DNA of 64,000 nucleotides from a virus (lineage: Duplodnaviria; Caudoviricetes), in IMG/VR virus record IMGVR_UViG_3300017791_000194, positions 10,083-74,082 of that record. One strand, 5' to 3'. Positions within the stretch are counted from its first letter, which is position 1; each line of letters opens with the position of its first letter. Position numbers and translations under genes: made by a program. This document shows, one piece after another, positions 1 to 64,000 of the stretch. The notes beneath the pieces are model-generated. The model was not told the DNA's origin. It saw only the letters and a list, made by a program, of their open reading frames with translations, and made no database searches.

Positions 1-121
1 CAACTTCAGCGTGTCTGCCGCATCGCCGGTGGACTACAGCCACTACGGCTACGACTACCTCGACGACGAGGGAGACGAACTGTACGCCGTTCCAGACGAC
101 TACGAGTACGACTACTAGACC

Positions 122-493
122 ATGCCTGAGCGGTACAACGCGGCGAGCGAGATCGTCCTGCCAATGCAGGACAACGACCCGCTCTACGACGCGCTCGAAC
201 GGTTCGGGCAACTGGGTGATTCGATGGTACTCACGACCCAAGTGACCGGCGCGCCTCCGGGCGCAGCCGTGGTCGGCGGCATGGAGTTCGGCCTCGAACT
301 CGCCCTCGCCGATCCTGCCGCAGCGCGCAAAATCCTCGTCCACATTGACAGCGCCAAGGCCGCGGCACACAGCCGCGAGTCGGCCTTGGCAAATGCCACC
401 GGCCGCACCGAGAAGGTGCAGGCGTTGATCGACGCCACGAATGGCGTCAGCATCAACTACACACCACCCGACACCAAGTTCCGCTGGAACTAG
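122..493 (+). CDS. hypothetical phage protein (123 aa)
   Basis: ATG ORF, GC3-rich codons, first of a tightly packed + strand run. Confidence 0.65.
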   Translation: MPERYNAASEIVLPMQDNDPLYDALERFGQLGDSMVLTTQVTGAPPGAAVVGGMEFGLELALADPAAARKILVHIDSAKAAAHSRESALANATGRTEKVQALIDATNGVSINYTPPDTKFRWN

Positions 494-496
494 GTC

Positions 497-817
497 ATGC
501 TCTTCGTCTTCGCACTCCTGGTGAGTGCAACCCTGCTCGTGGCCCTCGACCTTGTGCTGCTCGCCCAACGCGAGTGGCACAAGGCGAGGGTCCGGGCCGC
601 CTTCCAGTCACGAGTTCGCGCTGAACTCGCACGAGACAGCCGCATCCACGATCGGCTGTACCAGATGCCGCTGCCTGAGGAAGCAGATGACTACCTCACG
701 CAGCTCGAAGCCGCCCAGTTGCGGCTGTACGTGAGTGATCACGTGCATCACGTCAACCCGTACAGCACGAGGACCGGCACGGCTTCGGCTCGGCCGGAAC
801 TGGCACGGTCGCTGTGA
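497..817 (+). CDS. hypothetical protein with N-terminal TM helix
   Basis: Hydrophobic N-terminus; GTGA overlap with next ORF. Confidence 0.65.
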   Translation: MLFVFALLVSATLLVALDLVLLAQREWHKARVRAAFQSRVRAELARDSRIHDRLYQMPLPEEADDYLTQLEAAQLRLYVSDHVHHVNPYSTRTGTASARPELARSL

Positions 818-1071
818 GCGGCTTCCTGCTGCTTCTCAGCCACGGCAACGTGAAAGCCGTGCAGCGCAATCATCCAGATGAGTTCATTGGCGCCCTGCGG
901 GACGTCGAAGCGCTCGTCGCCCGCACGGCGCTGCCATTCAGCGTCGATGAGCAGCGGCGCCTGGCCGCGCTCGCGGTTCTTCAGGCCAAGGGGCTCTTCT
1001 CCGAAGCGCCTCGTCCCACTACCACCAAGCGCAAGAAGCGTAAGGCCATCAAGGAGGCTCTGCCCGTATGA
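814..1071 (+). CDS. hypothetical basic protein
   Basis: GTGA and ATGA overlaps on both sides. Confidence 0.55.
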   Translation: MSGFLLLLSHGNVKAVQRNHPDEFIGALRDVEALVARTALPFSVDEQRRLAALAVLQAKGLFSEAPRPTTTKRKKRKAIKEALPV

Positions 1072-2621
1072 ATCTCGACAAGGCTGGCGCAGCCGCGAAG
1101 AAGCTGGTCGATGTCGTGGAGGTGAAGCGTCACGGCGACGCAATCATTATCCCCGAGTCGCTCACGCTGGAGCGCGCTGACGCCGCGATCCACGCTCGAA
1201 TGCAGTACGAGTCCGAGGTCGTCGCGATCCACGCGCCGATCAAGGCTCCGTTCCCGTTCGAGGGTGCCTTCGCACTCTACGAGATCCTGACCGATCGCTT
1301 CGGCTGGGCCAATGGCGTGCCCACGCCGGGCTTCTTCGGCTCCACGCCACCGGCCATGCTCGCGGTGCCCGTCGGTCCGAACAAGACCGTGCAGGTCCCG
1401 TGGGGCAGGTTCAGCCTGCCGAACGTGGACGGCTACCTGGAGTCGAGCATCGAGCAGGATGACCTCGGTGTCAGCAGCTTCGTGATCTCTGGGCAGGTCA
1501 AGCGGATGCACGAGAAGGTCGTCAACGAGATCGTCGAGGCGGTGCAGGATCGTGTCCGGCACAGCTCGATCTACAAGGGCAAGGCGTTCCGCGTCCGGCT
1601 CTACGACGATCGGGGTCGGCGCATCGAGATGCCCGAGCCCAAGTTCCTCGACCTCAGCAGGCGCATCGAGAGCGAGTTGATCTTGCCCGAGGACACCGAG
1701 GAATCGGTGCGGACGAACATCTTCACGCTGATCGAGCGCACGAGCGAGGTCACCGAGATTGGCATCCCACTCAAGCGCGGCATCCTGCTGGCTGGCCCGT
1801 TCGGCACCGGCAAGACGATGATCGCGCGTGTCACCGCCGAGAAGGCGGTTGACAACGGCTGGACCTACGTCGAAGTCGAGCGCATCGGTGAGTTCGCCGA
1901 AGTGGCGCAGCTCGTGGTTGCGTACGGCGACCAGAAGGCCGGTATCGTCCTGTTCTGCGAGGACATCGACCGGATCATGGCTGGCGACGAGCGACACGAG
2001 GGCATCGACATGGTGCTCAACGTCGTCGATGGCGTCGAGTCCAAGGGCTCGGCCATGATGGTCGTGCTCACGACCAACGATCTGGATGGCATCACCGCAG
2101 CGATGCTGCGGCCAGGCCGTCTCGATGCGGTCATTCCGGTCAATCCGCCTGATGGTCCGGCCGCTGTGCGCCTGGCGCGCCAGTACGGTCGTGGCCTCAT
2201 CGACACGAACGATCCGCTGACTGTGAGCGAGACGCTGCTGGCTGGCAACATCCCGGCGGTCATTCGCGAGGCGGTCGAACGATCGAAGCTGCGCGCCCTG
2301 CGGCTCACGCCGCATGGCGAGAAGCTGGTCGTCACCGACGCGGCGCTGTCGATGGCGATCAAGGAGATGGCGGACCACGTCAAGCTCCTGACGCCTGACG
2401 AGCCGGACCAGCGGTCCGAGGTCGTGAAGGCAGCCGAGATCCTGCGTGAGGCGACCATCGAGGCGAGGGCGCTGGTGCCCTTCCCGATCATCCCCGCACA
2501 CGGTGATGCGAGCTTCGGTGGTGGCATGTTCGTGGCCTCGGAAGGGGCTCGCCCCAACTCGCAGGCCAAGAGTGGCAAGACCGGCAAGCCCAAGGTCAAA
2601 GCCGCAGACGCGGCGAACTAG
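1068..2621 (+). CDS. AAA+ ATPase (classic AAA clade, FtsH/proteasome-ATPase-like core)
   Basis: Walker A GPFGTGKT, Walker B LFCEDID, second region of homology TTNDLDGITAAMLRPGRLD. Confidence 0.9.
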   Translation: MNLDKAGAAAKKLVDVVEVKRHGDAIIIPESLTLERADAAIHARMQYESEVVAIHAPIKAPFPFEGAFALYEILTDRFGWANGVPTPGFFGSTPPAMLAVPVGPNKTVQVPWGRFSLPNVDGYLESSIEQDDLGVSSFVISGQVKRMHEKVVNEIVEAVQDRVRHSSIYKGKAFRVRLYDDRGRRIEMPEPKFLDLSRRIESELILPEDTEESVRTNIFTLIERTSEVTEIGIPLKRGILLAGPFGTGKTMIARVTAEKAVDNGWTYVEVERIGEFAEVAQLVVAYGDQKAGIVLFCEDIDRIMAGDERHEGIDMVLNVVDGVESKGSAMMVVLTTNDLDGITAAMLRPGRLDAVIPVNPPDGPAAVRLARQYGRGLIDTNDPLTVSETLLAGNIPAVIREAVERSKLRALRLTPHGEKLVVTDAALSMAIKEMADHVKLLTPDEPDQRSEVVKAAEILREATIEARALVPFPIIPAHGDASFGGGMFVASEGARPNSQAKSGKTGKPKVKAADAAN

Positions 2622-2627
2622 CGCAAC

Positions 2628-2700
2628 GATCACCCGCATCGTGCGGGTGATGCGCAGGTGGTGGTGGGCCCGCACGGGACGTGAATGCGTCCTGTGCGGG
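2628..2700 (+). terminator. two tandem hairpins after the ATPase stop
   Basis: atcacccgca-tcg-tgcgggtgat and cccgcacgggacg-tgaatg-cgtcctgtgcggg; no U-tract. Confidence 0.4.
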
Positions 2701-2795
2701 TTCGCACACCCACACCCGGAGGTACGACATGAGTTTCCGTACTGGAGTCATCGCGTGGGCTGGCGCATAGGCTCGGCCCAAACTGGCAAATCCCC

Positions 2796-3389
2796 ATGAA
2801 CGTCACCGTCCACACGAGCAGTTACTACTGCGAGGGCGGTGGTCACGCGGGCAACAAACTCGCCACAGACGATAACCCCGTCATTCGGATCAGCACCGAC
2901 GTCGCCGACACATTTCGCTGTGCGCGCTGTCTGCTCGACGCCGTCAACAAGCCCGCGACCACCGCGAGTGAAGGCATAACCATCAACTGTCGTGAGTGCG
3001 GCGGCGAGATCGACTCAGACAACGCCTTCTGTGACGCGCAATGTGCGCTCATGGCTGGCTTCGACGGTGGCCACGAGTGCGAGGGCAGTTGCTCAAACTG
3101 TGGTGACACCGCGTCCTACTGTTCGGCTGGCTGCGCTATCGCAGATGGCGGATCAAACGAATGCGCGAACTGCACGGAGGCCGCGGCGTATTGCTCGGCC
3201 GACTGCGCTATCGCCTGCGGCGACACGCTGCACTGTGCAACGTGCGGCAAGAATCGCAACGCCACAACCGAGTGCCCGGACTGTCGACACAAAGATGACG
3301 CCCCGGTCGCGCTCGCAGCCGCGAGCAGCACCACCGCCGTCAACGATGACGGTTCCATCGTCGTCGATGGTCTGACCATCCAGTTCTAG
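2796..3389 (+). CDS. Cys-rich multi-zinc-finger protein
   Basis: Many CxxC; three repeats of (F/Y)Cx3CA(I/L)xxG. Confidence 0.7.
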   Translation: MNVTVHTSSYYCEGGGHAGNKLATDDNPVIRISTDVADTFRCARCLLDAVNKPATTASEGITINCRECGGEIDSDNAFCDAQCALMAGFDGGHECEGSCSNCGDTASYCSAGCAIADGGSNECANCTEAAAYCSADCAIACGDTLHCATCGKNRNATTECPDCRHKDDAPVALAAASSTTAVNDDGSIVVDGLTIQF

Positions 3390-3404
3390 CAAGGAGGATC
3401 TGCA

Positions 3405-4388
3405 ATGAGCAGCCTGTCCGGTCGAACCTACTCGTTCGGCACCAAGCATCCACAGGATTTCGTGGACGATCTGTACCGCGAATACTTCGACCTGCACCCC
3501 GAGGGCAGCATCGTCGACGTCGCAGTCGCGGTGTCGATCGACTACGACACAGCCATTGAGACGAAGTCCATGACCGTCGTGGACACCCGCATCATGCGCG
3601 TCACCAACCCCGACTTCGATGATGTCGAGGTCCTCACGTCCGCACAGCACCGCTACCTGGCAGTCGTGAGCGACGGGCCGATGGACCTGCTCAAGGAGAT
3701 GCTGCGCTGGGCCAAGGCCACCGGCGATGCGCTCGTCTGGATTCGCAAGACCCCCGAGGGTTACGCGACGCCGACCGAGCAGGCGGAAGTGTGGCACGAG
3801 GCACTTCAGGCGATCGACTTCGCCGCAGGTGACGCCGAGCACAAGAACTACGTCATGGCCGCGATCGTGAACCGCAAGGTCAGCCGACCGCTGGCGCAAC
3901 ATTGGATGCCAGCGCCGGACACGGGCGATCCAGAGATCGACCTCGCGATCATCAAGCGGCTCGTGACGCGCCCCGCCGTGAAGCACGGCTGGGGCGAAGA
4001 TCATCCGTTCGTGATCGCGAGCCGCGAGCATCTCGCCGCGTTCGCGAAGGTCATCGGCCACGAGGACGAACACGGCACCCCTGAGCATGAGGCGGCACAT
4101 CTGGAGATCGAGCGCACCTCGCGGATCATGGGCCGCCTCCTCTCCGAGGCGGTTCTCGCTGATCCAACCGAGTCCGCGGATGCCAAGCAAGCTGCCAAAC
4201 TCACGCTGGCGATGATCGCCATGACCGACGCGATCAAGAGCAAGGGCCAGCTCGGGTTCCAGGCGCCTGACGCGCCGCCCGCACGGCTCTCGGACATCAT
4301 GGGCCTGCCGCAGTTCGGCGTGCCTGCGTCCGACAACACCGAACCGAAGATCGGGTTTCGACCGCCGAAGCCTGACCTTCTCAACTAG
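3405..4388 (+). CDS. hypothetical protein (327 aa)
   Basis: Strong SD aaggagg before ATG; GC3-rich codons. Confidence 0.8.
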   Translation: MSSLSGRTYSFGTKHPQDFVDDLYREYFDLHPEGSIVDVAVAVSIDYDTAIETKSMTVVDTRIMRVTNPDFDDVEVLTSAQHRYLAVVSDGPMDLLKEMLRWAKATGDALVWIRKTPEGYATPTEQAEVWHEALQAIDFAAGDAEHKNYVMAAIVNRKVSRPLAQHWMPAPDTGDPEIDLAIIKRLVTRPAVKHGWGEDHPFVIASREHLAAFAKVIGHEDEHGTPEHEAAHLEIERTSRIMGRLLSEAVLADPTESADAKQAAKLTLAMIAMTDAIKSKGQLGFQAPDAPPARLSDIMGLPQFGVPASDNTEPKIGFRPPKPDLLN

Positions 4389-4406
4389 CACACGCGCGCA
4401 CGTCAC

Positions 4407-4817
4407 ATGACTGCGAGCGAGGCTCGGGCGGAGTTGTCAATCGCTCCGCCCGAGCGTATATGTGGCCTGTGCCGCAGGCGCTTCACGAACGAGACGAGTC
4501 ATGTGGCAACGGACGTGCATCTGGAGGCGATGGCCGACCAGAGCGTTCGTGAGTGGCTCGCGCTCCCAGACTTCGATCCAGTCGCTGTGGCGTTCACCAA
4601 GCAGTTCGCGCGCATGGAGTTCTATGCGGGCCAGCTCGACAAGTGGTGTCAGGCGATGGATCTACCCGATGATGCGGAGACGCTCTTGGTGGCTCGCCGG
4701 ATCAGCTGGTGCTGGGTCAAAGCGATCGGCACCGAGGCGTTCGAGCGACGGATGGCCTACGCCCGCAAGGTGATCGAACTTGAGATCACAGGTGAGGACC
4801 ATGCCTCGTCCCGGTAA
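4407..4817 (+). CDS. hypothetical protein with CxxC
   Basis: ORF in packed operon. Confidence 0.6.
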   Translation: MTASEARAELSIAPPERICGLCRRRFTNETSHVATDVHLEAMADQSVREWLALPDFDPVAVAFTKQFARMEFYAGQLDKWCQAMDLPDDAETLLVARRISWCWVKAIGTEAFERRMAYARKVIELEITGEDHASSR

Positions 4818-5460
4818 AGACGAGAAGATCACGTTCCAGGCACGTGCGTCGTACTGGGGCGGCTATCAGCGCCAGGACGAGCACTCCATCAGCCCGAGTC
4901 ACATGGTCGCGCTCGGCCGAAAGAAGTTCGGCCTCATCACCACCAAGAACATCAACTGGTACGGCGCGGGCCGGACTCCGAACTTCGAGGTGGCGAGGCG
5001 CAAGACCTGCGCGATCGTGCAACGTACCGGCTGGTACAGCGGCACGGGCTACTGCTCGAACAGCCACGAAGTACCCGCCATCGACGTCTACAACTACTGC
5101 GTCGGCAGCCTCGGCATGATCGAGAAGACCGGCGTGACCGAGAAGATCGTCGAGAAGATCGTCGAGAAGATCCGCACGGTCGAGAAGATCGTCGAGGTCA
5201 AGATCGAACGTGGCTACCACGGCACTTTCGAGAAACGCGAGGTGCTGTCGTTCGCGTTGACGCGTGAACTGCGGGGCACAGAACGTGCCCTGCGCCAGGC
5301 ATACATCGACAACGACGCAGATGCATCGCTCCGGCTCGCGGCACGGATGGACGTGATCCGTGAGGTGATGAGCGATCTCACCGTCGATGTCGTCGAGGGC
5401 GCGCCACAAGTCGTGGTCGCCCGCTCACCCATGGAAAGGGGGCTCTTTGATGCCGTGTGA
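4801..5460 (+). CDS. hypothetical protein with VEKI tandem repeats
   Basis: gagg SD before ATG 4801; gagaagatcgtc 12-bp repeats at ~5139-5200. Confidence 0.7.
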   Translation: MPRPGKDEKITFQARASYWGGYQRQDEHSISPSHMVALGRKKFGLITTKNINWYGAGRTPNFEVARRKTCAIVQRTGWYSGTGYCSNSHEVPAIDVYNYCVGSLGMIEKTGVTEKIVEKIVEKIRTVEKIVEVKIERGYHGTFEKREVLSFALTRELRGTERALRQAYIDNDADASLRLAARMDVIREVMSDLTVDVVEGAPQVVVARSPMERGLFDAV

Positions 5461-5755
5461 CAACATGGTGATCTACCGCGAAGCGATGCGGCGGGTGGAT
5501 CGCCCGATCCTCGCTGAGCGTGGGCTCAGCGAGACGCAGATCAACGATCTGGAGGCGCGCGTGGAACTCGCGCGAGAGAAGGCCAAGGCTGCGGCCTTTG
5601 GCTCAGGTGAGACGCTGGAGAGCCAGCGCAAGAAGATCGAGGCGGCGGTCGAGAAGGCCGTCGACGAGTGGCACCGTGACATCCACGCTGAACTCGCTCA
5701 CGACATGGACACGATCCGGTTCTTGGGCAAGGTTCGCGCCCAGGTGAAGGCGTGA
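5450..5755 (+). CDS. hypothetical coiled-coil protein
   Basis: ATG 5450 after ggggg; GTGA overlap with next ORF. Confidence 0.65.
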   Translation: MPCDNMVIYREAMRRVDRPILAERGLSETQINDLEARVELAREKAKAAAFGSGETLESQRKKIEAAVEKAVDEWHRDIHAELAHDMDTIRFLGKVRAQVKA

Positions 5756-6093
5756 GCGCGGAGTGGCGGCACGTCTCAACCGACCGGCTTGGTGATCTGC
5801 ACGGCCTGTGGTGCGACATCGACGCTCAGCCGTGGCCCTGCGACGCCGAGCAGATGCGGGTCGAGCGTGACGCTGCCATCCGACGTGCTGCTGACGTGGG
5901 CGAGGCGTTCGACGCGGCGGCAGACGTGGCCGAGCACTTCATCCGCAAGTACGGACTCACGAACACGTCCGGCGATAGGCACGTCACTCGCCGGAACGCC
6001 CGGAACTCCACGCTCAACGTGATTGCCTTGGCCCGCGCCGCCCTCCGTTCCCAAGAGAGCCAGAAGCCGCCAGAGACGGAGGAGCGGACGTGA
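5752..6093 (+). CDS. hypothetical protein
   Basis: GTGA overlaps. Confidence 0.55.
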   Translation: MSAEWRHVSTDRLGDLHGLWCDIDAQPWPCDAEQMRVERDAAIRRAADVGEAFDAAADVAEHFIRKYGLTNTSGDRHVTRRNARNSTLNVIALARAALRSQESQKPPETEERT

Positions 6094-6249
6094 ACGAGCG
6101 TATTCACAGGGCGCGCAGTCAATTGCTGCACCGTCGCGCCCGGTTCCTGACGTGGTGGGCATCGTTCACCCACGTCCCGCATCCTCGGTCTGTGTGGTGC
6201 GGCAACCAGCGTTGCCCCTATGCGGTGGAAGTCCGATGACTACCGACGT

Positions 6250-6771
6250 ATGAATGCCTCCCGTGACACGGAGATCGAGCGGATCGCGGCGGTGCTGTTC
6301 GATCTGTACGCGAGTCCGGGCCGGAAGGCATATCCGACTGGCGACGACCTTCGCTCAGAAGCCGCCGCCCTCTACGACGCCGGACTCCGAGCCTCCCAGC
6401 CCGCAAGCGAACCAACGACATGGGCTGCGCCCACGTCGGCACCCTCGCTGGAACCGACCATCACGATCCCGGTGTCGAAACTCGACGCGCTGGTGGCCGA
6501 AGTTGCATCCCGCGAACCCTCGCTGGATGTGGAGCGGCTGGCGCGGGCGATGCGGTGGGGGACACGAGGTACGCGGGTTCACGTCGGTATCGACGAGGCG
6601 CGCGCACTCGCTCCTGAGATCGCCGCCGAATACCAGCGCCTCTCCCAGCCCGCCGACAACGAGCATTCACACAGTGATCCTGACGGGACGAACAAGTCCA
6701 CTCACGCACATGCTGGCGGCGAGACGGAGCACAGCCACGGCGGCGAGACACTCAAGTACGACCATGGATAG
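6250..6771 (+). CDS. hypothetical protein with His-rich C-terminus
   Basis: ORF; start uncertain (6220 or 6250). Confidence 0.5.
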   Translation: MNASRDTEIERIAAVLFDLYASPGRKAYPTGDDLRSEAAALYDAGLRASQPASEPTTWAAPTSAPSLEPTITIPVSKLDALVAEVASREPSLDVERLARAMRWGTRGTRVHVGIDEARALAPEIAAEYQRLSQPADNEHSHSDPDGTNKSTHAHAGGETEHSHGGETLKYDHG

Positions 6772-7027
6772 CCCGAGGATCATCCGCATCCGTTACCGGA
6801 GCGGCGTGAATGGCAGGGTGGCGACGGCGTTCTGCAAGGTGCCCTACGGGCAGCTGTACGACCTGACCGAGAAGCTCGCGAGGCTGTTCAGCCAGCAGCA
6901 GATCAAGTGGTACCGGATCGACCCAGCCACGCCCGTCGAGATTGAACGTGAGCGTGACAAGCTCGTGCGCTGGCCGGTGGCTCTCGCCGAGACGTGCTCA
7001 ATCACGAAGATCAACCTGGAGGTGTGA
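6764..7027 (+). CDS. hypothetical protein
   Basis: ATG 6764 overlaps the previous stop; C-terminal part of the 6254-7027 ORF. Confidence 0.6.
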   Translation: MDSPRIIRIRYRSGVNGRVATAFCKVPYGQLYDLTEKLARLFSQQQIKWYRIDPATPVEIERERDKLVRWPVALAETCSITKINLEV

Positions 7028-7028
7028 A

Positions 7029-7400
7029 ATGGGCATGTACGACGACATCGTCGTCAAAGTCCCGCTGCCCGATGGCGAGACGATCAACGAGTTCCAGACC
7101 AAGAGCCTCGACTGCTTCCTCGAAGACTACGAGATCCGTGAGGACGGAACACTGTGGCATGAGGAATACGACGTCGAGGATCAAAGCGACCCGACGGCCA
7201 CCGGGCTGTCTCGATTTGCCGGGATCGCAACCCGCGTGAACAAGCGCTGGGTGCAGGTCACCGACTTCACTGGCGAGATCGAGTTCCATGGCTGGGACGC
7301 CGACGCAAAGGTCGCCTACCGGTACTCGACGTACTTTGTCGATGGGCAACTGCAAGTAGGGCCGATACGGATGCTTGACAAACGTCAGACAACCGACTAA
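7029..7400 (+). CDS. hypothetical phage protein (MGMYDD... N-terminus)
   Basis: ggagg SD; ATG 7029. Confidence 0.7.
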   Translation: MGMYDDIVVKVPLPDGETINEFQTKSLDCFLEDYEIREDGTLWHEEYDVEDQSDPTATGLSRFAGIATRVNKRWVQVTDFTGEIEFHGWDADAKVAYRYSTYFVDGQLQVGPIRMLDKRQTTD

Positions 7401-8022
7401 GGTTCTCAACACATTGATGGATCAAGGAGGTAGCGCCCTGAGCGCCCACACAAGAATCCGCGCCCGAGCCGATGGCACTCCCGTGATCACACGGGACCCG
7501 GACGACGCAGATACCAAACCACAGGTCATTCTCCAGATCGGAGCCATTCGGCTCGACGTGCTCTCGACGCAGACGATCACGTGTGCGTCACGTGTACCAG
7601 AGACCTTGGCTCGTCTGGGATTGGCAAACGAGGCGCAAGAGGTGTTCTGGGTGATCACCTATGACGCCGAGATGAAAGTCCGAACGATCATCGAGATCGC
7701 ACGGGGGACGTATGCAGGCGTGATGGTCAATCTGCCCGCATTGTTCAGCGCGATCTTGGCGTCGGGCTGCGACCGGTTTATGGTCGCGCACAACCACCCG
7801 TCTGATAACCCGCGCCCGACCACGACCGATCAGAAGTTGACGGCGGCGATCATGGATCAGGCGAACGCACTGGGCTTGTACTTCGAGAATCACTTCATCG
7901 TGACTCCCTCGGGCAAGTCCACTGACTTCGTGGCGGCGGGTTTGATGAACCCGGCGCCGTATCACGCTGAGGGCCGCTCTGCTGCGGCCGCATCACACGA
8001 GGAGGACGTATGTCCAGACTGA
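7375..8022 (+). CDS. radC: RadC-like JAB domain protein
   Basis: E...HNHPSDNPRPTTTD JAB motif and a NHFIV equivalent of DH(I/V)I; start uncertain (an AAGGAGGT SD precedes an in-frame CTG at 7438). Confidence 0.8.
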   Translation: MTNVRQPTKVLNTLMDQGGSALSAHTRIRARADGTPVITRDPDDADTKPQVILQIGAIRLDVLSTQTITCASRVPETLARLGLANEAQEVFWVITYDAEMKVRTIIEIARGTYAGVMVNLPALFSAILASGCDRFMVAHNHPSDNPRPTTTDQKLTAAIMDQANALGLYFENHFIVTPSGKSTDFVAAGLMNPAPYHAEGRSAAAASHEEDVCPD

Positions 8023-8939
8023 GCCGCACAGACGCGGCCAAGAGCACCATCGCCGTCTGGCGATGGCTGCACACACTGCCCGGCGCACCGATCGTGGAGG
8101 GCAACACGACCGTGTTGCTCCAGGCCCTGCCTATCGAGGTAGGGCACGTGTCGCGCGCGTCCACCACGGGCATGGATGAGCGCATGAAATTGATGGAGAC
8201 GCTCGGGCTTCTCAGCCGCAAGGCGCACTATGACCCCCGGACCAACGATCAGGGCGAAAGCCTGTGGCCAACCCGAGGCACCACGAATACGCTCAAGATG
8301 AGCGCTGACGAGGGCGCCAAGCTCATCGCCAAGCACTTTGCCAATGGCGGCTACATGAAGGTGAGCGCCATCGGCAACAAGAAGGTGCTCAGCCGGGATG
8401 TACCTGAGAAGCCGGTCTACGACGTCGAGCGCGTCGCCGTCCGCACCAACGACAAGGACGAGCCCGTCGAGGCAGTCGTGGGTGAGGATGCTCCGACCCT
8501 CGGTGAGGCGCTTGCCACACCTGAGTTGCGCGCCCAGTTCCGTGAGATGCGCAAGGATGAGCCTGCCGCCTTCGTTGAGGCCGCTCGTCAGTACGAGAAC
8601 CGCAACGAGTTCGTCATCGCCAAGCTCAAGGAGATCGAGGCGATGGGCGTCGTGATCGACCGCGAGAAGGTGCTCAAGGGCGTCCATCTCCAGCGAGACG
8701 ACGAACTGGAGGGTGTGGTCAAGGTCCTGCCCTACATCGCGGAACTGGAGCAGCGGCTCAAGCAGGCCGAAGGCTGGCGCGAGGACATGCTCGCCGCCCA
8801 ACGCGAGACTCGCACCCTGCGTGACGAGAAGCGCAAGGCCGAGGCCGAAGTCGCCCGTCAGAAGGAGGCGAACACGCGCCTGGCCGAGAAGATGGCTCGT
8901 GAGACCGTCTCACGGCCGCAGGTGCTCGTGGGCAACTGA
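8010..8939 (+). CDS. hypothetical protein with C-terminal coiled coil
   Basis: gaggagg SD; long ORF. Confidence 0.8.
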   Translation: MSRLSRTDAAKSTIAVWRWLHTLPGAPIVEGNTTVLLQALPIEVGHVSRASTTGMDERMKLMETLGLLSRKAHYDPRTNDQGESLWPTRGTTNTLKMSADEGAKLIAKHFANGGYMKVSAIGNKKVLSRDVPEKPVYDVERVAVRTNDKDEPVEAVVGEDAPTLGEALATPELRAQFREMRKDEPAAFVEAARQYENRNEFVIAKLKEIEAMGVVIDREKVLKGVHLQRDDELEGVVKVLPYIAELEQRLKQAEGWREDMLAAQRETRTLRDEKRKAEAEVARQKEANTRLAEKMARETVSRPQVLVGN

Positions 8940-8956
8940 CTGACTCGATTGAGAAT

Positions 8957-9066
8957 GAGGCTGCGGCGATGATGCCGCAGCCTCCCATGCCACGCCTTGC
9001 CAAGCCAAGGCACGCCGAGCCAAACCATGCCGAGCCACGGCTAGCCATGCCTAGCCACGCCACGGC
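8957..9066 (-). ncRNA. GGY-NN array 1 (16 units) plus 3' hairpin; putative guide RNA
   Basis: Perfect 5-nt register 8985-9066; hairpin gaggctgcggc/gccgcagcctc 8957-8984; TACGCT on - strand at 9071-9076. Confidence 0.8.
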
Positions 9067-9090
9067 CTACAGCGTACAAGGAGACGTGCA

Positions 9091-9732
9091 ATGAGCACCA
9101 CCGACATCGAGAACGGCAGAGAGCTGACCGCCCTCGATCCCGTCAGCAACGACGGCGAACCAATCATCAAGTTTCAGGAGCCCTTCGTGGCGCGAGTCAC
9201 GATCCAGGGCGTGAGCGCGATCTTGTTTCACAGATGGAGCAACGAAGCGGTCGCTGCCAAGGCCGCCGCTGCGAAGAACAGCAAGGCGAAGAAGTCAGAC
9301 GACGTCGAGTCGTACTTGTATCGCGCCGACAACGGCAACATCGGCATCCCCGGTGAGTACCTGCGGCGCTCGATCATCACCGCTGCGAAGTTCAAGCAGG
9401 ACCCTCGCTCGCCACGGAAGTCGGCGATGGACCTGTACCAGGCGAGCATCATCAGCCTGACCGACCTTGCCGATACCGGCGCCAAGGAGCCCGACTACAT
9501 CGACCGCCGCCGGGTGACCGTGCAGCGATCTGGTGTGACGCGGGAGCGACCGGCGCTGCGGGCTGGCTGGACGGTCACGTTCGATCTGCTCTGCCAGTCT
9601 CCCGAGTACATCTCGCCTCAAGACCTTCTTGACACGATCACTCAGGCTGGCCGACTGGTCGGGATGGCTGACTTCCGCCCGAGCTTCGGCCGCTATCAGG
9701 TGACCCGGTTCGAGGTCACGCCCGCGGCATGA
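9091..9732 (+). CDS. vipr: stand-alone RAMP/Cas7-like protein (Vipr-like effector)
   Basis: N-terminal beta strand (RVTIQG), IPGEYLRRSI resembling the Cas7/Csm3 IPGSSLKG motif, C-terminal Gly loop GRLVGMADFRPSFGRY; adjacent GGY-NN array; no cas1/cas3/cas10 in window. Family name from recollection. Confidence 0.75.
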   Translation: MSTTDIENGRELTALDPVSNDGEPIIKFQEPFVARVTIQGVSAILFHRWSNEAVAAKAAAAKNSKAKKSDDVESYLYRADNGNIGIPGEYLRRSIITAAKFKQDPRSPRKSAMDLYQASIISLTDLADTGAKEPDYIDRRRVTVQRSGVTRERPALRAGWTVTFDLLCQSPEYISPQDLLDTITQAGRLVGMADFRPSFGRYQVTRFEVTPAA

Positions 9733-10028
9733 CCGAGAACCTGCGCCCACTGGCGGCGTGGGACTCCGACGATCCGGTCGTCAAAGGCGTGGCCTGGTGG
9801 TCACGCCTTGACGGTCGGTATCAAGTCGAGGTCCAGTACGCCGACAGCGACGGCTACAGAGGCACTCTTGTCGTCTTCGATCACAACGATGGCGACCGAG
9901 TGATCCACTCAGAAGAGACGCCGATCGCGTACGCGGCGCGCTTCGGGCCAGACATGCAAGACGTCGAGCGCTGGCAGACCCGCGTTCTCGAAGTCATCGA
10001 CCAGTACAACTCAGGAGCAGTTGTGTAA
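9729..10028 (+). CDS. hypothetical protein
   Basis: ATGA overlap with the RAMP gene. Confidence 0.65.
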   Translation: MTENLRPLAAWDSDDPVVKGVAWWSRLDGRYQVEVQYADSDGYRGTLVVFDHNDGDRVIHSEETPIAYAARFGPDMQDVERWQTRVLEVIDQYNSGAVV

Positions 10029-10408
10029 TGCACCGTAACGACAATGGCGAGAACCTCGTGGTCGTCAACAAGCGCGACCTGATCAAGGCACTTCAGGCGA
10101 ACCGCGAGAACCATCGCGCTGAGTTCGAGAAGGCCCTTGACGGCTTCGAGAAGACGGCCGTCGAGATCCTGAAGGCACGCCTCGCTGAGGCGAAGAAGGG
10201 CATCAAGCGGGCGATCAGCGTGAACCTGCCGATGCCTGAGGATCACACCCGTGACTACGATCGGCGTATCCGGATGTACGAGATGGACATCGAGGACAAC
10301 GTCGAGCTGACCGAGGCCGAGTTCGCGCAGTACGTCCAGGACGACTGGGGCTGGAAGCAACAGTGGACCACGAGCAACACCGCCTACATGGCGGCAAGTG
10401 CGAAGTGA
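10028..10408 (+). CDS. hypothetical phage protein
   Basis: TAATG coupling, ggag SD. Confidence 0.75.
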   Translation: MHRNDNGENLVVVNKRDLIKALQANRENHRAEFEKALDGFEKTAVEILKARLAEAKKGIKRAISVNLPMPEDHTRDYDRRIRMYEMDIEDNVELTEAEFAQYVQDDWGWKQQWTTSNTAYMAASAK

Positions 10409-10653
10409 GGAACCGCATCCTCGCCATCATCGCGATCAGCGTCGTGGGTGCGGCGCTGATCTTCTTCGGCTTCGGGCTGTACCTGTTGTCACAGCCGGAC
10501 ATCGTGACGATGGTCCCGTCGACACCGCCGCCGACAACCGACGTCGTCACGCATTCGCGTGACTTTGCGTTGGTCACCACGGTCATCGCTGGGGTTGCTG
10601 TCGGCCTGGCTGCATTGATCGCTGGGATGGCGGCGTCGGAGATGCGCGAGTGA
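10405..10653 (+). CDS. two-TM membrane protein
   Basis: GTGA overlaps; two hydrophobic segments. Confidence 0.65.
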   Translation: MRNRILAIIAISVVGAALIFFGFGLYLLSQPDIVTMVPSTPPPTTDVVTHSRDFALVTTVIAGVAVGLAALIAGMAASEMRE

Positions 10654-10910
10654 GCGACGAGCCGTACAACCCGGTCAAGGCCGTCGTGATCGACACGATC
10701 AAGGCGCACATCCCGAGTCTCTCTGACGAGGATGAGGAAGCAATCCACGAGAAGGTCGTCAACTACACCTTCTCGCGGCTCAAGGACGACGAGGATCTAG
10801 CTGACTTCGCGATCCGCACCTGTGCGTGCGGCGTGCGGGTTGATGGGTTCTATCAGTACGCAGATCATCTGATCAGCATCTTCGGTGGCGAAAGTCACTT
10901 CGGCGGCTGA
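10650..10910 (+). CDS. hypothetical protein with CxC; homolog of the array 2 target
   Basis: GTGA overlap; C-terminus ISIFGGESHF matched in frame by array 2. Confidence 0.75.
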   Translation: MSDEPYNPVKAVVIDTIKAHIPSLSDEDEEAIHEKVVNYTFSRLKDDEDLADFAIRTCACGVRVDGFYQYADHLISIFGGESHFGG

Positions 10911-10912
10911 TC

Positions 10913-10997
10913 ACCATGCCATGCCTCGCCATGCCGCACCAAGGCTGACCGAGCCTCAGCCCGCCCCGCCAAGCCACGCCGCGCCATGCCAAGGCTT
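10913..10997 (-). ncRNA. GGY-NN array 2 (17 units)
   Basis: Uninterrupted register; TAGTAT on - strand at 11001-11006; tgatcagc/gctgatca stem downstream. Confidence 0.8.
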
Positions 10998-11008
10998 CAC
11001 ATACTAAA

Positions 11009-11187
11009 GGCAAGCCAAGCGGAGGCTAGGTGCGGCGTGGCCAGGCTCGCATTGGCGAAGGCCGGGACCGGTACGGCAAGGCTCGGCGAGGCAAGCGATG
11101 CCGGGGCTGGGTTCGGCGGGGTTTGGTGCGGCCGGGCGTTGGCAAGCGGGGGCATTGGCGGGGGCTGGCCCAGGCAGGGCGAGGTTC
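11009..11187 (+). repeat. GGY-NN array 3 (degenerate, ~33 units, with indels)
   Basis: 5-nt periodic GGC/GGT with register slips; divergent from array 2. Confidence 0.7.
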
Positions 11188-11210
11188 ATCTACGCGTACA
11201 GGAGATCAAC

Positions 11211-11411
11211 ATGGCAACAAGGAACCCTCGGATGCTCAGCCCTGCGGCGCTTGCGAAGCAGCGGGCGTTCGGGACAGAGCGACACACCGTTGAGTCCATC
11301 AACTACATCACTGACGAGCTGACCTGCTCGTGCGGCAACTGGACGGGCCCTGCGCTCGATCTCGCTCCGTTCCGAGCACATCGTCGTCAGTTCTTCAAGT
11401 CAAGGCGATGA
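11211..11411 (+). CDS. small CxC protein (66 aa)
   Basis: aggag SD before ATG 11211; the upstream ORF extension is array translation. Confidence 0.65.
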   Translation: MATRNPRMLSPAALAKQRAFGTERHTVESINYITDELTCSCGNWTGPALDLAPFRAHRRQFFKSRR

Positions 11412-11413
11412 GC

Positions 11414-11615
11414 GGCGGGGTGCGGCAGGGCTTGCTACGCCGTGGCATTGGTGGGGCGGGGAAAGCGGAGGCTAGCCGCGGCTAGGTCTGCGATGGCGAG
11501 GTGGGGCTTGGCACGGCAAGGCGTGGCAAGGCAAGCGGTGGTCTGGTCTGGTCTGGCGGGGTCGGGCTCGGGCACGGCAAGCGAAGCCGAGGCTAGCCTT
11601 GGCATGGTAAGGTCA
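11414..11615 (+). repeat. GGY-NN array 4 (~40 units, partly degenerate)
   Basis: Starts 2 nt after a stop codon; gtcac-acacc-gtgac hairpin at the 3' end. Confidence 0.75.
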
Positions 11616-11621
11616 CACACC

Positions 11622-12089
11622 GTGACGACCTACCGCGAGCTTGGTGAACGTCTTGGGGTCGACGTCTGCACCGGCTGCGATCTCGACACGAGCGGCAAGC
11701 ACGGTCTGAACCATGAGGCTGGGCGCTGGGGCGCCGACGGCCGGTTCCACTATTTCGAGCGGGCCATGCGCCGGTCGAGCATCCGCAACTTCGTGTGGCG
11801 GATCTCGGGATACTGGCCGCCGCGTGAACATGGTCACGGCCCACGGCAAGCGTGGGAACTCTACTGGGAACGTATCCAGTGGGCCAAGGGAGCGCTTCGC
11901 GCGCTCCGCGTACGACTACCTTCTCCCGCGTGGGACACGCAACGAGCGACGCTTCGGGCGCTGCTCGCCGTGCCCGCGCGGGATTTTTTTGATGAGGTTT
12001 TCACGGAGCACCGAGCGGTCACTCGTAAGGCGGCCTGGCGCTGGGCGAAGAAGCCCATTGATCACGCTGATCCTTCGTACGATGATTGA
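11622..12089 (+). CDS. hypothetical protein
   Basis: GTG 11622 (or ATG 11604); the ORF-track N-terminus is array translation. Confidence 0.6.
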   Translation: MTTYRELGERLGVDVCTGCDLDTSGKHGLNHEAGRWGADGRFHYFERAMRRSSIRNFVWRISGYWPPREHGHGPRQAWELYWERIQWAKGALRALRVRLPSPAWDTQRATLRALLAVPARDFFDEVFTEHRAVTRKAAWRWAKKPIDHADPSYDD

Positions 12090-12092
12090 CCA

Positions 12093-12338
12093 ATGCCAGC
12101 ACCGCGCGTCGACCCACTCTCACAACGGCTTCTGGTTCAGGTTCTGCGGCGTGCCCTGGACCTCCATCTCCACCAGCCTCACGACCGGACTGCCGAACGG
12201 CGGGTCCGCGCGATCGTCCTGCGCAATCCGAAGTCTGCCCTCAGCTCTCACGTACGACACAACCTGGGCAGGCAGCGGCGTGAGGCGCTCGATGCCATCT
12301 TGGCCCGAGCCGACGCTCGTTCGTTGACCGATGGTTGA
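12093..12338 (+). CDS. hypothetical basic protein
   Basis: ATG 3 nt after the previous stop. Confidence 0.5.
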   Translation: MPAPRVDPLSQRLLVQVLRRALDLHLHQPHDRTAERRVRAIVLRNPKSALSSHVRHNLGRQRREALDAILARADARSLTDG

Positions 12339-12492
12339 GAAGCTCAAGCTCCACGAGTTCAAGCCCCAGCGGGCCAATCGCTTCGCCTGCGAAGAGTGCC
12401 CGTATTTGGCGAACAATCCCGTACACGTTCGCGGGTTCAAGGCTGACGCAACCTACATCAAGGGGGTGGCTCGCCCGAACAAGACGGGCTAG
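12331..12492 (+). CDS. small CxxC protein (53 aa, below the ORF-track cut-off)
   Basis: MVEKLKLHEFKPQRANRFACEECPY...; overlaps the previous stop and ends just before array 5. Confidence 0.55.
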   Translation: MVEKLKLHEFKPQRANRFACEECPYLANNPVHVRGFKADATYIKGVARPNKTG

Positions 12493-12499
12493 CCTCAAC

Positions 12500-12627
12500 G
12501 CCTTGGCATGGCTGGGCCGGGTATGGCTGGGCATGGCGGGGCATGGCGGGGTTTGGCTTGGTGAGCCAGGGCTAGGCGCGGCGTGGCTAGGCGTGGCAAG
12601 GCATGGTCGTGACAGTCAGCTGTCACG
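12500..12627 (+). ncRNA. GGY-NN array 5 (22 units) plus 3' hairpin
   Basis: Perfect register 12500-12609; cgtgacag-tcag-ctgtcacg at 12608-12627. Confidence 0.8.
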
Positions 12628-12648
12628 GGGAGACCTGATGATGCTGGC

Positions 12649-13422
12649 ATGAATCCCCTGGTGCTGAGCGGCAGCTCTCTGAACACCTGGTTCGAGTGCC
12701 CGCGCGAGTGGATGTACCAGTACCTCTGGCGCAAGGAGATGCCCCTCAGCTACAAGATGGCACTGGGGGTAGCGGCGCACGAGGCGGTCGAGGCGGCCTT
12801 CCGGTACCAGAAGGCGACCGCCATGCTGGCGCCGCTACAGATCTACGAAGAGGCGTTCAACCATTTCTGGGCTGAGACCACCAAGAACAGCCGCCCGAAG
12901 AATAACCAGCCTGCCGAGAGCGCCGAGACATACCGTCGCTCGGGGCTCCAGGCGGTCGGCTTCTACGCCCGGCAGGTCGCGCCGACCATCGACGTAGTCG
13001 CTTTCGAGGAGCCGATGGCGGCCACGATCAACGGCCACACCTGGACCGGCACCCTCGACCTGATCGATCGGATGCCCGACGGTGGCCTGCGGCTCCGGGA
13101 CCACAAGTTCACCTCGAAGAAGCCCAACCCAGACCAATACAAGCGCCCGATGATCGGCTACTACCTGATGGCCCGACAGCGGTACGGCGACATCGCGGCG
13201 GTCCAGCTGGACTACATCATCCGGGGCAACCGGGACCGCCCGCCGCAGTTCGTACCAGTCTTGCTTGACATCACCGAGGAGGACATACTGGACTTCGCGA
13301 CCGACGTTGAGGAAGCGGTCGCGAGCATCAACGTCGGTCGCTTTCCGCCACTGGGCAACCAAACGCTCGCCTGTCGCTGGTGCCCGTACCGGAAGATCTG
13401 CCCTGACGCCAGATTGCGCTAG
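12649..13422 (+). CDS. PD-(D/E)XK RecB/Cas4-like exonuclease
   Basis: ECPR, GTLDLID, DHK motifs and C-terminal CRWCPYRKIC cluster. Confidence 0.85.
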   Translation: MNPLVLSGSSLNTWFECPREWMYQYLWRKEMPLSYKMALGVAAHEAVEAAFRYQKATAMLAPLQIYEEAFNHFWAETTKNSRPKNNQPAESAETYRRSGLQAVGFYARQVAPTIDVVAFEEPMAATINGHTWTGTLDLIDRMPDGGLRLRDHKFTSKKPNPDQYKRPMIGYYLMARQRYGDIAAVQLDYIIRGNRDRPPQFVPVLLDITEEDILDFATDVEEAVASINVGRFPPLGNQTLACRWCPYRKICPDARLR

Positions 13423-13437
13423 CAAGGAGGTTCGCTG

Positions 13438-14376
13438 ATGGCCACGGCAACGAAGACCCGGGTCAATCCCCTGCCTGATACCCCCCCGCCGCCGGAGAAC
13501 CCACCGCGACCGGAGATGACTCCCGAAGAGGGGCGTGCGGTGTTCGAGGAGGCGAAGCGGATCTTCGAGCCCGAGTCGGTCGATGGCATCTACACCGATG
13601 CCAAGGGCGAGCCGCTCTCGCTCGTCAGCCGGATCGCGAAGATCACCGCCAGCCTGCCCGAGGTCAAGCCGGAGGGCGAGAACCAGCACTTCAAGTACAA
13701 GTTCGTCACCGACAAGCAAGTCCTGGGGCTGATCCGGCCAAAGCTGGCCAAGCAGCACATCATCATCGTGCCGGACACCGTCACCGAGCAGGAGCCGATC
13801 AACCAGGAGACGCAGCGCGGCGGACGCTCGATGCTCACTCGTCTGCACGTTGTCTTCCGGGTCATTGATGGCCTGAGCGGCGATACGTTCACGGGTGAGG
13901 CCGTGGGCTACGGCGACGACTCCGGCGACAAGGGCGCCAACAAGGCGTACACCGCGGCGCTCAAGAACTTCCTGATCAAGCTGTTCATGCTCGGCGGTGC
14001 CGATCGCGACATTGAGGACGACCCCGAAACGGACAAGCGCGCCTCTGCCCGCGAGCGCGCCGTGGCGCCAGTCCAGGCGGTTGAGGTCAAGGAGACGATC
14101 GTTGAGAGCGTCGCCCGGGGCGGCCGCTCCAGCACTGCCACGCTGGCCCAGGTCCAGGCCGTCAGTCGGCTGGTGGCGTCGCTGGGCCTCACGCCACAAC
14201 GGCTGGCTGGAGCCATCGAGATCATCCTCGGCAAGCCCGACCTGGAGTTTCGCAACTTTGGCGACGCCAAGCTGTTCCTCGAAGCTCTGTCGGGCGAGGA
14301 GATCGGTCAGGTCATCGAGTCGCTGAGCAACGACGAGGAGGCTCAGGTCGGCGAGGAGGCCGGGCCGGATGCCTGA
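13438..14376 (+). CDS. ERF-family ssDNA annealing protein
   Basis: GYGDDSGDKGANKAYTAALKNFL ERF-type motif; follows the exonuclease. Confidence 0.8.
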   Translation: MATATKTRVNPLPDTPPPPENPPRPEMTPEEGRAVFEEAKRIFEPESVDGIYTDAKGEPLSLVSRIAKITASLPEVKPEGENQHFKYKFVTDKQVLGLIRPKLAKQHIIIVPDTVTEQEPINQETQRGGRSMLTRLHVVFRVIDGLSGDTFTGEAVGYGDDSGDKGANKAYTAALKNFLIKLFMLGGADRDIEDDPETDKRASARERAVAPVQAVEVKETIVESVARGGRSSTATLAQVQAVSRLVASLGLTPQRLAGAIEIILGKPDLEFRNFGDAKLFLEALSGEEIGQVIESLSNDEEAQVGEEAGPDA

Positions 14377-14608
14377 GCCTGAGTACACCAACGGCCGCAT
14401 CCGGGTTCGCCCGGAACAGATCGACTACCTCGACAACCTGCTCCATCTGACCTGGCTCGACGTCTCGCGCCAGCGGGCGCAGGTCAAGCAGGTACTGGCA
14501 TCGATCAGCGAGCCAGCCATCGTGACCGAGATGAATCGCGAGCTGCGGCTGATCAAGAGCATCCAGGAAGAAGTTCGGCGGACCAAGGAGGATATGGGCC
14601 GTGCCTGA
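14369..14608 (+). CDS. hypothetical protein
   Basis: Overlapping operon ORF. Confidence 0.6.
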   Translation: MPEPEYTNGRIRVRPEQIDYLDNLLHLTWLDVSRQRAQVKQVLASISEPAIVTEMNRELRLIKSIQEEVRRTKEDMGRA

Positions 14609-15008
14609 ACGGCAGTTCCCGATCGAGCGAACACCAGATGGTGGCTACAGGCTGCGTGAGCTGACCTGCTGGGACTGTGGCGGCACCTACACCCTGCCCT
14701 ACGGCGACCATGCCTCGTCGGCAGCGCACCGGGCCTGGCTCGCCGAGAAGCGCGCCAAGACCGAGATCACCGCGTTCGACAATATCCCCGACGAACCCAC
14801 AGTACCTGTGGAGAACCCTCAGAAACTCGTCTTCGGCGACGTCAAGGTGTGCCCCCGTTGTCGCGGCACGCTACGCCCGGAACGGCGCGACCGCAAGGGC
14901 GTGCTGCTGCCCGCCGATACGTTCACCCACGACCCCCTCGACCGGGAGGGGCGCTGCTCGAAGTGTCAGGGCACGGGCATCGTGGCCCTTGAAGGCCGGA
15001 GTGGATGA
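14601..15008 (+). CDS. zinc-ribbon protein
   Basis: CWDC, CPRC, CSKC motifs. Confidence 0.65.
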   Translation: MPERQFPIERTPDGGYRLRELTCWDCGGTYTLPYGDHASSAAHRAWLAEKRAKTEITAFDNIPDEPTVPVENPQKLVFGDVKVCPRCRGTLRPERRDRKGVLLPADTFTHDPLDREGRCSKCQGTGIVALEGRSG

Positions 15009-15252
15009 TCTGGTCGTCGGGCTCCAGAAGGCTCGGCTACTGGTCTTCCTGCGCCGGTTCGCGTCCTTCTCCAACGATGACCGCGACGCCCTGCTGCTGA
15101 TCGGCCTGGCCGTGGGCCTGCGTCTGGCCGCAAAACATCCCGAAGCCGCGGCGAACATCCTCGTTGACCTCGGCCCGCCGATCATGGATCAGTCGCTCGA
15201 CTGGGTCGTGCGGGGCAGTGATGAGATCGATCCGGAGCTGCCTGTCAACTAG
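15001..15252 (+). CDS. hypothetical protein
   Basis: GTG 15001 overlaps the previous ORF end. Confidence 0.55.
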   Translation: MDDLVVGLQKARLLVFLRRFASFSNDDRDALLLIGLAVGLRLAAKHPEAAANILVDLGPPIMDQSLDWVVRGSDEIDPELPVN

Positions 15253-15380
15253 CCTTGCAGCGGCATTGCAGGAGGAGTACCTTCGACAGCCTTGGTACGT
15301 CGCCCGCAGACGGGCATAGAAAAGGGCCCCGACGAGTCTGACAGCGCCGGGGCCCCAACACAGGAAGGAACGAGCTTCCC

Positions 15381-15839
15381 ATGTCCCACAGGGACTATAC
15401 CGCTCCCCTGGGCCGCTTGACAACACCAGTCGACTGGCAGCGCCGCCTCGCAGGGACGAACCCACAACCCATTGTCGTGAAGGGCATGCACCGCGTCTTC
15501 TGGGTGCCCGCGAAGTACGTCAGCGTCGCCGCCGTGTTGTTCGATGGCCGCAAGCACACCAATCGCGAGATCGCGGCCCGCACTGGCTACAGCGTGAAGG
15601 GTGCCTGGGCTGCCATCCGGGCGCTGGAGAGGATGGCCATCCTTGCAGTCGTGACGACCGTCAAGGGCTGTAAGGGCTGGACGCGCGCCAGGGTCGCCGC
15701 CGACGCTCAGGTCCAGAATGTTTCCACCACAGTAGAGACGTTCCTCAAAGAGACCCGTACTGTGGTGGAAACATTCATCTGGGGGGCGCCTCCCGGGGCC
15801 CGAACTGGCCTCGGGGCTGCCGCCCTTCCAGCCAGGTGA
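15381..15839 (+). CDS. HTH protein, probable replication initiator
   Basis: HTNREIAARTGYSVKGAWAAIRALE HTH; aggaagga SD; internal palindrome. Confidence 0.6.
   Translation: MSHRDYTAPLGRLTTPVDWQRRLAGTNPQPIVVKGMHRVFWVPAKYVSVAAVLFDGRKHTNREIAARTGYSVKGAWAAIRALERMAILAVVTTVKGCKGWTRARVAADAQVQNVSTTVETFLKETRTVVETFIWGAPPGARTGLGAAALPAR
15717..15775. repeat. perfect 18-bp inverted repeat, candidate origin
   Basis: aatgtttccaccacagta ... tactgtggtggaaacatt with a 23-nt spacer. Confidence 0.6.
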
Positions 15840-16000
15840 ACCCCGAGAAGCGCCGATTGCAACGCAAGGCCAAGGCCAAGGCCTCCAGGCATCGCCCTCG
15901 ACCTGTCGATCGCGACCTCAACCTGGAGCTGACCCCGAAGGGAGCAGCGATCCTGGCCTACGATCGAGCCATTGGTGGCATGGACGAGGAGGCGGAGTGA
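15836..16000 (+). CDS. small basic protein (54 aa)
   Basis: GTGA overlaps at both ends. Confidence 0.5.
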   Translation: MNPEKRRLQRKAKAKASRHRPRPVDRDLNLELTPKGAAILAYDRAIGGMDEEAE

Positions 16001-16536
16001 AGCCCACCGGACCGCGCTGCATCTTCCACACAACCTTCCTCCGTCGGGAGGTGGACCCGCGCGTGGCGGCGCTGTGGCCCTCGAAGCCAGTCCCGTTTGG
16101 CGATCTGCGCCGGACCTGGCGACTCAGGCACTGCGCCACGGTGAATCCATACTGGGACTCCGAGATGTGCCCGTATCCAGCCAGCAACTGCGCCCTGGCC
16201 TTCCTCGCGGCCGTCCAGACCGCTACATTCACTGGCGTTCGTAATCCGATGGGGCTCTTCCGGACCCTGGCTCGGAGCGATGGGCTCCGGCGGCTCGAAG
16301 ACAAGCCGCTGGCGAGGGACCAGGCTCGTGGCCAGGAAGGACCCAGTCTCACCGGAGCTGCGCCAGCTGGTGCTGAATCGGGACTACGCGGCGATGCGGG
16401 CAGCGGGCCTGCACGCGAAGGGACAGACGTGCGTGGCGCCCCTCGTCGACCCGTCACAGTGGGGACTGTGCTGGGGTCGCTCAACCTTGGACCACATCAA
16501 GGACCAGGCCCGGATGGGCCTGCGAGCGCCGAGTGA
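15997..16536 (+). CDS. hypothetical protein (possibly replication-associated)
   Basis: GTGA start after gaggagg; C-terminal ~200 nt overlap the HNH gene. Confidence 0.45.
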   Translation: MKPTGPRCIFHTTFLRREVDPRVAALWPSKPVPFGDLRRTWRLRHCATVNPYWDSEMCPYPASNCALAFLAAVQTATFTGVRNPMGLFRTLARSDGLRRLEDKPLARDQARGQEGPSLTGAAPAGAESGLRGDAGSGPAREGTDVRGAPRRPVTVGTVLGSLNLGPHQGPGPDGPASAE

Positions 16537-16675
16537 CGAGACCCACCTGGTCGCGCTCTGTGAGGGCCACACCGAGGCCGGAGCGCGTGCTGGCTATCAG
16601 TGGAACACAGCGCATCGACCCGAACTCCGTGTCTACCTGGCTCTCGCAGTGGTGGAAGACACCGAGGATGAATGA
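16328..16675 (+). CDS. HNH endonuclease
   Basis: LRQLVLNRD..C..C.GRSTLDH...LVALCEGH pattern; start uncertain. Confidence 0.65.
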   Translation: MARKDPVSPELRQLVLNRDYAAMRAAGLHAKGQTCVAPLVDPSQWGLCWGRSTLDHIKDQARMGLRAPSDETHLVALCEGHTEAGARAGYQWNTAHRPELRVYLALAVVEDTEDE

Positions 16676-16838
16676 CCCAGAGTTCGCCATCTGGCGCTTC
16701 TGGGCCTGGTTCAAGCACCTGTTCTGGGTCCACACCTGGGTACCCCGCGAAGATTGGAAGATGACCGAGAACGGCGCCGAGATCACGATCATCGGCTACA
16801 TCTGCTGGCTTTGCCCGGCCAAGCGAGATCTTGACTGA
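16668..16838 (+). CDS. small Trp-rich protein
   Basis: gagg SD, ATG 16668, TGATG coupling to next ORF. Confidence 0.55.
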   Translation: MNDPEFAIWRFWAWFKHLFWVHTWVPREDWKMTENGAEITIIGYICWLCPAKRDLD

Positions 16839-17086
16839 TGGGTTACGTCCCGCCGCTTCCGCCGCCCGATCCCGCGTTGATCAGTACCGAGTACGGCCGC
16901 CCGCGCGACCTGTTCCGCCCGAACCTCGACCGGTTCGGGATGCCCCGTGATTTCGCGACATACATGTGGGCGACCTACGGGCCTGGCCGCGACCTCGACC
17001 CCGAGCGGCGCCGATTCCTCTACCCACCGCGCGAAGACCCAGTGTTCGAGCACCACGCCTTCGGCCAGCAGATCTGCATGCGCTGA
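16838..17086 (+). CDS. hypothetical Pro-rich protein
   Basis: TGATG coupling on both sides. Confidence 0.55.
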   Translation: MGYVPPLPPPDPALISTEYGRPRDLFRPNLDRFGMPRDFATYMWATYGPGRDLDPERRRFLYPPREDPVFEHHAFGQQICMR

Positions 17087-17526
17087 TGACCCAGACCGCT
17101 GTACAGCGCCGGTTCGTCCGACTTGCGGGCAGTATGAACGCCCGGGCTGCGAGGCTGGGACGCAACGGCCGGGTCGTCTCGGGTGACCTGCTCAAGGTGT
17201 TCCTGCACACCGCCTACCAATGCCCCTACTGCGGCATTGGGATCACGCCCCTCGATTGCTCGTTTGATCACGTCGTCCCGTTCGATGCTGGCGGCGAAAA
17301 CGAGAAGGGCAACCTCGTTGCTTGTTGCCTCAGCTGCCAGCGCCAGAAGGCTCGTCGCTTGGCCCACGAGTTCGCCCTCGCGCGCGCGTACACGGCTTCC
17401 TGTGAGGTCTGCGGCCGGAACTTCAAACCCCGCTGGGCCGACGTCCGCAGAGGCTACGGCACGACCTGCTCTGCGCAATGTGCGGGCAAGAAGGGTCGTG
17501 CGATACGATCAGCGAGCGCGGCGTGA
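17086..17526 (+). CDS. HNH endonuclease with extra C-terminal Zn motifs
   Basis: CPYC...DHVVP...GGEN...NLVACCLSC. Confidence 0.85.
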   Translation: MTQTAVQRRFVRLAGSMNARAARLGRNGRVVSGDLLKVFLHTAYQCPYCGIGITPLDCSFDHVVPFDAGGENEKGNLVACCLSCQRQKARRLAHEFALARAYTASCEVCGRNFKPRWADVRRGYGTTCSAQCAGKKGRAIRSASAA

Positions 17527-17529
17527 CAA

Positions 17530-17649
17530 GGCACGCCATGGCCTGGAGTGGTGGGCCAAGGCTAGGTCAGGCTGGGCGAGGTGAGGCTTGGTTCGCTCGG
17601 GCGAGCCGTGGCCTGGTGGAGCGGGGCGAGGCAAGGTAGGGCATGGCAT
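17530..17649 (+). ncRNA. GGY-NN array 6 (24 units)
   Basis: Perfect register; begins 3 nt after a stop codon; last units contain the rusA ATG. Confidence 0.8.
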
Positions 17650-18038
17650 GGACCGTCATCATCCCGCGTCCGCCATCGGTCAACAGTCTGTACCGCGTGG
17701 TGCTGCGAACAGCGCGAGATGGGCGGCGGTTCCACGGGATCGCGAAGACCGAGGAGGGCACACGGTTCCATGAGGACTCGCTCTGGCTTCTGCGGGCGGC
17801 GCCGCGCAACGGCTGGAAACCACCCGCCGAGGGCTACATCAGGATCAAGGTCCGCCCGTTCCTGGTTCGACCGATCGATTCAGACAACTTGTTGAAGGCC
17901 CTGAGCGACGTGATCCAGGCGGCCATTGGCGTCGATGATTCCAGATTCGTTTGGTGTACGTTCCCGCCCAAACTCGGGGTGCGCAAGGCCGACGCCCGGA
18001 TCGAGCTTGAAATCCTGGACGACGCCGGGCACGATTGA
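17643..18038 (+). CDS. rusA: RusA-family Holliday junction resolvase
   Basis: PPSVN, DSDNLLKALSD and GVDDS motifs. Confidence 0.85.
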   Translation: MAWTVIIPRPPSVNSLYRVVLRTARDGRRFHGIAKTEEGTRFHEDSLWLLRAAPRNGWKPPAEGYIRIKVRPFLVRPIDSDNLLKALSDVIQAAIGVDDSRFVWCTFPPKLGVRKADARIELEILDDAGHD

Positions 18039-18045
18039 CGTTCAT

Positions 18046-18200
18046 GGCGAGGCACGGCCTGCCGAGGCACGGCTGGGGTTGGCTAGGCCGGGCAAGCCGT
18101 GGCTAGGCGAGGTCTGGCTGGGCAAGGCTGGGCTGGGGGAGGCGTGGCGAGGCTAGCCAGGGCTGGGCAAGGCGAGGCAAGGCCGGGTGAGGCGTGGCAA
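18046..18200 (+). ncRNA. GGY-NN array 7 (31 units)
   Basis: Uninterrupted 155-nt register between two genes. Confidence 0.85.
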
Positions 18201-18628
18201 GGGTTGTTGTAGCTGGTTCTCGGGACATCGAGGATGCTGACGGGGCGGCTTGGTGGCTGTTCGATGTCATTCGCGTGATGGATGACCCGACAGTGATCAT
18301 GCGGCGCGGCCGGGAGACCGAGCCGGGACCGCTCGAAGAGGCCGTGGCGTTCCAGTGTCGCGACTATGGCATCCCGATCGAGTGGCGCGTGCCTGCACCC
18401 GGCGGTCGCCAGGAGGTCTTCAACCGGGACATGGACATGGTCACTGGCGCCGATCTCGTCCTGGCCGTGTTCTCACCGGAGCGAGCGATGTCAGGCGGCA
18501 CGGCGCACGTCGTCGAGAAGGCGATGGACATCCGCGTGCCCGCCTACGCCTTCGCGTACACAGGCAGGCTGGAGCGAGTGGGCGAGTTCGACCCAGATGA
18601 CATCTGGAGCAAACACATCAAGCTCTAG
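18194..18628 (+). CDS. SLOG-superfamily (DUF2493/YspA-like) protein
   Basis: VVVAGSRD N-terminus, RNxxM-like FNRDMDM, and SGGTAH motif. Confidence 0.7.
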   Translation: MARVVVAGSRDIEDADGAAWWLFDVIRVMDDPTVIMRRGRETEPGPLEEAVAFQCRDYGIPIEWRVPAPGGRQEVFNRDMDMVTGADLVLAVFSPERAMSGGTAHVVEKAMDIRVPAYAFAYTGRLERVGEFDPDDIWSKHIKL

Positions 18629-18849
18629 ACTCTGGCTGTATACCAGCGCCCGGGAAACAGGTGGGGGTCGACGGTATCGGCTGCGACGCCTTCGGGACGC
18701 AAGCCGGGCTGGCGCAGAGACAACAGACATGTGGCTCGCTCCCACGGAAGCGCCGGGGTTGATGAGAGGCCCGGCGTGGCAACGCCAGTAGCTCCGTCCC
18801 GTGAGGTGCCTGCTGTAATCGGGGTCGGCGCTGGTATACAGTGCGCGCG

Positions 18850-19284
18850 ATGGACGCGACCGCGCAGATGCTCACCCAGTCGGAGCGCCTGCTCAAGCAC
18901 TTCCGTGCAGAGTTCGAGCGCGAGATCCCGATCCGCATCCACAGTCGCGACACAGCCGACGACGGAGCGCCGCAATGGCACCCCGAGTTCGCCCGCTGGT
19001 TGACCGCGAAGGAGTCCGACACCAACAGCTACATCACCAACGGCGAGCATCGGCTCCGGACAAGGCGTGCGATGCGCAAGCTGCGCGGCACCTCGATTCG
19101 GGGCTTCGAGGTAACCTGGCGAGTCTTCGGTGGCGAACGTGTGGAGGACACCGCCCGATGGCTCAACGACCGCGCCGAGCGCAACGCACTGCCGCTCCCG
19201 CCAGGGCGAACGACCCACTACCGAACGAAGGACGCGCTGGCCATCCTGTACGCCTCACTGCTCTTCATGGAGTGGGCGTACTAG
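18850..19284 (+). CDS. hypothetical protein, possible late-gene regulator; candidate homolog of the array 8/9 targets
   Basis: ORF at the end of the early arm; function inferred from position only. Confidence 0.65.
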   Translation: MDATAQMLTQSERLLKHFRAEFEREIPIRIHSRDTADDGAPQWHPEFARWLTAKESDTNSYITNGEHRLRTRRAMRKLRGTSIRGFEVTWRVFGGERVEDTARWLNDRAERNALPLPPGRTTHYRTKDALAILYASLLFMEWAY

Positions 19285-19291
19285 GCACATT

Positions 19292-19431
19292 GGCGAGGCG
19301 TGCCGTGGCTGGCCAGGGTCTGGCATGGCGGGGCAGGGCGAGGCGGGGTCTGGCTTGGTTCGGCATGGCTAGGTCAGGCGTGGCCAGCCACGGCTGGGCT
19401 CGGCGCGGCATGGCGGGGCTTGGCATGGTGA
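19292..19431 (+). ncRNA. GGY-NN array 8 (28 units)
   Basis: Perfect register; terminal GGC-AT-G supplies the next start codon. Confidence 0.85.
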
Positions 19432-19934
19432 TCTTGCTGGCGGCGCCAGCCACCGCGGTGGCGCCGTCAGCACCTCGATCGATCCCTGACGCGGCGTTCG
19501 CGCCGGTGACCGTTCCGCAGGTCATCTACGATTTCCCCGAGCCAATGCCCGGGCAGCGGCCGGTGATCAAGCTGCCGAACAAGCCGATCGTTGAGGTGCA
19601 GCACCATGTAGATCGATCACGACCGGAAGCTTCCATCGGCCGGTCGATTTCTGGGCAAGCCAGCTGGTATTGCCGCGCTGGTGTCTCGGCTTGCCGCTAC
19701 GCCTACCCAGACGGGCCAGGCTTCGATGCCTATGCCGCAGCTGGCCCGAAGCTCCGTGCGGCGCTCGGCGACTGGCGCGGCCGGGTCGTCACCGTCAACG
19801 GCATCCGCGTGAAGCTCATCGACTGGTGTCAGTGCTCGAAGGGCAAGCCGGGCGAGAAGATCATCGATCTGTACTTCGATGTTGCCCGTGCTCTGGGCAT
19901 CACCGGAGTCGGCCCGGTCACGATACGCTGGTAG
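19425..19934 (+). CDS. RlpA-like double-psi beta-barrel protein with signal-like N-terminus
   Basis: GQASWY...V.LIDWC.C...IIDLY...LG..G...V.I.W pattern. Confidence 0.75.
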   Translation: MVILLAAPATAVAPSAPRSIPDAAFAPVTVPQVIYDFPEPMPGQRPVIKLPNKPIVEVQHHVDRSRPEASIGRSISGQASWYCRAGVSACRYAYPDGPGFDAYAAAGPKLRAALGDWRGRVVTVNGIRVKLIDWCQCSKGKPGEKIIDLYFDVARALGITGVGPVTIRW

Positions 19935-20033
19935 GCCGTGGCGCGGCCGGGCAGGGCAAGGCCTGAGCGGGCCGGGGCTCGGCGAGGCAGGGCAAGGTGG
20001 GGCTGGGCTAGGGCGTGGCATGGCATGGCATGG
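19935..20033 (+). ncRNA. GGY-NN array 9 (~19 units, two 1-nt slips)
   Basis: Begins immediately after TAG; ends (GGCAT)3. Confidence 0.8.
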
Positions 20034-20038
20034 AACGC

Positions 20039-20066
20039 TTGACAACCTGACTGAACGTGTTAGCCT
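20039..20066 (+). promoter_or_regulatory. sigma70-type promoter for the RNA/tRNA cluster
   Basis: TTGACA-16 nt-TAGCCT with extended TGn. Confidence 0.65.
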
Positions 20067-20072
20067 GCCATT

Positions 20073-20297
20073 CCTGGTCAGATTTCCAATGGACCGGAGG
20101 ACTGATCAGGTAGAGTGCTTGCCCCTGGACGGACAAGGCTTTGGCCCCGAGCAAATAGGGCTTGCCCCCTGAAGCGCACAACGGGGATGGGTAGCGAGTG
20201 GTCCAGGGGCATCCGAAGGAGGCTCTCGATGTTCACGCGATAGGGACGGCATCACGAAGTGCCGTCCACATGACGGCCGCCGTCCCGCGCAAGGGAC
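20073..20297 (+). ncRNA. unidentified structured RNA or leader
   Basis: Several helices, including tgcccctggac/gtccaggggca and ggacggca/tgccgtcc; no ORF. Confidence 0.4.
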
Positions 20298-20300
20298 ATC

Positions 20301-20492
20301 ATGGGCGTCGACAAGCAATCCAAGAAGGTCAAGAGGGCAACCCTCTCGGCCAAGCCGCGCTACGGGGGCGACCCGTACGTGGACCGTCACGGAGTGTCAA
20401 CCGAAAATCATCTTCAGCTCTGGCGTCGCCTGGTGGCGAACGGACCCGTGATGCACGGGCCTCCGGGCCCACCGCGACCCCACAAGAGCTGA
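20301..20492 (+). CDS. small basic protein (63 aa); homolog of the array 10 target
   Basis: Array 10 NNs match codons RHGVSTENH in frame. Confidence 0.65.
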   Translation: MGVDKQSKKVKRATLSAKPRYGGDPYVDRHGVSTENHLQLWRRLVANGPVMHGPPGPPRPHKS

Positions 20493-20567
20493 ACCACGCC
20501 ACGCCATGCCTGGGCTTGCCTCGCCGTGCCGAGCCATGGCCCACCGTGCCCGGCCTGGCCTCGCCAA
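20493..20567 (-). ncRNA. GGY-NN array 10 (15 units)
   Basis: Perfect register; TATGAT on - strand at 20575-20580. Confidence 0.8.
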
Positions 20568-20581
20568 GATGTTCATCATAG

Positions 20582-20657
20582 TGCCGGGTGGCCAAGTAGG
20601 TAAGGCACCGCGCTCTGAACGCGGCAATCGCTGGTTCGAGTCCAGCCCCGGCAACCA
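20582..20657 (+). tRNA. tRNA-Gln (CTG)
   Basis: tgccggg/cccggca acceptor, ccgcg-ctCTGaa-cgcgg, GGTTCGAG T-loop, encoded CCA. Confidence 0.93.
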
Positions 20658-20795
20658 ATCAACATGGCGGCAGACGGGATGTCCGCGGCAGTCCCGCCAA
20701 CCAGACAGAGACGGTGAGACCGGACCCGGTTCCGCCCGGGCGAGCACTCTGCCGATCGAAGGACCGAGCCCAGGGTCGTGGGCAGCCGTCTCCAT

Positions 20796-20883
20796 GGCAT
20801 AGGGAAGCGCTGGGGTCAGCGCGCTGGCTGGTGAGTGCCTCGACAGCCAGAGGTCTGGGTTCGAGTCCCGGCCCTGTGCCGCC
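20796..20883 (+). tRNA. tRNA-like element with a 17-nt expanded anticodon loop
   Basis: ggcataggg/ccctgtgcc acceptor, D-like arm, ctggc/gccag stem, GGTTCGAG T-arm; no clean CCA. Confidence 0.5.
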
Positions 20884-20886
20884 TTC

Positions 20887-20962
20887 GCCGACGTAGCTCA
20901 GTGGACAGAGCGGCTGGTTTCTACCCAGCATGTCGCGGGTTCGACTCCTGCCGTCGGCGCCA
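20887..20962 (+). tRNA. tRNA-Arg (TCT)
   Basis: gccgacg/cgtcggc acceptor, gctgg-ttTCTac-ccagc, CCA. Confidence 0.93.
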
Positions 20963-20965
20963 TCG

Positions 20966-21042
20966 GGGCGGCTAGCTCAGTTGGTCAGAGCATCTGGTCG
21001 ACATCCAGAAGGCCGCTGGTTCAAGTCCAGCGCCGCCCACCA
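20966..21042 (+). tRNA. tRNA-Val (GAC), with C33
   Basis: gggcggc/gccgccc acceptor, tctgg-tcGACat-ccaga, CCA. Confidence 0.88.
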
Positions 21043-21052
21043 GGACAAACTG

Positions 21053-21105
21053 AAACCCCCTGGACTGACAGACCCTTGCGGGGCTGCCCTTCCAGGGGGT
21101 TTTTA
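21053..21105 (+). terminator. intrinsic terminator after the tRNA cluster
   Basis: aaaccccctgga...tccagggggttttt. Confidence 0.7.
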
Positions 21106-21399
21106 CATGGTGGCGGGACTGCCTACCCGCACGGACGTCGCGACTTGTGGTTCAAGTACAACTTGCGTCCGACACACCCGTCGTCAGTGGCTAGCTGACT
21201 AGTCGTTCAGAGATCACCTCCCTCGCCATCAACCCTTTGGTCGATGGTCCGGGTCTCCTCCACCTGCGCGCCTCACCCTCGTAGGCCTTGACAACGCTGG
21301 CGTTTCCTGAACCGGGCGCTCCGTTTCACCAGGGGCCGCGAAGCCCCGGTCATTCCGGCATCACCCTGCGATGCTCCGTCGAACACCGCATTGTCAAGC

Positions 21400-21429
21400 A
21401 TTCTAGGTGTGTTCTGGTAGGCTTGTCAA
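21400..21429 (-). promoter_or_regulatory. leftward sigma70-like promoter overlapping a rightward extended -10
   Basis: - strand TTGACA-18 nt-TAGAAT; + strand TGG-TAGGCT at 21415-21423. Confidence 0.5.
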
Positions 21430-21435
21430 GCAAGC

Positions 21436-21550
21436 GGCGCGGCTAGGTTGGGCTAGCCGTGGCTGGGCATGGTGCGGCGTGGCTGGGCAGGGCATGGCTA
21501 GGTGTGGCCCGGTCAGGCTGGGCGTCTTCGAGCACGGACGAGTTCCGTGC
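21436..21550 (+). ncRNA. GGY-NN array 11 (18 units) plus 3' hairpin
   Basis: Perfect register 21436-21525; gcacgga-cgagt-tccgtgc at 21532-21550. Confidence 0.8.
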
Positions 21551-21707
21551 CGCAGTGCGGGCACGGCTCAGCCTTCTCACCAGGCAGCTTCAACCTGCCG
21601 TAGTAGGCGGTGCATTTTGGGCACCGCAACGGCAAGCCGTGGGGCTGCGCGAGGGCTTCTGGGGCGAGTGGGCGACGGGGCCGACGGTACAGCCCCGGCC
21701 CGGTCAA
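21513..21707 (-). CDS. small zinc-ribbon protein
   Basis: CPKC...CPHC; TTGA overlap with the upstream gene. Confidence 0.45.
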   Translation of the reverse strand: MTGPGLYRRPRRPLAPEALAQPHGLPLRCPKCTAYYGRLKLPGEKAEPCPHCGTELVRARRRPA

Positions 21708-22174
21708 CCGTCTGGAGGAAGGGGCACCCCGTCGGTGCCATCAGTGGGCATTTCAGAAGACACCTCAGGCGGGATCATGGACTTGATGATGCCGCGCGTT
21801 CGGATCGCGTAGTAGATCGTGGCCGCCAGAAACGCGACCGTCACAATCCCGGAGACAAACGAGCGGGCAACTGGATCTGGCAGAGGCAGATCGACGAGCT
21901 TGTAGCGAGTCAGGATCGTCCCCACGATGACATAGGCGAACCAGGTGAAGGTCAGCAGCTTGAGGCTATTGGCATCAAGCAGCATCCGAAAAAACTGAGA
22001 TCGGGGCCGCGGGGTCGAGTAGTAGATGCGGTAGAGATCGAGGAGGGCCACAATCGCCCCCAAGAACGTCGTCACGATGGACACAGTGATCGCGATGCCT
22101 GGGTCAACGCCGATCGCCAGAGCGATCACCGTTGGCACCATGAGCAGCGCCACGATCAGTGCGTAGAGCTTCAC
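21704..22174 (-). CDS. multi-TM membrane protein (lysis region)
   Basis: About four hydrophobic helices. Confidence 0.7.
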   Translation of the reverse strand: MKLYALIVALLMVPTVIALAIGVDPGIAITVSIVTTFLGAIVALLDLYRIYYSTPRPRSQFFRMLLDANSLKLLTFTWFAYVIVGTILTRYKLVDLPLPDPVARSFVSGIVTVAFLAATIYYAIRTRGIIKSMIPPEVSSEMPTDGTDGVPLPPDG

Positions 22175-22380
22175 CCGCTACCTCTCCGTTTCGCGACAAC
22201 CTGAAAGACCTGGTCGGCAGTGGCCAATGCTCGTTTGGTCGCCTCGGCTTGGGCCTGAAGGCGCTGACGATGTCGTCGCTCTGCTTCGGCGAGTGCCTTG
22301 TGCTCTTCGTCTGGCACCTTGGGATTCTGACGAAGGAACATGGTGGCCACCTGCTGTAGAAGCTTCATCAACGACATCAT
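22171..22380 (-). CDS. small protein (lysis region)
   Basis: ATGA and GTGA overlaps. Confidence 0.55.
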   Translation of the reverse strand: MMSLMKLLQQVATMFLRQNPKVPDEEHKALAEAERRHRQRLQAQAEATKRALATADQVFQVVAKRRGSG

Positions 22381-22712
22381 CGTCGCACACCCCCGTTCGG
22401 GGAAGTGTCCTGTAACCTGCGAATGATCTCCTCAACGGCCTCTTTTAGCGCCGTCTCGCGCTGTTTTCGCAAGGCTTCCACAGAACCCGTGAGGGCCTGC
22501 ACGGCAACGGTCAGATCGGCCATGCCCTTGCTGGATGTTTCGGCGATCGACTGCCATCGATCACGCGCCGTTTTGACGTCGAGGATGTACTCCCGGACGA
22601 GCGAGAGCAGGACTTTGCCGCCGTACCAAATCAGCAGGATCGCCGCGACTGTGAGCCCGAGGGGCCCCAGGAGCTGGTCGAAGGGGATTGTGTCGGCGGT
22701 GACGACTGGCAC
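22377..22712 (-). CDS. TM plus coiled-coil protein, holin/spanin-like
   Basis: One TM then coiled coil; lysis cassette context. Confidence 0.55.
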   Translation of the reverse strand: MPVVTADTIPFDQLLGPLGLTVAAILLIWYGGKVLLSLVREYILDVKTARDRWQSIAETSSKGMADLTVAVQALTGSVEALRKQRETALKEAVEEIIRRLQDTSPNGGVRR

Positions 22713-22731
22713 AACAACCCCCTCCGATCAC

Positions 22732-23148
22732 CTACTTCGATGTACCGGACAGGCTCGCGGCCACGCCAGAGGGCTTGAGCGCCTTGTCGTAGAACGCTGA
22801 GGTGAAACCTGCCAGGTTGACCCACGCCATGAATGTAAGGAACCCACTGGCGACGGTCAGCTGAGCACCGGTCTGGTTGAACGCAATCGCGATCAACACC
22901 GCATCGACGATCATCGAGAACACGCTCTCGTGGCCAGGCACGAGCGGAAGGCGCTTCGCAACCTCAAGGATCGAGGACACGATCGCGCCCGCAATGGGGA
23001 TACCGCCTGCGGTCAGCAGAAGCGCGAAGTCAATGGTCTGTGGGTCGACGACCTCGCTCGTTGTCGCGAGGACGATCCCCGCGAGTAGGGACATGGCTGA
23101 CGCTGCGAGGAGCAGCGCCACGCCGACGATCTTGATGTTCCTTGCCAT
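22732..23148 (-). CDS. probable holin
   Basis: Multiple TM helices directly after the endolysin candidate. Confidence 0.55.
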   Translation of the reverse strand: MARNIKIVGVALLLAASAMSLLAGIVLATTSEVVDPQTIDFALLLTAGGIPIAGAIVSSILEVAKRLPLVPGHESVFSMIVDAVLIAIAFNQTGAQLTVASGFLTFMAWVNLAGFTSAFYDKALKPSGVAASLSGTSK

Positions 23149-23178
23149 CTCTCTCCTCTCCTCTTTCTGTCGCGTGAC

Positions 23179-23967
23179 TCAGAAGTCAACCGTCCGATGG
23201 ATCACGCGAGCACGCCAGATGTGCGTGTAGGGCAGGGCGACCCGCCCGTTGACGCCATAGTCAGTGCCCCATGAGTTCTGGAACCAGATCCCAATGTTGT
23301 CGTTGTAGCCGTAGCACCAGATCTCGTGGTAGCCGATGAAGTAGTCGGGCGCGGGCAGCTTGCCCGACGCCAGCGGGTGCTCCCAGCTGTGGAAGAACGG
23401 CAGCAGAAACAAGACGCCATGGTCATGGCTGATCGCGGTCTTGATCGCGTTGACGGTCTTGTCCAGGACGATCGCCTTCCTGATCCGGTGGACCGAAGCA
23501 TGCGGCGTCGAATCGTCCTCGGGGTAACCCCGGTCGATGCGCTCTTGATTGGCGGCGTCGATCGATGCGCCGTAGGCGTTGCCGCCGATGCGGTAGAAGA
23601 ACTTCTCCTCGTCGAGGTCGAAGAACTGGCCCAGCTCCGGCCGGTCGTGCTGGTTCTGGTCGTAGGCACTGGCGTGCGCCACGCACCGAGGTGTCGTCCC
23701 TTGGTTGGTGACCGGGGGCCGCGTCTTGAGCGGGATGTAGTCGTACGACGGATAGCCCGCTCCAGCGAGCGGTGAGCCAGCCAGAGCGAGGACCGGCCCT
23801 GCCTCGACGTCCTCGTCAGCGTCCGGATCTTCGGCCTTCTTGTCGATGAGACCAGGCAGCACGATCACGCCACGGCCGTGCTCATGTGGGCCATGGCCAT
23901 TGTCCTTTTTGCCGTGTTCCTTTGACTTTTCCTTCGGCTTCTGCTTGTCATCCCATGGACTAGGCAT
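23179..23967 (-). CDS. papain-like (C1) cysteine peptidase, endolysin candidate
   Basis: NQGTTPRCVAHA (Q..C), HEIWCYGY (His), FQNSWG..YG..G. Confidence 0.8.
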   Translation of the reverse strand: MPSPWDDKQKPKEKSKEHGKKDNGHGPHEHGRGVIVLPGLIDKKAEDPDADEDVEAGPVLALAGSPLAGAGYPSYDYIPLKTRPPVTNQGTTPRCVAHASAYDQNQHDRPELGQFFDLDEEKFFYRIGGNAYGASIDAANQERIDRGYPEDDSTPHASVHRIRKAIVLDKTVNAIKTAISHDHGVLFLLPFFHSWEHPLASGKLPAPDYFIGYHEIWCYGYNDNIGIWFQNSWGTDYGVNGRVALPYTHIWRARVIHRTVDF

Positions 23968-23988
23968 CCTGATGGTTCTCCTTTCCGC

Positions 23989-25371
23989 TCATGCTTCTTC
24001 GACCAGGACCCATGAGCCAGCCTGCGCCGACCCACGCGATGCCCCATCGAGATTGACGGTGTTGCTGCCGGTCGTCGACCAGTACAGCTTCACGGTGTAC
24101 GTTGTGCCCGGTGTAAGGCCGGTGAAGATGTAGCCGATGGCGACATTCTTACGATCGGCAACGCCGTCCCACCCACCAGCTCCGCAGTTGAACTTGTTGG
24201 TGCCGCCATCGATGCTGGCGGAGATGATCGTATCGGCAGTGACGGCGCCCATCTTCAGGACCAACTCACCGATCATCTTGACCCGGCCTGTCTGGCCACA
24301 GACGATCGAGACGTCCATCGACGAGCTGATCGCGGGCGCCGAGCCGCTGCTCGTGCTTAGGTCGGTCGACGGCGCCTCCGTTCGGCTCGGCGGGTTCGGG
24401 AGGTCAGCTGGCTTCGAGTCGATCCGCATGATGGAGAAGTGTGCTTGCGCCTCGTAGGCCGAGGCGTGCCCAACCGTCCTGTTGCCCGTGAAGTAAACCT
24501 CGATGTAGTCGCCCGCCGCGAGGTCATACACGCCGCCGCCTGATACATAGTCACCGCCGCTTCCGTGACCCTCGTTGAGCGAGATCAAGCCCGAACCGTT
24601 GAGCCGCACTCGGCAGAACTCCCCAGCCCCGAGCGAGGCAACCACCGCGCCGTACTCGAACAGGTACTTGCCGCCCATCCCGGCGGGGATCGTCAGACGA
24701 CCCGTGTTCGACCCTGTGGAGTGGAACCCGTCGGTGTCGAACTTCTCCGAGTTGAACAGGATCACGTCGTTGTTGACGGTCTGCGTCGTGTTGTGATAGA
24801 CGAGCGCCCCGACGCCGGACCCGACACGACCACCGTCGAGCTTGACGAGCTGCGCGGCGGCGCGGTAGATGTTGAAGGCCCCGCCAGAGCCGTAGTCGCA
24901 CCAAGCGTACAGTTCCACAAAGTCGCCAGAAGCAAGATCGAGTATCGCGCTGATGGACAACGCATTTGAGTGTCCATTGAGCACCGAGTTCGTGATCCGT
25001 GTTACTTCGTTGGCGTTGACCCGAACGTAGATTTCCATATCGGTGCCCGCGGTGTCGGTGGTGGTGTAGCTGCCCTCGAACAGGTATTTGCCACCGAGGC
25101 CTGCCGGGATCGTGAACCGACTCGGATTCGTGGTGTTGTCGTGAAAGCCATCAGTATCGAAAACCTCGTGCTTGATCGGTACGGAAGCGTAGGTAGACCG
25201 CGTCACTGTTTGAGCGTCGCCGGAGTCTGTGTAGCCGCCCGCGCCGATGAAGCTGGCCGGGAGCGCGCCCTCGATGGTGTGATCCGCGTTCCAGTTCGAC
25301 GGGCGCACCAAGGTGGCATCACCGCCGTCGCTCTTGGCGCTGACGAATGGGTGGTAGACGCGAGTGGTCAT
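23989..25371 (-). CDS. tail fibre/receptor-binding protein with two C1q-like repeats
   Basis: Duplicated FDTDGFH...R(F/L)TIPAG(L/M)GGKYLFE...L..GD(F/Y)(V/I)E. Confidence 0.7.
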   Translation of the reverse strand: MTTRVYHPFVSAKSDGGDATLVRPSNWNADHTIEGALPASFIGAGGYTDSGDAQTVTRSTYASVPIKHEVFDTDGFHDNTTNPSRFTIPAGLGGKYLFEGSYTTTDTAGTDMEIYVRVNANEVTRITNSVLNGHSNALSISAILDLASGDFVELYAWCDYGSGGAFNIYRAAAQLVKLDGGRVGSGVGALVYHNTTQTVNNDVILFNSEKFDTDGFHSTGSNTGRLTIPAGMGGKYLFEYGAVVASLGAGEFCRVRLNGSGLISLNEGHGSGGDYVSGGGVYDLAAGDYIEVYFTGNRTVGHASAYEAQAHFSIMRIDSKPADLPNPPSRTEAPSTDLSTSSGSAPAISSSMDVSIVCGQTGRVKMIGELVLKMGAVTADTIISASIDGGTNKFNCGAGGWDGVADRKNVAIGYIFTGLTPGTTYTVKLYWSTTGSNTVNLDGASRGSAQAGSWVLVEEA

Positions 25372-25379
25372 CGGTCCCT

Positions 25380-26030
25380 CTACTCGAAGGTGTCGGACTG
25401 GAAGGCGTCGGACTGGAAGTCCGAGCTGCCGCCGCTAGCGATCGATGCATCAGCAGTGAAGCGACCCGGGATGAAGGCGTCGGCTATCCAGGTCCCGCTG
25501 ATTGTCTGCTTGATGTCGGCGTCAGCCGTCAGGCTGTTGTTCTGGGTCCGCAGGAGATCTGCATCTCCAGTGAACGAACCGGACTGCGTGCGCAACGCCA
25601 CAGCGTTAGCGGCGAAGCCGAAGAACGTCGCGGCTGTGGATTGGGCGTCGGCCGTGAACGATCCCGTCTGTACCCGCAGGAGCGTCGAGTCGCCGGTGAG
25701 CGCGGCACTGATTGCTCGCAGCAGGTCAGCATCCGCTGTCCACGAGCCCGACTGGCTGCGGCGAAGTGTCGAGTCGCCGGTGATGGACCCAGTCTGGTCG
25801 CGGCGAATAGCAGCATTGGCGGTGTGAGATCCAGTCTGCGTCTTGCGCTTGATCGCGTTGGCGGTGAAGCGGTTCTCCAGAGCAGCAACGCTGGCATTGA
25901 GGGCGACCAAGAAGTCGTGGAGCGTCGTGCCTGCGGTGTTGCTGCCGATCGTTGCCGACAGCTCGACGCCGTCATCGGGCGTTTGGCCGACATGAAACAC
26001 ATCGCCCCGAACATGCGTGAACCGGCTCAT
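25380..26030 (-). CDS. virion protein with FTADA-type repeats
   Basis: Same 13-aa repeat as the 1566-aa protein. Confidence 0.7.
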   Translation of the reverse strand: MSRFTHVRGDVFHVGQTPDDGVELSATIGSNTAGTTLHDFLVALNASVAALENRFTANAIKRKTQTGSHTANAAIRRDQTGSITGDSTLRRSQSGSWTADADLLRAISAALTGDSTLLRVQTGSFTADAQSTAATFFGFAANAVALRTQSGSFTGDADLLRTQNNSLTADADIKQTISGTWIADAFIPGRFTADASIASGGSSDFQSDAFQSDTFE

Positions 26031-26239
26031 ACGATCACCGCATCGGCCGTGAACGTGCTCCGGACTGCGAATGCCGCTCGGATGCGAGCCTCAAGATCAA
26101 TGAGCATTGCCTGCACGTCGGTGCCCGCTGGGTAGCGGCCGATGGCAGATGAGAGCGCGACCTGGCTGGCGTTTTCGGTACCTGTGTGATCACGGTCCCG
26201 GTAGTGACGGAGGCGGGCTGTCATTGGGTTCGAGCCCAC
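26027..26239 (-). CDS. small virion-associated protein (HYRDRDH motif)
   Basis: Paralog of the adjacent ORF; probable start MTARLRH. Confidence 0.55.
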   Translation of the reverse strand: MGSNPMTARLRHYRDRDHTGTENASQVALSSAIGRYPAGTDVQAMLIDLEARIRAAFAVRSTFTADAVIV

Positions 26240-26406
26240 AGATCGGCAAGAACGCTCGCCAACGTGTCGCCAGCGTTGTAGGTGCTGAAGTCGGCGTCGA
26301 TCAGAACATCGACGTCCGTCTCGGTACCCTGGTGGTCACGATCCCGGTAGTGGGTCTGAACGATCTGGCCAGCCGTGACGACCGCGTCGGCGGTGAAGCT
26401 GCCCAT
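26221..26406 (-). CDS. small virion-associated protein (HYRDRDH motif)
   Basis: ggggg SD; paralogous motif HYRDRDHxGTE. Confidence 0.6.
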   Translation of the reverse strand: MGSFTADAVVTAGQIVQTHYRDRDHQGTETDVDVLIDADFSTYNAGDTLASVLADLWARTQ

Positions 26407-26409
26407 GGT

Positions 26410-27897
26410 TCACCCCCCACTGATGTACTCAACGAACAGCGAGTCGCCCGTGAGGGGCGCGTCGGTGAAGGTGAACTCGCCTGCGGACGGGTCAGACTCC
26501 GTGTACTCAATCGTGGGCCGCTGAAGCAGGCCATTCATCCAGACTCGCAGCGAGCCCGCGACGTACGAATCGGTGACGGAGAAGACTGTGGTCGCCCCGT
26601 CTGTAGCCGGAGTCGGCTCCATCGTCACGGTCGAACCAGCCGGAGAGGGCGCGCTGCCATCGGACACGGTGACTGGCTCGGTAGTGACGACGTTCGCGTC
26701 GCCCTGAAGCTTGCGCATGTACTTCCACAGGGTCCAGGGGTCCTCGGTGAGGATGCCGAAGAAGCCCTCGAAGCGAGCCTCTGAGGGTGTGACGAAGGTG
26801 ACCCTGATGTTCCGGACCGGCAGGACGACGGTGAAGCCGAAGGTGTTCAGGGCAACGGTGACCACCGACCCTGGAATCAGAGGTGTGGGCGTAGTGCCAG
26901 AGAACCAAACCATTCGAACTTGCTTCTGGGGGTTGACGAGGCCGCGGACCGTGTCGTTGAGACCCGCACCCGCCGCGCCTGGTGCTCCCTCCACGATCAC
27001 CTTGGCATGAATGGCGCAGTTGGCGTCGCTCGCGAACCCGTTCTCATTGAAGTGCGCCTCACCGATCTGCCAGCGGCCACGGGCAGAGAGGCTCGTGCTG
27101 TTGGTGTAACGGCCGAAGTTCACGACTGATGTGGCGCCGGTTGAGGTCCAGGCGGCGCCACCCCAGACCAGGGCATCGTTGACCAGGTTCGTGCCGTCCT
27201 CGGTGTACTCGAACTCACGGAAGCCGAAGGTGGTCACTCGATCCGGTGTGTCGGAGAAGCTCCAGCCTGGAGTGGACGTCTCCAGCGACTGGTAGTGCAG
27301 GGCTTGCTCGTGGTCAAAGTAATACTGGGCGCCGGTCCACTGAACGATGTCGTTCATCAGCTCCCGGATCTTCGTGCCCGGGGTGTCGTAGACATACCTA
27401 TTGGAGTCAGTGCCGTACGGATTGCCGACATGCTCGACAAAGGTCGTGAAGTCGATGCTCGTGTCGGCGATGTCGATGTAGTCCGTGAAGGCAAGTTGGA
27501 TCACGTCGAAGTCGTCGGGCGAGCCTGTGAAGTCAGGGATGCCGTCGACCGGCGACGCCTTGTTGAACAACACCCGCTTGTCGAACCAGATGTTGTAGTC
27601 CACGCCGCGCAGGACCCATTGCCGGGTCTTCACGCCAGCGGCGCCAGCGGTAACCGTGTCGTCCACGGGCAACGCCAGCTTGCGGCCAACCTGAGTCACG
27701 ATGCCGCCGAAGTACAGCGAGCCGTCGATCGTCAGGGTGATGTGCTTGCCGGTTGTGAACGAGTACGTCTGGGCCTCGTCCTTGACAGTGACCTGGAACG
27801 AGCCCGGGATGCCGCCCATCTGCGACTCAAAGGTCGCGGTCGCCCACTGCACATCGGCAATGGGCGTCCCGTCGTAGGTGAAGACAATCGTGCTCAT
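26410..27897 (-). CDS. minor tail protein
   Basis: Follows the tape measure; paralog of 27894-31352; C-terminal VWMNGLLQRP..YTE domain. Confidence 0.75.
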   Translation of the reverse strand: MSTIVFTYDGTPIADVQWATATFESQMGGIPGSFQVTVKDEAQTYSFTTGKHITLTIDGSLYFGGIVTQVGRKLALPVDDTVTAGAAGVKTRQWVLRGVDYNIWFDKRVLFNKASPVDGIPDFTGSPDDFDVIQLAFTDYIDIADTSIDFTTFVEHVGNPYGTDSNRYVYDTPGTKIRELMNDIVQWTGAQYYFDHEQALHYQSLETSTPGWSFSDTPDRVTTFGFREFEYTEDGTNLVNDALVWGGAAWTSTGATSVVNFGRYTNSTSLSARGRWQIGEAHFNENGFASDANCAIHAKVIVEGAPGAAGAGLNDTVRGLVNPQKQVRMVWFSGTTPTPLIPGSVVTVALNTFGFTVVLPVRNIRVTFVTPSEARFEGFFGILTEDPWTLWKYMRKLQGDANVVTTEPVTVSDGSAPSPAGSTVTMEPTPATDGATTVFSVTDSYVAGSLRVWMNGLLQRPTIEYTESDPSAGEFTFTDAPLTGDSLFVEYISGG

Positions 27898-30800
27898 TTC
27901 CCAATCGCCATGTAGCAGCAGTAGACGGACTCGGCGACGACCGGTCGGCCGAAGTAGAAGTGCTTGTGATCGGGGTCCTCGAAGTAGTCGACCCCTGGCC
28001 GCTGACGCGTTCCATTCAGGTAGACATCCAGCGTCCCAGAGATGAACTCGTACGTCGTCGCTCGGATGAAGTCAGAGATGACGGTCGGCGCCTCGCAGCC
28101 GAACGACCCAGCCTCTGGGGTGCCTGGACTCCCTGCTGATGGGCCGACGACCCGATCACCCATCGTGATGTCCTCGAATTCCACCCGCATTGACTCGATG
28201 ATGTTGCCGCCGGTGTCGTGCGTGTTGTAGTTCCGACAGAAGATCCTGAACAGGCCGCTGAGCGACCACGAGTTGTAGTCGCCGCCGGAGTCCCAACTCA
28301 CCTGCCAGTCTGGGCGAGATTCGAGGTCAAGTCGCCATACCCGCATCTGGACGATGCCCGAGTGCAGGAACTGGGCCTCGATCTGGTACATCGCCCCGCC
28401 GACCCAGTTGATCTTGCTCAACGTCGCTGATCCCGTGAGAGTGTCCCCGGAGCCGGGCCGGATGGCGATGCCGCCCTTGCCCGACTCGCTTGATACCGCG
28501 ATCCCGAAGTTGAGTTCGTCAAATGATCCGTCCGTCTCCCAGCGGAACTGGAGCTTCAACGGACCACGATCGCTGACGCCGTCAGGGATGATCGACGGCA
28601 TCCGCACCTTCAATGACAGGATCGGTTCGTCGCCGATGGGCGGCGGGACCGGGTAGAGGTCAGCAGACCACTCGCCGGGTGACAGGCTGTGGTTAACCCG
28701 GGATTCACGGATGTAGCGCCCCACCTGGAGTCCACCGCCGACGCTCGACCCAACGCCGAAGTAGGCATTCTCGCTGGACACGTTGATGTCCCACACGGCC
28801 CCGCAGGAAGCTGTGCCCCATGATCCCGCCGAGTCCGTTCCAATGGCCGGAGTGCCGTCCGGCAGGACCCTGTTGAAATCGTCGATGCCAGCCGCCCCGA
28901 GATAACACGCCTTCCCGTCGTAGTCGAAGTCGATGAACTCGAACTGCGCCGTATGATCCGTGGTGATCGCCTGATTCGATGAATCGAAGTTGATATTGAA
29001 GAAGAACAAGGGATCGGTTGGTCCGTCGTCTATGTCGATGAGCCACGACGACGGCTCGGGATCATCAATGTTCCACACTCGAACTTTGTTCGACGTGCCG
29101 GGGACGACTTCCCATTTCACGTACATCATCGTCCCGTTGATCCAATCAGAATAATTGACTGAGGTAACGGGCGATGATTGGGTCGCGGTGTCCCAGAAGA
29201 CCTGAATCTGATCTCCGCCAATATCTAACGTCAACTGTCGGTCGGCTGAGTCCTGATCGTCAAATCTGAGCCTGAGTCGTTCTACTGTCATATCGCCAAC
29301 GACATCCCACAACATCAACATGGTGTAGCCACCGTCCGCCATCCAGAGATCGGTACGACCGCTGGCGTCGACGTGGATGTTGTAATTGCCCGATGCGTCG
29401 AAGTTGTTGCCAATGAGCTTGATGATGCCCTTGCCACCGTCCACCGACCCAGTGGCTTGCCCAATCCCGCCGCGAACCCACTCTACGAGGAAATCTGATG
29501 TGCCCCAATTCGGCACGACGACGCGCCTGAAGTTGTCGAATCGGAACTCGGTGCAGCGATTGAAATCGGTGACGTCGAGGTACTCGATGAAGATCGAGTC
29601 CGGGGCACTGTTCGATGGATCATCGGCCCAGTCGAGGCTAAGTGACGTGGCGGGCGCAGTGATGGTCGCCGTCACCTCCCAGCTCCCCGGCTCTGGGTCG
29701 CTCGCCAACCAGACTTTGGCACTGACCGTACTGACGCCGTCCCAATACAGCTTGGCGATGTAGTCCACATCGGCGGTGAACGTCCGGTCGTTGTCGTAGT
29801 CCTGCGTGCCGCCAACCCCACTGTTGCCGATAACGACCCGTCCATAACCGGTGCCGCTGGCGAAGGCATCGCTGAAGGTGACCTCGAAGAACCAGCGGGC
29901 CGTGGCCCCATCCATGCCAAAGATGTGGAAGTTCGCGAACAGGTCTGTAGCAGATGGAGGGATGTGATCCACTGAGAAGCGACAGCTCGCCGTAAATGCC
30001 CCGGCAGGCAGGGTCGACGTGAACATTGCGATCTCAGACGAGTCTGATGTCAACACACCCTGCGTGCCATTGACGCTCGACGATGTCCCTGCCGGGCTAT
30101 CAGCAGTCCAGTTGAACCCAGCATCTGCCATGCCCCAGCCGCTATCAGTTACTCGCGTGAACGTATCTGTAATCCCGCAATCGCCGCACCCACTCGGGGG
30201 CGGAGGGCTCCAGATCGGGGGCAATCCCGGGAGGCGGAACCTCGGGATCTTCGGGAAGTTGTGGTATGACAACGGACGATCAATCTCATAGGACAGCTGG
30301 AGGTCGTACAGCGCGTCCGTGGGCGTCGGGAACGTCATCGTCATGTTCCGAATCGGCAACACCTTGCTGATGCCGAAGACATTGCTGGTGATGTGAACCT
30401 TGTCGCCAGGAGTCAACCCGGGCTTCTTCACCCGGCAGGTGACCATCTGTGAGTCGTCCTTGCCGCCGTGGAGGTTCTGGGGCGAGCCGTAGACGATGGA
30501 GTTGCTGATCAGATTGGCTGTTGTCTGGCGGTAGACGTCGCCTCGCAGAATGCCGCTTTGCCAGCGGCCATGGTCCGCGATTGAGGCGGCGTCTTGCACC
30601 CGGGAGATGACCATCCTCGATGAGCCCAGCCCGGCGCCCCAGAACAGCGAGTCATTGGCGAGCTTGGTCCCATCGAACACCCAGTCCATATCTGAATAGC
30701 CGAACGAGGTCGTGTTGTTCGGCGTGTCAGACAGACGAAATGGCGCACTTTCGGTGTCGTCGTCTTCGTAGAACACGGTGCGGTCGGGCCGGATACCGAA

Positions 30801-31352
30801 CACGCCGCCAGGCAGCTGTGAGATGTTCAACATCGCCGTCTGCCAGATGTCGCCCAGCGCGAAGGGCAAGCCCTTCTCATCAGGGGTGATGACACCGACC
30901 TCACTGAAGCTGGTCGTCAGCCCGTCGCCAGCAAGATCCAGGAAGTCTGTGAAGAGCGTGGTCAGGGCGGCCTGATCGGTCGTCCCGACCGGGAAGTCGT
31001 CTGGCTTCTCTTTCGGATTGCTCGCCTTGTAGACATATCGCTTCTGAAACAGGATGTTGACGTCGACGCCGCGAAGATGCCACATCAGCACCTGGGGCTG
31101 CTGGCTCGTGTCGACCACGTAGAAGGCGAACTCTTTGCTCGCCTGGAAAACGTAGCCATCGAAGCTCCGGATGCCGTCGATGTCGAGGGTGATGTTGTCC
31201 GATGCCTTGAAGTCATAGGCAGCGGTCGGGTCCTTGACGCGAATGTCGAACTGACCCGGGAAGGCACCGATGGAGGTTGTGAAGGTGGCGTCGGCGAGGA
31301 TGACATCAGCGGTGATGTCGGTACCTTCGATCTTGATCGCGATCGTGCTCAC
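27894..31352 (-). CDS. large minor tail/host-recognition protein
   Basis: Directly after the tape measure; three D.F.RV...WG...W modules; C-terminal VYLNGTRQRP..YFE. Confidence 0.8.
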   Translation of the reverse strand: MSTIAIKIEGTDITADVILADATFTTSIGAFPGQFDIRVKDPTAAYDFKASDNITLDIDGIRSFDGYVFQASKEFAFYVVDTSQQPQVLMWHLRGVDVNILFQKRYVYKASNPKEKPDDFPVGTTDQAALTTLFTDFLDLAGDGLTTSFSEVGVITPDEKGLPFALGDIWQTAMLNISQLPGGVFGIRPDRTVFYEDDDTESAPFRLSDTPNNTTSFGYSDMDWVFDGTKLANDSLFWGAGLGSSRMVISRVQDAASIADHGRWQSGILRGDVYRQTTANLISNSIVYGSPQNLHGGKDDSQMVTCRVKKPGLTPGDKVHITSNVFGISKVLPIRNMTMTFPTPTDALYDLQLSYEIDRPLSYHNFPKIPRFRLPGLPPIWSPPPPSGCGDCGITDTFTRVTDSGWGMADAGFNWTADSPAGTSSSVNGTQGVLTSDSSEIAMFTSTLPAGAFTASCRFSVDHIPPSATDLFANFHIFGMDGATARWFFEVTFSDAFASGTGYGRVVIGNSGVGGTQDYDNDRTFTADVDYIAKLYWDGVSTVSAKVWLASDPEPGSWEVTATITAPATSLSLDWADDPSNSAPDSIFIEYLDVTDFNRCTEFRFDNFRRVVVPNWGTSDFLVEWVRGGIGQATGSVDGGKGIIKLIGNNFDASGNYNIHVDASGRTDLWMADGGYTMLMLWDVVGDMTVERLRLRFDDQDSADRQLTLDIGGDQIQVFWDTATQSSPVTSVNYSDWINGTMMYVKWEVVPGTSNKVRVWNIDDPEPSSWLIDIDDGPTDPLFFFNINFDSSNQAITTDHTAQFEFIDFDYDGKACYLGAAGIDDFNRVLPDGTPAIGTDSAGSWGTASCGAVWDINVSSENAYFGVGSSVGGGLQVGRYIRESRVNHSLSPGEWSADLYPVPPPIGDEPILSLKVRMPSIIPDGVSDRGPLKLQFRWETDGSFDELNFGIAVSSESGKGGIAIRPGSGDTLTGSATLSKINWVGGAMYQIEAQFLHSGIVQMRVWRLDLESRPDWQVSWDSGGDYNSWSLSGLFRIFCRNYNTHDTGGNIIESMRVEFEDITMGDRVVGPSAGSPGTPEAGSFGCEAPTVISDFIRATTYEFISGTLDVYLNGTRQRPGVDYFEDPDHKHFYFGRPVVAESVYCCYMAIGK

Positions 31353-31354
31353 AT

Positions 31355-34300
31355 CTAGCGCAGTCCCTGGAGCTGCATTCGACGGTTGAGTGCCTCTTCG
31401 ACCTGGCGCACGAGCTTCTGGAGATCGCCATCGTCGCGCACGGACGGGTTGTTGAAGATGATGTTGATCACCGGCGCCGCCGAGCCCCCACCGTCCCAGC
31501 TCATCTTCTGGGGATTGCGCAGGATGGCCACCGCCTCACCCTTGGCCTCGCCGACCGTGATGTCGGTCTGGCCTGGGGCGTAGCCGACAAGGCCGGTCTG
31601 GGCACCGATCCGGCCGTTGCCATTGAGGTCCGTATTGGTCAGACGCTCCAGGAGTCGGAGGTCAGTCTGTTCCTGACGCTCATCGGGAGAACCAGACGAG
31701 TTCAGGCCCGGGATAGATGTCGTCGCAGCCGCGAGCGTGGCGGCCACGACATAATCGACCGCGGCCTTGCCCGCCGCCTTCCCGGCCTTCTGGAAGGCCG
31801 TGATCAGGTTCGCGAACTCCTTCTCGCGGATATCGAGCGCCTTGCCCGTGGCTGCCTCGATGTCGTGCCAGATGCCCAGCAGCACCTGTTCGTTCTGGAC
31901 CTGCTGATCAAACCGAGACTGTGCATCCTGATCAAGCAGTTGCAGCTCGGCCTCCATGTTCTTGATCGCTTCCTGCGCCGCGAACGAGTCGATAGCGAAG
32001 GACTTGCCCTCCCGGAGCAGCGCGATCTGCGCGGTCAGATCGGTAATGGCGTTGGCATTCTCCTTGAGCCCAATGGCGAACTCGTTGCCGCTGAGCTGCT
32101 TCTGGAGATTGAGCTGTTCCTGCGCGAGCTTGGCCTGGGCCTCTGCGTCATCGCGGCGCGCGGCGCGCTCCTCGGATGTTTCACCCGGTGTCTGGAACCC
32201 GGCCAGTGCGAGCTGGAGATTGATCTGGCGCTGCTGAAGCTCCTGCTGGAGTAGCTGGAGCTGCCGACCGAGCGCGTAGTTTTGACCCTGAAGACCACCG
32301 ATCGTGTCCTTGACGTTGCCCTTGATCGCCTTGGTGAAGTCCTGGGCAATGCCCAGCTGCCGAGTCGCGATCCGGATCTCGTTGTTGTACTGGCTGACCT
32401 CCAGGTTCAGGCTGCGCTGGCTGAGCCCCAGCTGGATGTCCTGGATGCTCTTGCCCAACGTCGTGATGTCGTTGAGCAGATCAGGGCCGATCCAGGACTG
32501 GAGGGTCGCCCGCCCTTTCTCGATCTGCTCGTTGATCCGAGCCTGGGCGGGCTCGGCGAACTTTGCGTACTTCTCGAAGGCGGTCTGGTACTGGCCGACC
32601 GTGTTCTCGGTATCAGCGAATGCCCGGCCCGGCAGCGGCGCCGACGGCCGGAGACGCGGGTCGTTGAAGGGCACCAGCGGCTGATTGGCGAAGGCCAGTG
32701 CCTGCTGCGCGGGCAGAACCGTCTCGCGCTGGAAGCCTGCCCGACGGCTGATGTCGCGGAGCTGGACATCGAGCTGATTGAGGCCGCCCTGCTCAGGCGC
32801 GAGCCCGCCGATCGGCGAGGTCAGCTGGGCGACGATGTTGCCAACCGATGGCCGCAAGCCAGCCTGCTGCTGGGCGCTCAGGAACTGCGCCGCCAGGAAG
32901 TCAGAGATAGCACCAGTCAGCGCCAGGCCCTGTCCCTTGTCTGCGCGAGCACGCAGCGACTGCGCAAGGTCGTCAGCGCCGACAGACTCGAATGCCTTGA
33001 TCGTCGCGTCGATCCGCGCCTGGTCCGCCTCGCGGACGAGCTGGCTGAGCGAGCCACCCTTCTGGCCACGTTCAGTGACCGTCTTGAGCCAGTCGTTCAG
33101 CGCCTCATCCGCCTTGGCCTGCTCCTTCTCGATGGAGCTGCCTGGAGGAACGCCGAGGAACCCAGTGCCCGGACCTGCGCCACGACCAATGAAGGTGCCC
33201 GGCGCAGACATGCCTCGGAACGGTCCTGCGCCACCACCGAATGATTGGCTACCACCACCGGGTACCTGGTTCAGCGAGTTGCGCAGGATGTCCGAGGTAG
33301 ATCGATCAGACAGGACGCCCGGCAGCAGACCCAGATTGAACGGACCACCGGTCGAGCGAACAAGCGAAGCATCAAACCCCGCAGGGAGTCCCTGCGGGCG
33401 ACCCTGGCCGATATTTTGCGCGGCCGCAATCTGGACGACCTGTTCCTGAAGCGCCTGGTTACCAGCAACGCCCTGTGCTCGACCGGCCAGCGCCGGGGCG
33501 ACTTGTTTGCTTGTTTCATCAGCCAAGCCGCTAGCAGCCAACGTGGCGGCAGTAGCTGCCTTCGCCGAGCTACCACTGGCCCGGGCGCCCTTGGCCAGCT
33601 CTTCGCTCAGTGCCGCTGTGGCATTGCTGTAGTTCGTGGATCGCTCGGTAACATCCGCGATGGCCTTGGCCCCAGTCTCGAAGGCAGCGTTGAAGGCCGC
33701 GAACGTCGTGGTGAAAGCCACGCCAGCGCCGATCGCAGAGATGCCCCCCACAGCCAGGTTGCGGAAGGCGCTGCTGGCACCATCGATCTTGTCGATGGCC
33801 GCGTCGGTCGTCTTCGCAGCGTCTCGGGATGCGTCGCGAAGGAACAGCACGCTCTTTGCAAGCCGCGGCAGGCTAACTTCGAGGCTGGCGAGAACACCCA
33901 GCTGCTCCGTTGTCGCCGCGCCGCCAAGCCTGCGTATGGCACGTCGGTTGGCCAGACCGAACTGGAACTCCCTCCGGCGCGACTCAAACGTCTGCTCGGT
34001 GCGCTGCTGTTCAGAGATAGCAGCCTGCGCCGCCTTTACGTTCTTGGTCAGCTCGCCACGACCAGCAAGAGTCTGAACAACCTGGCTGACGGATGTGGTG
34101 AACGCTCGGACTGGGTTGAGGGCCTGGTCGATCGCCAGCTGGGCTCGTTCAGCCTGGCCACCTGAACGCCCCGCTCCCAGTCGCCCCTGACTGGCGAACG
34201 CAACCCGCGTTCGGAAGAACGGGTCCTGGCTGGGCAGGAGTTCTGGGATGGGCTGTCCCGCTGCAACGCCCCCGACCCCCGGCAACGGACCCGGGGGTGT

Positions 34301-37219
34301 GACGACTGCTGGGCCACCCCCGCCACCAGGCTGGCGCGTTCCGCTCGCAGCGCCCATATGCAGGGGCGCGCCGGTTGGGGCTGTCTGGGTAACCCGAACG
34401 GATCGTCCACCAGGCTGGCCGGTCAGGGCAGCTGGCCAGTTCACGATGAAGACGCGCTGGACCAAGCCCTGGGCATTGATGACGTGCTGTGTGGGAGGCG
34501 GCACGAAGCCTGTGGCACCGTGGAACGAGATCCCGCCGCCATCAGCGCGGCCGGTCAGATCCTTGCCAAAGCCCTTGCCCTGCCGGGCGCGCGCCAGCCA
34601 GGTCGGCACCTGGTGCGTCGGGACGACCTCAGCTTCGCCGTTGGGCCCCTGGACGATCAGCTCAGGGCCGCGCTCACCAACCTGAGTGACGCTGAAGCCA
34701 GGCGGCAGCTCGGCTGTTCCACGTGCAACCATCCGGCCCAGCAGACCGGTGTGCTTGACCTGGCCGCCCTCAGCGTTCTTCTCCATGAACGACTCGGGGA
34801 AGTCGCCAGGGCTCATGCCGACCAGCGGGTCGGTCTTGAACCCCATCGCGCGATCAGCTGGATGAAGCTGATCAGCAGGCGGTCGCTCCTCCGGCGAGTA
34901 GAGCGGATGGTAGAAATCATGCTGGCCTTCTGGCTGGCCACTTCGCCACAGCCAGTAGGCGTCAACGTCGGCGTCCTGCTCACTCAGCTGGCCGAGGTTG
35001 GCGAGCTGGATGAGCCCAAGGCGACGCTTCCAGCCAGGCATAGGGCCGCCCTCAGCCCGGCCCGGCGGCCCCCAGCCAATCTGGTCGCGCTTGCCGCGCG
35101 TGTTGCAGTTCTTGCAGGCGGTCGTGATGTTCCTTCGGTCGAAGGGGGAGCCACCCTTGGACAGCGGCTTGATGTGGTCAGCTTGGAGTGGGTTCTTCTC
35201 CGAGCCGAACGTGCCGCAGTAGGTGCAGAACGGCTGGAAGGCCCGCTGGCGCAGCGACATCTGGCGCCACTGGTTGGTGTGATGGACGCGCCCGCCCTCG
35301 GCGTAGCCCCGAATCTCACGGAGACGCTCTTCGCGCTCCTTCGCCAGGCGCAATGCCCGGGCGATTGAAGATTCGCGCTCAGCACCAGGTTCACGCTCAA
35401 CCGTGGCGGGCCTGGTCGTGATCGGCGTGAAGGACTCAGCCTTCGGTGCCTGTTCCGGCGCGACCGGGCGGTCAGGCGCCAGATCGACGAGACCAGCTCT
35501 GATGGCCGACATGCGCGCAGCCGTATCTGCATCAGGGGCCTGAGCACGAACGTTGGTCTTGGCTGATGGGCGGGGGGCGGCGAGCCCGCCAGGCGGGATC
35601 TCCGGCTCCTTATCCGAGATATTCTTCAGAAGCCGCTTGTCGATCAGTGTCTTGGCACGCTTGGGCAGCGACATCGCCGCCTGCTTCTGGCCCTGCTCAA
35701 CTGCCCCGCCCGTGACCTGACCGCCGCCACTGGCCCGCCCGCCCTTGCGGGCGCCAGCATTGACGTTGGCGATGCCGCCGCCGGTCTCCTCAGCTGCGGT
35801 CGCGAACCGTGATGCCGGGATGAGCATGAGGCGCTGCCAGGCCTGGATGATCTTCGGATCGTTGATGGGATTGAGCGCGCCGCCAGCCGCCGTCTCGACC
35901 GTTGACGGGAGACCCAGGTGCTGGAACAGCTCCTCGCGCTGGCGCGGCTTCAGGGCGCGCAGCTGCGCGCGGGCGTCCTCGATGGACATCGTCTCGACAT
36001 CGCCGAGTCCGGCTGCCTTGTATTCCCCAGCGAAGGCGAGCAGGCCCTTCTTGCGCTGCACGCTCTCGCCCAGTTCGCGCAGAGCCGCGCTGAACGGGTT
36101 GACCGTTTCGGGTGTCTCGCCTTGCTTGACCTCGGCAGCGATGTCCTCTGGGCGAATCCTCATGCCCAGATCAGCCCGCAGCTGACCCTCTGCGGTCAGT
36201 TCACGACCGGCCGCCATGAGGTCGCGCGGTGCGACGGATCGCCGGAACTTTTCGTCCTTGCCCTTGCCCACGAAGTTGGCCAGCGGATCACCACGCCGCC
36301 CAACAGGCGGACGTTCAGTCCCTGGAATCTGCGTGGCACTACCGGCACGTGGCTGGTTCGGAGCGCCTGTGGCTGCCTGTTTGGCTGCCCGCTGTGCAGC
36401 ACGCTGGCCCGCCCTGCGGCCACCGATACCGGCGGCCTCGGGCGCGACTGGTTCGGCAGGCGGAACCGCGGCGCCCTTCTGTTCGGCGCGTCGCTCCTTG
36501 GCCAGACGGGTCCGCTCAGCCTCAGCTCGCTTGACCTCGTCGTTGGCCTTCTGGAGCGCCTCCTGATCAGAGGCTGCCTCGGCCTTCTTGCGTGCAGACA
36601 TCGCGCCGCGCAGGCGCTCGTCGTTGGCCTTCTGGGCAGCGGTCCGTGGCGCCTTGGTCGCAGTGCCACTACCACCCGCTGTGGGCTGTGGCATGGCCCC
36701 GCCACCACCGCCACCACCACCACCGCCCTTGCCCGGCGGGGGCCCGAAGCCACCGGCGCCACCCCAGCCTTCGGGCGGCTGCGGCCAGCCACCCTTGGGC
36801 TGCGAGGCAAGCTGCCAGTCGACAGTGATGACACCAATAGCCGCACGCAGGTCACGGGCGGTGGCTGCCTGCTCCTTCTTGGTCAGGTTGGTGTCGAGGA
36901 CGACTGGGACCTTGACGCCACCGCCCGGGAGGCCCTTGAGATCGTCGGTCAGCTGCTTGGCGATCGGGGCCGCGTCGAAGTTGGCCAGGCCGACCTTGAC
37001 GTCGATCTGGCCGAGCTTGTCCATCTTGGCCTTGAGATCGCCCAGGACCTTGTCGACCGAGCGCTCGCCGGACTTGTTCTCCTTGAGGGAGAGGGTGACC
37101 TCGGCGGTGCGCTTCTTGCGCAGCTCGGCGTCCATGACCGAACTAACGCGACGAATGCCCGTCGCGACCTCGCTCGCATCAACCGCAAGCTTGATTCGGA
37201 TGTCGTCAATCGTTGCCAT
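31355..37219 (-). CDS. tape measure protein with an internal HNH domain
   Basis: 1954 aa, Ala/Gln-rich helical, follows the tail chaperones; CTYC..DHIKP.SKGG...N...ACKNCN. Confidence 0.9.
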   Translation of the reverse strand: MATIDDIRIKLAVDASEVATGIRRVSSVMDAELRKKRTAEVTLSLKENKSGERSVDKVLGDLKAKMDKLGQIDVKVGLANFDAAPIAKQLTDDLKGLPGGGVKVPVVLDTNLTKKEQAATARDLRAAIGVITVDWQLASQPKGGWPQPPEGWGGAGGFGPPPGKGGGGGGGGGGAMPQPTAGGSGTATKAPRTAAQKANDERLRGAMSARKKAEAASDQEALQKANDEVKRAEAERTRLAKERRAEQKGAAVPPAEPVAPEAAGIGGRRAGQRAAQRAAKQAATGAPNQPRAGSATQIPGTERPPVGRRGDPLANFVGKGKDEKFRRSVAPRDLMAAGRELTAEGQLRADLGMRIRPEDIAAEVKQGETPETVNPFSAALRELGESVQRKKGLLAFAGEYKAAGLGDVETMSIEDARAQLRALKPRQREELFQHLGLPSTVETAAGGALNPINDPKIIQAWQRLMLIPASRFATAAEETGGGIANVNAGARKGGRASGGGQVTGGAVEQGQKQAAMSLPKRAKTLIDKRLLKNISDKEPEIPPGGLAAPRPSAKTNVRAQAPDADTAARMSAIRAGLVDLAPDRPVAPEQAPKAESFTPITTRPATVEREPGAERESSIARALRLAKEREERLREIRGYAEGGRVHHTNQWRQMSLRQRAFQPFCTYCGTFGSEKNPLQADHIKPLSKGGSPFDRRNITTACKNCNTRGKRDQIGWGPPGRAEGGPMPGWKRRLGLIQLANLGQLSEQDADVDAYWLWRSGQPEGQHDFYHPLYSPEERPPADQLHPADRAMGFKTDPLVGMSPGDFPESFMEKNAEGGQVKHTGLLGRMVARGTAELPPGFSVTQVGERGPELIVQGPNGEAEVVPTHQVPTWLARARQGKGFGKDLTGRADGGGISFHGATGFVPPPTQHVINAQGLVQRVFIVNWPAALTGQPGGRSVRVTQTAPTGAPLHMGAASGTRQPGGGGGPAVVTPPGPLPGVGGVAAGQPIPELLPSQDPFFRTRVAFASQGRLGAGRSGGQAERAQLAIDQALNPVRAFTTSVSQVVQTLAGRGELTKNVKAAQAAISEQQRTEQTFESRRREFQFGLANRRAIRRLGGAATTEQLGVLASLEVSLPRLAKSVLFLRDASRDAAKTTDAAIDKIDGASSAFRNLAVGGISAIGAGVAFTTTFAAFNAAFETGAKAIADVTERSTNYSNATAALSEELAKGARASGSSAKAATAATLAASGLADETSKQVAPALAGRAQGVAGNQALQEQVVQIAAAQNIGQGRPQGLPAGFDASLVRSTGGPFNLGLLPGVLSDRSTSDILRNSLNQVPGGGSQSFGGGAGPFRGMSAPGTFIGRGAGPGTGFLGVPPGSSIEKEQAKADEALNDWLKTVTERGQKGGSLSQLVREADQARIDATIKAFESVGADDLAQSLRARADKGQGLALTGAISDFLAAQFLSAQQQAGLRPSVGNIVAQLTSPIGGLAPEQGGLNQLDVQLRDISRRAGFQRETVLPAQQALAFANQPLVPFNDPRLRPSAPLPGRAFADTENTVGQYQTAFEKYAKFAEPAQARINEQIEKGRATLQSWIGPDLLNDITTLGKSIQDIQLGLSQRSLNLEVSQYNNEIRIATRQLGIAQDFTKAIKGNVKDTIGGLQGQNYALGRQLQLLQQELQQRQINLQLALAGFQTPGETSEERAARRDDAEAQAKLAQEQLNLQKQLSGNEFAIGLKENANAITDLTAQIALLREGKSFAIDSFAAQEAIKNMEAELQLLDQDAQSRFDQQVQNEQVLLGIWHDIEAATGKALDIREKEFANLITAFQKAGKAAGKAAVDYVVAATLAAATTSIPGLNSSGSPDERQEQTDLRLLERLTNTDLNGNGRIGAQTGLVGYAPGQTDITVGEAKGEAVAILRNPQKMSWDGGGSAAPVINIIFNNPSVRDDGDLQKLVRQVEEALNRRMQLQGLR

Positions 37220-37231
37220 GGTTGGCTCCGA

Positions 37232-37435
37232 TCAGGTCATCGGACCCGTGAGCGACTCGCCTTCCCAGTCGAAGTCGCCGTCCTCGTCCTCGTCAGGAGG
37301 CTTGCTCGCCTCGATGACGTGGTCGCGGAGTTCTTTGAAGTAGCGGAATGGGTAGCGCCAGATCACGTGAGGCATCACGCCCCACCATTTGGCCATGACG
37401 AACGCCATCTGGCGGTTCGTCAGGCGGCGTTTCCC
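37232..37435 (-). CDS. tail assembly chaperone -1 frameshift extension (gpGT-like)
   Basis: In-frame slippery G GGA AAC at 37429-37435; the -1 frame is open to TGA at 37232. Confidence 0.8.
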   Translation of the reverse strand, partial: GKRRLTNRQMAFVMAKWWGVMPHVIWRYPFRYFKELRDHVIEASKPPDEDEDGDFDWEGESLTGPMT

Positions 37436-37788
37436 TGGGGGGTCTCCTCGGGCTCTGGCTCAGTCTCGATCTTCACCGGCTCGTCGCCGTAGTGCAGATC
37501 GCTGACCAGCTTCTGGATCGCGCGGTAGTAGCGCACGCCCAGCTTCAGTAGCTGGTCTGGCTTCGGCCGAACGGCATCGAGGATCATCAGGCGCATCAGC
37601 GTGAGCTGATCGATGTCCTCTTCATCCTCGCCGGTGATGTCGTTGCGGGTCTTGGTCGTTGCCTTCGCGAGCAGCTCGTTGTAGCGCTCCATCGACAACT
37701 CGGTCACGGTGTAGGTGGTGCCGCGGATCGTGGCCCGAATGCTGGCGGGGACGTCAGACGGCGCTGGAAGATCAACCTTGGCGCTCAT
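37420..37788 (-). CDS. tail assembly chaperone (gpG-like)
   Basis: Position before the tape measure; slippery site before the stop. Confidence 0.8.
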   Translation of the reverse strand: MSAKVDLPAPSDVPASIRATIRGTTYTVTELSMERYNELLAKATTKTRNDITGEDEEDIDQLTLMRLMILDAVRPKPDQLLKLGVRYYRAIQKLVSDLHYGDEPVKIETEPEPEETPQGNAA

Positions 37789-38092
37789 AGAGTTTCACTC
37801 CTTTGACGAGTAGGACTCGACCGGTGAGTACCGTTTCCTCTGCCTCGGTCAGCTGAGCCCGGAACTCTTTGCTTCTGCCGATCACGAGCTGCGCTTCTTT
37901 GGTGTAGTCCGGATCGTTGAACAGAAGTGGGTTGACAAAAGAAAACACGGCGCGGAGGTCGTAGCGGTAGGTACCGCTGTCTGCTCCACGCCGCGTGAGT
38001 TCCCATTTTTCAGTGACGCCGACAACGGCGCCGAGATCGGGGATGGTGATCTGGCCCCTCACACCAGAAATGCGCTTGAACAAATAGGGCAC
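37772..38092 (-). CDS. hypothetical tail-region protein
   Basis: ggagg SD, GTG start; lower GC3. Confidence 0.65.
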   Translation of the reverse strand: MPYLFKRISGVRGQITIPDLGAVVGVTEKWELTRRGADSGTYRYDLRAVFSFVNPLLFNDPDYTKEAQLVIGRSKEFRAQLTEAEETVLTGRVLLVKGVKLYERQG

Positions 38093-38124
38093 GGCCTCCT
38101 CCGTAACGGAGTGAAGGACTAGAA

Positions 38125-38158
38125 CTGTGGTCCCGCAGCGAACACTACGGGACCACAG
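38125..38158 (-). terminator. hairpin after the major tail gene
   Basis: ctgtggtcccg/cgggaccacag 11-bp stem. Confidence 0.5.
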
Positions 38159-38186
38159 AACTCACATGTTGTTGATCAGCTGTGGA

Positions 38187-38612
38187 TTACAGCGAGCCGT
38201 CGCTGAAGACTGTCCACGCACCCGACGCCCGGAAGTTGCCCGAGACGCGGATGGCGTCGGTATTCGACGCGGTGATCGTTGCATCGAACAGGCCCGGGCC
38301 GTATGCGATGCAGATCTCGTTGCTGGTGCGATCGTCTGCATACAGGTAGATCAGCTGGTCATCAGAGTTGGTCGTGTTGACCAGAAGATCACCGGACACG
38401 TCGAGCAAGCCGTTGAAGCTGCCCTGGATGTCCTTGAGGCCGACGAGGTAGGTCTTGTTGGTGTCACCGAAGACGGTGGCATCAACATAGTCACGGTTCA
38501 GGTTGAGCGTCCACTCGCTCTTCGCCGCGACCTTAGTGCCCACGTTCTTCGGGCCACCAACATAGATCGCGCCGTTCTTGCCATGACGCTTGGTTCCGGC
38601 ATTTGCAGCCAC
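38187..38612 (-). CDS. major tail tube protein
   Basis: Synteny; W.L.L....VDAT.FGD....L.GLKD..GSF.G pattern. Confidence 0.8.
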   Translation of the reverse strand: MAANAGTKRHGKNGAIYVGGPKNVGTKVAAKSEWTLNLNRDYVDATVFGDTNKTYLVGLKDIQGSFNGLLDVSGDLLVNTTNSDDQLIYLYADDRTSNEICIAYGPGLFDATITASNTDAIRVSGNFRASGAWTVFSDGSL

Positions 38613-38640
38613 AGGGCGTTCCCTTCATACATGACCGAGG

Positions 38641-39060
38641 TCACAACGACTGATCGGTCCAGACTTCGTAGGACCCGCCGACCTGGTAGAACTTCCGGCC
38701 CTCTGCGGTCTCGCTGACGGCACCGGGTTGGTCCGCCATGCGATAGCAGATCAGGTTCGTCTGCCCGGTCACACTCAGCGACGCTCCATCGAGCGTGTTG
38801 AGGACGAGCTGGTCGACGTTGTTGGCGACGACCGGGTTCTCCGCGTGGACGAAGACATCCACCAACGCCACGATCATGCGGTGGCCCCAGTCGTCGGCGT
38901 AGGGGGCTGCCACAAGGTTGTACGTGAGCAGTGGATAGGTCTGGACTCGCGCGGGGGCAAAGCCCTCGTGGATTCCGCCAGTCAAGGCGGCCTTGAGTGT
39001 TCCGTTGCCGCGGAGGGCGGCGACGATGCTCTGCTTGATCGCGGCGGACGTTGTAGCCAT
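38641..39060 (-). CDS. tail terminator-like protein
   Basis: Synteny; GIHEG.AP...YP. Confidence 0.7.
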   Translation of the reverse strand: MATTSAAIKQSIVAALRGNGTLKAALTGGIHEGFAPARVQTYPLLTYNLVAAPYADDWGHRMIVALVDVFVHAENPVVANNVDQLVLNTLDGASLSVTGQTNLICYRMADQPGAVSETAEGRKFYQVGGSYEVWTDQSL

Positions 39061-39072
39061 GGCTGTCCGTCC

Positions 39073-39882
39073 TTACCGAAGTGCTCGGTCAAGCTTGTTC
39101 CCGAACCTACGCAGCGCATCTCCGCCAGTAGGTTTGAGGACCAACTCGATGGACCCGGCGACAACACGAACCGGATAGGTCCCTCGCTGGAGGGCCGTCT
39201 TGATCGCGGTCCGTTGTGAGGCACCGAGCTTTGAGAGGTAATTGCGCAGCGCGGGTCGGAGGTATGGCTGTGGCGCGTTGTGCGCCGTACCCATCTCCTG
39301 CGCGTAGGCGTAGTTGAAGCCATGCTCGATCGCCGATGCCTTGACGTAGCCGACGATCCGATAGCCACCTCTGGTTGGCCCTTCGGGTTCGATGGAGTCG
39401 CGCAGCGTGCCGCCGTACTCAACACCGGATTTGCCGCCAGGCAGGACGTGGAGACCGGCGCCGCGAGCGAGGTCGCGCCTGGCACGGGCCAGGATCTGTT
39501 TGCCCGCGATCCGGTGCCTGCCAAGCCTGAATCTGAACGCGACGTTGAAGCCGGGCTCACGCTCGACTTCGCGAAACTCCTGGCCGCCGAGACGGCCCGC
39601 CTTCAGGCGACGAGTGACCGGAGCTGAACTATTTGGCGCGCCCCTGACGAACTCGCCCTCCAGCGTGCGCCCAACGCGCTTGGCCATGGAGTACGGCTTG
39701 CCGGTGACCTCATGGTTGTGGACACCGATGTGTGCGCTGATCGCGCGTCGGCCACCACCCTTGAACAGCTTGCGCACTGGCGCCAGGCGCCGTGCATCAG
39801 TGGCGATCTCATTGAGTGATTGCTCGACGCCCTCTTCGGCCGCAGCAATGATCGAGTCGACCAGACGCTGGAAGTCGATCAT
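39073..39882 (-). CDS. HK97 gp10-like tail completion protein with insertion
   Basis: A..LAPV...GTLRDSI...YA..QE.GT....QPYLRPA. Confidence 0.75.
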   Translation of the reverse strand: MIDFQRLVDSIIAAAEEGVEQSLNEIATDARRLAPVRKLFKGGGRRAISAHIGVHNHEVTGKPYSMAKRVGRTLEGEFVRGAPNSSAPVTRRLKAGRLGGQEFREVEREPGFNVAFRFRLGRHRIAGKQILARARRDLARGAGLHVLPGGKSGVEYGGTLRDSIEPEGPTRGGYRIVGYVKASAIEHGFNYAYAQEMGTAHNAPQPYLRPALRNYLSKLGASQRTAIKTALQRGTYPVRVVAGSIELVLKPTGGDALRRFGNKLDRALR

Positions 39883-39884
39883 GG

Positions 39885-40271
39885 CTACTCCAGGGTCTTG
39901 ACCATCAAGCCCAGATAGGCAGGCCAGGTCTCGCCGTTGTTCACGTCGTTGACCACGTACTCGACGCCTGCAATCAGCACGTGATCGCCGTTGGTAACTT
40001 CGGTGCCGACCGGGACCCAGAGCCTGTGGTCATGGACCGCGACGAGCTGCCCGGACTCGATCTGAAGGGTGTTGTTGGCGACCGAATGGAGCATGCCCAT
40101 CACGGTCTTCGCCGTCGAGGCCGAGGCGTAGCTGACGGACGAACCGTAGGGATCGTCGGTCACTTCCAGGCCCGTGGTTGCGGTCTGGGGCAAGATCGTG
40201 ACCTCGGTCTGCATGCCCAGTTCCGCGAGGCGCTGAATGGCGCCCAGCTGCGCATCAGAGAGCAGCTTCAT
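39885..40271 (-). CDS. head closure/stopper protein
   Basis: Synteny; ..GD.V.I.G.EY.V..V. Confidence 0.65.
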   Translation of the reverse strand: MKLLSDAQLGAIQRLAELGMQTEVTILPQTATTGLEVTDDPYGSSVSYASASTAKTVMGMLHSVANNTLQIESGQLVAVHDHRLWVPVGTEVTNGDHVLIAGVEYVVNDVNNGETWPAYLGLMVKTLE

Positions 40272-41152
40272 CGGACCGTCAAATAGCGGTAGCCATCGAG
40301 CAGCCAGGCGGCTTGCGGGATGAGCTGATCGAGATTGACGCTGGTCAGGCGCATCACAGGCGTGCTCATGGAGACTTCGCCGACCTTGAGCGTCTGGAAC
40401 CCAGCCATCTGGGACTCCTGCACCCGGCGCCCGGTGATCAGATAGGTCGCGATCTGCCCGACTGCGTCCCGGATCTCACCGGGCAGGCGGTAGTCGTAAT
40501 CCATGCTTACCGTATCGGTCGCACCAAGCTGACTGTTGAAAGTGACCGTACCTTCGATCAGATCGACGGTGTAGTCGCTGGGACTGGCAGGAGTGCCATT
40601 GACGTAGACGACTGGGTCGTTGTCTTCGTCGGTCCAGAACTGGTTCGCGGCGCGGTAGGTCCGCGCGTCGGTTGCGTAGCAGGTTTCACCGACCACGCTC
40701 ATCAACCAGCCGTACGTGTAGCTGATCGAGGCGATCGGAGTGAGTAGGCCAATCCCCGGGATGCCCGCACCGAAGAGCCCCACGCTGGTGAACGCGAACG
40801 AGGTGACTTCGACATAGCGGTCGGCGTTGTTGATGAACAGCTCCGACGGCGCAACCTCGACGTACTGCGTGTTGGTCGCGTTGACCCGGAAGCTGGACAC
40901 CGCCTTCACTGGCCAGTGATACGGCCAGACGCGACGCCGCGGCATCTCATCGACATGAATGGGCAACGTCCAGTCATGCTGCTCGCCCGTGATGGAACCG
41001 CCGAAGAAACTATGTCCCAACGGGACGGCGCAGTACCCCTCTGCCAGGGAGGATGCTCGTCCGAGGATCGACGCCAGCTCGACATCCTCGATGTCCGCCA
41101 GGTCGCTCCCGAACCCCATAGTCCGGTACTTCTCAGGCGTGACGTAGAGCAC
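40268..41152 (-). CDS. head-tail adaptor protein
   Basis: Follows the capsid gene; YVT..Y start, C-terminal LLDGYR. Confidence 0.7.
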   Translation of the reverse strand: MLYVTPEKYRTMGFGSDLADIEDVELASILGRASSLAEGYCAVPLGHSFFGGSITGEQHDWTLPIHVDEMPRRRVWPYHWPVKAVSSFRVNATNTQYVEVAPSELFINNADRYVEVTSFAFTSVGLFGAGIPGIGLLTPIASISYTYGWLMSVVGETCYATDARTYRAANQFWTDEDNDPVVYVNGTPASPSDYTVDLIEGTVTFNSQLGATDTVSMDYDYRLPGEIRDAVGQIATYLITGRRVQESQMAGFQTLKVGEVSMSTPVMRLTSVNLDQLIPQAAWLLDGYRYLTVR

Positions 41153-41173
41153 GCATTGCTCCTGTCAGGTAGG

Positions 41174-41209
41174 CCCGGCGGCGGGTGTGGAGGGCAACCC
41201 GCCGCCGGG
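41174..41209 (-). terminator. 13-bp GC hairpin after the major capsid gene
   Basis: cccggcggcgggt/acccgccgccggg. Confidence 0.5.
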
Positions 41210-41218
41210 GTTAGAGGG

Positions 41219-42565
41219 TTAAGCGACCTTGACGCGCACCTTGTTCGAGAAGGTCGGCGCCTTGACGGCGAGACCCCACATGCCGAACACGATGTACAGA
41301 TGCACGAGCTGGCCGCTGATGCCGACCGGGATGTCGAGGACCGTGGGGCCCTCGGAACCGAGGTACGGCAGGCTGATCGTGCTCTCATCCAGGATGTACA
41401 AATCCCGGACATCGTTGCCGCTGTACGTGCTGGTGGCGGTGTAGTTGTCGATCGCGTCACCAGGGACGATAGCCCACGGAAGCTCACCCGCGACCGTGTT
41501 CACCGTGGAGGCAGTGACGCCCACCGCGATGTTCACCTGGTTCGGGATGACGATCCTGGTCTTGCTGTCCTGCTGCTGGTGGAACGTCCGCTTCTCAGTC
41601 GGATGGCTCCACAGGATCGACGGCATCCCGCCGCCCTCCTGGGCGATGTTCTCGACCGCCTCATCGATGGCTCGCTGCATGTTGCCGGTCGTGTCCGGGC
41701 TCGTTGCCGGATCGACGTTGGTCGCGCGGGCCGAGTTGAGGATCGAGCGCAGGCCGGTGAAGGCGTTGGCGTCGTAGGCGCCAAGCTCGTTCGAGCTGGT
41801 GCCGCCTGAGTCGGTCGAATGGCCAGAGAAGATCTGCTGCTGCATGCGATGTGCGATGGAGCGCAGGCCGCCCTGGAGTTCGATCTGCTCGGGGTTGTAG
41901 CTCATGCCACCCGCGGGGACGGCTGCACGGGCCTTCAGCGAGATACCGCGTCGGGTCGAGATGATCGCGACGTTGGTTGTCTCGCGGTTGTACGTGCTCT
42001 TGTCGTCCTGCACGGTGCCCAGCTCAGCCATGAACTGCGCATCGCCGTAGGCGGTGATCTGGTTCCACGTGTGGGTCAGGCCGTTCGCGGGCTCTCGGCG
42101 GAACCGATCGAACGCCGGGAACGTACGAATGAACAGCTCGTAGAGGACCGGCTCAAGGTCCTGCCGGATGAGCGCGGCGGCGCCGCCGGTGTCCAGGGCC
42201 CGGAGGACGTCCGGGGTGAGCTGGCTACCGATGCCGTTGAAGCGCTCCATGGTGCCCTGGCCACCGGCGCTGAGCCAGTAGTCGAGCGGAATGCCGGTGT
42301 CCTTGCGCGACGCCTGCTCGGCGAAGAGCATCTCAAGCTCGGCGACCGACTTCGAGCGAAGTGCGGTGCGCAGGTTGAACTGCTCGCCCCGAGACAGGAG
42401 CCGTCGATTGGACGGCGGCTGGGTGATCTGCTCACCCACACCCTGGGCCTGCGCGGGCGCAGGTGCGGTGTTGGGGTTGTCGTTGAGGCTATCGAGAGCC
42501 GTCCCGAAGCGCTCCAGCGTTTCCGCCAGCGAGCGCTTGAGGGCGGCAAGCTCCTCGTGATCCAT
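41219..42565 (-). CDS. major capsid protein (HK97-like)
   Basis: gaggag SD, strong codon bias, follows the protease. Confidence 0.85.
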   Translation of the reverse strand: MDHEELAALKRSLAETLERFGTALDSLNDNPNTAPAPAQAQGVGEQITQPPSNRRLLSRGEQFNLRTALRSKSVAELEMLFAEQASRKDTGIPLDYWLSAGGQGTMERFNGIGSQLTPDVLRALDTGGAAALIRQDLEPVLYELFIRTFPAFDRFRREPANGLTHTWNQITAYGDAQFMAELGTVQDDKSTYNRETTNVAIISTRRGISLKARAAVPAGGMSYNPEQIELQGGLRSIAHRMQQQIFSGHSTDSGGTSSNELGAYDANAFTGLRSILNSARATNVDPATSPDTTGNMQRAIDEAVENIAQEGGGMPSILWSHPTEKRTFHQQQDSKTRIVIPNQVNIAVGVTASTVNTVAGELPWAIVPGDAIDNYTATSTYSGNDVRDLYILDESTISLPYLGSEGPTVLDIPVGISGQLVHLYIVFGMWGLAVKAPTFSNKVRVKVA

Positions 42566-42568
42566 TGA

Positions 42569-43819
42569 TTAGCTCCTCAGAACTTCAAGGAAGTCGCGGG
42601 AGTAGATGCCCTCCAGATCGGAGAGATCACTCTGTGCCGCGTCGCGGACTACAGCCGCGCGTGGGCCGAGCGGAAGCTCGGCAAGCTTTGCCACGATGGC
42701 CTTGGTGCTGGAGATTGCCTCCGCAGCCTCGGACATCGCCTTGTCACGCTGCTGCTCTGCGGCAGCCTTGGCAGCCTTGATCGAGGCCAGCTCAGCCGTG
42801 AGCCTCTCAACCAAATCGCCAAGCATCGCGAACGCGGACGTGACTTCCGCGTCCATGCCGACCACTGCCTCCTGCGCCTGGGCGACCGTCTCGCTGGCCG
42901 AGTTGGTCACGTCGTCGCTGGGGGGCTCGCTCTGGGGAGCTGCCTGGGTCTCGGGGTCCACTGACGCCGCCACCACTTCTGGCTCAGCGTCCTTGTGGTA
43001 GCCGTTGTCACATCCCGTTGCACTCTTGCCCTTGCCACAGCTCGGGCAGGAGTCAGCGTCTGTGATTTCGGGGTCGGGAGTTGGGGCGACGATCTCGTCG
43101 TCGCTCTGGGGGAAGGTGAACTGGAGCAGGTTGTTGCTGGTGTTCGCCGAGGTCGTAGTCATTGGCACGTAGCCGATGGTCTGTGTGACCACCGGCGGGA
43201 GCGCCTCAACTGCCTCGGGCTCGATCGAGGCGGGGGCCTCGAAGTAGCTCTTGCGAGCGCTATCGACCCAGCTCCGGGGGTTCGCCGGAATGGCGACGAT
43301 CGAGGTCTCCAGGAGTTCGAGGTGCTCGATGATCAGGCGCTTGGTCTTCTTGTCGACCTTGGCGCCGCCTTCGGGGATCATGGCGCCGATGGACAGGCCG
43401 AGCTTGGTGCCCTTGCGGATGGCCTTCCAGGTCTTGACCGCGCGATCGTTCTCTTCGTTGATGATGATCGACATCCGGAGGTCGTGAACCGGGTCGCCGG
43501 TCTTGGTCTGTGCGACCGAACGGGCGAGCACCGCTGCCTCGACGGAGCCGAAGACATCCTCGGGAACCTCGTACTTGTGGTTGCCAAAGATGGTCAGGTT
43601 GTTGTTGGCCGCAGTCTCCATGTCGAGCAGGCCAGACTCGGTGATCTCATCACCGTGAAGGTCCTTGATCGTGGACGATGCGGTGCCCGAGAGGCGCATC
43701 TGCTTGCCGTCCGTGCTGACGCTTGCGGTCAGCGGCGCAGGCAGGAACTCATTGTTCTCAGCGTCGAACGCTCGGGTGTAGATCTTGAACTTGATCGGGG
43801 TTTCGTTGTAATCAAGCAC
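42569..43819 (-). CDS. HK97-type prohead protease fused to an acidic scaffold-like region
   Basis: SGTASST..DL.GD.I, H....FG, GLSIG, LLETSIVAIPANP. Confidence 0.85.
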   Translation of the reverse strand: MLDYNETPIKFKIYTRAFDAENNEFLPAPLTASVSTDGKQMRLSGTASSTIKDLHGDEITESGLLDMETAANNNLTIFGNHKYEVPEDVFGSVEAAVLARSVAQTKTGDPVHDLRMSIIINEENDRAVKTWKAIRKGTKLGLSIGAMIPEGGAKVDKKTKRLIIEHLELLETSIVAIPANPRSWVDSARKSYFEAPASIEPEAVEALPPVVTQTIGYVPMTTTSANTSNNLLQFTFPQSDDEIVAPTPDPEITDADSCPSCGKGKSATGCDNGYHKDAEPEVVAASVDPETQAAPQSEPPSDDVTNSASETVAQAQEAVVGMDAEVTSAFAMLGDLVERLTAELASIKAAKAAAEQQRDKAMSEAAEAISSTKAIVAKLAELPLGPRAAVVRDAAQSDLSDLEGIYSRDFLEVLRS

Positions 43820-45092
43820 TGACGGGAACCTCCTCAGCGGGATTGCTGGCAGACGCCAGCGCCCTGATGTACTCGTCGAACTTCGCTGCGGCGAAGTCCC
43901 AGGAGAAGTTGGCGCGCACGTGAGCAACACCCTTCTCGCCGAGATCGCGACGCAGCCCGGACGAGCTGTAGAGACGCTCGATCGCTTCGGTAAAGCCAGC
44001 GACGTCGGGCATCCAGAGGTCCTCGCCCGACGGGACGGTGACCATCACACCTGACGGCTCAACAAGAGATCCGCCAGGACCGACCACTTCAGGAATCGCA
44101 GAGACGTTCTGGGCGACGACCGGGATGCCGCACGCGGCAGCCTCTGAGAGCGTCATCCCGAAGCCCTCTCCGCGGCTCGTCGATACGAAGATGTCGAAGG
44201 CGTTGTACAGCGCATTCATGTCTTGCTGCGACCAGCCGACGAAGGAGTTGTACAGACCCGGCTGATGGACTCGCTGCTTGATCGCGGCGGCGTCGAGGAA
44301 CCTGGTGAACATCAGCGGGATGTTGACCCCGGAGACATTCTCGGTTGCCGCGCAGTGAGCGTAGAACTCGATGTCGCTGTACTTCCTCATCAGCGGCCCG
44401 ATCGTTCGGATCAGAGCGCCCCAGTCCTTGCGGCCAGAGTTCTTATCGACTCGACCCACAACGAATGACTTGGGATCGAAGCCGAAGGCCCGTTTGGCGT
44501 CCCGCTTGTTCCTGATCACGGAGCCATTCGACATCGTGATCGGCTTCTCGGACACCGGCCAGAACTCGTTGGTGTCGACGCCGTGGTACACGAGCTTTGA
44601 GCCGGGGTAGTGGTCTTGGCCCCAGCGGCTCATGGCCACGACGTTGGTGATCTGAGGGATCTTCTCGATCCACGATGGCGGGAGGTTGGTCCCGTCGCAC
44701 GGGATGTAGCTGATGATCGGGCGGTACCGAAGGAGATAGCGCTCTTTGTCGTAGTTGTTCTCGAACAGCAGTTGCAACAGCACCTGCGGGTCGGTCAGCA
44801 TGAACACGACATCGAGCCCGAGCCCCGGCGTCTCGCCGAGCATCCCGAGTAGCTCCAGCACGCGCGTCTGGCCGTGGATGTCATCGGCCAGGAACTTCGT
44901 CGGGTTGTAGAGCTTGAGATAGGTGGGCTTGTCGGGTTCCAGGATCGAGGGGAAGTAGTCGCCCTGATAGTTCACCGCGAGGACGTGGATGTCGTGGCCG
45001 TAGTCACGCACCAATCGCTCGCCGATGGCATGCATCACGTTCCCGAAGCCGGTATGACACCCGGCGTCGGTCATGGCGAAGATCCTGGCCAA
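43812..45092 (-). CDS. GT4 (GT-B) glycosyltransferase
   Basis: TGFG, HGVD, STSRGEGFG..LSEA.ACG.PVV motifs. Confidence 0.9.
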   Translation of the reverse strand: MARIFAMTDAGCHTGFGNVMHAIGERLVRDYGHDIHVLAVNYQGDYFPSILEPDKPTYLKLYNPTKFLADDIHGQTRVLELLGMLGETPGLGLDVVFMLTDPQVLLQLLFENNYDKERYLLRYRPIISYIPCDGTNLPPSWIEKIPQITNVVAMSRWGQDHYPGSKLVYHGVDTNEFWPVSEKPITMSNGSVIRNKRDAKRAFGFDPKSFVVGRVDKNSGRKDWGALIRTIGPLMRKYSDIEFYAHCAATENVSGVNIPLMFTRFLDAAAIKQRVHQPGLYNSFVGWSQQDMNALYNAFDIFVSTSRGEGFGMTLSEAAACGIPVVAQNVSAIPEVVGPGGSLVEPSGVMVTVPSGEDLWMPDVAGFTEAIERLYSSSGLRRDLGEKGVAHVRANFSWDFAAAKFDEYIRALASASNPAEEVPVSA

Positions 45093-45123
45093 GAACCCCT
45101 CCCACGCCCATACGGGCTGATGG

Positions 45124-45450
45124 CTATTGGCGACGAACCCTGATCAGATTCGGAGTCGCAGTGGTCTGAATGCGCAGATCCGGGAAGGTGACTTCCCACT
45201 GCACGTTGTAATCACCTGGCACGGCGAGGTCGTTCGTGTCCCACTGATACACAACCTCACCGCCGTCGGCGTCGACGATGTCCGCTGCGGCATCCACGGT
45301 GAACGTACGGTCATCGCCCTTGCGCATCTGAAAGCGCACGGTGGCATCGGTCAGGTCGATGGGGGTTGTGGGGTCGCCCTTGACGTGGAGCACAGCGCCG
45401 AGATCTGGCGCCGTGTCGCCCTGGACGAAGACCAGCTCGGGCTCGGCCAT
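45124..45450 (-). CDS. BppU-N-like beta-sandwich virion protein
   Basis: FVQGDT.P.L...PIDLT.ATV.F.M...G.V.Y.W...D...G.Y..W.V. Confidence 0.6.
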   Translation of the reverse strand: MAEPELVFVQGDTAPDLGAVLHVKGDPTTPIDLTDATVRFQMRKGDDRTFTVDAAADIVDADGGEVVYQWDTNDLAVPGDYNVQWEVTFPDLRIQTTATPNLIRVRRQ

Positions 45451-45458
45451 CGTTGCTC

Positions 45459-48400
45459 CTAGACAATCACGGCGTCGACTGTGAACGAACTACCACGAGG
45501 CAGAAAGGTCGTCGCTTCGATCACGGTCGCGCTGAGGGTCGCCGCAGACATCCTCGCCGACAGCGTTGCCGCGGCGAAGGGGCCGCTGACGAGTTGCGCT
45601 TCAACGTGACCGAAATGCGCAACCCGAACGACGGCCGATGCCGTGAATGACCCAGCCTGGGTCCGCCGGATAACTGCCTGGGCAGTGAGGGCGGCGACCA
45701 TGGCCGGTGCCGAGATGATGGCGTCGGCTACGAAGACGCCTGAATTGATCTGGGCGAGATACGCATCGAGCGTCGCTGCACCTGATCGGGGAGACAGGAT
45801 CACCGCACTGGCGGTAATCCCGTCCGTTCGGGTTGCCAGGATGTCTGCGTTGGCAGCAATCGAGGCTGGCGACGTCTTCTCGATGACCGCAGCAGTTGTC
45901 AGAGACCCTGTTGCAGTAACGCGACGGATCGCGTCGATCGCGAATGTAGCAGACCGAGTGCTGAAAAGAACAGCCTGTGCGTTAAAAGACCCGGGAACTG
46001 CACGCAAGAGCACCGCGTCGGCCGTGACAGAGCCAGAAACCGCCTGGCTCACGCGCGCATCAGTTGTAAGCGAACCGGTCGCCGTGATCTTCGTGACAGC
46101 GTCCGCAGTGACTGCGCCGGTGGCCTGACGCAAGATCAGTGCGTCACTAGTGAACGATCCCGTCTGCGTTCGGCGGACGACTGCATCAACTGTTGCCTGG
46201 CCCTGTGCAGTCGCGCGCTGGGTTGCGTCTGCGGTCAGGCTGCCGCTCTGTGTCCGCAGGACGACTGCGTCGCCTGAGAAGGCGAAGGTGCCGACACCCT
46301 GGACAAAGGCGTCGGCGGTGAACGTCTCGGTCTGGGTGCGCCGAATGACGGCGTCTTCGGCGACGCGGCCAGGAACGAAGGCGTCAGCAGTGACGGCGCC
46401 AGTCTGAACTCGGCGGACAACTGCATCGGCGAACAGATGTCCGGCGATGAAGCTATCCGCCGAGAACGCGCCGCTCTGGCTGCGTGAGATTACCGCGTCG
46501 GCGGTGGCAGATCCAGTCTGGGCTCGCAGCAGAGTTGCATCAGCGATGACAGCGCCCGTGCGCTCACGCTGGAGGATCGCGTCGGCGTTGAACGTGCCAG
46601 ACTGGCTGCGGGTGACGACCGCGTCTGCCGTGGCATTCCCAGTGAGCGTGGCCTTGTTGGTCGCGTCCGCCGTGAATGTCGCAGACCTTGTAGCTGCAAG
46701 AACTGCATCCGCACTGAACGAGGCGCTGGATGTGCGGAAAACGACAGCGTCGGCTGTGACCGCGCCTGACTGCGTCCGCCGGGAAACCGCGTCAGCGGTG
46801 ATGGCCCCGGCGGATGTAGTCCGCAGGGCCGCATCCGCCGTGAGTGCGCCCGTCTGCGTGCGCAGGATGACGGCATCGCCCGAGAAGGCAAAGATGCCAA
46901 CCCCGGCCACGAAGGCGTCTGCGGTGAACGATCCCGGCTGCGTTCGCAACAGCGTCGCGTCAGCTCGGAACGAGGCGTGGATGAATGCGTTGGCCGTGAA
47001 GCTCCCGGTCTGTCCCGCCCGGAAAATGACCGCATCTGCGATGAAGCCGATCTCGTGGGTGGTGACGATCGGTTGGCCGACCTCGAACTCGAACCACGTC
47101 ACCCGGAGGCGCGTCTGCGGACCACCGCCCGTGGTCGCCCCGACGAAGCGGATCTTGAGCCGGGTGTAGTCAACGATCGAGTCGGCTTCGGCGCCAGTGA
47201 GCGTGTACGCAGTCGTGATGGCGGTGTCTTGCGTCGGGCTGACCTGGAAGGACGCGACGTCGCCGCCCGCCTGGAAGAGGGTGGCCGTGATGGTGGCTGC
47301 GCGGCTGCCCGTCTTCAGGTGGCGCAGACGCAGGATGTGACCATCCGACCGAAGCGGGTCCTCGACTGGCTGGACGTTGCCCTCGTACGTCGCCGCGGTC
47401 GGATTGTCGTCGGTCCGGATGTAGTCGTTGTCGTCGGCGCTCGGCTCGTCAATCGACTGGAAGATGTCGATCGTGCCGCCGTTCTGGTCGTACCAGATCG
47501 AGTTCAGCGTGTCATTGATGACCTTGCCACGCTGCTTGCCGGTGACCTTGGCGTCAGCCGTGAACGAGCCAGACTGCGTGCGCAGGATGACGGCATTGGC
47601 GGTGAACGAGCTACTGATGGTTGCCCTGAGAGCCGCGTCGGCTGTGAGGACCGCCGAAGTTGGCCGTACCACCACGGCATTGGCTGTGAACGAACCTGTC
47701 TGGATTTGGCGGACAACTGCATCGGCGGACAAATGCCCGGCGATGAAGCTATCGGCGGAGAACGTGCCAGACTGTGTGCGGGTGGTAACCGCGTCGGCGG
47801 TGACCGAGCCCGTCTGCGTGCGCTTGATGACGGCGTTGGCCGAGAACGAACTGCTGATCGTCTTCTTGGTGACCGCATCAGCAACGAGGAACGTCGTGGA
47901 CGGTTGCACCGCCACGGTGGCCGCTGTCGGGAAGTACGGGCCGTCAACCCACGAGAATGCTCCGGGGTCTTCGGATGCAGCCGCGAGCTGCCGCTCGGCG
48001 GAGCCGATGCTCGACTCTCCGAACAGCGGGGCCATGCCGTTGCTGTAGCTCGACGGGTAGCCCGTGATGTTCCCTGACCAGTTGCCCCCGCCGCCCCCTG
48101 TGGTGTACGCCGACGAGAGCGCGATCCAGAGCGTGTTGGCCGTGCCCCACGACGGAGTCAGGCTCGGCGGATCGGCGCTGCCGACCCACCCGGCGACCTC
48201 CATGGAGGAGGCGGCGCGGCACAAGTAGCTGACCCAGGAAGTCGACGTAGCGAGCGCGCCGAAGTCGACGGTTACCGAGCCTGTGGCAATGTCGCCGGAA
48301 TCGAGAACCTTGTAGCGAGCCTCCTCGACATGCTGGCCCGGAGAGGAGAGCCCCAGGAGGGATACCCAGCCGGACGGCCAGGTGTTAGACCCCCCGCCGA

Positions 48401-50159
48401 AACGGTGGGAGTACGCGATGAGGAGCAGGTCACCAACCTGCGCTGACCCAGAGATTGGGACTGTGGTGAAGGTCTGGGTGTTGTTGCCCCCGCTGGAACG
48501 AGCGACGATGTTGACTGTGCCGGGCAGGCCAGTCTGCGTGCGCAGGATGACGGCATCGGCGGTGAACGAACCGGTAGCGGTGAGTCGTCTGGTGGCATCG
48601 GCGGTGAACGTCCCGGTCTGGGTCTTCTTGATAGCCGCGTCGGCGGCGAAGTGGCCCGCGATGAACGCATCACCGGTGAATGAGCCGCTCTGCGTCCTGA
48701 AGACAACGGCATTCGCTGTGAGTGAACTGGAGACCGTTGCCTTGGTTACCGCATCAGCAGTGAACGATGACCCGATCGTCTTCTTGATTACTGCGTTGGC
48801 GGTGAAGCTGCCATTGATTGTTGTTGCTCCCGCGAAGATGTAGGCGTCAGCAGTGAAGCCGGGCGGGGCGACCTGAACACGGAAGATAAGGTCGGCGCTG
48901 ATGACTTCCGACCATGCGCTGCTGAAATACCGAGAGGCAGTTCCGCCGCCATAGCTCGTGTTGGTATTGACCGTGACGTAGTTGTCCGTCGCGTTCAACG
49001 AGCCCGATCGCTTGAACACCAGCCAGTACTTCGTGCCGCTCGCGACCTGCGCAGAGCAGGCGTCGGTGCGCAGCCCCGGCGTGGTGCTCAGTGACGCGCC
49101 AGAGACGGTGGCGAGCGTCCCGATGACCGTTTCGCTTGGCGCATTGGATGCATCGGTTTGTAGTTCAACGACAACGTTATCGGCGGGCGCGCCGTTCTTG
49201 CCGATGTCCCAGGCGATCTCGATCAGTTCGCCAGTAGCTGGGGCGAGGAACGATTGAGCGCGGCGTTCAGGGTTCGTGCTGGTCTCAGCATCGCTGCCGA
49301 AGTTCGAGGTGATTACCCCCGCCAAGACAGTTTGCTCGTACTTCTCGCCCGGCCTGACCGTACGCAAGAGCACAGCATCAGCGGTGAAGCCACCGGTGAT
49401 CGTCTTCTTGATGACAGCATCGGCGGTAAAAGCGGAGGAGATCGTTGCCTTGATGACCGCGTCAGCGGTGAGCGTGTTGCGGACGTTCGAGCGCAGGGCA
49501 AACGTCCACTGAAGGCCATCATCGGTTGAGGCGCCGCCCAGGGTCCACGCACCCGGATTGGAGGTCGTGCCCGCCGCGACATCGAGCAGCCACGCGAAGC
49601 CCGAGCTACCGTCCGTGCCACCCGTCTCGTCGTATCGAGCCGCCGTGTCGCCGGAGTAGGTCGCGGGGACCGTGATCGAGCCGCCGTAGTCGTTGTTCTT
49701 CGCGAAGACGGTGGCAACCACGTCCTTGTCGAGGATGGTCGCCGCCGACAATGCAGGCGGATCTGGGCTCTGGGTGTTGCTGAATGTCGCCGGGTTGGCG
49801 GCGGACGTACGCTCGAACGGGTCGGCGGCCGAGCCGTTGACGTCGCGGAACACGACTGTGTAGAAGCCATCGGTGTTGTTGGTCGAGCTGGTGGCTGTCC
49901 ACGCGAAGGTCGTGTCACCGGCGACAAGCGTGCGGTAGCCGATGAACAGATGGCCGAAGCCCGCGCTGGAGAAGTCAACCTTCTGGGTGACCGTGCCGGG
50001 TTCGGTGAAGGTTCTGCCCGACTCGCGGCTGGCCCAGACGAAGATCGCGAAGTCACCTGGCAACCAATTAGCAGGCAGCGCCCAGCTGCCAGATGTCAGG
50101 TTATTCCCGGAGTTTCCGAAGCTCGCCCCGACAAACGTGACGCCACGCACAGCAGCCAT
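45459..50159 (-). CDS. giant Ala/Thr/Ser-rich virion protein with dozens of 13-aa FTADA repeats
   Basis: Repeat G(S/T)FTADAV(I/L)xRTQ(T/S), interrupted by globular domains. Confidence 0.85.
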   Translation of the reverse strand: MAAVRGVTFVGASFGNSGNNLTSGSWALPANWLPGDFAIFVWASRESGRTFTEPGTVTQKVDFSSAGFGHLFIGYRTLVAGDTTFAWTATSSTNNTDGFYTVVFRDVNGSAADPFERTSAANPATFSNTQSPDPPALSAATILDKDVVATVFAKNNDYGGSITVPATYSGDTAARYDETGGTDGSSGFAWLLDVAAGTTSNPGAWTLGGASTDDGLQWTFALRSNVRNTLTADAVIKATISSAFTADAVIKKTITGGFTADAVLLRTVRPGEKYEQTVLAGVITSNFGSDAETSTNPERRAQSFLAPATGELIEIAWDIGKNGAPADNVVVELQTDASNAPSETVIGTLATVSGASLSTTPGLRTDACSAQVASGTKYWLVFKRSGSLNATDNYVTVNTNTSYGGGTASRYFSSAWSEVISADLIFRVQVAPPGFTADAYIFAGATTINGSFTANAVIKKTIGSSFTADAVTKATVSSSLTANAVVFRTQSGSFTGDAFIAGHFAADAAIKKTQTGTFTADATRRLTATGSFTADAVILRTQTGLPGTVNIVARSSGGNNTQTFTTVPISGSAQVGDLLLIAYSHRFGGGSNTWPSGWVSLLGLSSPGQHVEEARYKVLDSGDIATGSVTVDFGALATSTSWVSYLCRAASSMEVAGWVGSADPPSLTPSWGTANTLWIALSSAYTTGGGGGNWSGNITGYPSSYSNGMAPLFGESSIGSAERQLAAASEDPGAFSWVDGPYFPTAATVAVQPSTTFLVADAVTKKTISSSFSANAVIKRTQTGSVTADAVTTRTQSGTFSADSFIAGHLSADAVVRQIQTGSFTANAVVVRPTSAVLTADAALRATISSSFTANAVILRTQSGSFTADAKVTGKQRGKVINDTLNSIWYDQNGGTIDIFQSIDEPSADDNDYIRTDDNPTAATYEGNVQPVEDPLRSDGHILRLRHLKTGSRAATITATLFQAGGDVASFQVSPTQDTAITTAYTLTGAEADSIVDYTRLKIRFVGATTGGGPQTRLRVTWFEFEVGQPIVTTHEIGFIADAVIFRAGQTGSFTANAFIHASFRADATLLRTQPGSFTADAFVAGVGIFAFSGDAVILRTQTGALTADAALRTTSAGAITADAVSRRTQSGAVTADAVVFRTSSASFSADAVLAATRSATFTADATNKATLTGNATADAVVTRSQSGTFNADAILQRERTGAVIADATLLRAQTGSATADAVISRSQSGAFSADSFIAGHLFADAVVRRVQTGAVTADAFVPGRVAEDAVIRRTQTETFTADAFVQGVGTFAFSGDAVVLRTQSGSLTADATQRATAQGQATVDAVVRRTQTGSFTSDALILRQATGAVTADAVTKITATGSLTTDARVSQAVSGSVTADAVLLRAVPGSFNAQAVLFSTRSATFAIDAIRRVTATGSLTTAAVIEKTSPASIAANADILATRTDGITASAVILSPRSGAATLDAYLAQINSGVFVADAIISAPAMVAALTAQAVIRRTQAGSFTASAVVRVAHFGHVEAQLVSGPFAAATLSARMSAATLSATVIEATTFLPRGSSFTVDAVIV

Positions 50160-50239
50160 CAGCGTTCACCGGGCACGCAAAAGCCGGGCCCCCGAAGGAG
50201 CCCGGCGGTGCGTGTAGTTGTGCTGATGGTGGTCGGCAT
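50159..50239 (-). promoter_or_regulatory. Thr-rich 26-aa leader ORF overlapping a terminator hairpin
   Basis: MPTTISTTTRTAG..., gagagg SD, gccgggctcc-ttcg-ggggcccggc-tttt, TGATG coupling. Confidence 0.45.
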
Positions 50240-50362
50240 GGGATTGCCTCTCGGTCAGCCCATTGGATTGGGCTGGACTAGATCACTTCCACAATGAAAC
50301 GAGAAGGCCCAGGAGGGCGAGCAGCCCCGGCCCGGCGAGGACGATGAGCCTAGTACGACGAG

Positions 50363-50833
50363 TCATGGAGCGGTGTCCGGGGAGGGGTGCGAGGTTGAGC
50401 CAGCCGGGTAGCTAGCGAGGCCTGCGCGCCCCTCCCGAGAGACCGCTCGAAGACGACGCCATTCACGAATCACCTCTGACTGGCCGAAGCGAGCCACCAC
50501 GGCGTCGATCGTCTCGCCACTCGGGACTTGTTCGCCCCGGCAGATGCGCCAGACCGCGCTGTGATCCACGGCTAGCTCACGACCCATCTGATGCGCCGAT
50601 GCGCGCGACATCAGCGAGCGAATCACATCGGTGAACAAGATCTCGGGTCGATCATCGTTCTGCCGCGCGCGGCGCAATGCTGAACGCTGACGTTCGCGTT
50701 CGCGGTACTCGGGGTGGTCCGCCTTCCAGGCCTTGGACCGAGCGCTCCAGAATTCTGGGTCGTCGCTGTGCTGTTTACCGTGACCGCCGCGGGAGCCCAC
50801 ACCGGTCTGGACGCTGCGGGCTGACCGCTTCAA
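50363..50833 (-). CDS. XRE-like HTH protein
   Basis: HQMGRELAVDHSAVWRICRGEQVPS. Confidence 0.6.
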   Translation of the reverse strand: MKRSARSVQTGVGSRGGHGKQHSDDPEFWSARSKAWKADHPEYRERERQRSALRRARQNDDRPEILFTDVIRSLMSRASAHQMGRELAVDHSAVWRICRGEQVPSGETIDAVVARFGQSEVIREWRRLRAVSREGRAGLASYPAGSTSHPSPDTAP

Positions 50834-50836
50834 ATC

Positions 50837-51220
50837 TCACCGTGGCCCTCGTGCTTTGACCTGGAGGATGCCGAGCTGGTCGACGTCATCGCCGCCGACC
50901 ACAACGCCGTCGGGCATCACCCACAGACGCTGTTCGATCCCGTTGACAAGCTTCTTGCCGATGCCGTAGGCGATGATCTCGTTGCTGCCGCCAGATCCAG
51001 CGATGCCGACATGACGAGCCGTGTAGTACGGCTGATCACCAGGGTTGACCCGGACGGTCAGCACGATGGCTGAGTCACTCTTGCGGCGTAGCAGCCACCA
51101 GCCGGGGCGCCGCAGCCAAGATGAGTACGTGGCATGCCACTGATGCTCTTCAACATCAACAAACAGAACAGCTTGATCATCATCAACGATCATCAGATCG
51201 TAGGGCGTTGATTCGTTCAT
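50837..51220 (-). CDS. hypothetical protein; homolog of the array 12 target
   Basis: ATG 51220; the ORF-track extension is array translation. Confidence 0.7.
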   Translation of the reverse strand: MNESTPYDLMIVDDDQAVLFVDVEEHQWHATYSSWLRRPGWWLLRRKSDSAIVLTVRVNPGDQPYYTARHVGIAGSGGSNEIIAYGIGKKLVNGIEQRLWVMPDGVVVGGDDVDQLGILQVKARGPR

Positions 51221-51223
51221 ACT

Positions 51224-51323
51224 GCCCTGCCTTGGCACGGCGAGTCTGGGCATGGCCGGGTCGGGCCTGGCGGGGTTGGGCTGGGCATGGCGTGGGAGGA
51301 GCTGTTCATCCGAGCAGCTCCTC
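51224..51323 (+). ncRNA. GGY-NN array 12 (14 units) plus 3' hairpin
   Basis: Register 51224-51293; gaggagctg/cagctcctc at 51296-51323; CATACT at 51218. Confidence 0.8.
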
Positions 51324-52121
51324 AATCCGCTCTCGCGTCAAGGTCGGCAGGCCCATCGAGTCGTTGATCCTCTGGCGCTCGGCGCTGACTTCGGGATCGC
51401 GGTCACGTACTTCCTGGAGGAAGTGGCGCCTGCGGACTTCGATCTCGGAAACGTGACCAATCTCGATTCGGGTATCGACGAAGATGCGCGCGCCCACGGC
51501 CTTTGCGTCCTGGCAAAACTGAAGGTCCTCCCCAAAGACGCCCGTCCAGCGGAAGAACTCCGTGGGGTTCATCCCGATCCGCACGCCGTATGGCGGCATT
51601 GGGCTCCCGATGATCATCTCGAAGACACGCTTGTGGATGAGCACGAAGGCCATCCCCGTCGCGTCGACCTCGACGATGTCTTCGGTCCAGTCTTCGAGGT
51701 AGTTGTAGGCGCCCGAGGTCGGGTTCTCCCGCATGAACAGCGTGGGCTGGTACGGTGCCGATCGGCGGAAGCACAGGGCGCCCATGATGTCGGCGTCGAC
51801 CTCGTCGCGGGCTGCGACCAGGCGCCCGATGTCTTTGGGATACCAGACCATGTCGTCGTCGATGAACATCAGCCAGTCGCCGATCATCCGCTGCACCGCG
51901 CCGTTGCGCTGGAGCGGCAGGATGTTGCCCTGGATGATGTTCCGGTTGACGTAGCGGCCTGGCGGTATCCAGGTCCAGTCAGTGTGGGTCAGGGCGGTGG
52001 CCGTGGCCGCGTTGACGGTGTCACGAACCGGGATCGAGATCGTCCCGACACAGGCGGGATCGTCGCCTTCAGGGAAGTTTCCCAGGAGACGCAGCTCAGA
52101 GAACTGCACCTGGCTCTTCAT
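51306..52121 (-). CDS. GT2-like glycosyltransferase
   Basis: QRN, FIDDD, VDATGMAFVL, GEDLQFC. Confidence 0.85.
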   Translation of the reverse strand: MKSQVQFSELRLLGNFPEGDDPACVGTISIPVRDTVNAATATALTHTDWTWIPPGRYVNRNIIQGNILPLQRNGAVQRMIGDWLMFIDDDMVWYPKDIGRLVAARDEVDADIMGALCFRRSAPYQPTLFMRENPTSGAYNYLEDWTEDIVEVDATGMAFVLIHKRVFEMIIGSPMPPYGVRIGMNPTEFFRWTGVFGEDLQFCQDAKAVGARIFVDTRIEIGHVSEIEVRRRHFLQEVRDRDPEVSAERQRINDSMGLPTLTRERIEELLG

Positions 52122-52159
52122 CTGTCCTCCAGGAGTGACCTTGAGAGGTTGTCAGCTGG

Positions 52160-52378
52160 CTAGCGCTTGCCGCCGCCAAAGCCAAAGATTGGCCCGCCAG
52201 TGAAGAACCAGATCAACCCGACGAGAACGCCGATGGCCCAGCCCCACTGGACGAAGAAGTTGCCCGCGATCTGAGCGATCGGCGCGGGCAACGACTTGAT
52301 GATCGGCCCGAGCAGGTAGACGAGCAGCGCCCCGACGATGATCGCGATGACGACTGCAACAACGATGGCCTCAATCAT
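52160..52378 (-). CDS. two-TM membrane protein
   Basis: ggag SD; ATGA overlap. Confidence 0.65.
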   Translation of the reverse strand: MIEAIVVAVVIAIIVGALLVYLLGPIIKSLPAPIAQIAGNFFVQWGWAIGVLVGLIWFFTGGPIFGFGGGKR

Positions 52379-52560
52379 GCTGGCTCCTTTGGTGCGCGCG
52401 CCTGGATACGCAGGCATGTCTCACACGACTTCTCATCCGCAGGGAAGACATCGAGCGTTTCCCCGTGGGCGGTTTTGCCACACACCGTGACATAGGTATC
52501 GAACGCCCGGGTGGGCGTCCGGACCGCGTGCCATGAGCGGATCTTGACCCAGCCCCACAT
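52375..52560 (-). CDS. small Zn-binding protein
   Basis: WHA...CG...CETC. Confidence 0.55.
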   Translation of the reverse strand: MWGWVKIRSWHAVRTPTRAFDTYVTVCGKTAHGETLDVFPADEKSCETCLRIQARAPKEPA

Positions 52561-52561
52561 G

Positions 52562-52888
52562 TCAGGCCTGGGCGGTGACGGTCACGGACGCTGTCGCGAC
52601 GCTCGAATCATCCGAGGCGTCGTTGAGCCGGATCGTCCAGCTGCCATCATCGGGGAACACATAGTTGTTGAACTCATGGGTTCCGTCGTCATTGGTGCCG
52701 AAGACGTAGCTTCGACCCATCTCTGTGCCGCCCAGCTCGAAGGTGAGGTAGTAGTTCACCGCCGGGCTGGCCGGGTAGTTGTTGGCGTCGTAACCGGTGT
52801 CGGTGTTATCGGGCGCATCGTCCACGGTGACTCGGCAGGCATCGGTGATTGCCTCCGGGGAGGCGGGGACGCAGGTGATGGTTGCCAT
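52562..52888 (-). CDS. Ig-like virion protein
   Basis: Beta-rich; G.W.I.L...V.VT terminus. Confidence 0.55.
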   Translation of the reverse strand: MATITCVPASPEAITDACRVTVDDAPDNTDTGYDANNYPASPAVNYYLTFELGGTEMGRSYVFGTNDDGTHEFNNYVFPDDGSWTIRLNDASDDSSVATASVTVTAQA

Positions 52889-53716
52889 CTAGATCTCCTC
52901 TGTAACTGTGACCCGAGCTGGGTCGAACGGCAGGATGACCTCCGCTTTGAAGAGCGGGGCATCATCGTCGGCCCGCAGATACGGGCACTTTCGACAGGCA
53001 GTGAACGCGACGTCGTTGATGACCGGAGCCCTCGTCAGCAGGTGCTCCGCGCAGAGGTTGGTGACGGCCGGGCTTGGTTGAGGTGGAGATTTCAACGGAT
53101 GCCAGGCGAACGGTGGCTCCCAGATGAAGACCCGGTCCTGCCCCCGTGCCTGGAGAGCGCGGTAGCCCAGATTCTGGTCCTCCGAGCCATGCCGACCCAT
53201 GAACAGCATGTCGAAGCCATGCAGGGCGATGAGGAAGTTGCGATGAGCCCCGAACATCCCGGCGTAGCTGCTCCAGTGGCCGTGCAGTGCGTTCGGGGGA
53301 TGCTCTCGCTCCGTGCCCTCCTCGGGTGCCATGTGCAGTAGATCTGCCACGCCATGGGTCTCGAAGTCGATGAACCGGTGATGGCCCCAGAAGATCATGT
53401 CGAGGACCAGACGTTGCTCGGCCGCAGCCAGCATGCCAGCCGGAGCTACCTGGTCATCGTCCTGAAACACCAGCCAGTCGGCCTTCGCCGTCCAGATGCC
53501 GACGTTGCGGCGCAGGACGACGTCGTTCTTGCCGTAGCCGTAGAAGTCTGAGTCGAAGTGCAGTACGCGCACCGGGTAGGGCAGGCCCTTGGGCAGCTCG
53601 ACCTCGTTCGATACGACGGTGACGAGGTCTGGCGGCCGGGTCTGATAGGCCAGCGACGCGAGGAGCTTGGTGGGCTCGCGTAGAGCGGGAACGATGACCT
53701 CAAGCGAGGGCGACAT
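52889..53716 (-). CDS. GT2 glycosyltransferase
   Basis: VIVP, RRNVG, FQDDD, GFD..F...GSEDQ.LG.R. Confidence 0.85.
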   Translation of the reverse strand: MSPSLEVIVPALREPTKLLASLAYQTRPPDLVTVVSNEVELPKGLPYPVRVLHFDSDFYGYGKNDVVLRRNVGIWTAKADWLVFQDDDQVAPAGMLAAAEQRLVLDMIFWGHHRFIDFETHGVADLLHMAPEEGTEREHPPNALHGHWSSYAGMFGAHRNFLIALHGFDMLFMGRHGSEDQNLGYRALQARGQDRVFIWEPPFAWHPLKSPPQPSPAVTNLCAEHLLTRAPVINDVAFTACRKCPYLRADDDAPLFKAEVILPFDPARVTVTEEI

Positions 53717-62252: not shown

Positions 62253-62588
62253 GCCCGCCCTCCGGTGACGTATGGTGATGGCCGCCGCCTGCGGGGTTCC
62301 TCCACGGGACCCGAACTGGACCCACGGGCGCGAGGTCGCGATTGGAACCGCGGGTCGTGCTACAGGACTGGGGCTGGAGCCCGTGGCCCAAGGGCGGCTC
62401 AACTTGAACGAAAAGGACGAGGCGACAGCAATGCGACTGTCGCCCCGTCCATTCGGGGTTGCCCGGCCGTCGTGCCCGCATCAACAGATGGCGGTTTGGT
62501 TTACCGAGCCTCCCATATTCAGTTGTGGCGCGAGTCTAGCTGACGCGAAGTTGCGCTACTAGCCCTTCAAATGCAACGACGGTGCTGT

Positions 62589-62750
62589 TCAACGCGATGA
62601 GCCCACGATGCCCACGATTGGTGCAAGGAAGAGCAGTCCGAAACCCAGCACGACCAGCCCAGCGGTGATGCCATACGTGACCCAGGCCGCGACAACAAGG
62701 CAGGCAAGCCCGGTGGCGGCGATGACGAGCGGGATCGTCTGCCAGTTCAT
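62589..62750 (-). CDS. small two-TM protein
   Basis: ATGA overlap; hydrophobic. Confidence 0.6.
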   Translation of the reverse strand: MNWQTIPLVIAATGLACLVVAAWVTYGITAGLVVLGFGLLFLAPIVGIVGSSR

Positions 62751-62926
62751 CGCTCGCGGTTCGTTCGCTCTCGTGTCACTGCTGCATCGTGGACGACCAT
62801 CGCAGTGATGACGAGGGCCGCTCCGGTAGCGGTGAGTCCCGCCGGTATGCCGAACTGCAAGAAGGCAGCGGCGATGCCGCACGTGAAGCCGACCACCGCT
62901 ATGACAATGGCGAACTCACGAGTCAC
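62747..62926 (-). CDS. small two-TM protein (59 aa, not in the ORF track)
   Basis: VTREFAIVIAVVGFTCGIAAAFLQFG...; GTGA and ATGA overlaps. Confidence 0.55.
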   Translation of the reverse strand: MTREFAIVIAVVGFTCGIAAAFLQFGIPAGLTATGAALVITAMVVHDAAVTRERTNRER

Positions 62927-63216
62927 TCCGCGGCTTCCAGGCTCTCGCCGTTGACATCGACCCAGGACTCGGTCTTGAAGTCGTAGCGCCAGTCGAGCTG
63001 GACCGAGTCGGTGTCACGCCAGGACATCTGGCCAGAGACATTGACGCACAGTAGTGCGGTACCGCCGATGGCGAGCACGATGATCGGCTCTTCGGCTGGC
63101 ACAGCCATGGCCTTGAGCGCTGGGTTGAAAATGGCGATGGCGTCGGTCATGCCGCGACTCCTTTCCCCCGTCTCGACGTCGACCGGTCCGAACGGCGTAT
63201 CGACCGTCGTTGCCAT
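62923..63216 (-). CDS. hypothetical protein
   Basis: gagggaggg SD. Confidence 0.7.
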   Translation of the reverse strand: MATTVDTPFGPVDVETGERSRGMTDAIAIFNPALKAMAVPAEEPIIVLAIGGTALLCVNVSGQMSWRDTDSVQLDWRYDFKTESWVDVNGESLEAAE

Positions 63217-63620
63217 ACCCCTCCCTCGCCTGCCTCGAAGATCGGGTTCCCTGGCTCCAATCGATGCCCAGAATGTGAACAGAACCCTCTGCCCGAAGCT
63301 AGCACGAAGAGGCGGCCGTGTTCAGGTACCTCGGGGCAGGGCGGACCGTTGCCCGCGTCTGGGTACCTCATGGATGAATGAGCCACGCTGCTGCTACAAC
63401 CAGCGCCAGTGCGGCCAGGGCCAGGCCGAGCACGAGGATGCCAATCGTGAACATGAAGCAGCCGATGTTGCGAAACCAAAGCGTCATCGCGGGCCCAGGA
63501 TCACCTTGACGATCCGACGGCCAAGGAGGTGGCCCGCCAGATACCAGGGCAATGCTGACAGGAACAGCATCAGGATCAGCTGGAGACGCTCCGGCATCAG
63601 CGGGGCGGCGTATTCCCACA

Positions 63621-63854
63621 TCACTCTTCCTTCGTGAGGTCGCGGATGAACGTCACCCCGAACGCGAGCACCAACAGACCCGCCCAGATTGCGAACGTGC
63701 CCATAGTTTGATCTTGCGACACCGTGATCTCTGGCCATGGGACCCCGAAGACCAAATGGATGCCATACGCCAGTAGACCAAACGGGAGAGCGATGACAAC
63801 AACCACGACCGGCCCCAGGACGAGCGCCCACAGGATGTGCTCCGCGGTTCTCAC
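63621..63854 (-). CDS. two-TM membrane protein
   Basis: Hydrophobic helices in an overlapping run of small membrane ORFs. Confidence 0.55.
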   Translation of the reverse strand: MRTAEHILWALVLGPVVVVVIALPFGLLAYGIHLVFGVPWPEITVSQDQTMGTFAIWAGLLVLAFGVTFIRDLTKEE

Positions 63855-64000
63855 TCAGGCTCCCATTCGGCGAGGCCATCGGCTTGCAGCACGCCGACGG
63901 CGCCGCGCGCCTTGTCTGGGGTGGTGTTGCCGATGAAGGCGAGAGCATGCAGGGTCGGTCTGACCTCGGCGACCTCCAGAATGGCCAGGCGCACCAGCCA

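What the first reader, a model, noticed from the sequence alone, without database searches (positions are those of the whole stretch)
10872..10997. Array 2 encodes, wobble-skipped, the C-terminus of a homolog of the neighbouring gene
Seen: on the - strand the NNs include AT GC GT TT GG GG GA TC CA TT, i.e. (I/M)AV(F/L)GG(E/D)S(H/Q)(F/L). The gene ending at 10910 reads ATC AGC ATC TTC GGT GGC GAA AGT CAC TTC (ISIFGGESHF). Seven of ten dinucleotides are identical in frame, plus a Ser TCN/AGT switch and a conservative V/I change. The target is only ~12 nt from the array. Inference: the guide is aimed at a relative's allele.
Basis: partly seen in the sequence, partly recalled or inferred. Interest (0 to 1): 0.86.

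Follow-up and report, generated by a model that had tools for sequence, protein, structure and literature searches.

The report
Phage VIPR guide aimed at relatives
The five-letter repeat array is a guide RNA gene of a phage VIPR system (a CRISPR-like DNA silencer described in 2026). Its variable letters spell the last ten codons of the neighbouring gene as rival phages carry it, and this phage's own copy next door matches less well.

Summary
On the minus strand, window 10911-10995 holds 17 phased GGY-NN units. Units 2-11 match the plus-strand codons at 10872-10901 in 7 of 10 dinucleotides (15/20 nt).

This is not chance. It is the only hit of at least 7/10 in the whole 74-kb genome, and 2 of 5000 shuffled guides reach it locally.

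- The window encodes a Vipr protein at 9091-9732. Its family profile matches the solved SUSP1 Vipr at E 4.7e-18, and its model has a Cas7/Csm3 fold.
- The published VIPR rule has NN pairs read the target while skipping every third base.
- Metagenomic homologues of the 86-aa neighbour match the guide better than self: 19/20 nt in two, 17-18/20 in seven.
- All three self mismatches are matched by alleles that exist in relatives (chance about 5e-4).
- Only the 1-nt skip gives such hits.

Arrays 1 and 13 likewise match relatives' alleles of their adjacent genes better than the phage's own allele. Array 12 does so only weakly.

VIPR is already published, and this scan has met it in at least 7 other genomes. 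What looks new is that guides lie dispersed across the genome, each beside the carrier's own mismatched allele.

Expression, the vrRNA ends and the mismatch tolerance are untested.

The parts
10911..10995 (-). Array 2: candidate vrRNA gene with 17 phased GGY-NN units (14 GGY, 3 degenerate)
10941..10995 (-). Guide part, units 1-11. The NNs of units 2-11 spell I A V F G G E S(TCN) H F under the 1-nt skip rule.
10911..10940 (-). The 3' six units (GC AT GA AT AT GA). No relative matches them. They resemble the 3' ends of other arrays (GGC-AT/GT ... GGCAT GGT), so they are probably scaffold or handle; this is inferred.
11001..11006 (-). A -10-like hexamer TAGTAT, 5 nt upstream of the first unit. 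Similar TAnnnT hexamers precede most arrays. It shares an AT-rich spacer with the divergent array 3. The consensus sigma-70 scan found no promoter.
10872..10901 (+). The carrier's own near-cognate site, the last sense codons ISIFGGESHF of the 86-aa gene: 7/10 units, 15/20 nt
10650..10910 (+). 86-aa gene of unknown function with conserved HIPSLSDEDE, RTCACG and DGFYxYxDHL...FGGESH motifs. Its family carries the target.
9091..9732 (+). vipr gene: 213-aa Vipr/RAMP protein (phrog_4652)
8987..9061 (-). Array 1, lying divergent from vipr. Its units 2-12 match the antisense strand of a relative's vipr gene at 21/22 nt, against 16/22 at the carrier's own site.

Best explanation
Array 2 is a guide-RNA (vrRNA) gene of a phage-borne VIPR system.

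Inferred steps:
- It is transcribed from the minus strand, starting a few bases after a TAGTAT -10-like element.
- Vipr protomers from the gene at 9091-9732 bind each GGY and present the NN pairs.
- The complex reads double-stranded DNA with one base skipped per unit.
- It binds this site in co-infecting or competing relatives and blocks transcription through their early-gene operon, as shown experimentally for SUSP1 VIPR.
- It spares its own genome.

Shown by sequence:
- The first 10-11 units specify the last ten sense codons of the 86-aa gene family (IAVFGGESHF, Ser as TCN). The skipped base falls on the wobble position.
- Related phages carry alleles that match at 17-19 of 20 informative bases.
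- The carrier's own allele, 10 nt from the array, matches only 15/20, because it reads Ser-Ile (AGC ATC) where the guide reads Ala-Val, and AGT where the guide reads TCN.
For: System:
- The profile of the 213-aa family hits PDB 36pp 'SUSP1 Vipr protein' at E 4.7e-18 over residues 33-206. The single sequence hits it at E 1.6e-7.
- The AlphaFold model has pLDDT 93.8. Its best Foldseek matches are Csm3/Cas7 subunits.
- There are 13 or more phased GGY-NN arrays in intergenic gaps.

Guide and target:
- Self scores 7/10, and this is the only such hit in the genome. The local p is 4e-4 to 8e-4.
- Relatives score 8-9/10 units and 17-19/20 nt.
- The probability that the three self-mismatched units all equal alleles seen in relatives is about 5e-4, using the arrays' own NN frequencies.
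- Shuffled guides give no hit of at least 8/10 in the relatives.
- Only the 1-nt skip gives 9/10. Skips of 0, 2 and 3 nt reach at most 7.
- Over units 1-11, by my count from the table, L015 and L019 score 20/22, L009 19/22, L013-type 18/22, self 16/22 and L012 17/22. The published >=80% criterion therefore separates most relatives from self.

Same logic at other arrays:
- Array 1 against the L009 vipr gene: 21/22 nt, all skips at codon position 3, self 16/22.
- Array 13 against the 162-aa gene: L037 8/9, self 7/9.
- Array 12: L037 17/20, self 16/20.

Literature: the 1-nt skip rule, wobble skipping, repression on either strand, targeting of competing phages and of their VIPR genes, and self-match lower than non-self match are described in 10.64898/2026.04.26.720920.720927 and 10.64898/2026.10.15.759431.
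Against: - There is no evidence of expression or processing, and the vrRNA ends are unknown.
- The match covers 10-11 of 17 units. Over the whole array the best relative reaches 24/34 (L009) and the others 18-22/34, below the published 80% criterion. No perfect target was found in IMG/VR or in 185,579 genomes.
- Self and non-self differ by only 2-4 informative bases, and the mismatch tolerance of this Vipr is unknown.
- No significant tail structure follows array 2 (z -0.64). The consensus scan found no promoter.
- Substitutions unique to the carrier are not enriched in the guide footprint.
- For array 10, the one relative found matches no better than self.
Confidence: 0.8

Rival explanations
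1. Cis-regulation of the carrier's own genome. The vrRNA binds its imperfect site at 10872-10901 on purpose. This could be a roadblock that stops plus-strand transcription from running antisense through the convergent array, or a way to tune the downstream genes.
For: The site is 10 nt from the array. Four arrays have near-cognate sites (about 70-78% of units) within 150 nt, always on the opposite strand. The phage evidently tolerates these sites.
Against: Relatives match better than self at arrays 1, 2, 13 and weakly 12. A guide selected for self-binding should match self best. The published systems show no self hits at >=80%.
Confidence: 0.1
2. Trace of guide origin. The NN string was copied or templated from an older version of the neighbouring sequence by an unknown guide-making process, and it has no present targeting role.
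For: The guides whose targets could be identified (arrays 1, 2, 13, and weakly 12) all sit beside the homologue of their target. The guide equals the family consensus rather than any one sampled allele.
Against: No mechanism is known that converts 3-nt-phased DNA into 5-nt-phased repeats. The phage keeps an intact Vipr gene and promoter-like elements before the arrays. Scaffold units remain GGY in 14/17, which argues for maintenance.
Confidence: 0.07
3. Chance resemblance between a biased repeat and a Gly-rich codon run.
For: Only 7/10 units match in self. GG and GA are common both in the arrays and at codon positions 1-2.
Against: It is the only hit of its kind in 148 kb of strand sequence and lies 10 nt from the array. 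Only 2/5000 local shuffles reach it. Independent relatives fill all three mismatches (p about 5e-4). Other skip rules give nothing.
Confidence: 0.03

Closest known systems
VIPR systems (Vipr protein + vrRNA), as described for Escherichia phage SUSP1 and a Pseudomonas fulva prophage (bioRxiv 10.64898/2026.04.26.720920; structures in 10.64898/2026.04.26.720927, PDB 36pp)
   Same: - A Vipr homologue of about 200 aa with a Cas7-like fold.
- Tandem GGY-NN units.
- Targets read with one skipped base per unit, at the wobble position.
- Targets lie in competing phages.
- No self hit at >=80%.
   Different: - At least 13 arrays are scattered over 52 kb of the genome. In the published type II loci they are grouped around vipr.
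- Most arrays have their own -10-like element.
- No vap gene was recognised.
- No conserved pseudoknot tail was seen after array 2.
- The genome is high-GC (63.6%) and comes from an uncultured phage.
- The carrier holds its own diverged copy of the target right beside the guide.
Solo and VIPR+ vrRNAs that target relatives' vipr genes and vrRNAs, with self-match lower than non-self match (bioRxiv 10.64898/2026.10.15.759431)
   Same: The guide is aimed at a close relative's version of a sequence. Self is spared by a lower match score. Array 1 here also targets a relative's vipr gene.
   Different: [quoted passage not shown] Here the target family is present in the carrier and lies adjacent to the guide.
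- The target of array 2 is an ordinary early gene. It is neither vipr nor a satellite gene.
Free-standing homing endonucleases of T-even phages (intronless homing, marker exclusion). This comparison rests on my own knowledge and was not tested here.
   Same: In both, a weapon gene sits next to the conserved gene that it attacks in relatives, and the carrier's copy is protected by sequence differences at the site. The weapon and the immune allele are therefore inherited together.
   Different: Here recognition is RNA-guided, and the known output is repression rather than cleavage. No nuclease partner was identified, and no copying of the array into relatives has been shown.
Class 1 CRISPR-Cas (Cas7 backbone on crRNA)
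   Same: The protein has a RAMP fold, and protein subunits flip out bases periodically along the guide.
   Different: There is no CRISPR repeat-spacer array and no cas1, cas2, cas5 or cas6. The guide information is held in dinucleotides of 5-nt repeats.

Membership tests
VIPR system | Vipr protein: a small RAMP with an RRM core, a G-rich loop and a thumb, homologous to the SUSP1 Vipr | tested here: met
   Profile vs PDB 36pp E 4.7e-18; single sequence E 1.6e-7, aligning the C-terminal G-loop region GxxDFRPxFGR; model pLDDT 93.8; Foldseek best hits Csm3/Cas7
VIPR system | vrRNA made of tandem GGY-NN (YNNGG) units, 9-16 per RNA, with some degeneracy allowed | tested here: met
   17 units in one phase, 14 of them GGY. 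This is one unit above the published range, and the RNA ends are unknown.
VIPR system | A natural target matches the NN string under the 1-nt skip rule at >=80% of the informative bases | tested here: inconclusive
   Met over units 2-11 (19/20 nt in L015 and L019) and over units 1-11 (20/22). Not met over all 17 units (18-24/34). The outcome depends on where the guide ends.
VIPR system | The 1-nt skip performs better than the 0-, 2- or 3-nt skip | tested here: met
   Best 10-unit match to 203 kb of relatives: 9 with skip 1, and 6-7 with skips 0, 2 and 3
VIPR system | The skipped base falls on the codon wobble position | tested here: met
   The alignment is in frame with the 86-aa gene. For array 1 all 15 skips fall at codon position 3.
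VIPR system | No self target at >=80% NN match | tested here: met
   The self site scores 15/20 (75%) over units 2-11 and 17/34 over all units. There is no other hit of at least 7/10 in the genome.
VIPR system | A conserved structured 3' tail after the repeats | tested here: inconclusive
   The region after array 2 folds no better than shuffles (z -0.64). Strong hairpins follow arrays 1, 8 and 12. The last units of many arrays are alike.
VIPR system | The vrRNA is expressed and bound by Vipr | not testable with these tools
   No sequencing run was listed for this DNA
VIPR system | An accessory vap gene lies next to vipr | tested here: inconclusive
   The neighbours (309, 99 and 126 aa) have no Pfam or PDB match. 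The 126-aa protein has only a weak PHROG 'DNA binding protein' hit at E 0.0096.
CRISPR-Cas | A repeat-spacer array and cas1/cas2 or other cas genes | tested here: not met
   The repeat scans show only period-5 arrays. The nine predicted proteins scanned between 8010 and 13422 gave no Cas-family Pfam match; the rest of the window was not scanned for cas genes.

The most novel reading that the evidence does not exclude
In this phage, guides are kept beside the carrier's own mismatched allele of the gene they attack in relatives. Guide plus immune allele would then form a tightly linked poison-antidote module. Recombination among mosaic phages cannot easily separate the two parts, since separation would cause self-silencing. 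The module could spread as a unit, as an RNA-guided counterpart of intronless homing or marker exclusion.

Support: the guides whose targets could be identified (arrays 1, 2, 13, and weakly 12) lie next to the target's homologue. Self-scans also place the only strong self near-matches of arrays 2 and 10 within about 100 nt of the array.
Probability: 0.4. Interest if true: 0.75.

Novelty: new variant of a known kind. Interest (0 to 1): 0.55.

Why it matters
This is a natural case in which both sides of a VIPR conflict can be read from sequence: the guide, the sensitive alleles in rival phages and the spared allele in the carrier.

If the guide's position next to the carrier's own spared allele is a general rule, two things follow:
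- It would be a simple way to predict VIPR targets: look at the neighbouring gene's relatives.
- It would suggest that guides and immune alleles travel together as selfish modules.

The locus also extends VIPR to a family of about 72-77-kb high-GC phages known only from metagenomes. In passing, it extends VIPR to cluster F mycobacteriophages, which can be grown in the laboratory on Mycobacterium smegmatis.

Tried and rejected
- Megablast of 9000-13000 against 50,697 phage records found no match. Blastn found only array-to-array similarity with Mycobacterium phages Quico and Florinda.
- The search for related loci with the single 86-aa protein in IMG/VR found nothing. With the alignment it found one distant relative.
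- An exact 8-unit pattern in IMG/VR gave 6 hits. All lie in unrelated contigs of other G+C content and out of any homologous context, so I treat them as random.
- An exact 10-unit pattern in 185,579 genomes gave 0 hits. No homologue of the 86-aa gene was found there either, so no host could be named.
- The DNA of P0003 (TAVFGGESHFGG) was not retrievable. L015 carries the same C-terminus.
- Sequencing runs: none was listed, and no RNA holder was listed.
- I noticed an 8-bp inverted repeat (TGATCAGC / GCTGATCA) around the self site. It is absent from the minimum-energy fold, and the region folds no better than shuffles, so I dropped it.
- Rfam found only three tRNAs and no ribozymes between the arrays.
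- Test of whether carrier-specific amino-acid changes are concentrated in the guide footprint: 1 of 10 positions inside, against about 4 of 28 in the neighbouring conserved part. This is not enriched.
- The idea that the Ser AGT codon is an escape change is not supported. AGC is the commonest Ser codon at this position among array-free relatives.
- A search for a vap gene by Pfam, PHROGs and PDB sequence found nothing convincing.

Full report
**What is there.** The window is bases 10083-74082 of a 74,082-bp IMG/VR virus record with direct terminal repeats. It is 63.6% G+C. It has no close relative among deposited phages. The gene 10650-10910 (86 aa, plus strand) ends in TGA. One base later the minus strand begins to read as a run of five-base units. 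In a single phase there are 17 units: 14 start with GGC or GGT and three are degenerate (GCC, GCT, GCC). Their last two bases read TT AT GC GT TT GG GG GA TC CA TT GC AT GA AT AT GA. The array spans 10911-10995. It is separated by a 10-nt AT-rich spacer from a second array that runs the other way on the plus strand. At least 13 such arrays lie in intergenic gaps between 8987 and 61269.

**Check of the observation.** Laid on the plus strand at 10872-10901 with one base skipped per unit, they match 7 of 10 codons at positions 1-2 (15 of 20 bases), in frame with the gene. The site ends 10 nt from the array.
- I slid every 10-unit sub-window of the array along both strands of the whole genome. This is the only place with 7 or more matches.
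- Shuffling the order of the NNs gives 0.7 such hits per genome on average.
- The chance of one hit in a single 150-nt flank on one strand is about 8e-4 by decoy windows. Only 2 of 5000 shuffled guides reach 7/10 within 150 nt of the array.
- The same test on all 13 arrays gives four flank hits with p<0.01 where 0.5 are expected. All four lie on the strand opposite the array.

**What kind of element it is.** A literature search led to three 2026 preprints on VIPR systems. In these systems a small RAMP protein, Vipr, polymerises on a vrRNA made of GGY-NN repeats. The NN pairs then read double-stranded DNA while every third target base is skipped. In natural targets the skipped base is usually the codon wobble base. 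Binding represses transcription on either strand, and natural targets lie in competing phages and satellites.

The window encodes such a protein 1.2 kb upstream of array 2.
- The 213-aa product of 9091-9732 belongs to a large family: 1239 cluster representatives at E<=1e-3. It falls in phrog_4652.
- A profile of 65 members matches the solved 'SUSP1 Vipr protein' (PDB 36pp) at E 4.7e-18 over nearly its whole length.
- The single sequence matches it at E 1.6e-7 through the C-terminal G-rich loop.
- The AlphaFold model is confident, with pLDDT 93.8. Its best structural matches are Csm3/Cas7 subunits.

**Test of the interpretation.** The 86-aa protein has no Pfam or PHROG family. It does have metagenomic homologues. 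I recovered DNA for a syntenic relative that also carries a Vipr gene 81% identical (L009/L010). I also recovered 16 further loci. Ten of these loci keep the C-terminal FGGESH motif.

Scores against guide units 2-11:

| Locus | C-terminal reading | Units | Bases |
|---|---|---|---|
| L015 | TAVFGGESHF | 9/10 | 19/20 |
| L019 | IAVFGGESHI | 9/10 | 19/20 |
| L009/L010 | ITVFGGESHL, Ser TCA | 8/10 | 18/20 |
| L013, L014, L016, L017, L018 | IAVFGGESHL | 8/10 | 17/20 |
| L012 | IAIFGGESHL | 7/10 | 16/20 |
| carrier (self) | ISIFGGESHF | 7/10 | 15/20 |

- The three guide units that miss the carrier's gene are GC, GT and TC. Each equals an allele that exists in relatives (Ala GCC, Val GTN, Ser TCN). 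With the arrays' own NN frequencies, the chance of all three is about 5e-4. This test is independent of the self match.
- Shuffled guides give no hit of 8/10 or better in the relatives.
- Among skip lengths 0 to 3, only one skipped base gives 9/10. The others stay at the background of 6-7.

**How much of the array is guide.**
- The match stops where the gene stops. Units 12-17 match no sampled relative. Over all 17 units the best relative scores 24/34 (L009) and the others 18-22/34, below the 80% used in the preprints.
- These last units resemble the 3' ends of other arrays in this genome, which end in runs such as GGC-AT / GGC-GT ... GGCAT GGT. I therefore take them to be scaffold and not guide. 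This is inference.
- Over units 1-11, by my count from the table, the scores are 20/22 (L015, L019), 19/22 (L009), 18/22 (L013 type), 17/22 (L012) and 16/22 (self). On that reading most relatives pass the published threshold, while the carrier and L012 do not.

**Signals around the array.**
- A TAGTAT hexamer lies 5 nt before the first unit on the minus strand (11001-11006). Similar TAnnnT hexamers precede most arrays. The generic sigma-70 scan finds no promoter here.
- No significant structure follows array 2, whereas strong hairpins follow arrays 1, 8 and 12.
- Rfam finds only three tRNAs in the window.
- No sequencing run could be listed, so expression is untested.

**The same logic at other arrays.**
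- Array 1 lies divergent from vipr. It matches the antisense strand of the L009 vipr gene at 21 of 22 bases over units 2-12, with every skip on codon position 3. The carrier's own vipr scores 16/22 at the same place.
- Array 13 is convergent with the 162-aa gene that follows the portal gene, and it spells VNFSYDET-stop. The carrier scores 7/9. L037 scores 8/9, with Ser TCT where the carrier has AGT. L039 and L040 have the TGA stop that the guide spells.
- Array 12 scores 17/20 on L037 and 16/20 on self.
- Array 10 scores 7/9 on both self and its one known relative, at different positions.
- A complete 72-kb relative (G001) has neither a Vipr gene nor arrays. Most loci that carry the array-2 target are also array-free. 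Their intergenic gap after the gene is 0-60 nt, against about 300 nt here.

**Reading.** Array 2 is best explained as a vrRNA gene aimed at the 3' end of relatives' copies of the neighbouring gene. The carrier would be spared by five mismatched bases. What binding does there is inferred from the SUSP1 work: it would block transcription into the downstream early genes.

Three caveats apply:
- The margin between self and non-self is small, and this Vipr's mismatch tolerance is unknown.
- Carrier-specific amino-acid changes are not enriched in the footprint.
- The Ser AGY codon is common among array-free relatives, so I do not call it an escape change.

**Relation to what is known.** The kind of system is published, and this scan has already followed up VIPR loci in at least seven other genomes. 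The idea that a guide matches rivals better than self is reported for vrRNA-targeting vrRNAs.

What I did not find in those texts is a guide lying beside the carrier's own diverged copy of its target. [quoted passage not shown] Here that arrangement recurs at three to five arrays, and the arrays are spread over 52 kb instead of being grouped at vipr. A linked guide and immune allele would resist being separated by recombination. It resembles the way free-standing homing endonucleases sit beside the gene they cut in relatives; that comparison rests on my own knowledge, and no nuclease was found here. I rate this a new variant of a known kind.

Noticed in passing
L008:709-1700 (Mycobacterium phage Quico, NC_028751.1, about 37290-38285): Quico gp57 (199 aa, annotated as hypothetical) is a Vipr homologue (hhalign probability 98%, E 2e-13). 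It sits next to a phased pentamer array of about 280 nt. Cluster F mycobacteriophages, which grow on M. smegmatis, therefore appear to carry VIPR.
   Followed up: partly
window 8987-9061 (-) and L009:3611-3655: Array 1 spells the antisense strand of a relative's vipr gene (segment KKTDNIESYMY) at 21/22 bases. The carrier's own vipr (KKSDDVESYLY, 9279-9323) scores 16/22.
   Followed up: yes
window 57066-57165 (+) and 57171-57659 (-); L037:10463-10570: Array 13 spells the C-terminus and stop of the 162-aa gene next to the portal gene. Relative L037 has the better-matching allele (Ser TCT). L037 also has its own convergent array there, but that array appears, by eye, to lack the corresponding guide units.
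   Followed up: partly
window 10996-11010: Arrays 2 (-) and 3 (+) diverge from one short AT-rich spacer. It reads TAGTAT on the minus strand and CATACT on the plus strand, like back-to-back -10 elements.
   Followed up: no
window 8940-8986, 19432-19480, 51294-51325: Strong GC-rich hairpins (-31 to -36 kcal/mol) directly follow arrays 1, 8 and 12. Arrays 1 and 12 share the start GGGAGG. These may be tails or terminators.
   Followed up: no
window 20582-21039: Three tRNA genes lie just after array 10.
   Followed up: no
window 12649-13422: A PD-(D/E)XK nuclease (Pfam E 3.5e-23) that also hits a PHROG labelled 'CRISPR/Cas system associated' (Cas4-like), 3 kb from vipr. Whether it serves VIPR or phage recombination is unknown.
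   Followed up: no
window 20301-20492: The 63-aa ORF that abuts array 10 has a 58% identical homologue in another metagenome (L041), so it is probably a real gene.
   Followed up: partly
L027-L030 (G001, IMGVR_UViG_3300003267_000287): This complete 72-kb relative shares the 86-aa and RadC-like genes but has no Vipr gene and no pentamer arrays.
   Followed up: yes

Follow-up and report, generated by a model that had tools for sequence, protein, structure and literature searches.

A GGY-NN array beside a small phage gene as a candidate VIPR guide against rival alleles of that gene

VIPR systems and the array-bearing phage genome

VIPR is a CRISPR-like DNA silencer first described in 2026 (bioRxiv 10.64898/2026.04.26.720920 and 10.64898/2026.04.26.720927), in which a small RAMP protein, Vipr, polymerises on vrRNAs built of GGY-NN repeats. 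In each unit, the NN bases of the vrRNA read double-stranded DNA and one DNA base is skipped (10.64898/2026.04.26.720920); the skipped base usually corresponds to the codon wobble, and binding silences transcription (2026 VIPR preprints). Published vrRNAs consist of tandem GGY-NN units (YNNGG), at least four and typically 9-16 of them, are about 100 nt long and co-purify with Vipr, and for SUSP1 vrRNA4 a six-unit footprint is described as functional. The VIPR papers distinguish seven types with variable architectures, among which a pseudoknot 3' tail is found in the SUSP1 clade. Natural targets, known so far for a few enterobacterial and Pseudomonas clades, were called at ≥80% NN identity, a line that is a bioinformatic criterion and not a measured tolerance, and no self hits at ≥80% were found (10.64898/2026.04.26.720920). 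For guides directed at relatives, with a self-match below the non-self match, there is a precedent in a later study (10.64898/2026.10.15.759431).

The window analysed here, 64,000 nucleotides long, spans positions 10083-74082 of an IMG/VR virus record that totals 74,082 bp and has terminal repeats; the G+C content of the window is 63.6%. A megablast search of the GenBank phages with positions 18000-24000 gave no match, so the phage has no close relative there. The genome carries 18 arrays of 5-nt units in which GGY is constant and two bases are variable, the NN strings all differing from one another; these arrays are spread over more than 50 kb, and some of them reach 26-31 units. One ORF (vipr, Table 1) matched the SUSP1 Vipr protein with an E value of 1.6e-7 as a single sequence and of 5.1e-11 when a profile of 12 homologs was used, the profile match extending over positions 66-194 of 198 and including the C-terminal glycine-rich loop. 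The match of the same ORF to PHROG 4652 had an E value of 7e-21. GGY-NN arrays were found beside vipr in 14 of 15 homolog loci from IMG/VR, and in related vipr loci the arrays come directly after the gene. A search for a vap gene beside vipr yielded no significant Pfam match for the 99-aa ORF that overlaps the vipr stop codon or for its neighbours.

The closest described systems are those of Type II VIPR, from Escherichia phage SUSP1 and a Pseudomonas fulva prophage, with which this genome shares a Vipr RAMP homolog, tandem GGY-NN units with hypervariable NN, a one-base skip at the codon wobble on either strand, and targets at ≥80% NN identity, which in the published systems lie in competing mobile elements, combined with the lack of any self hit at that level. 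In contrast to Type II, the Vipr sequence is distant, the arrays are dispersed and not clustered at vipr, the arrays have an AT/GT end signature, and in some cases a following hairpin, in place of a pseudoknot tail, no vap gene was recognised, and the gene targeted is small and conserved, the carrier having its own copy of it immediately next to the guide. The missing 3' tail still allows membership of VIPR in the wider sense, since the seven types vary in architecture, and by its sequence array 10, the subject of this work, fits a vrRNA of a published-type VIPR system. The RAMP-RNA complex invoked in the original prediction for this locus has its counterpart in the published Vipr-vrRNA complex. 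A more remote likeness exists with the Cas7 filaments of Class 1 CRISPR-Cas, where RAMP subunits also polymerise on a guide RNA, periodic positions stay unpaired and foreign DNA is recognised. Here, however, neither a repeat-spacer array nor cas1/cas2 or other cas genes were seen, the system is phage-borne, and the guide information is non-contiguous, using two of every five RNA bases and two of every three DNA bases.

Table 1. Features of the array 10 locus and match of the array 10 guide to members of the small-gene family. Positions refer to the window; fractions are read bases that agree with the guide.
Feature	Position	Strand	Remarks
vipr, RAMP effector gene	9091-9732	+	PDB 36pp_D (SUSP1 Vipr); PHROG 4652
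Promoter-like TTGACA-16-TAGCCT	20039-20066	+	putatively heads a unit with the small gene and tRNAs; conserved in L014
63-aa gene	20301-20492	+	widespread small phage protein family; allele class without the extra codon
Near-self site in own small gene	20379-20422	+	20/30 (67%), 15 units
Array 10, candidate vrRNA guide region	20491-20565	-	15 tandem GGY-NN pentamers; reads 20565->20491
Last three units of array 10	20491-20505	-	match every allele only half-way
-10-like hexamer TATGAT, candidate vrRNA promoter	20575-20580	-	9 nt upstream of the first GGY unit of array 10
tRNA-Gln	20582-20657	+	bounds array 10
Further TAnnnT hexamers upstream of arrays	9071-9076; 57049-57054	-; +	
Array-end signature, examples	20491-20505; 57151-57165; 61255-61269; 12595-12609		
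Site in L013, 74.5-kb Logan contig			26/30 (87%); units 1-12 23/24
Site in L012, ENA contig			25/30 (83%); units 1-12 22/24
Site in L014, JGI/IMG-VR contig, closest syntenic relative			23/30 (77%); units 1-12 20/24
Sites in L004, L011 and L015, other family contigs			21/30 each
Site in L003, other family contig			19/30

Array 10 and the alleles of the 63-aa gene

Array 10 has the stop codon of a 63-aa ORF on one side and tRNA-Gln on the other, and lies 11 kb from vipr among the dispersed arrays (array 1 is the one that adjoins vipr). It is convergent with the 63-aa gene and overlaps its stop codon. Thirteen of its 15 units are perfect GGY and two are GCC, a variant present in other arrays of the same genome too, and the 5-nt phase is intact over 75 nt with zero indels. 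Upstream of the first GGY unit, at a distance of 9-12 nt, a TAnnnT hexamer was found in 8 of the 18 arrays, against a background of 0.7% (P 2e-13), which suggests that many arrays are separate small transcription units. The hexamer of array 10, TATGAT, falls within the 5' edge of the tRNA-Gln region, in antisense orientation, and it was not called in a consensus promoter scan. Rfam gave no match on array 10.

The 3' ends of the arrays have a signature of their own. Among the final two GGC units of the arrays, AT or GT is present in 18 of 26 cases, compared with 29 of 145 interior units (P 1.5e-6), and these final units are followed by one GGT, GGG or GGA unit. This signature may be a 3' handle or a processing signal. 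In array 10, the last three units are probably part of this signature and not of the guide, which would be the reason for their poor fit to all alleles (Table 1). In co-oriented arrays, the letters of the end signature double as ATG/GTG start codons. No conserved structured 3' tail was common to the 3' flanks of the 18 arrays, and none was found for array 10; hairpins follow some of the arrays. The minus-strand RNA at array 10 folds more stably than shuffled sequences (z -2.9), the fold lying within coding sequence, and the consensus scan gave no clear terminator that would define the array 10 RNA. A 239-nt contig identical to 20276-20513 was found in a wastewater library labelled RNA-Seq; since strand, transcript ends and level cannot be read from this contig, no conclusion was drawn from it.

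The original prediction held that the dinucleotides of array 10 agree with codons of the adjacent ORF, and our analysis reproduced this: units 3-11, compared with 20385-20411 (+), are exact in seven of nine cases, five of them consecutive, and agree in 15 of 18 bases. The unread base is at the wobble position, because the distance from the start of the ORF to the start of the site (20379-20301) is divisible by 3. Over units 1-12 the own site reaches 18/24 (75%), and it keeps 13 of 14 bases across seven consecutive units. It is the best site in the 74-kb genome, the runners-up having 19 and 18 read bases, and with a score of 20/30 it leaves array 10 without any self-target at ≥80% in the carrier genome. 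Within that genome, no 12-unit window of any array with at least nine units reaches 19/24. Taken alone, the own-gene match is insignificant genome-wide: in 12-16% of trials a shuffled guide finds a site of ≥20/30 at some place in the genome, and the share of trials in which a given 9-unit window attains 15/18 is 2.4%. The match stands out only through its adjacency to array 10, from which it is about 70-190 nt away (decoy-window p 0.013 with a mismatch penalty of -1 and 0.000 with -2, within 400 nt). For 3 of the 18 arrays, the best local genome-wide match falls within 400 nt of the array itself, a flanking window that makes up about 1.2% of the genome for each. Array 51234-51293 (+) has its best genome-wide local match at about 51097 (-), within about 140 nt (decoy p 0.000-0.035), and is thus a further example of a guide next to a near-self site.

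Members of the same gene family in other contigs were matched better. The original prediction named the lack of a better-matching homolog as part of what would refute it, and such homologs exist: L013 scores 26/30, L012 25/30 and L014 23/30, the own site 20/30. In each of the eight family sites the reading frame is respected and the skip coincides with the wobble position. The highest score among 3000 shuffled guides on the same loci was 22/30. Applying skip rules of 0, 2 or 3 to the relatives gave only 18/30, the signal being unique to the skip-1 register. The one-base-skip code is assumed here to be transferable from the distant SUSP1 Vipr, an assumption that this skip-1-only signal supports. 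The better-fitting alleles, the limit of 22/30 in the shuffles and the restriction to the skip-1 register all favor the first of the two options raised in the original prediction, that of a guide against relatives. At one unit, the guide reads Ser as TC and several alleles have AGC, a synonymous two-base change that breaks the unit. In IMG/VR, exact matching only, the patterns for the 9-unit core and for 10 of 12 units gave zero matches; a 16-base guide pattern gave six, all in unrelated coding sequences, and these were discarded as chance. When the arrays of L014 and of the 15 vipr loci were compared with the 63-aa family and with the own copy as a possible reciprocal attack, none reached 20/24.

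The contigs that carry these alleles are related to the window to different degrees. L014 is collinear with 13.4-27.9 kb of the window, its proteins there being 65-80% identical, and it too contains many arrays. A vipr gene is absent from the L014 record, but this is uninformative, because the record covers 47% and stops short of the position where vipr would be expected. In place of array 10, between the small gene and tRNA-Gln, L014 has a 74-aa gene, which implies that array 10 is lineage-specific at this position. L013, L011 and L015 share little with the window beyond the small gene, and no arrays were called in the stretches of them that were examined, while L012 is too short for its relatedness to be judged. 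At L013:6538-13559, L013 being the contig with the best-matching allele, a product of more than 5,200 residues is encoded, with ADP-ribosyltransferase-toxin-like and NUDIX Pfam matches.

The 63-aa gene itself belongs to a widespread family. The first search gave one homolog, a profile search of 1.8 billion representatives gave 12 at E ≤ 0.001, and a profile search of the 90% clusters gave 111 family proteins; the region upstream of the small gene is conserved in three other contigs. The original prediction had taken the match to the array as a sign that the ORF is real. The ORF is indeed real, but the grounds for this are the 111-protein family and the conserved upstream region, which are independent of the array match. 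Searches of Pfam, PHROGs and the ESM Atlas gave no functional lead for the 63-aa protein. In IMG/VR, the protein itself found no relative and the family alignment found only the L014 record, and since a scan of bacterial genomes with the family returned only a weak Nafulsella match, no prophage host was inferred.

The footprint of array 10 covers the most conserved columns of the family. Units 6-12 decode the family consensus I-S-T-E-N-H-M exactly, and around this block there are two allele classes, V-D-R-x-G versus D-x-R-T-G, the latter with an extra residue and Thr. The first five units of array 10 spell the D-x-R-T-G class; the own gene belongs to the V-D-R-x-G class. Compared with the block spelt by the guide, the own allele has one codon fewer and shows His, Val and Leu in place of Thr, Ile and Met, respectively. 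At the Val position, Ile is found in 87 of 108 members and in 20 of the 21 closest homologs, and at the Leu position Met is found in 73 of 112 members. In the core of the eight alleles, codon positions 1 and 2, which are read, are more conserved (majority-base shares of 0.89 and 0.88) than position 3, which is skipped (0.70).

Upstream of the small gene, the promoter-like element TTGACA-16-TAGCCT has a counterpart at L014:9047-9074, the common form being TTGACA-16-TAnCCT. It was not called in the consensus promoter scan, and we infer that it is the promoter of a unit formed by the small gene and the tRNAs. A GC-rich hairpin precedes the small gene at 20243-20267, as it does at L014:9596-9619, L003:287-310 and L004:576-599; compared with L003, L004 and L014, the stem has another sequence in this phage while its pairing is retained, and the hairpin may be a regulatory element of the family.

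Proposed action of array 10 and competing explanations

These data lead us to consider it likely that array 10 is a VIPR vrRNA gene aimed at rival alleles of the small gene, which the own allele presumably escapes. The vrRNA would be transcribed, probably from the minus strand, starting at its own -10-like TATGAT. Vipr would then form a polymer along the GGY motifs, with the NN dinucleotides presented so that they read double-stranded DNA in steps of two bases in and one skipped. Units 1-12 spell the coding block D-(H/Q)-R-T-G-I-S-T-E-N-H-M of the allele class with the extra codon and Thr, a class that occurs in other phages, the closest syntenic relative included. If a rival phage were present in the same cell, the complex would bind the rival copy and block transcription of the small gene and of everything downstream, which in this lineage is a tRNA cluster that would be blocked too. 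The own allele would be protected by its one-codon difference, which puts the first two units out of register, together with the substitutions at read positions. Some findings weigh against this proposal: the Vipr is only distantly related to that of SUSP1, two units of array 10 are GCC, a structured 3' tail was looked for and not found, and the closest syntenic relative reaches only 77% over the full guide. The two best targets lie in a contig otherwise unrelated to the window (L013) and in one too short to judge (L012), so that infection of one shared host is a presumption.

As regards the tRNA cluster, the 228 nt between tRNA-Gln and tRNA-Arg (20658-20886) contain a tRNA-Sec-like sequence at 20796-20880 that scores 32.7 bits, below the cut-off of 47. 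This stretch is skipped in a contig from one public run, where 20657 is followed immediately by 20886, and in L014 the interval between tRNA-Gln and tRNA-Arg holds tRNA-Thr and tRNA-Ala.

The vrRNA could instead act at home, its partial match to the own small gene tuning the expression of this gene and of the downstream tRNAs. Such autoregulation would agree with an own site that is both the best in the genome and adjacent to array 10, and with a stretch of 13/14 bases over seven consecutive units, a six-unit footprint being described as functional for SUSP1 vrRNA4; for these last two reasons some self-binding by the guide is possible. Nevertheless, the full guide reaches 67% at this site, under the published 80% criterion, at which published systems have no self hits, and the foreign alleles fit much better. 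Moreover, the own allele mismatches the guide exactly at its rare, apparently derived residues and at the codon deletion, a pattern that looks like avoidance, and we regard autoregulation as unlikely. We attach little credence to array 10 being an inactive relic or a product of chance, that is, a decaying or non-functional array whose resemblance to the family has no present function. Its two GCC units, the lack of a recognisable tail, its absence from the same position in the closest relative and the genome-wide insignificance of the own match would all be consistent with decay, but scores of 26/30 and 25/30 against a maximum of 22/30 in 3000 shuffles, confined to the skip-1 register, argue otherwise, as do the 5-nt phase kept over 75 nt, a promoter-like hexamer at the distance common to 8 of 18 arrays, and the GCC units of the other arrays in the genome.

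A further explanation dispenses with Vipr altogether. Array 10 is convergent with the 63-aa gene and overlaps its stop codon, and the minus-strand fold has a z of -2.9 against shuffles, as could be expected if a minus-strand transcript entered the gene and acted as a plain cis-antisense RNA, through pairing or transcriptional interference. This would leave unexplained both the 5-nt GGY periodicity and the match to foreign alleles in a 3-nt register; furthermore, the fold is part of conserved coding sequence and the RNA has no clear terminator to define it, which makes a plain antisense RNA very improbable.

A guide against rival alleles would be closest to the solo or native vrRNAs of the SUSP1 family that match vipr or vrRNAs of relatives (10.64898/2026.10.15.759431), for which a version of the target is also present in the carrier with a lower self-match, and in which the guide is wobble-aligned on conserved codons. 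It differs from them in that the carrier is VIPR-positive, the target is the 63-aa family and not vipr or a vrRNA, discrimination is by allele class (a one-codon indel plus substitutions), and the guide adjoins the resistant allele.

Guides beside less well matching copies of their targets

Two other arrays have a comparable arrangement. Array 1 (8987-9061, -), which is divergent from vipr, matches the antisense strand of the own vipr gene at 9280-9323 (-) with 19/30, and matches the same conserved site in vipr of 14 relatives with 18-21/30, reaching 20/24 over units 1-12 at L027:2570-2613; from its sequence, it looks like the vipr-targeting guides published for SUSP1-family phages. In L014, a 10-unit array just upstream of the HNH gene of that phage (L014:6560-6609, +) matches the HNH gene of the window, confirmed by Pfam, with 17/20 at 17098-17126 (-), compared with 12/20 for its own HNH gene. 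About 0.1-0.35 matches of this kind are expected from shuffled arrays, and the L014 array is a candidate guide against the HNH allele of the window phage. Because array 10, array 1 and the L014 array share this arrangement, it may be a rule in the clade that a guide is located next to a copy of its target which belongs to the carrier and matches less well. The published work on anti-relative guides, which reports a lower self-match for vipr and vrRNA targets (10.64898/2026.10.15.759431), is not known to describe such a linkage of a guide to a neighbouring copy.

More tentatively, the linkage could be deliberate in this clade, each guide and the resistant allele of the attacked gene making up a poison-antidote cassette, although we hold this to be somewhat doubtful. 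If true, guide and escape allele would travel together by recombination between co-infecting relatives and could drive allele replacement; in a stronger version, new guides would be born locally, templated on the neighbouring gene. Homing endonuclease genes located beside a cleavage-resistant allele offer an analogy, and only that, since there too a weapon and the carrier's resistant version of the target are inherited together; here, in contrast, no nuclease is implied, and silencing is expected over cleavage.

On sequence evidence alone, the match of array 10 to the small-gene alleles carries the one-base-skip code over into a distant phage clade of high GC content whose arrays are dispersed, and points to a new natural VIPR target, a widespread small phage gene that would be read at its most conserved block. 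It also offers a candidate solution to self/non-self discrimination, in which the carrier keeps a different allele class right beside the guide, and array 10 supplies a triplet of guide, target and escape allele that can be tested biochemically. If the arrangement is general, it would bear on the origin and spread of VIPR guides and on the way in which phages avoid autoimmunity.

Follow-up and report, generated by a model that had tools for sequence, protein, structure and literature searches.

Results

A repeat array at a gene junction in the late arm of the phage

The window, by which we mean the whole stretch of 64,000 nucleotides analyzed here, covers bases 10083-74082 of one 74,082-bp phage record (G+C, 64%). 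Array 12 sits within the minus-strand late arm, to which the prohead protease and major capsid protein genes also belong, and its cassette is wedged between the stop codon of a glycosyltransferase gene and a gene for a protein of 127 residues (Table 1). The gap that holds the array, from the glycosyltransferase stop (51306-51308) to the start of the 127-residue gene (51220), measures 85 bp. The block of sugar-modification genes in this arm and a GT4 gene at 43812-45092 suggest virion glycosylation. The 1566-residue protein encoded further along is made up mostly of 14- to 15-residue repeats of the type (S/T)G(S/A)(F/V)TADAV(I/V)x(R/K)T and is probably a fibre or decoration protein.

Table 1 Features of the locus and of the surrounding late arm (positions in the window)
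Feature	Position	Strand	Description
vipr	9091..9732	+	213 aa; phmmer match to PDB 36pp_D 'SUSP1 Vipr protein', E 1.6e-7, over residues 130-205 only
1566-aa repeat protein	45459-50159	-	Late arm
Helix-turn-helix protein	50363-50833	-	Late arm
127-aa gene	50837-51220	-	Late arm; homologs in related phages
Near-self site	51089..51124	-	Codons 33-44 of the 127-aa gene, SSWLRRPGWWLL; NNs on codon positions 1 and 2, skipped base at the wobble
Array 12, 5' leader	51218..51233	+	-10-like hexamer CATACT (51218-51223), then gccct and a first unit GCCTT; read from the sequence
Array 12, repeat tract	51234..51293	+	12 five-base GGY-NN units (11 GGY, one GTC)
Array 12, 3' tail	51294..51323	+	GGGag unit, then a 12-bp hairpin (51296-51323)
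Glycosyltransferase gene, family 2	51306..52121	-	Pfam PF00535 and PHROG glycosyltransferase matches
Sugar-modification gene block	51306-56759	-	CmcI-type methyltransferase, two NAD-dependent epimerases/dehydratases, family-2 glycosyltransferases; between portal and prohead protease/capsid genes
Portal	57681-59000	-	Late arm
Terminase large subunit	59236-60720	-	Late arm

The units of the tract read GGCac GGCga GTCtg GGCat GGCcg GGTcg GGCct GGCgg GGTtg GGCtg GGCat GGCgt, and the five-base phase runs through them unbroken, with no indels. The period is thus 5 nt, as against the 20- to 50-nt direct repeats and unique spacers of similar length by which a CRISPR array is recognized. The hairpin of the tail, whose 3' arm shares bases with the final codons and the stop codon (51306-51308) of the glycosyltransferase gene, is present in the centroid fold, and the full 100-nt RNA folds with z = -2.75. 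At the other end, the CATACT hexamer overlaps the start codon of the 127-residue gene on the opposite strand, and similar leaders of the form TAnnnT-N4-8-GCC(G/T)T precede the arrays at 8972, 10911, 12505, 19940, and 57066. Because a scan for a consensus sigma-70 promoter at Array 12 found none, the hexamer is taken here only as a putative leader or promoter element. Likewise, no U-tract terminator was found at Array 12 by a consensus terminator scan, and no Rfam family was matched by a search of the array.

This anatomy is that of VIPR, in which a RAMP protein, Vipr, is combined with vrRNAs whose run of GGY/NN units is followed by a structured 3' tail (bioRxiv 10.64898/2026.04.26.720920, 10.64898/2026.04.26.720927, 10.64898/2026.10.15.759431). 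The NN dinucleotides pair with double-stranded DNA such that every third target base is skipped, and natural targets are mostly coding sequences with the skips at wobble positions (10.64898/2026.04.26.720920). A vipr gene is present in the genome at a distance of 42 kb from Array 12, and its product also matches phrog_4652 (E 7e-21). The window holds 17 GGY-NN arrays, found in both orientations relative to the genes; the unit grammar of Array 12 is the same as that of the 16 others, and the grammar of leader and tail is shared. The array that adjoins vipr ends in GGCat, GGGag, and a hairpin, and Array 12 ends alike (GGCat/gt, GGGag, hairpin). Elsewhere in the window, three tRNA genes stand in a row at 20582-21039 (+), with GGY-NN arrays on either side of them (20491-20565 and 21436-21525).

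The guide reads a near-match in the adjacent gene

Read with a one-base skip, the NNs of Array 12 (ac ga tg at cg cg ct gg tg tg at gt) spell T (D/E) W (I/M) R R L G W W (I/M) V. An earlier note on this DNA had proposed that ten of them match a segment inside the 127-residue gene at 16 of 20 nucleotides, with six of ten dinucleotides exact, and re-reading of the sequence bore out these figures. Units 3-12 (TG AT CG CG CT GG TG TG AT GT) fall in frame on codons 35-44, where the minus strand from 51118 down to 51089 reads TGG CTG CGG CGC CCC GGC TGG TGG CTG CTA, that is, W35 to L44 of the protein. The gene had been described as downstream of the array, which is right in the sense of the minus-strand operon only, as the guide RNA would be made from the opposite strand.

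The site lies ~130 nt from the guide and is the only one in the genome to reach 16/20 (both strands of 74,082 bp, ~148,000 positions); the runners-up are two sites at 15/20. The 10-unit window was picked after the fact, and the full 12-unit guide matches its own gene at 17/24 (0.71), a score tied with that of one other site, at 2737-2772 (+). The latter, which reaches 19/26 with 13 units and lies in frame with an ORF at 2446-2799, was judged to be background. When shuffled guides were compared within ±700 bp, P was 0.0004 for the 10-unit version and 0.003-0.007 for the 12- to 14-unit versions. Moreover, among the skip rules compared, the one-base skip alone gives an outstanding local match, whereas skips of 0, 2, or 3 bases give background. 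In a test against decoy windows, Arrays 1, 10, and 12 each outscored all ~270 windows locally.

The footprint takes in R37, W42, and L44, which are invariant or nearly invariant residues. Substitutions particular to the phage's own copy are found in three of the 12 codons of the footprint and in 24 of 125 codons gene-wide; since they are no denser in the footprint, specific selection for escape is unsupported. At the position of the Asp codon of most relatives, for which the guide NN is GA, the phage has Ser TCT (51122-51124, -), and its relative G001, the other phage with an array at this junction, has Ser AGT (L001 3091-3093). The two Ser codons belong to different codon families, each of which mismatches the guide GA at both bases. 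The presence of Ser from two codon families in both array-bearing phages is a suggestive hint at escape in these two sequences; taken together, these observations argue only weakly for active escape of the own allele.

Relatives' alleles fit the guide better than the phage's own copy

The 127-residue protein has 119 homologs in public metagenomes and no match in Pfam or PHROGs. Its AlphaFold2 model (mean pLDDT, 94.5) is beta-rich with a C-terminal helix, and Foldseek searches of PDB, BFVD, and VIA-wide with this model gave nothing convincing, the best match (Z 4.6) being to lectin-like beta-propeller blades. Because the code reads codon positions 1 and 2, the NN match can be computed from a protein sequence, except in the codon families of Leu, Arg, and Ser. 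The relatives were scored in this way from their proteins, with Arg taken to be encoded by CGN and Leu by CTN. In the published work, a VIPR target has an NN match of at least 80%, and own-contig matches lie below this value (bioRxiv 10.64898/2026.04.26.720920, 10.64898/2026.10.15.759431); the same cut-off was used for comparison here.

Seven of the 14 close relatives, which share 63-80% identity with the protein, match the guide at 20/24 (0.83) as inferred from protein (P0004, P0006, P0007, P0009, P0011, P0012, and P0014). They carry the allele ADWMRRPGWWLL or, in P0014 only, ADWMRRTGWWML. Another five of the 14, with single-residue variants, score 19/24 (0.79) by the same protein-based inference. 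The own footprint is the lowest of the 15-member clade: all 14 close relatives match the guide at least one base better (protein-inferred), and the own copy carries three more mismatches than the ADWMRRPGWWLL allele. The difference is also seen over units 2-10 (DWMRRPGWW), which match the relatives at 17/18 and the own copy at 14/18. Their sole mismatch to the relatives is at the Pro codon, with guide U opposite target G. The best relatives still show four single-base mismatches over the whole guide, one of them at this conserved Pro codon. G001 is the only close relative that was scored as DNA, at 18/24 = 0.75, and in the whole records of both G001 (18/24) and the syntenic genome G002 (17/24) the homologous site is the top DNA match of the guide.

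To what extent these matches exceed chance was assessed with two sets of controls. Against 118 homologs, the real 12-unit guide reaches 20/24, while none of 3000 shuffled guides exceeds 18/24; 97 twelve-unit windows taken from the other arrays reach at most 17 against the homolog family. The link of Array 12 to the family of the 127-residue gene is not due to chance.

The claim of the earlier note that Array 12 reads a variant of the adjacent gene is upheld in this form: the guide reads codons 33-44 with the wobble base skipped, at 20/24 in relatives versus 17/24 in the own copy. As its logic is the published one-base-skip code of VIPR (bioRxiv 10.64898/2026.04.26.720920), the reading is correct but not new. 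The note had further predicted which residues homologs would carry. Two of the predictions are borne out, with D/E in 72 of 119 homologs and M in 72 of 119 at positions where the own copy has S and L, and M is also found at the 11th unit in one close relative, P0014. The others are not, since no homolog replaces the conserved P by L, the L by V, or the A by T. The gapped pattern search that it had suggested found no instance of the exact 10-unit pattern in viral_contigs. Similarly, the exact 12-unit pattern is absent from genome_contigs, and no perfect target was found in the collections scanned. A pattern of the ADWMRRPGWWLL-type allele had one match in genome_contigs, in a Verrucomicrobiae MAG, which was set aside as a chance match because it lies in an unrelated protein. 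A phage collection gave no match by DNA or by protein, and a metagenome scan gave seven loci among the matches listed, with no new close relative among them.

The junction cassette is variable among relatives

The genome of G002 (72,154 bp, rated complete) showed neither a match to vipr nor any GGY-NN array with at least eight units, and in it the glycosyltransferase-like gene and the 127-residue homolog lie 2 nt apart (L004 2982-2989). Judged against this array-free genome, which offers a natural comparison, the Array 12 cassette is an 85-bp insertion.

G001 is a 25.6-kb fragment whose 127-residue homolog is 78% identical to that of the phage. At the same junction, it carries a cassette of 13 GGY-NN units at 19193-19257 (-) (= L001 2916-2980). 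The NNs of this cassette (aa ga ct ac ga gc cg at aa ga tg at aa) are wholly unlike those of Array 12, whereas the scaffold is kept and the tail hairpin is nearly identical. Between the two sequences, the hairpin of Array 12 is retained with one compensatory change of a G-C to an A-U pair and one change from A-U to G-U, and a search of viral_contigs with the tail pattern returned G001 only. For the G001 junction guide, no target was found in this genome, in G001, in G002, or among the 119 homologs. That it differs from Array 12 and matches no member of the family points to fast guide turnover and shows that adjacency of guide and target is not universal. A second G001 array at 13553-13622 (-) has a 3' flank, gacgagttaggtctcgtc...gttgaccgtctcc, that matches the flank of the window array at 57066-57165; the matching flanks suggest that cassette positions are conserved between G001 and this phage while the guides differ.

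The automatic gene calls P0001, P0002, and P0013 extend the N terminus of the protein through the array in antisense (51253-51325, -), with sequences that begin MPRLAVP... and MPRLAMPGRAKARLASPSLASP... The long extension of P0013 suggests that its 911-bp contig also bears an array at the junction.

Discussion

Array 12 has the anatomy of a vrRNA gene, the genome encodes a Vipr homolog, and the guide has a nonrandom match to one gene family, in which it fits the alleles of relatives better than the copy beside it. We consider it probable, if well short of certain, that Array 12 is a VIPR guide aimed at related phages and placed beside the phage's own, poorly matching allele.

Several other readings have to be weighed against this one. 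The guide may have matched the allele of an ancestor or rival at one time and drifted since, together with its targets, so that it silences nothing now. Such decay would explain why every sampled allele shows four to six single-base mismatches, why three collections hold no perfect target, and why the NNs at the same junction of G001 are quite different, as expected with rapid turnover. However, the array has kept its GGY scaffold (11 of 12 units) and its tail hairpin, both of which are conserved, nine consecutive units match the relatives at 17/18, and seven of the 14 close relatives exceed the published cut-off when scored from protein, which makes decay an unlikely account. Under self-regulation, Array 12 would be a genuine vrRNA that acts on the gene or late operon of the phage itself, and a match as incomplete as 0.71-0.80 would give weak, tunable repression or a means of timing. 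The own site is indeed best or joint-best in the genome and near the guide, its 10-unit window reaches exactly 0.80, and no mismatch tolerance is given in the VIPR preprints. The full guide, however, scores no better at the own site (0.71) than at the unrelated one (2737-2772), and shuffled guides also attain such a value. Furthermore, each of the 14 close relatives offers a better match than the own copy, and the published surveys contain no own-contig matches of 0.80 or above; we regard self-regulation as rather unlikely.

It is quite improbable that Array 12 is a real vrRNA with a different, unsampled target and resembles the neighboring gene by coincidence. The full guide is merely tied for the top score in its own genome, and the cassette at the same site in G001 has no identifiable target, as this idea would allow. 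Against it stand the 20/24 match to the family, which shuffled guides do not reach (at most 18 in 3000), the homologous site as the top match in three genomes, the codon frame of the match, and the behavior of Arrays 1 and 10, which also beat all neighboring decoy windows. Least credible of all, and very improbable in our view, is that there is no guide RNA here and that the tract is an N-terminal coding extension of the 127-residue gene or a DNA repeat with a protein-binding or structural role. No stop codon interrupts the minus-strand frame across the array, and it is within the array that the database gene call P0001 (138 aa) begins. Yet a repeat with a 5-nt period cannot be conserved as coding sequence, the arrays run with some genes and against others, and the genome encodes a Vipr homolog. 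Most homologs begin directly at an MSVPFDL-like N terminus and G002 lacks the tract, so the coding extension, missing from both, was ruled out. The idea of a TRAP-type triplet-plus-2-nt protein-binding site, or of a structural repeat rich in G, whose NN match would have arisen by chance, was dropped in view of the Vipr homolog and the family-wide statistics.

If Array 12 is a guide against related phages, as we favor, its action may be pictured as follows. A plus-strand vrRNA of ~95 nt, antisense to the late operon and with its 12 GGY-NN units capped by the 3' hairpin, would be expressed as a stand-alone RNA and loaded by the Vipr protein encoded 42 kb away. Vipr protomers would coat the guide at its GGY motifs and leave the 12 NN dinucleotides exposed to pair with double-stranded DNA in steps of two bases, with each third base passed over. 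The guide would thereby recognize codons 33-44 of the 127-residue family as they occur in the closest relatives (ADWMRRPGWWLL). Since the skipped bases lie on wobble positions, synonymous changes would not help a target to escape, and this codon-periodic reading over conserved codons fits the published idea of limited escape. In a co-infecting or resident relative, binding could block transcription of the late operon, which runs from the 127-residue gene to the fibre-like, prohead protease, and capsid genes. The own copy, which matches only at the background level of 17/24, should be spared, provided that silencing occurs at 0.83 but not at 0.71. We infer a purpose directed against rivals from this difference in fit.

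The VIPR system itself is already known from the 2026 preprints. Its type examples are those of the Escherichia phage SUSP1 and a Pseudomonas fulva prophage (10.64898/2026.04.26.720920), with structures described in 10.64898/2026.04.26.720927; the type systems have 9-16 units, and the SUSP1 filament was resolved with 12. The phage studied here resembles them in encoding a Vipr homolog, in a guide of 12 GGY/NN units as in the SUSP1 filament, in a structured 3' cap, and in a one-base-skip match within coding sequence with the skips at the wobble; the targets of the type systems are genes of competing phages. However, the guide does not flank vipr but is one of ~17 cassettes scattered at gene junctions, 42 kb from that gene. 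In addition, its tail is a simple hairpin, it lies directly beside the phage's own near-matching copy of the target, and its best natural match is only 0.83. Solo (orphan) vrRNAs are known in VIPR-null SUSP1-like phages and in F5 satellites (bioRxiv 10.64898/2026.10.15.759431). Array 12 is like these in being a stand-alone gene far from vipr, and its guide matches relatives better than its own locus, which would avoid autoimmunity. It is unlike them in that the phage has retained a vipr gene of its own and in the physical linkage of the guide to the allele that would be spared. The match, moreover, is to a late-arm gene, whereas solo vrRNAs target vipr, another vrRNA, a satellite recombinase, or host REP elements.

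A likeness to Class 1 CRISPR-Cas systems lies in the RAMP filament on a guide RNA, as in the crRNA-Cas7 filament, and in the periodic, thumb-mediated interruption of pairing described in the VIPR preprints. Unlike those systems, the phage lacks a repeat-spacer array and, as far as seen here, cas1/cas2 adaptation genes; pairing involves two of five guide bases rather than five of six, and the outcome is presumably silencing rather than cleavage.

In the marker exclusion of T-even phages, a homing endonuclease, which is a protein nuclease, cuts DNA and drives gene conversion. The arrangement at Array 12 is similar in that a weapon against a relative's allele is encoded beside the resistant allele and co-inherited with it. 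It differs in that the weapon would be an RNA guide, acting presumably through transcriptional silencing.

The cassette could be one half of a linked weapon-plus-immunity pair, in which a guide against a common late-gene allele was inserted beside the phage's own poorly matching allele; we hold this to be a real possibility, though somewhat less than an even chance. Because the guide adjoins the spared allele, recombination could not separate poison from antidote, and, if the reading is true, such a pair could spread through the phage population like an allele-exclusion or drive element. The placement rule at Arrays 1, 10, and 12 might also hint that guides are acquired from the neighboring gene.

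VIPR has so far been studied in enterobacterial and Pseudomonas phages, and the present genome extends it to a high-GC, 74-kb phage from environmental metagenomes. The pair of 36-bp sites with matches of 0.83 (relatives) and 0.71 (own) could be used to calibrate the mismatch tolerance of VIPR, for which the preprints give no value. The placement of a guide beside its own near-target is potentially new, as it is not stated in the VIPR preprints, and Array 12 together with other arrays of this genome supports it as a recurring one. This placement bears on how such phages avoid silencing themselves and on how their guides spread or arise.
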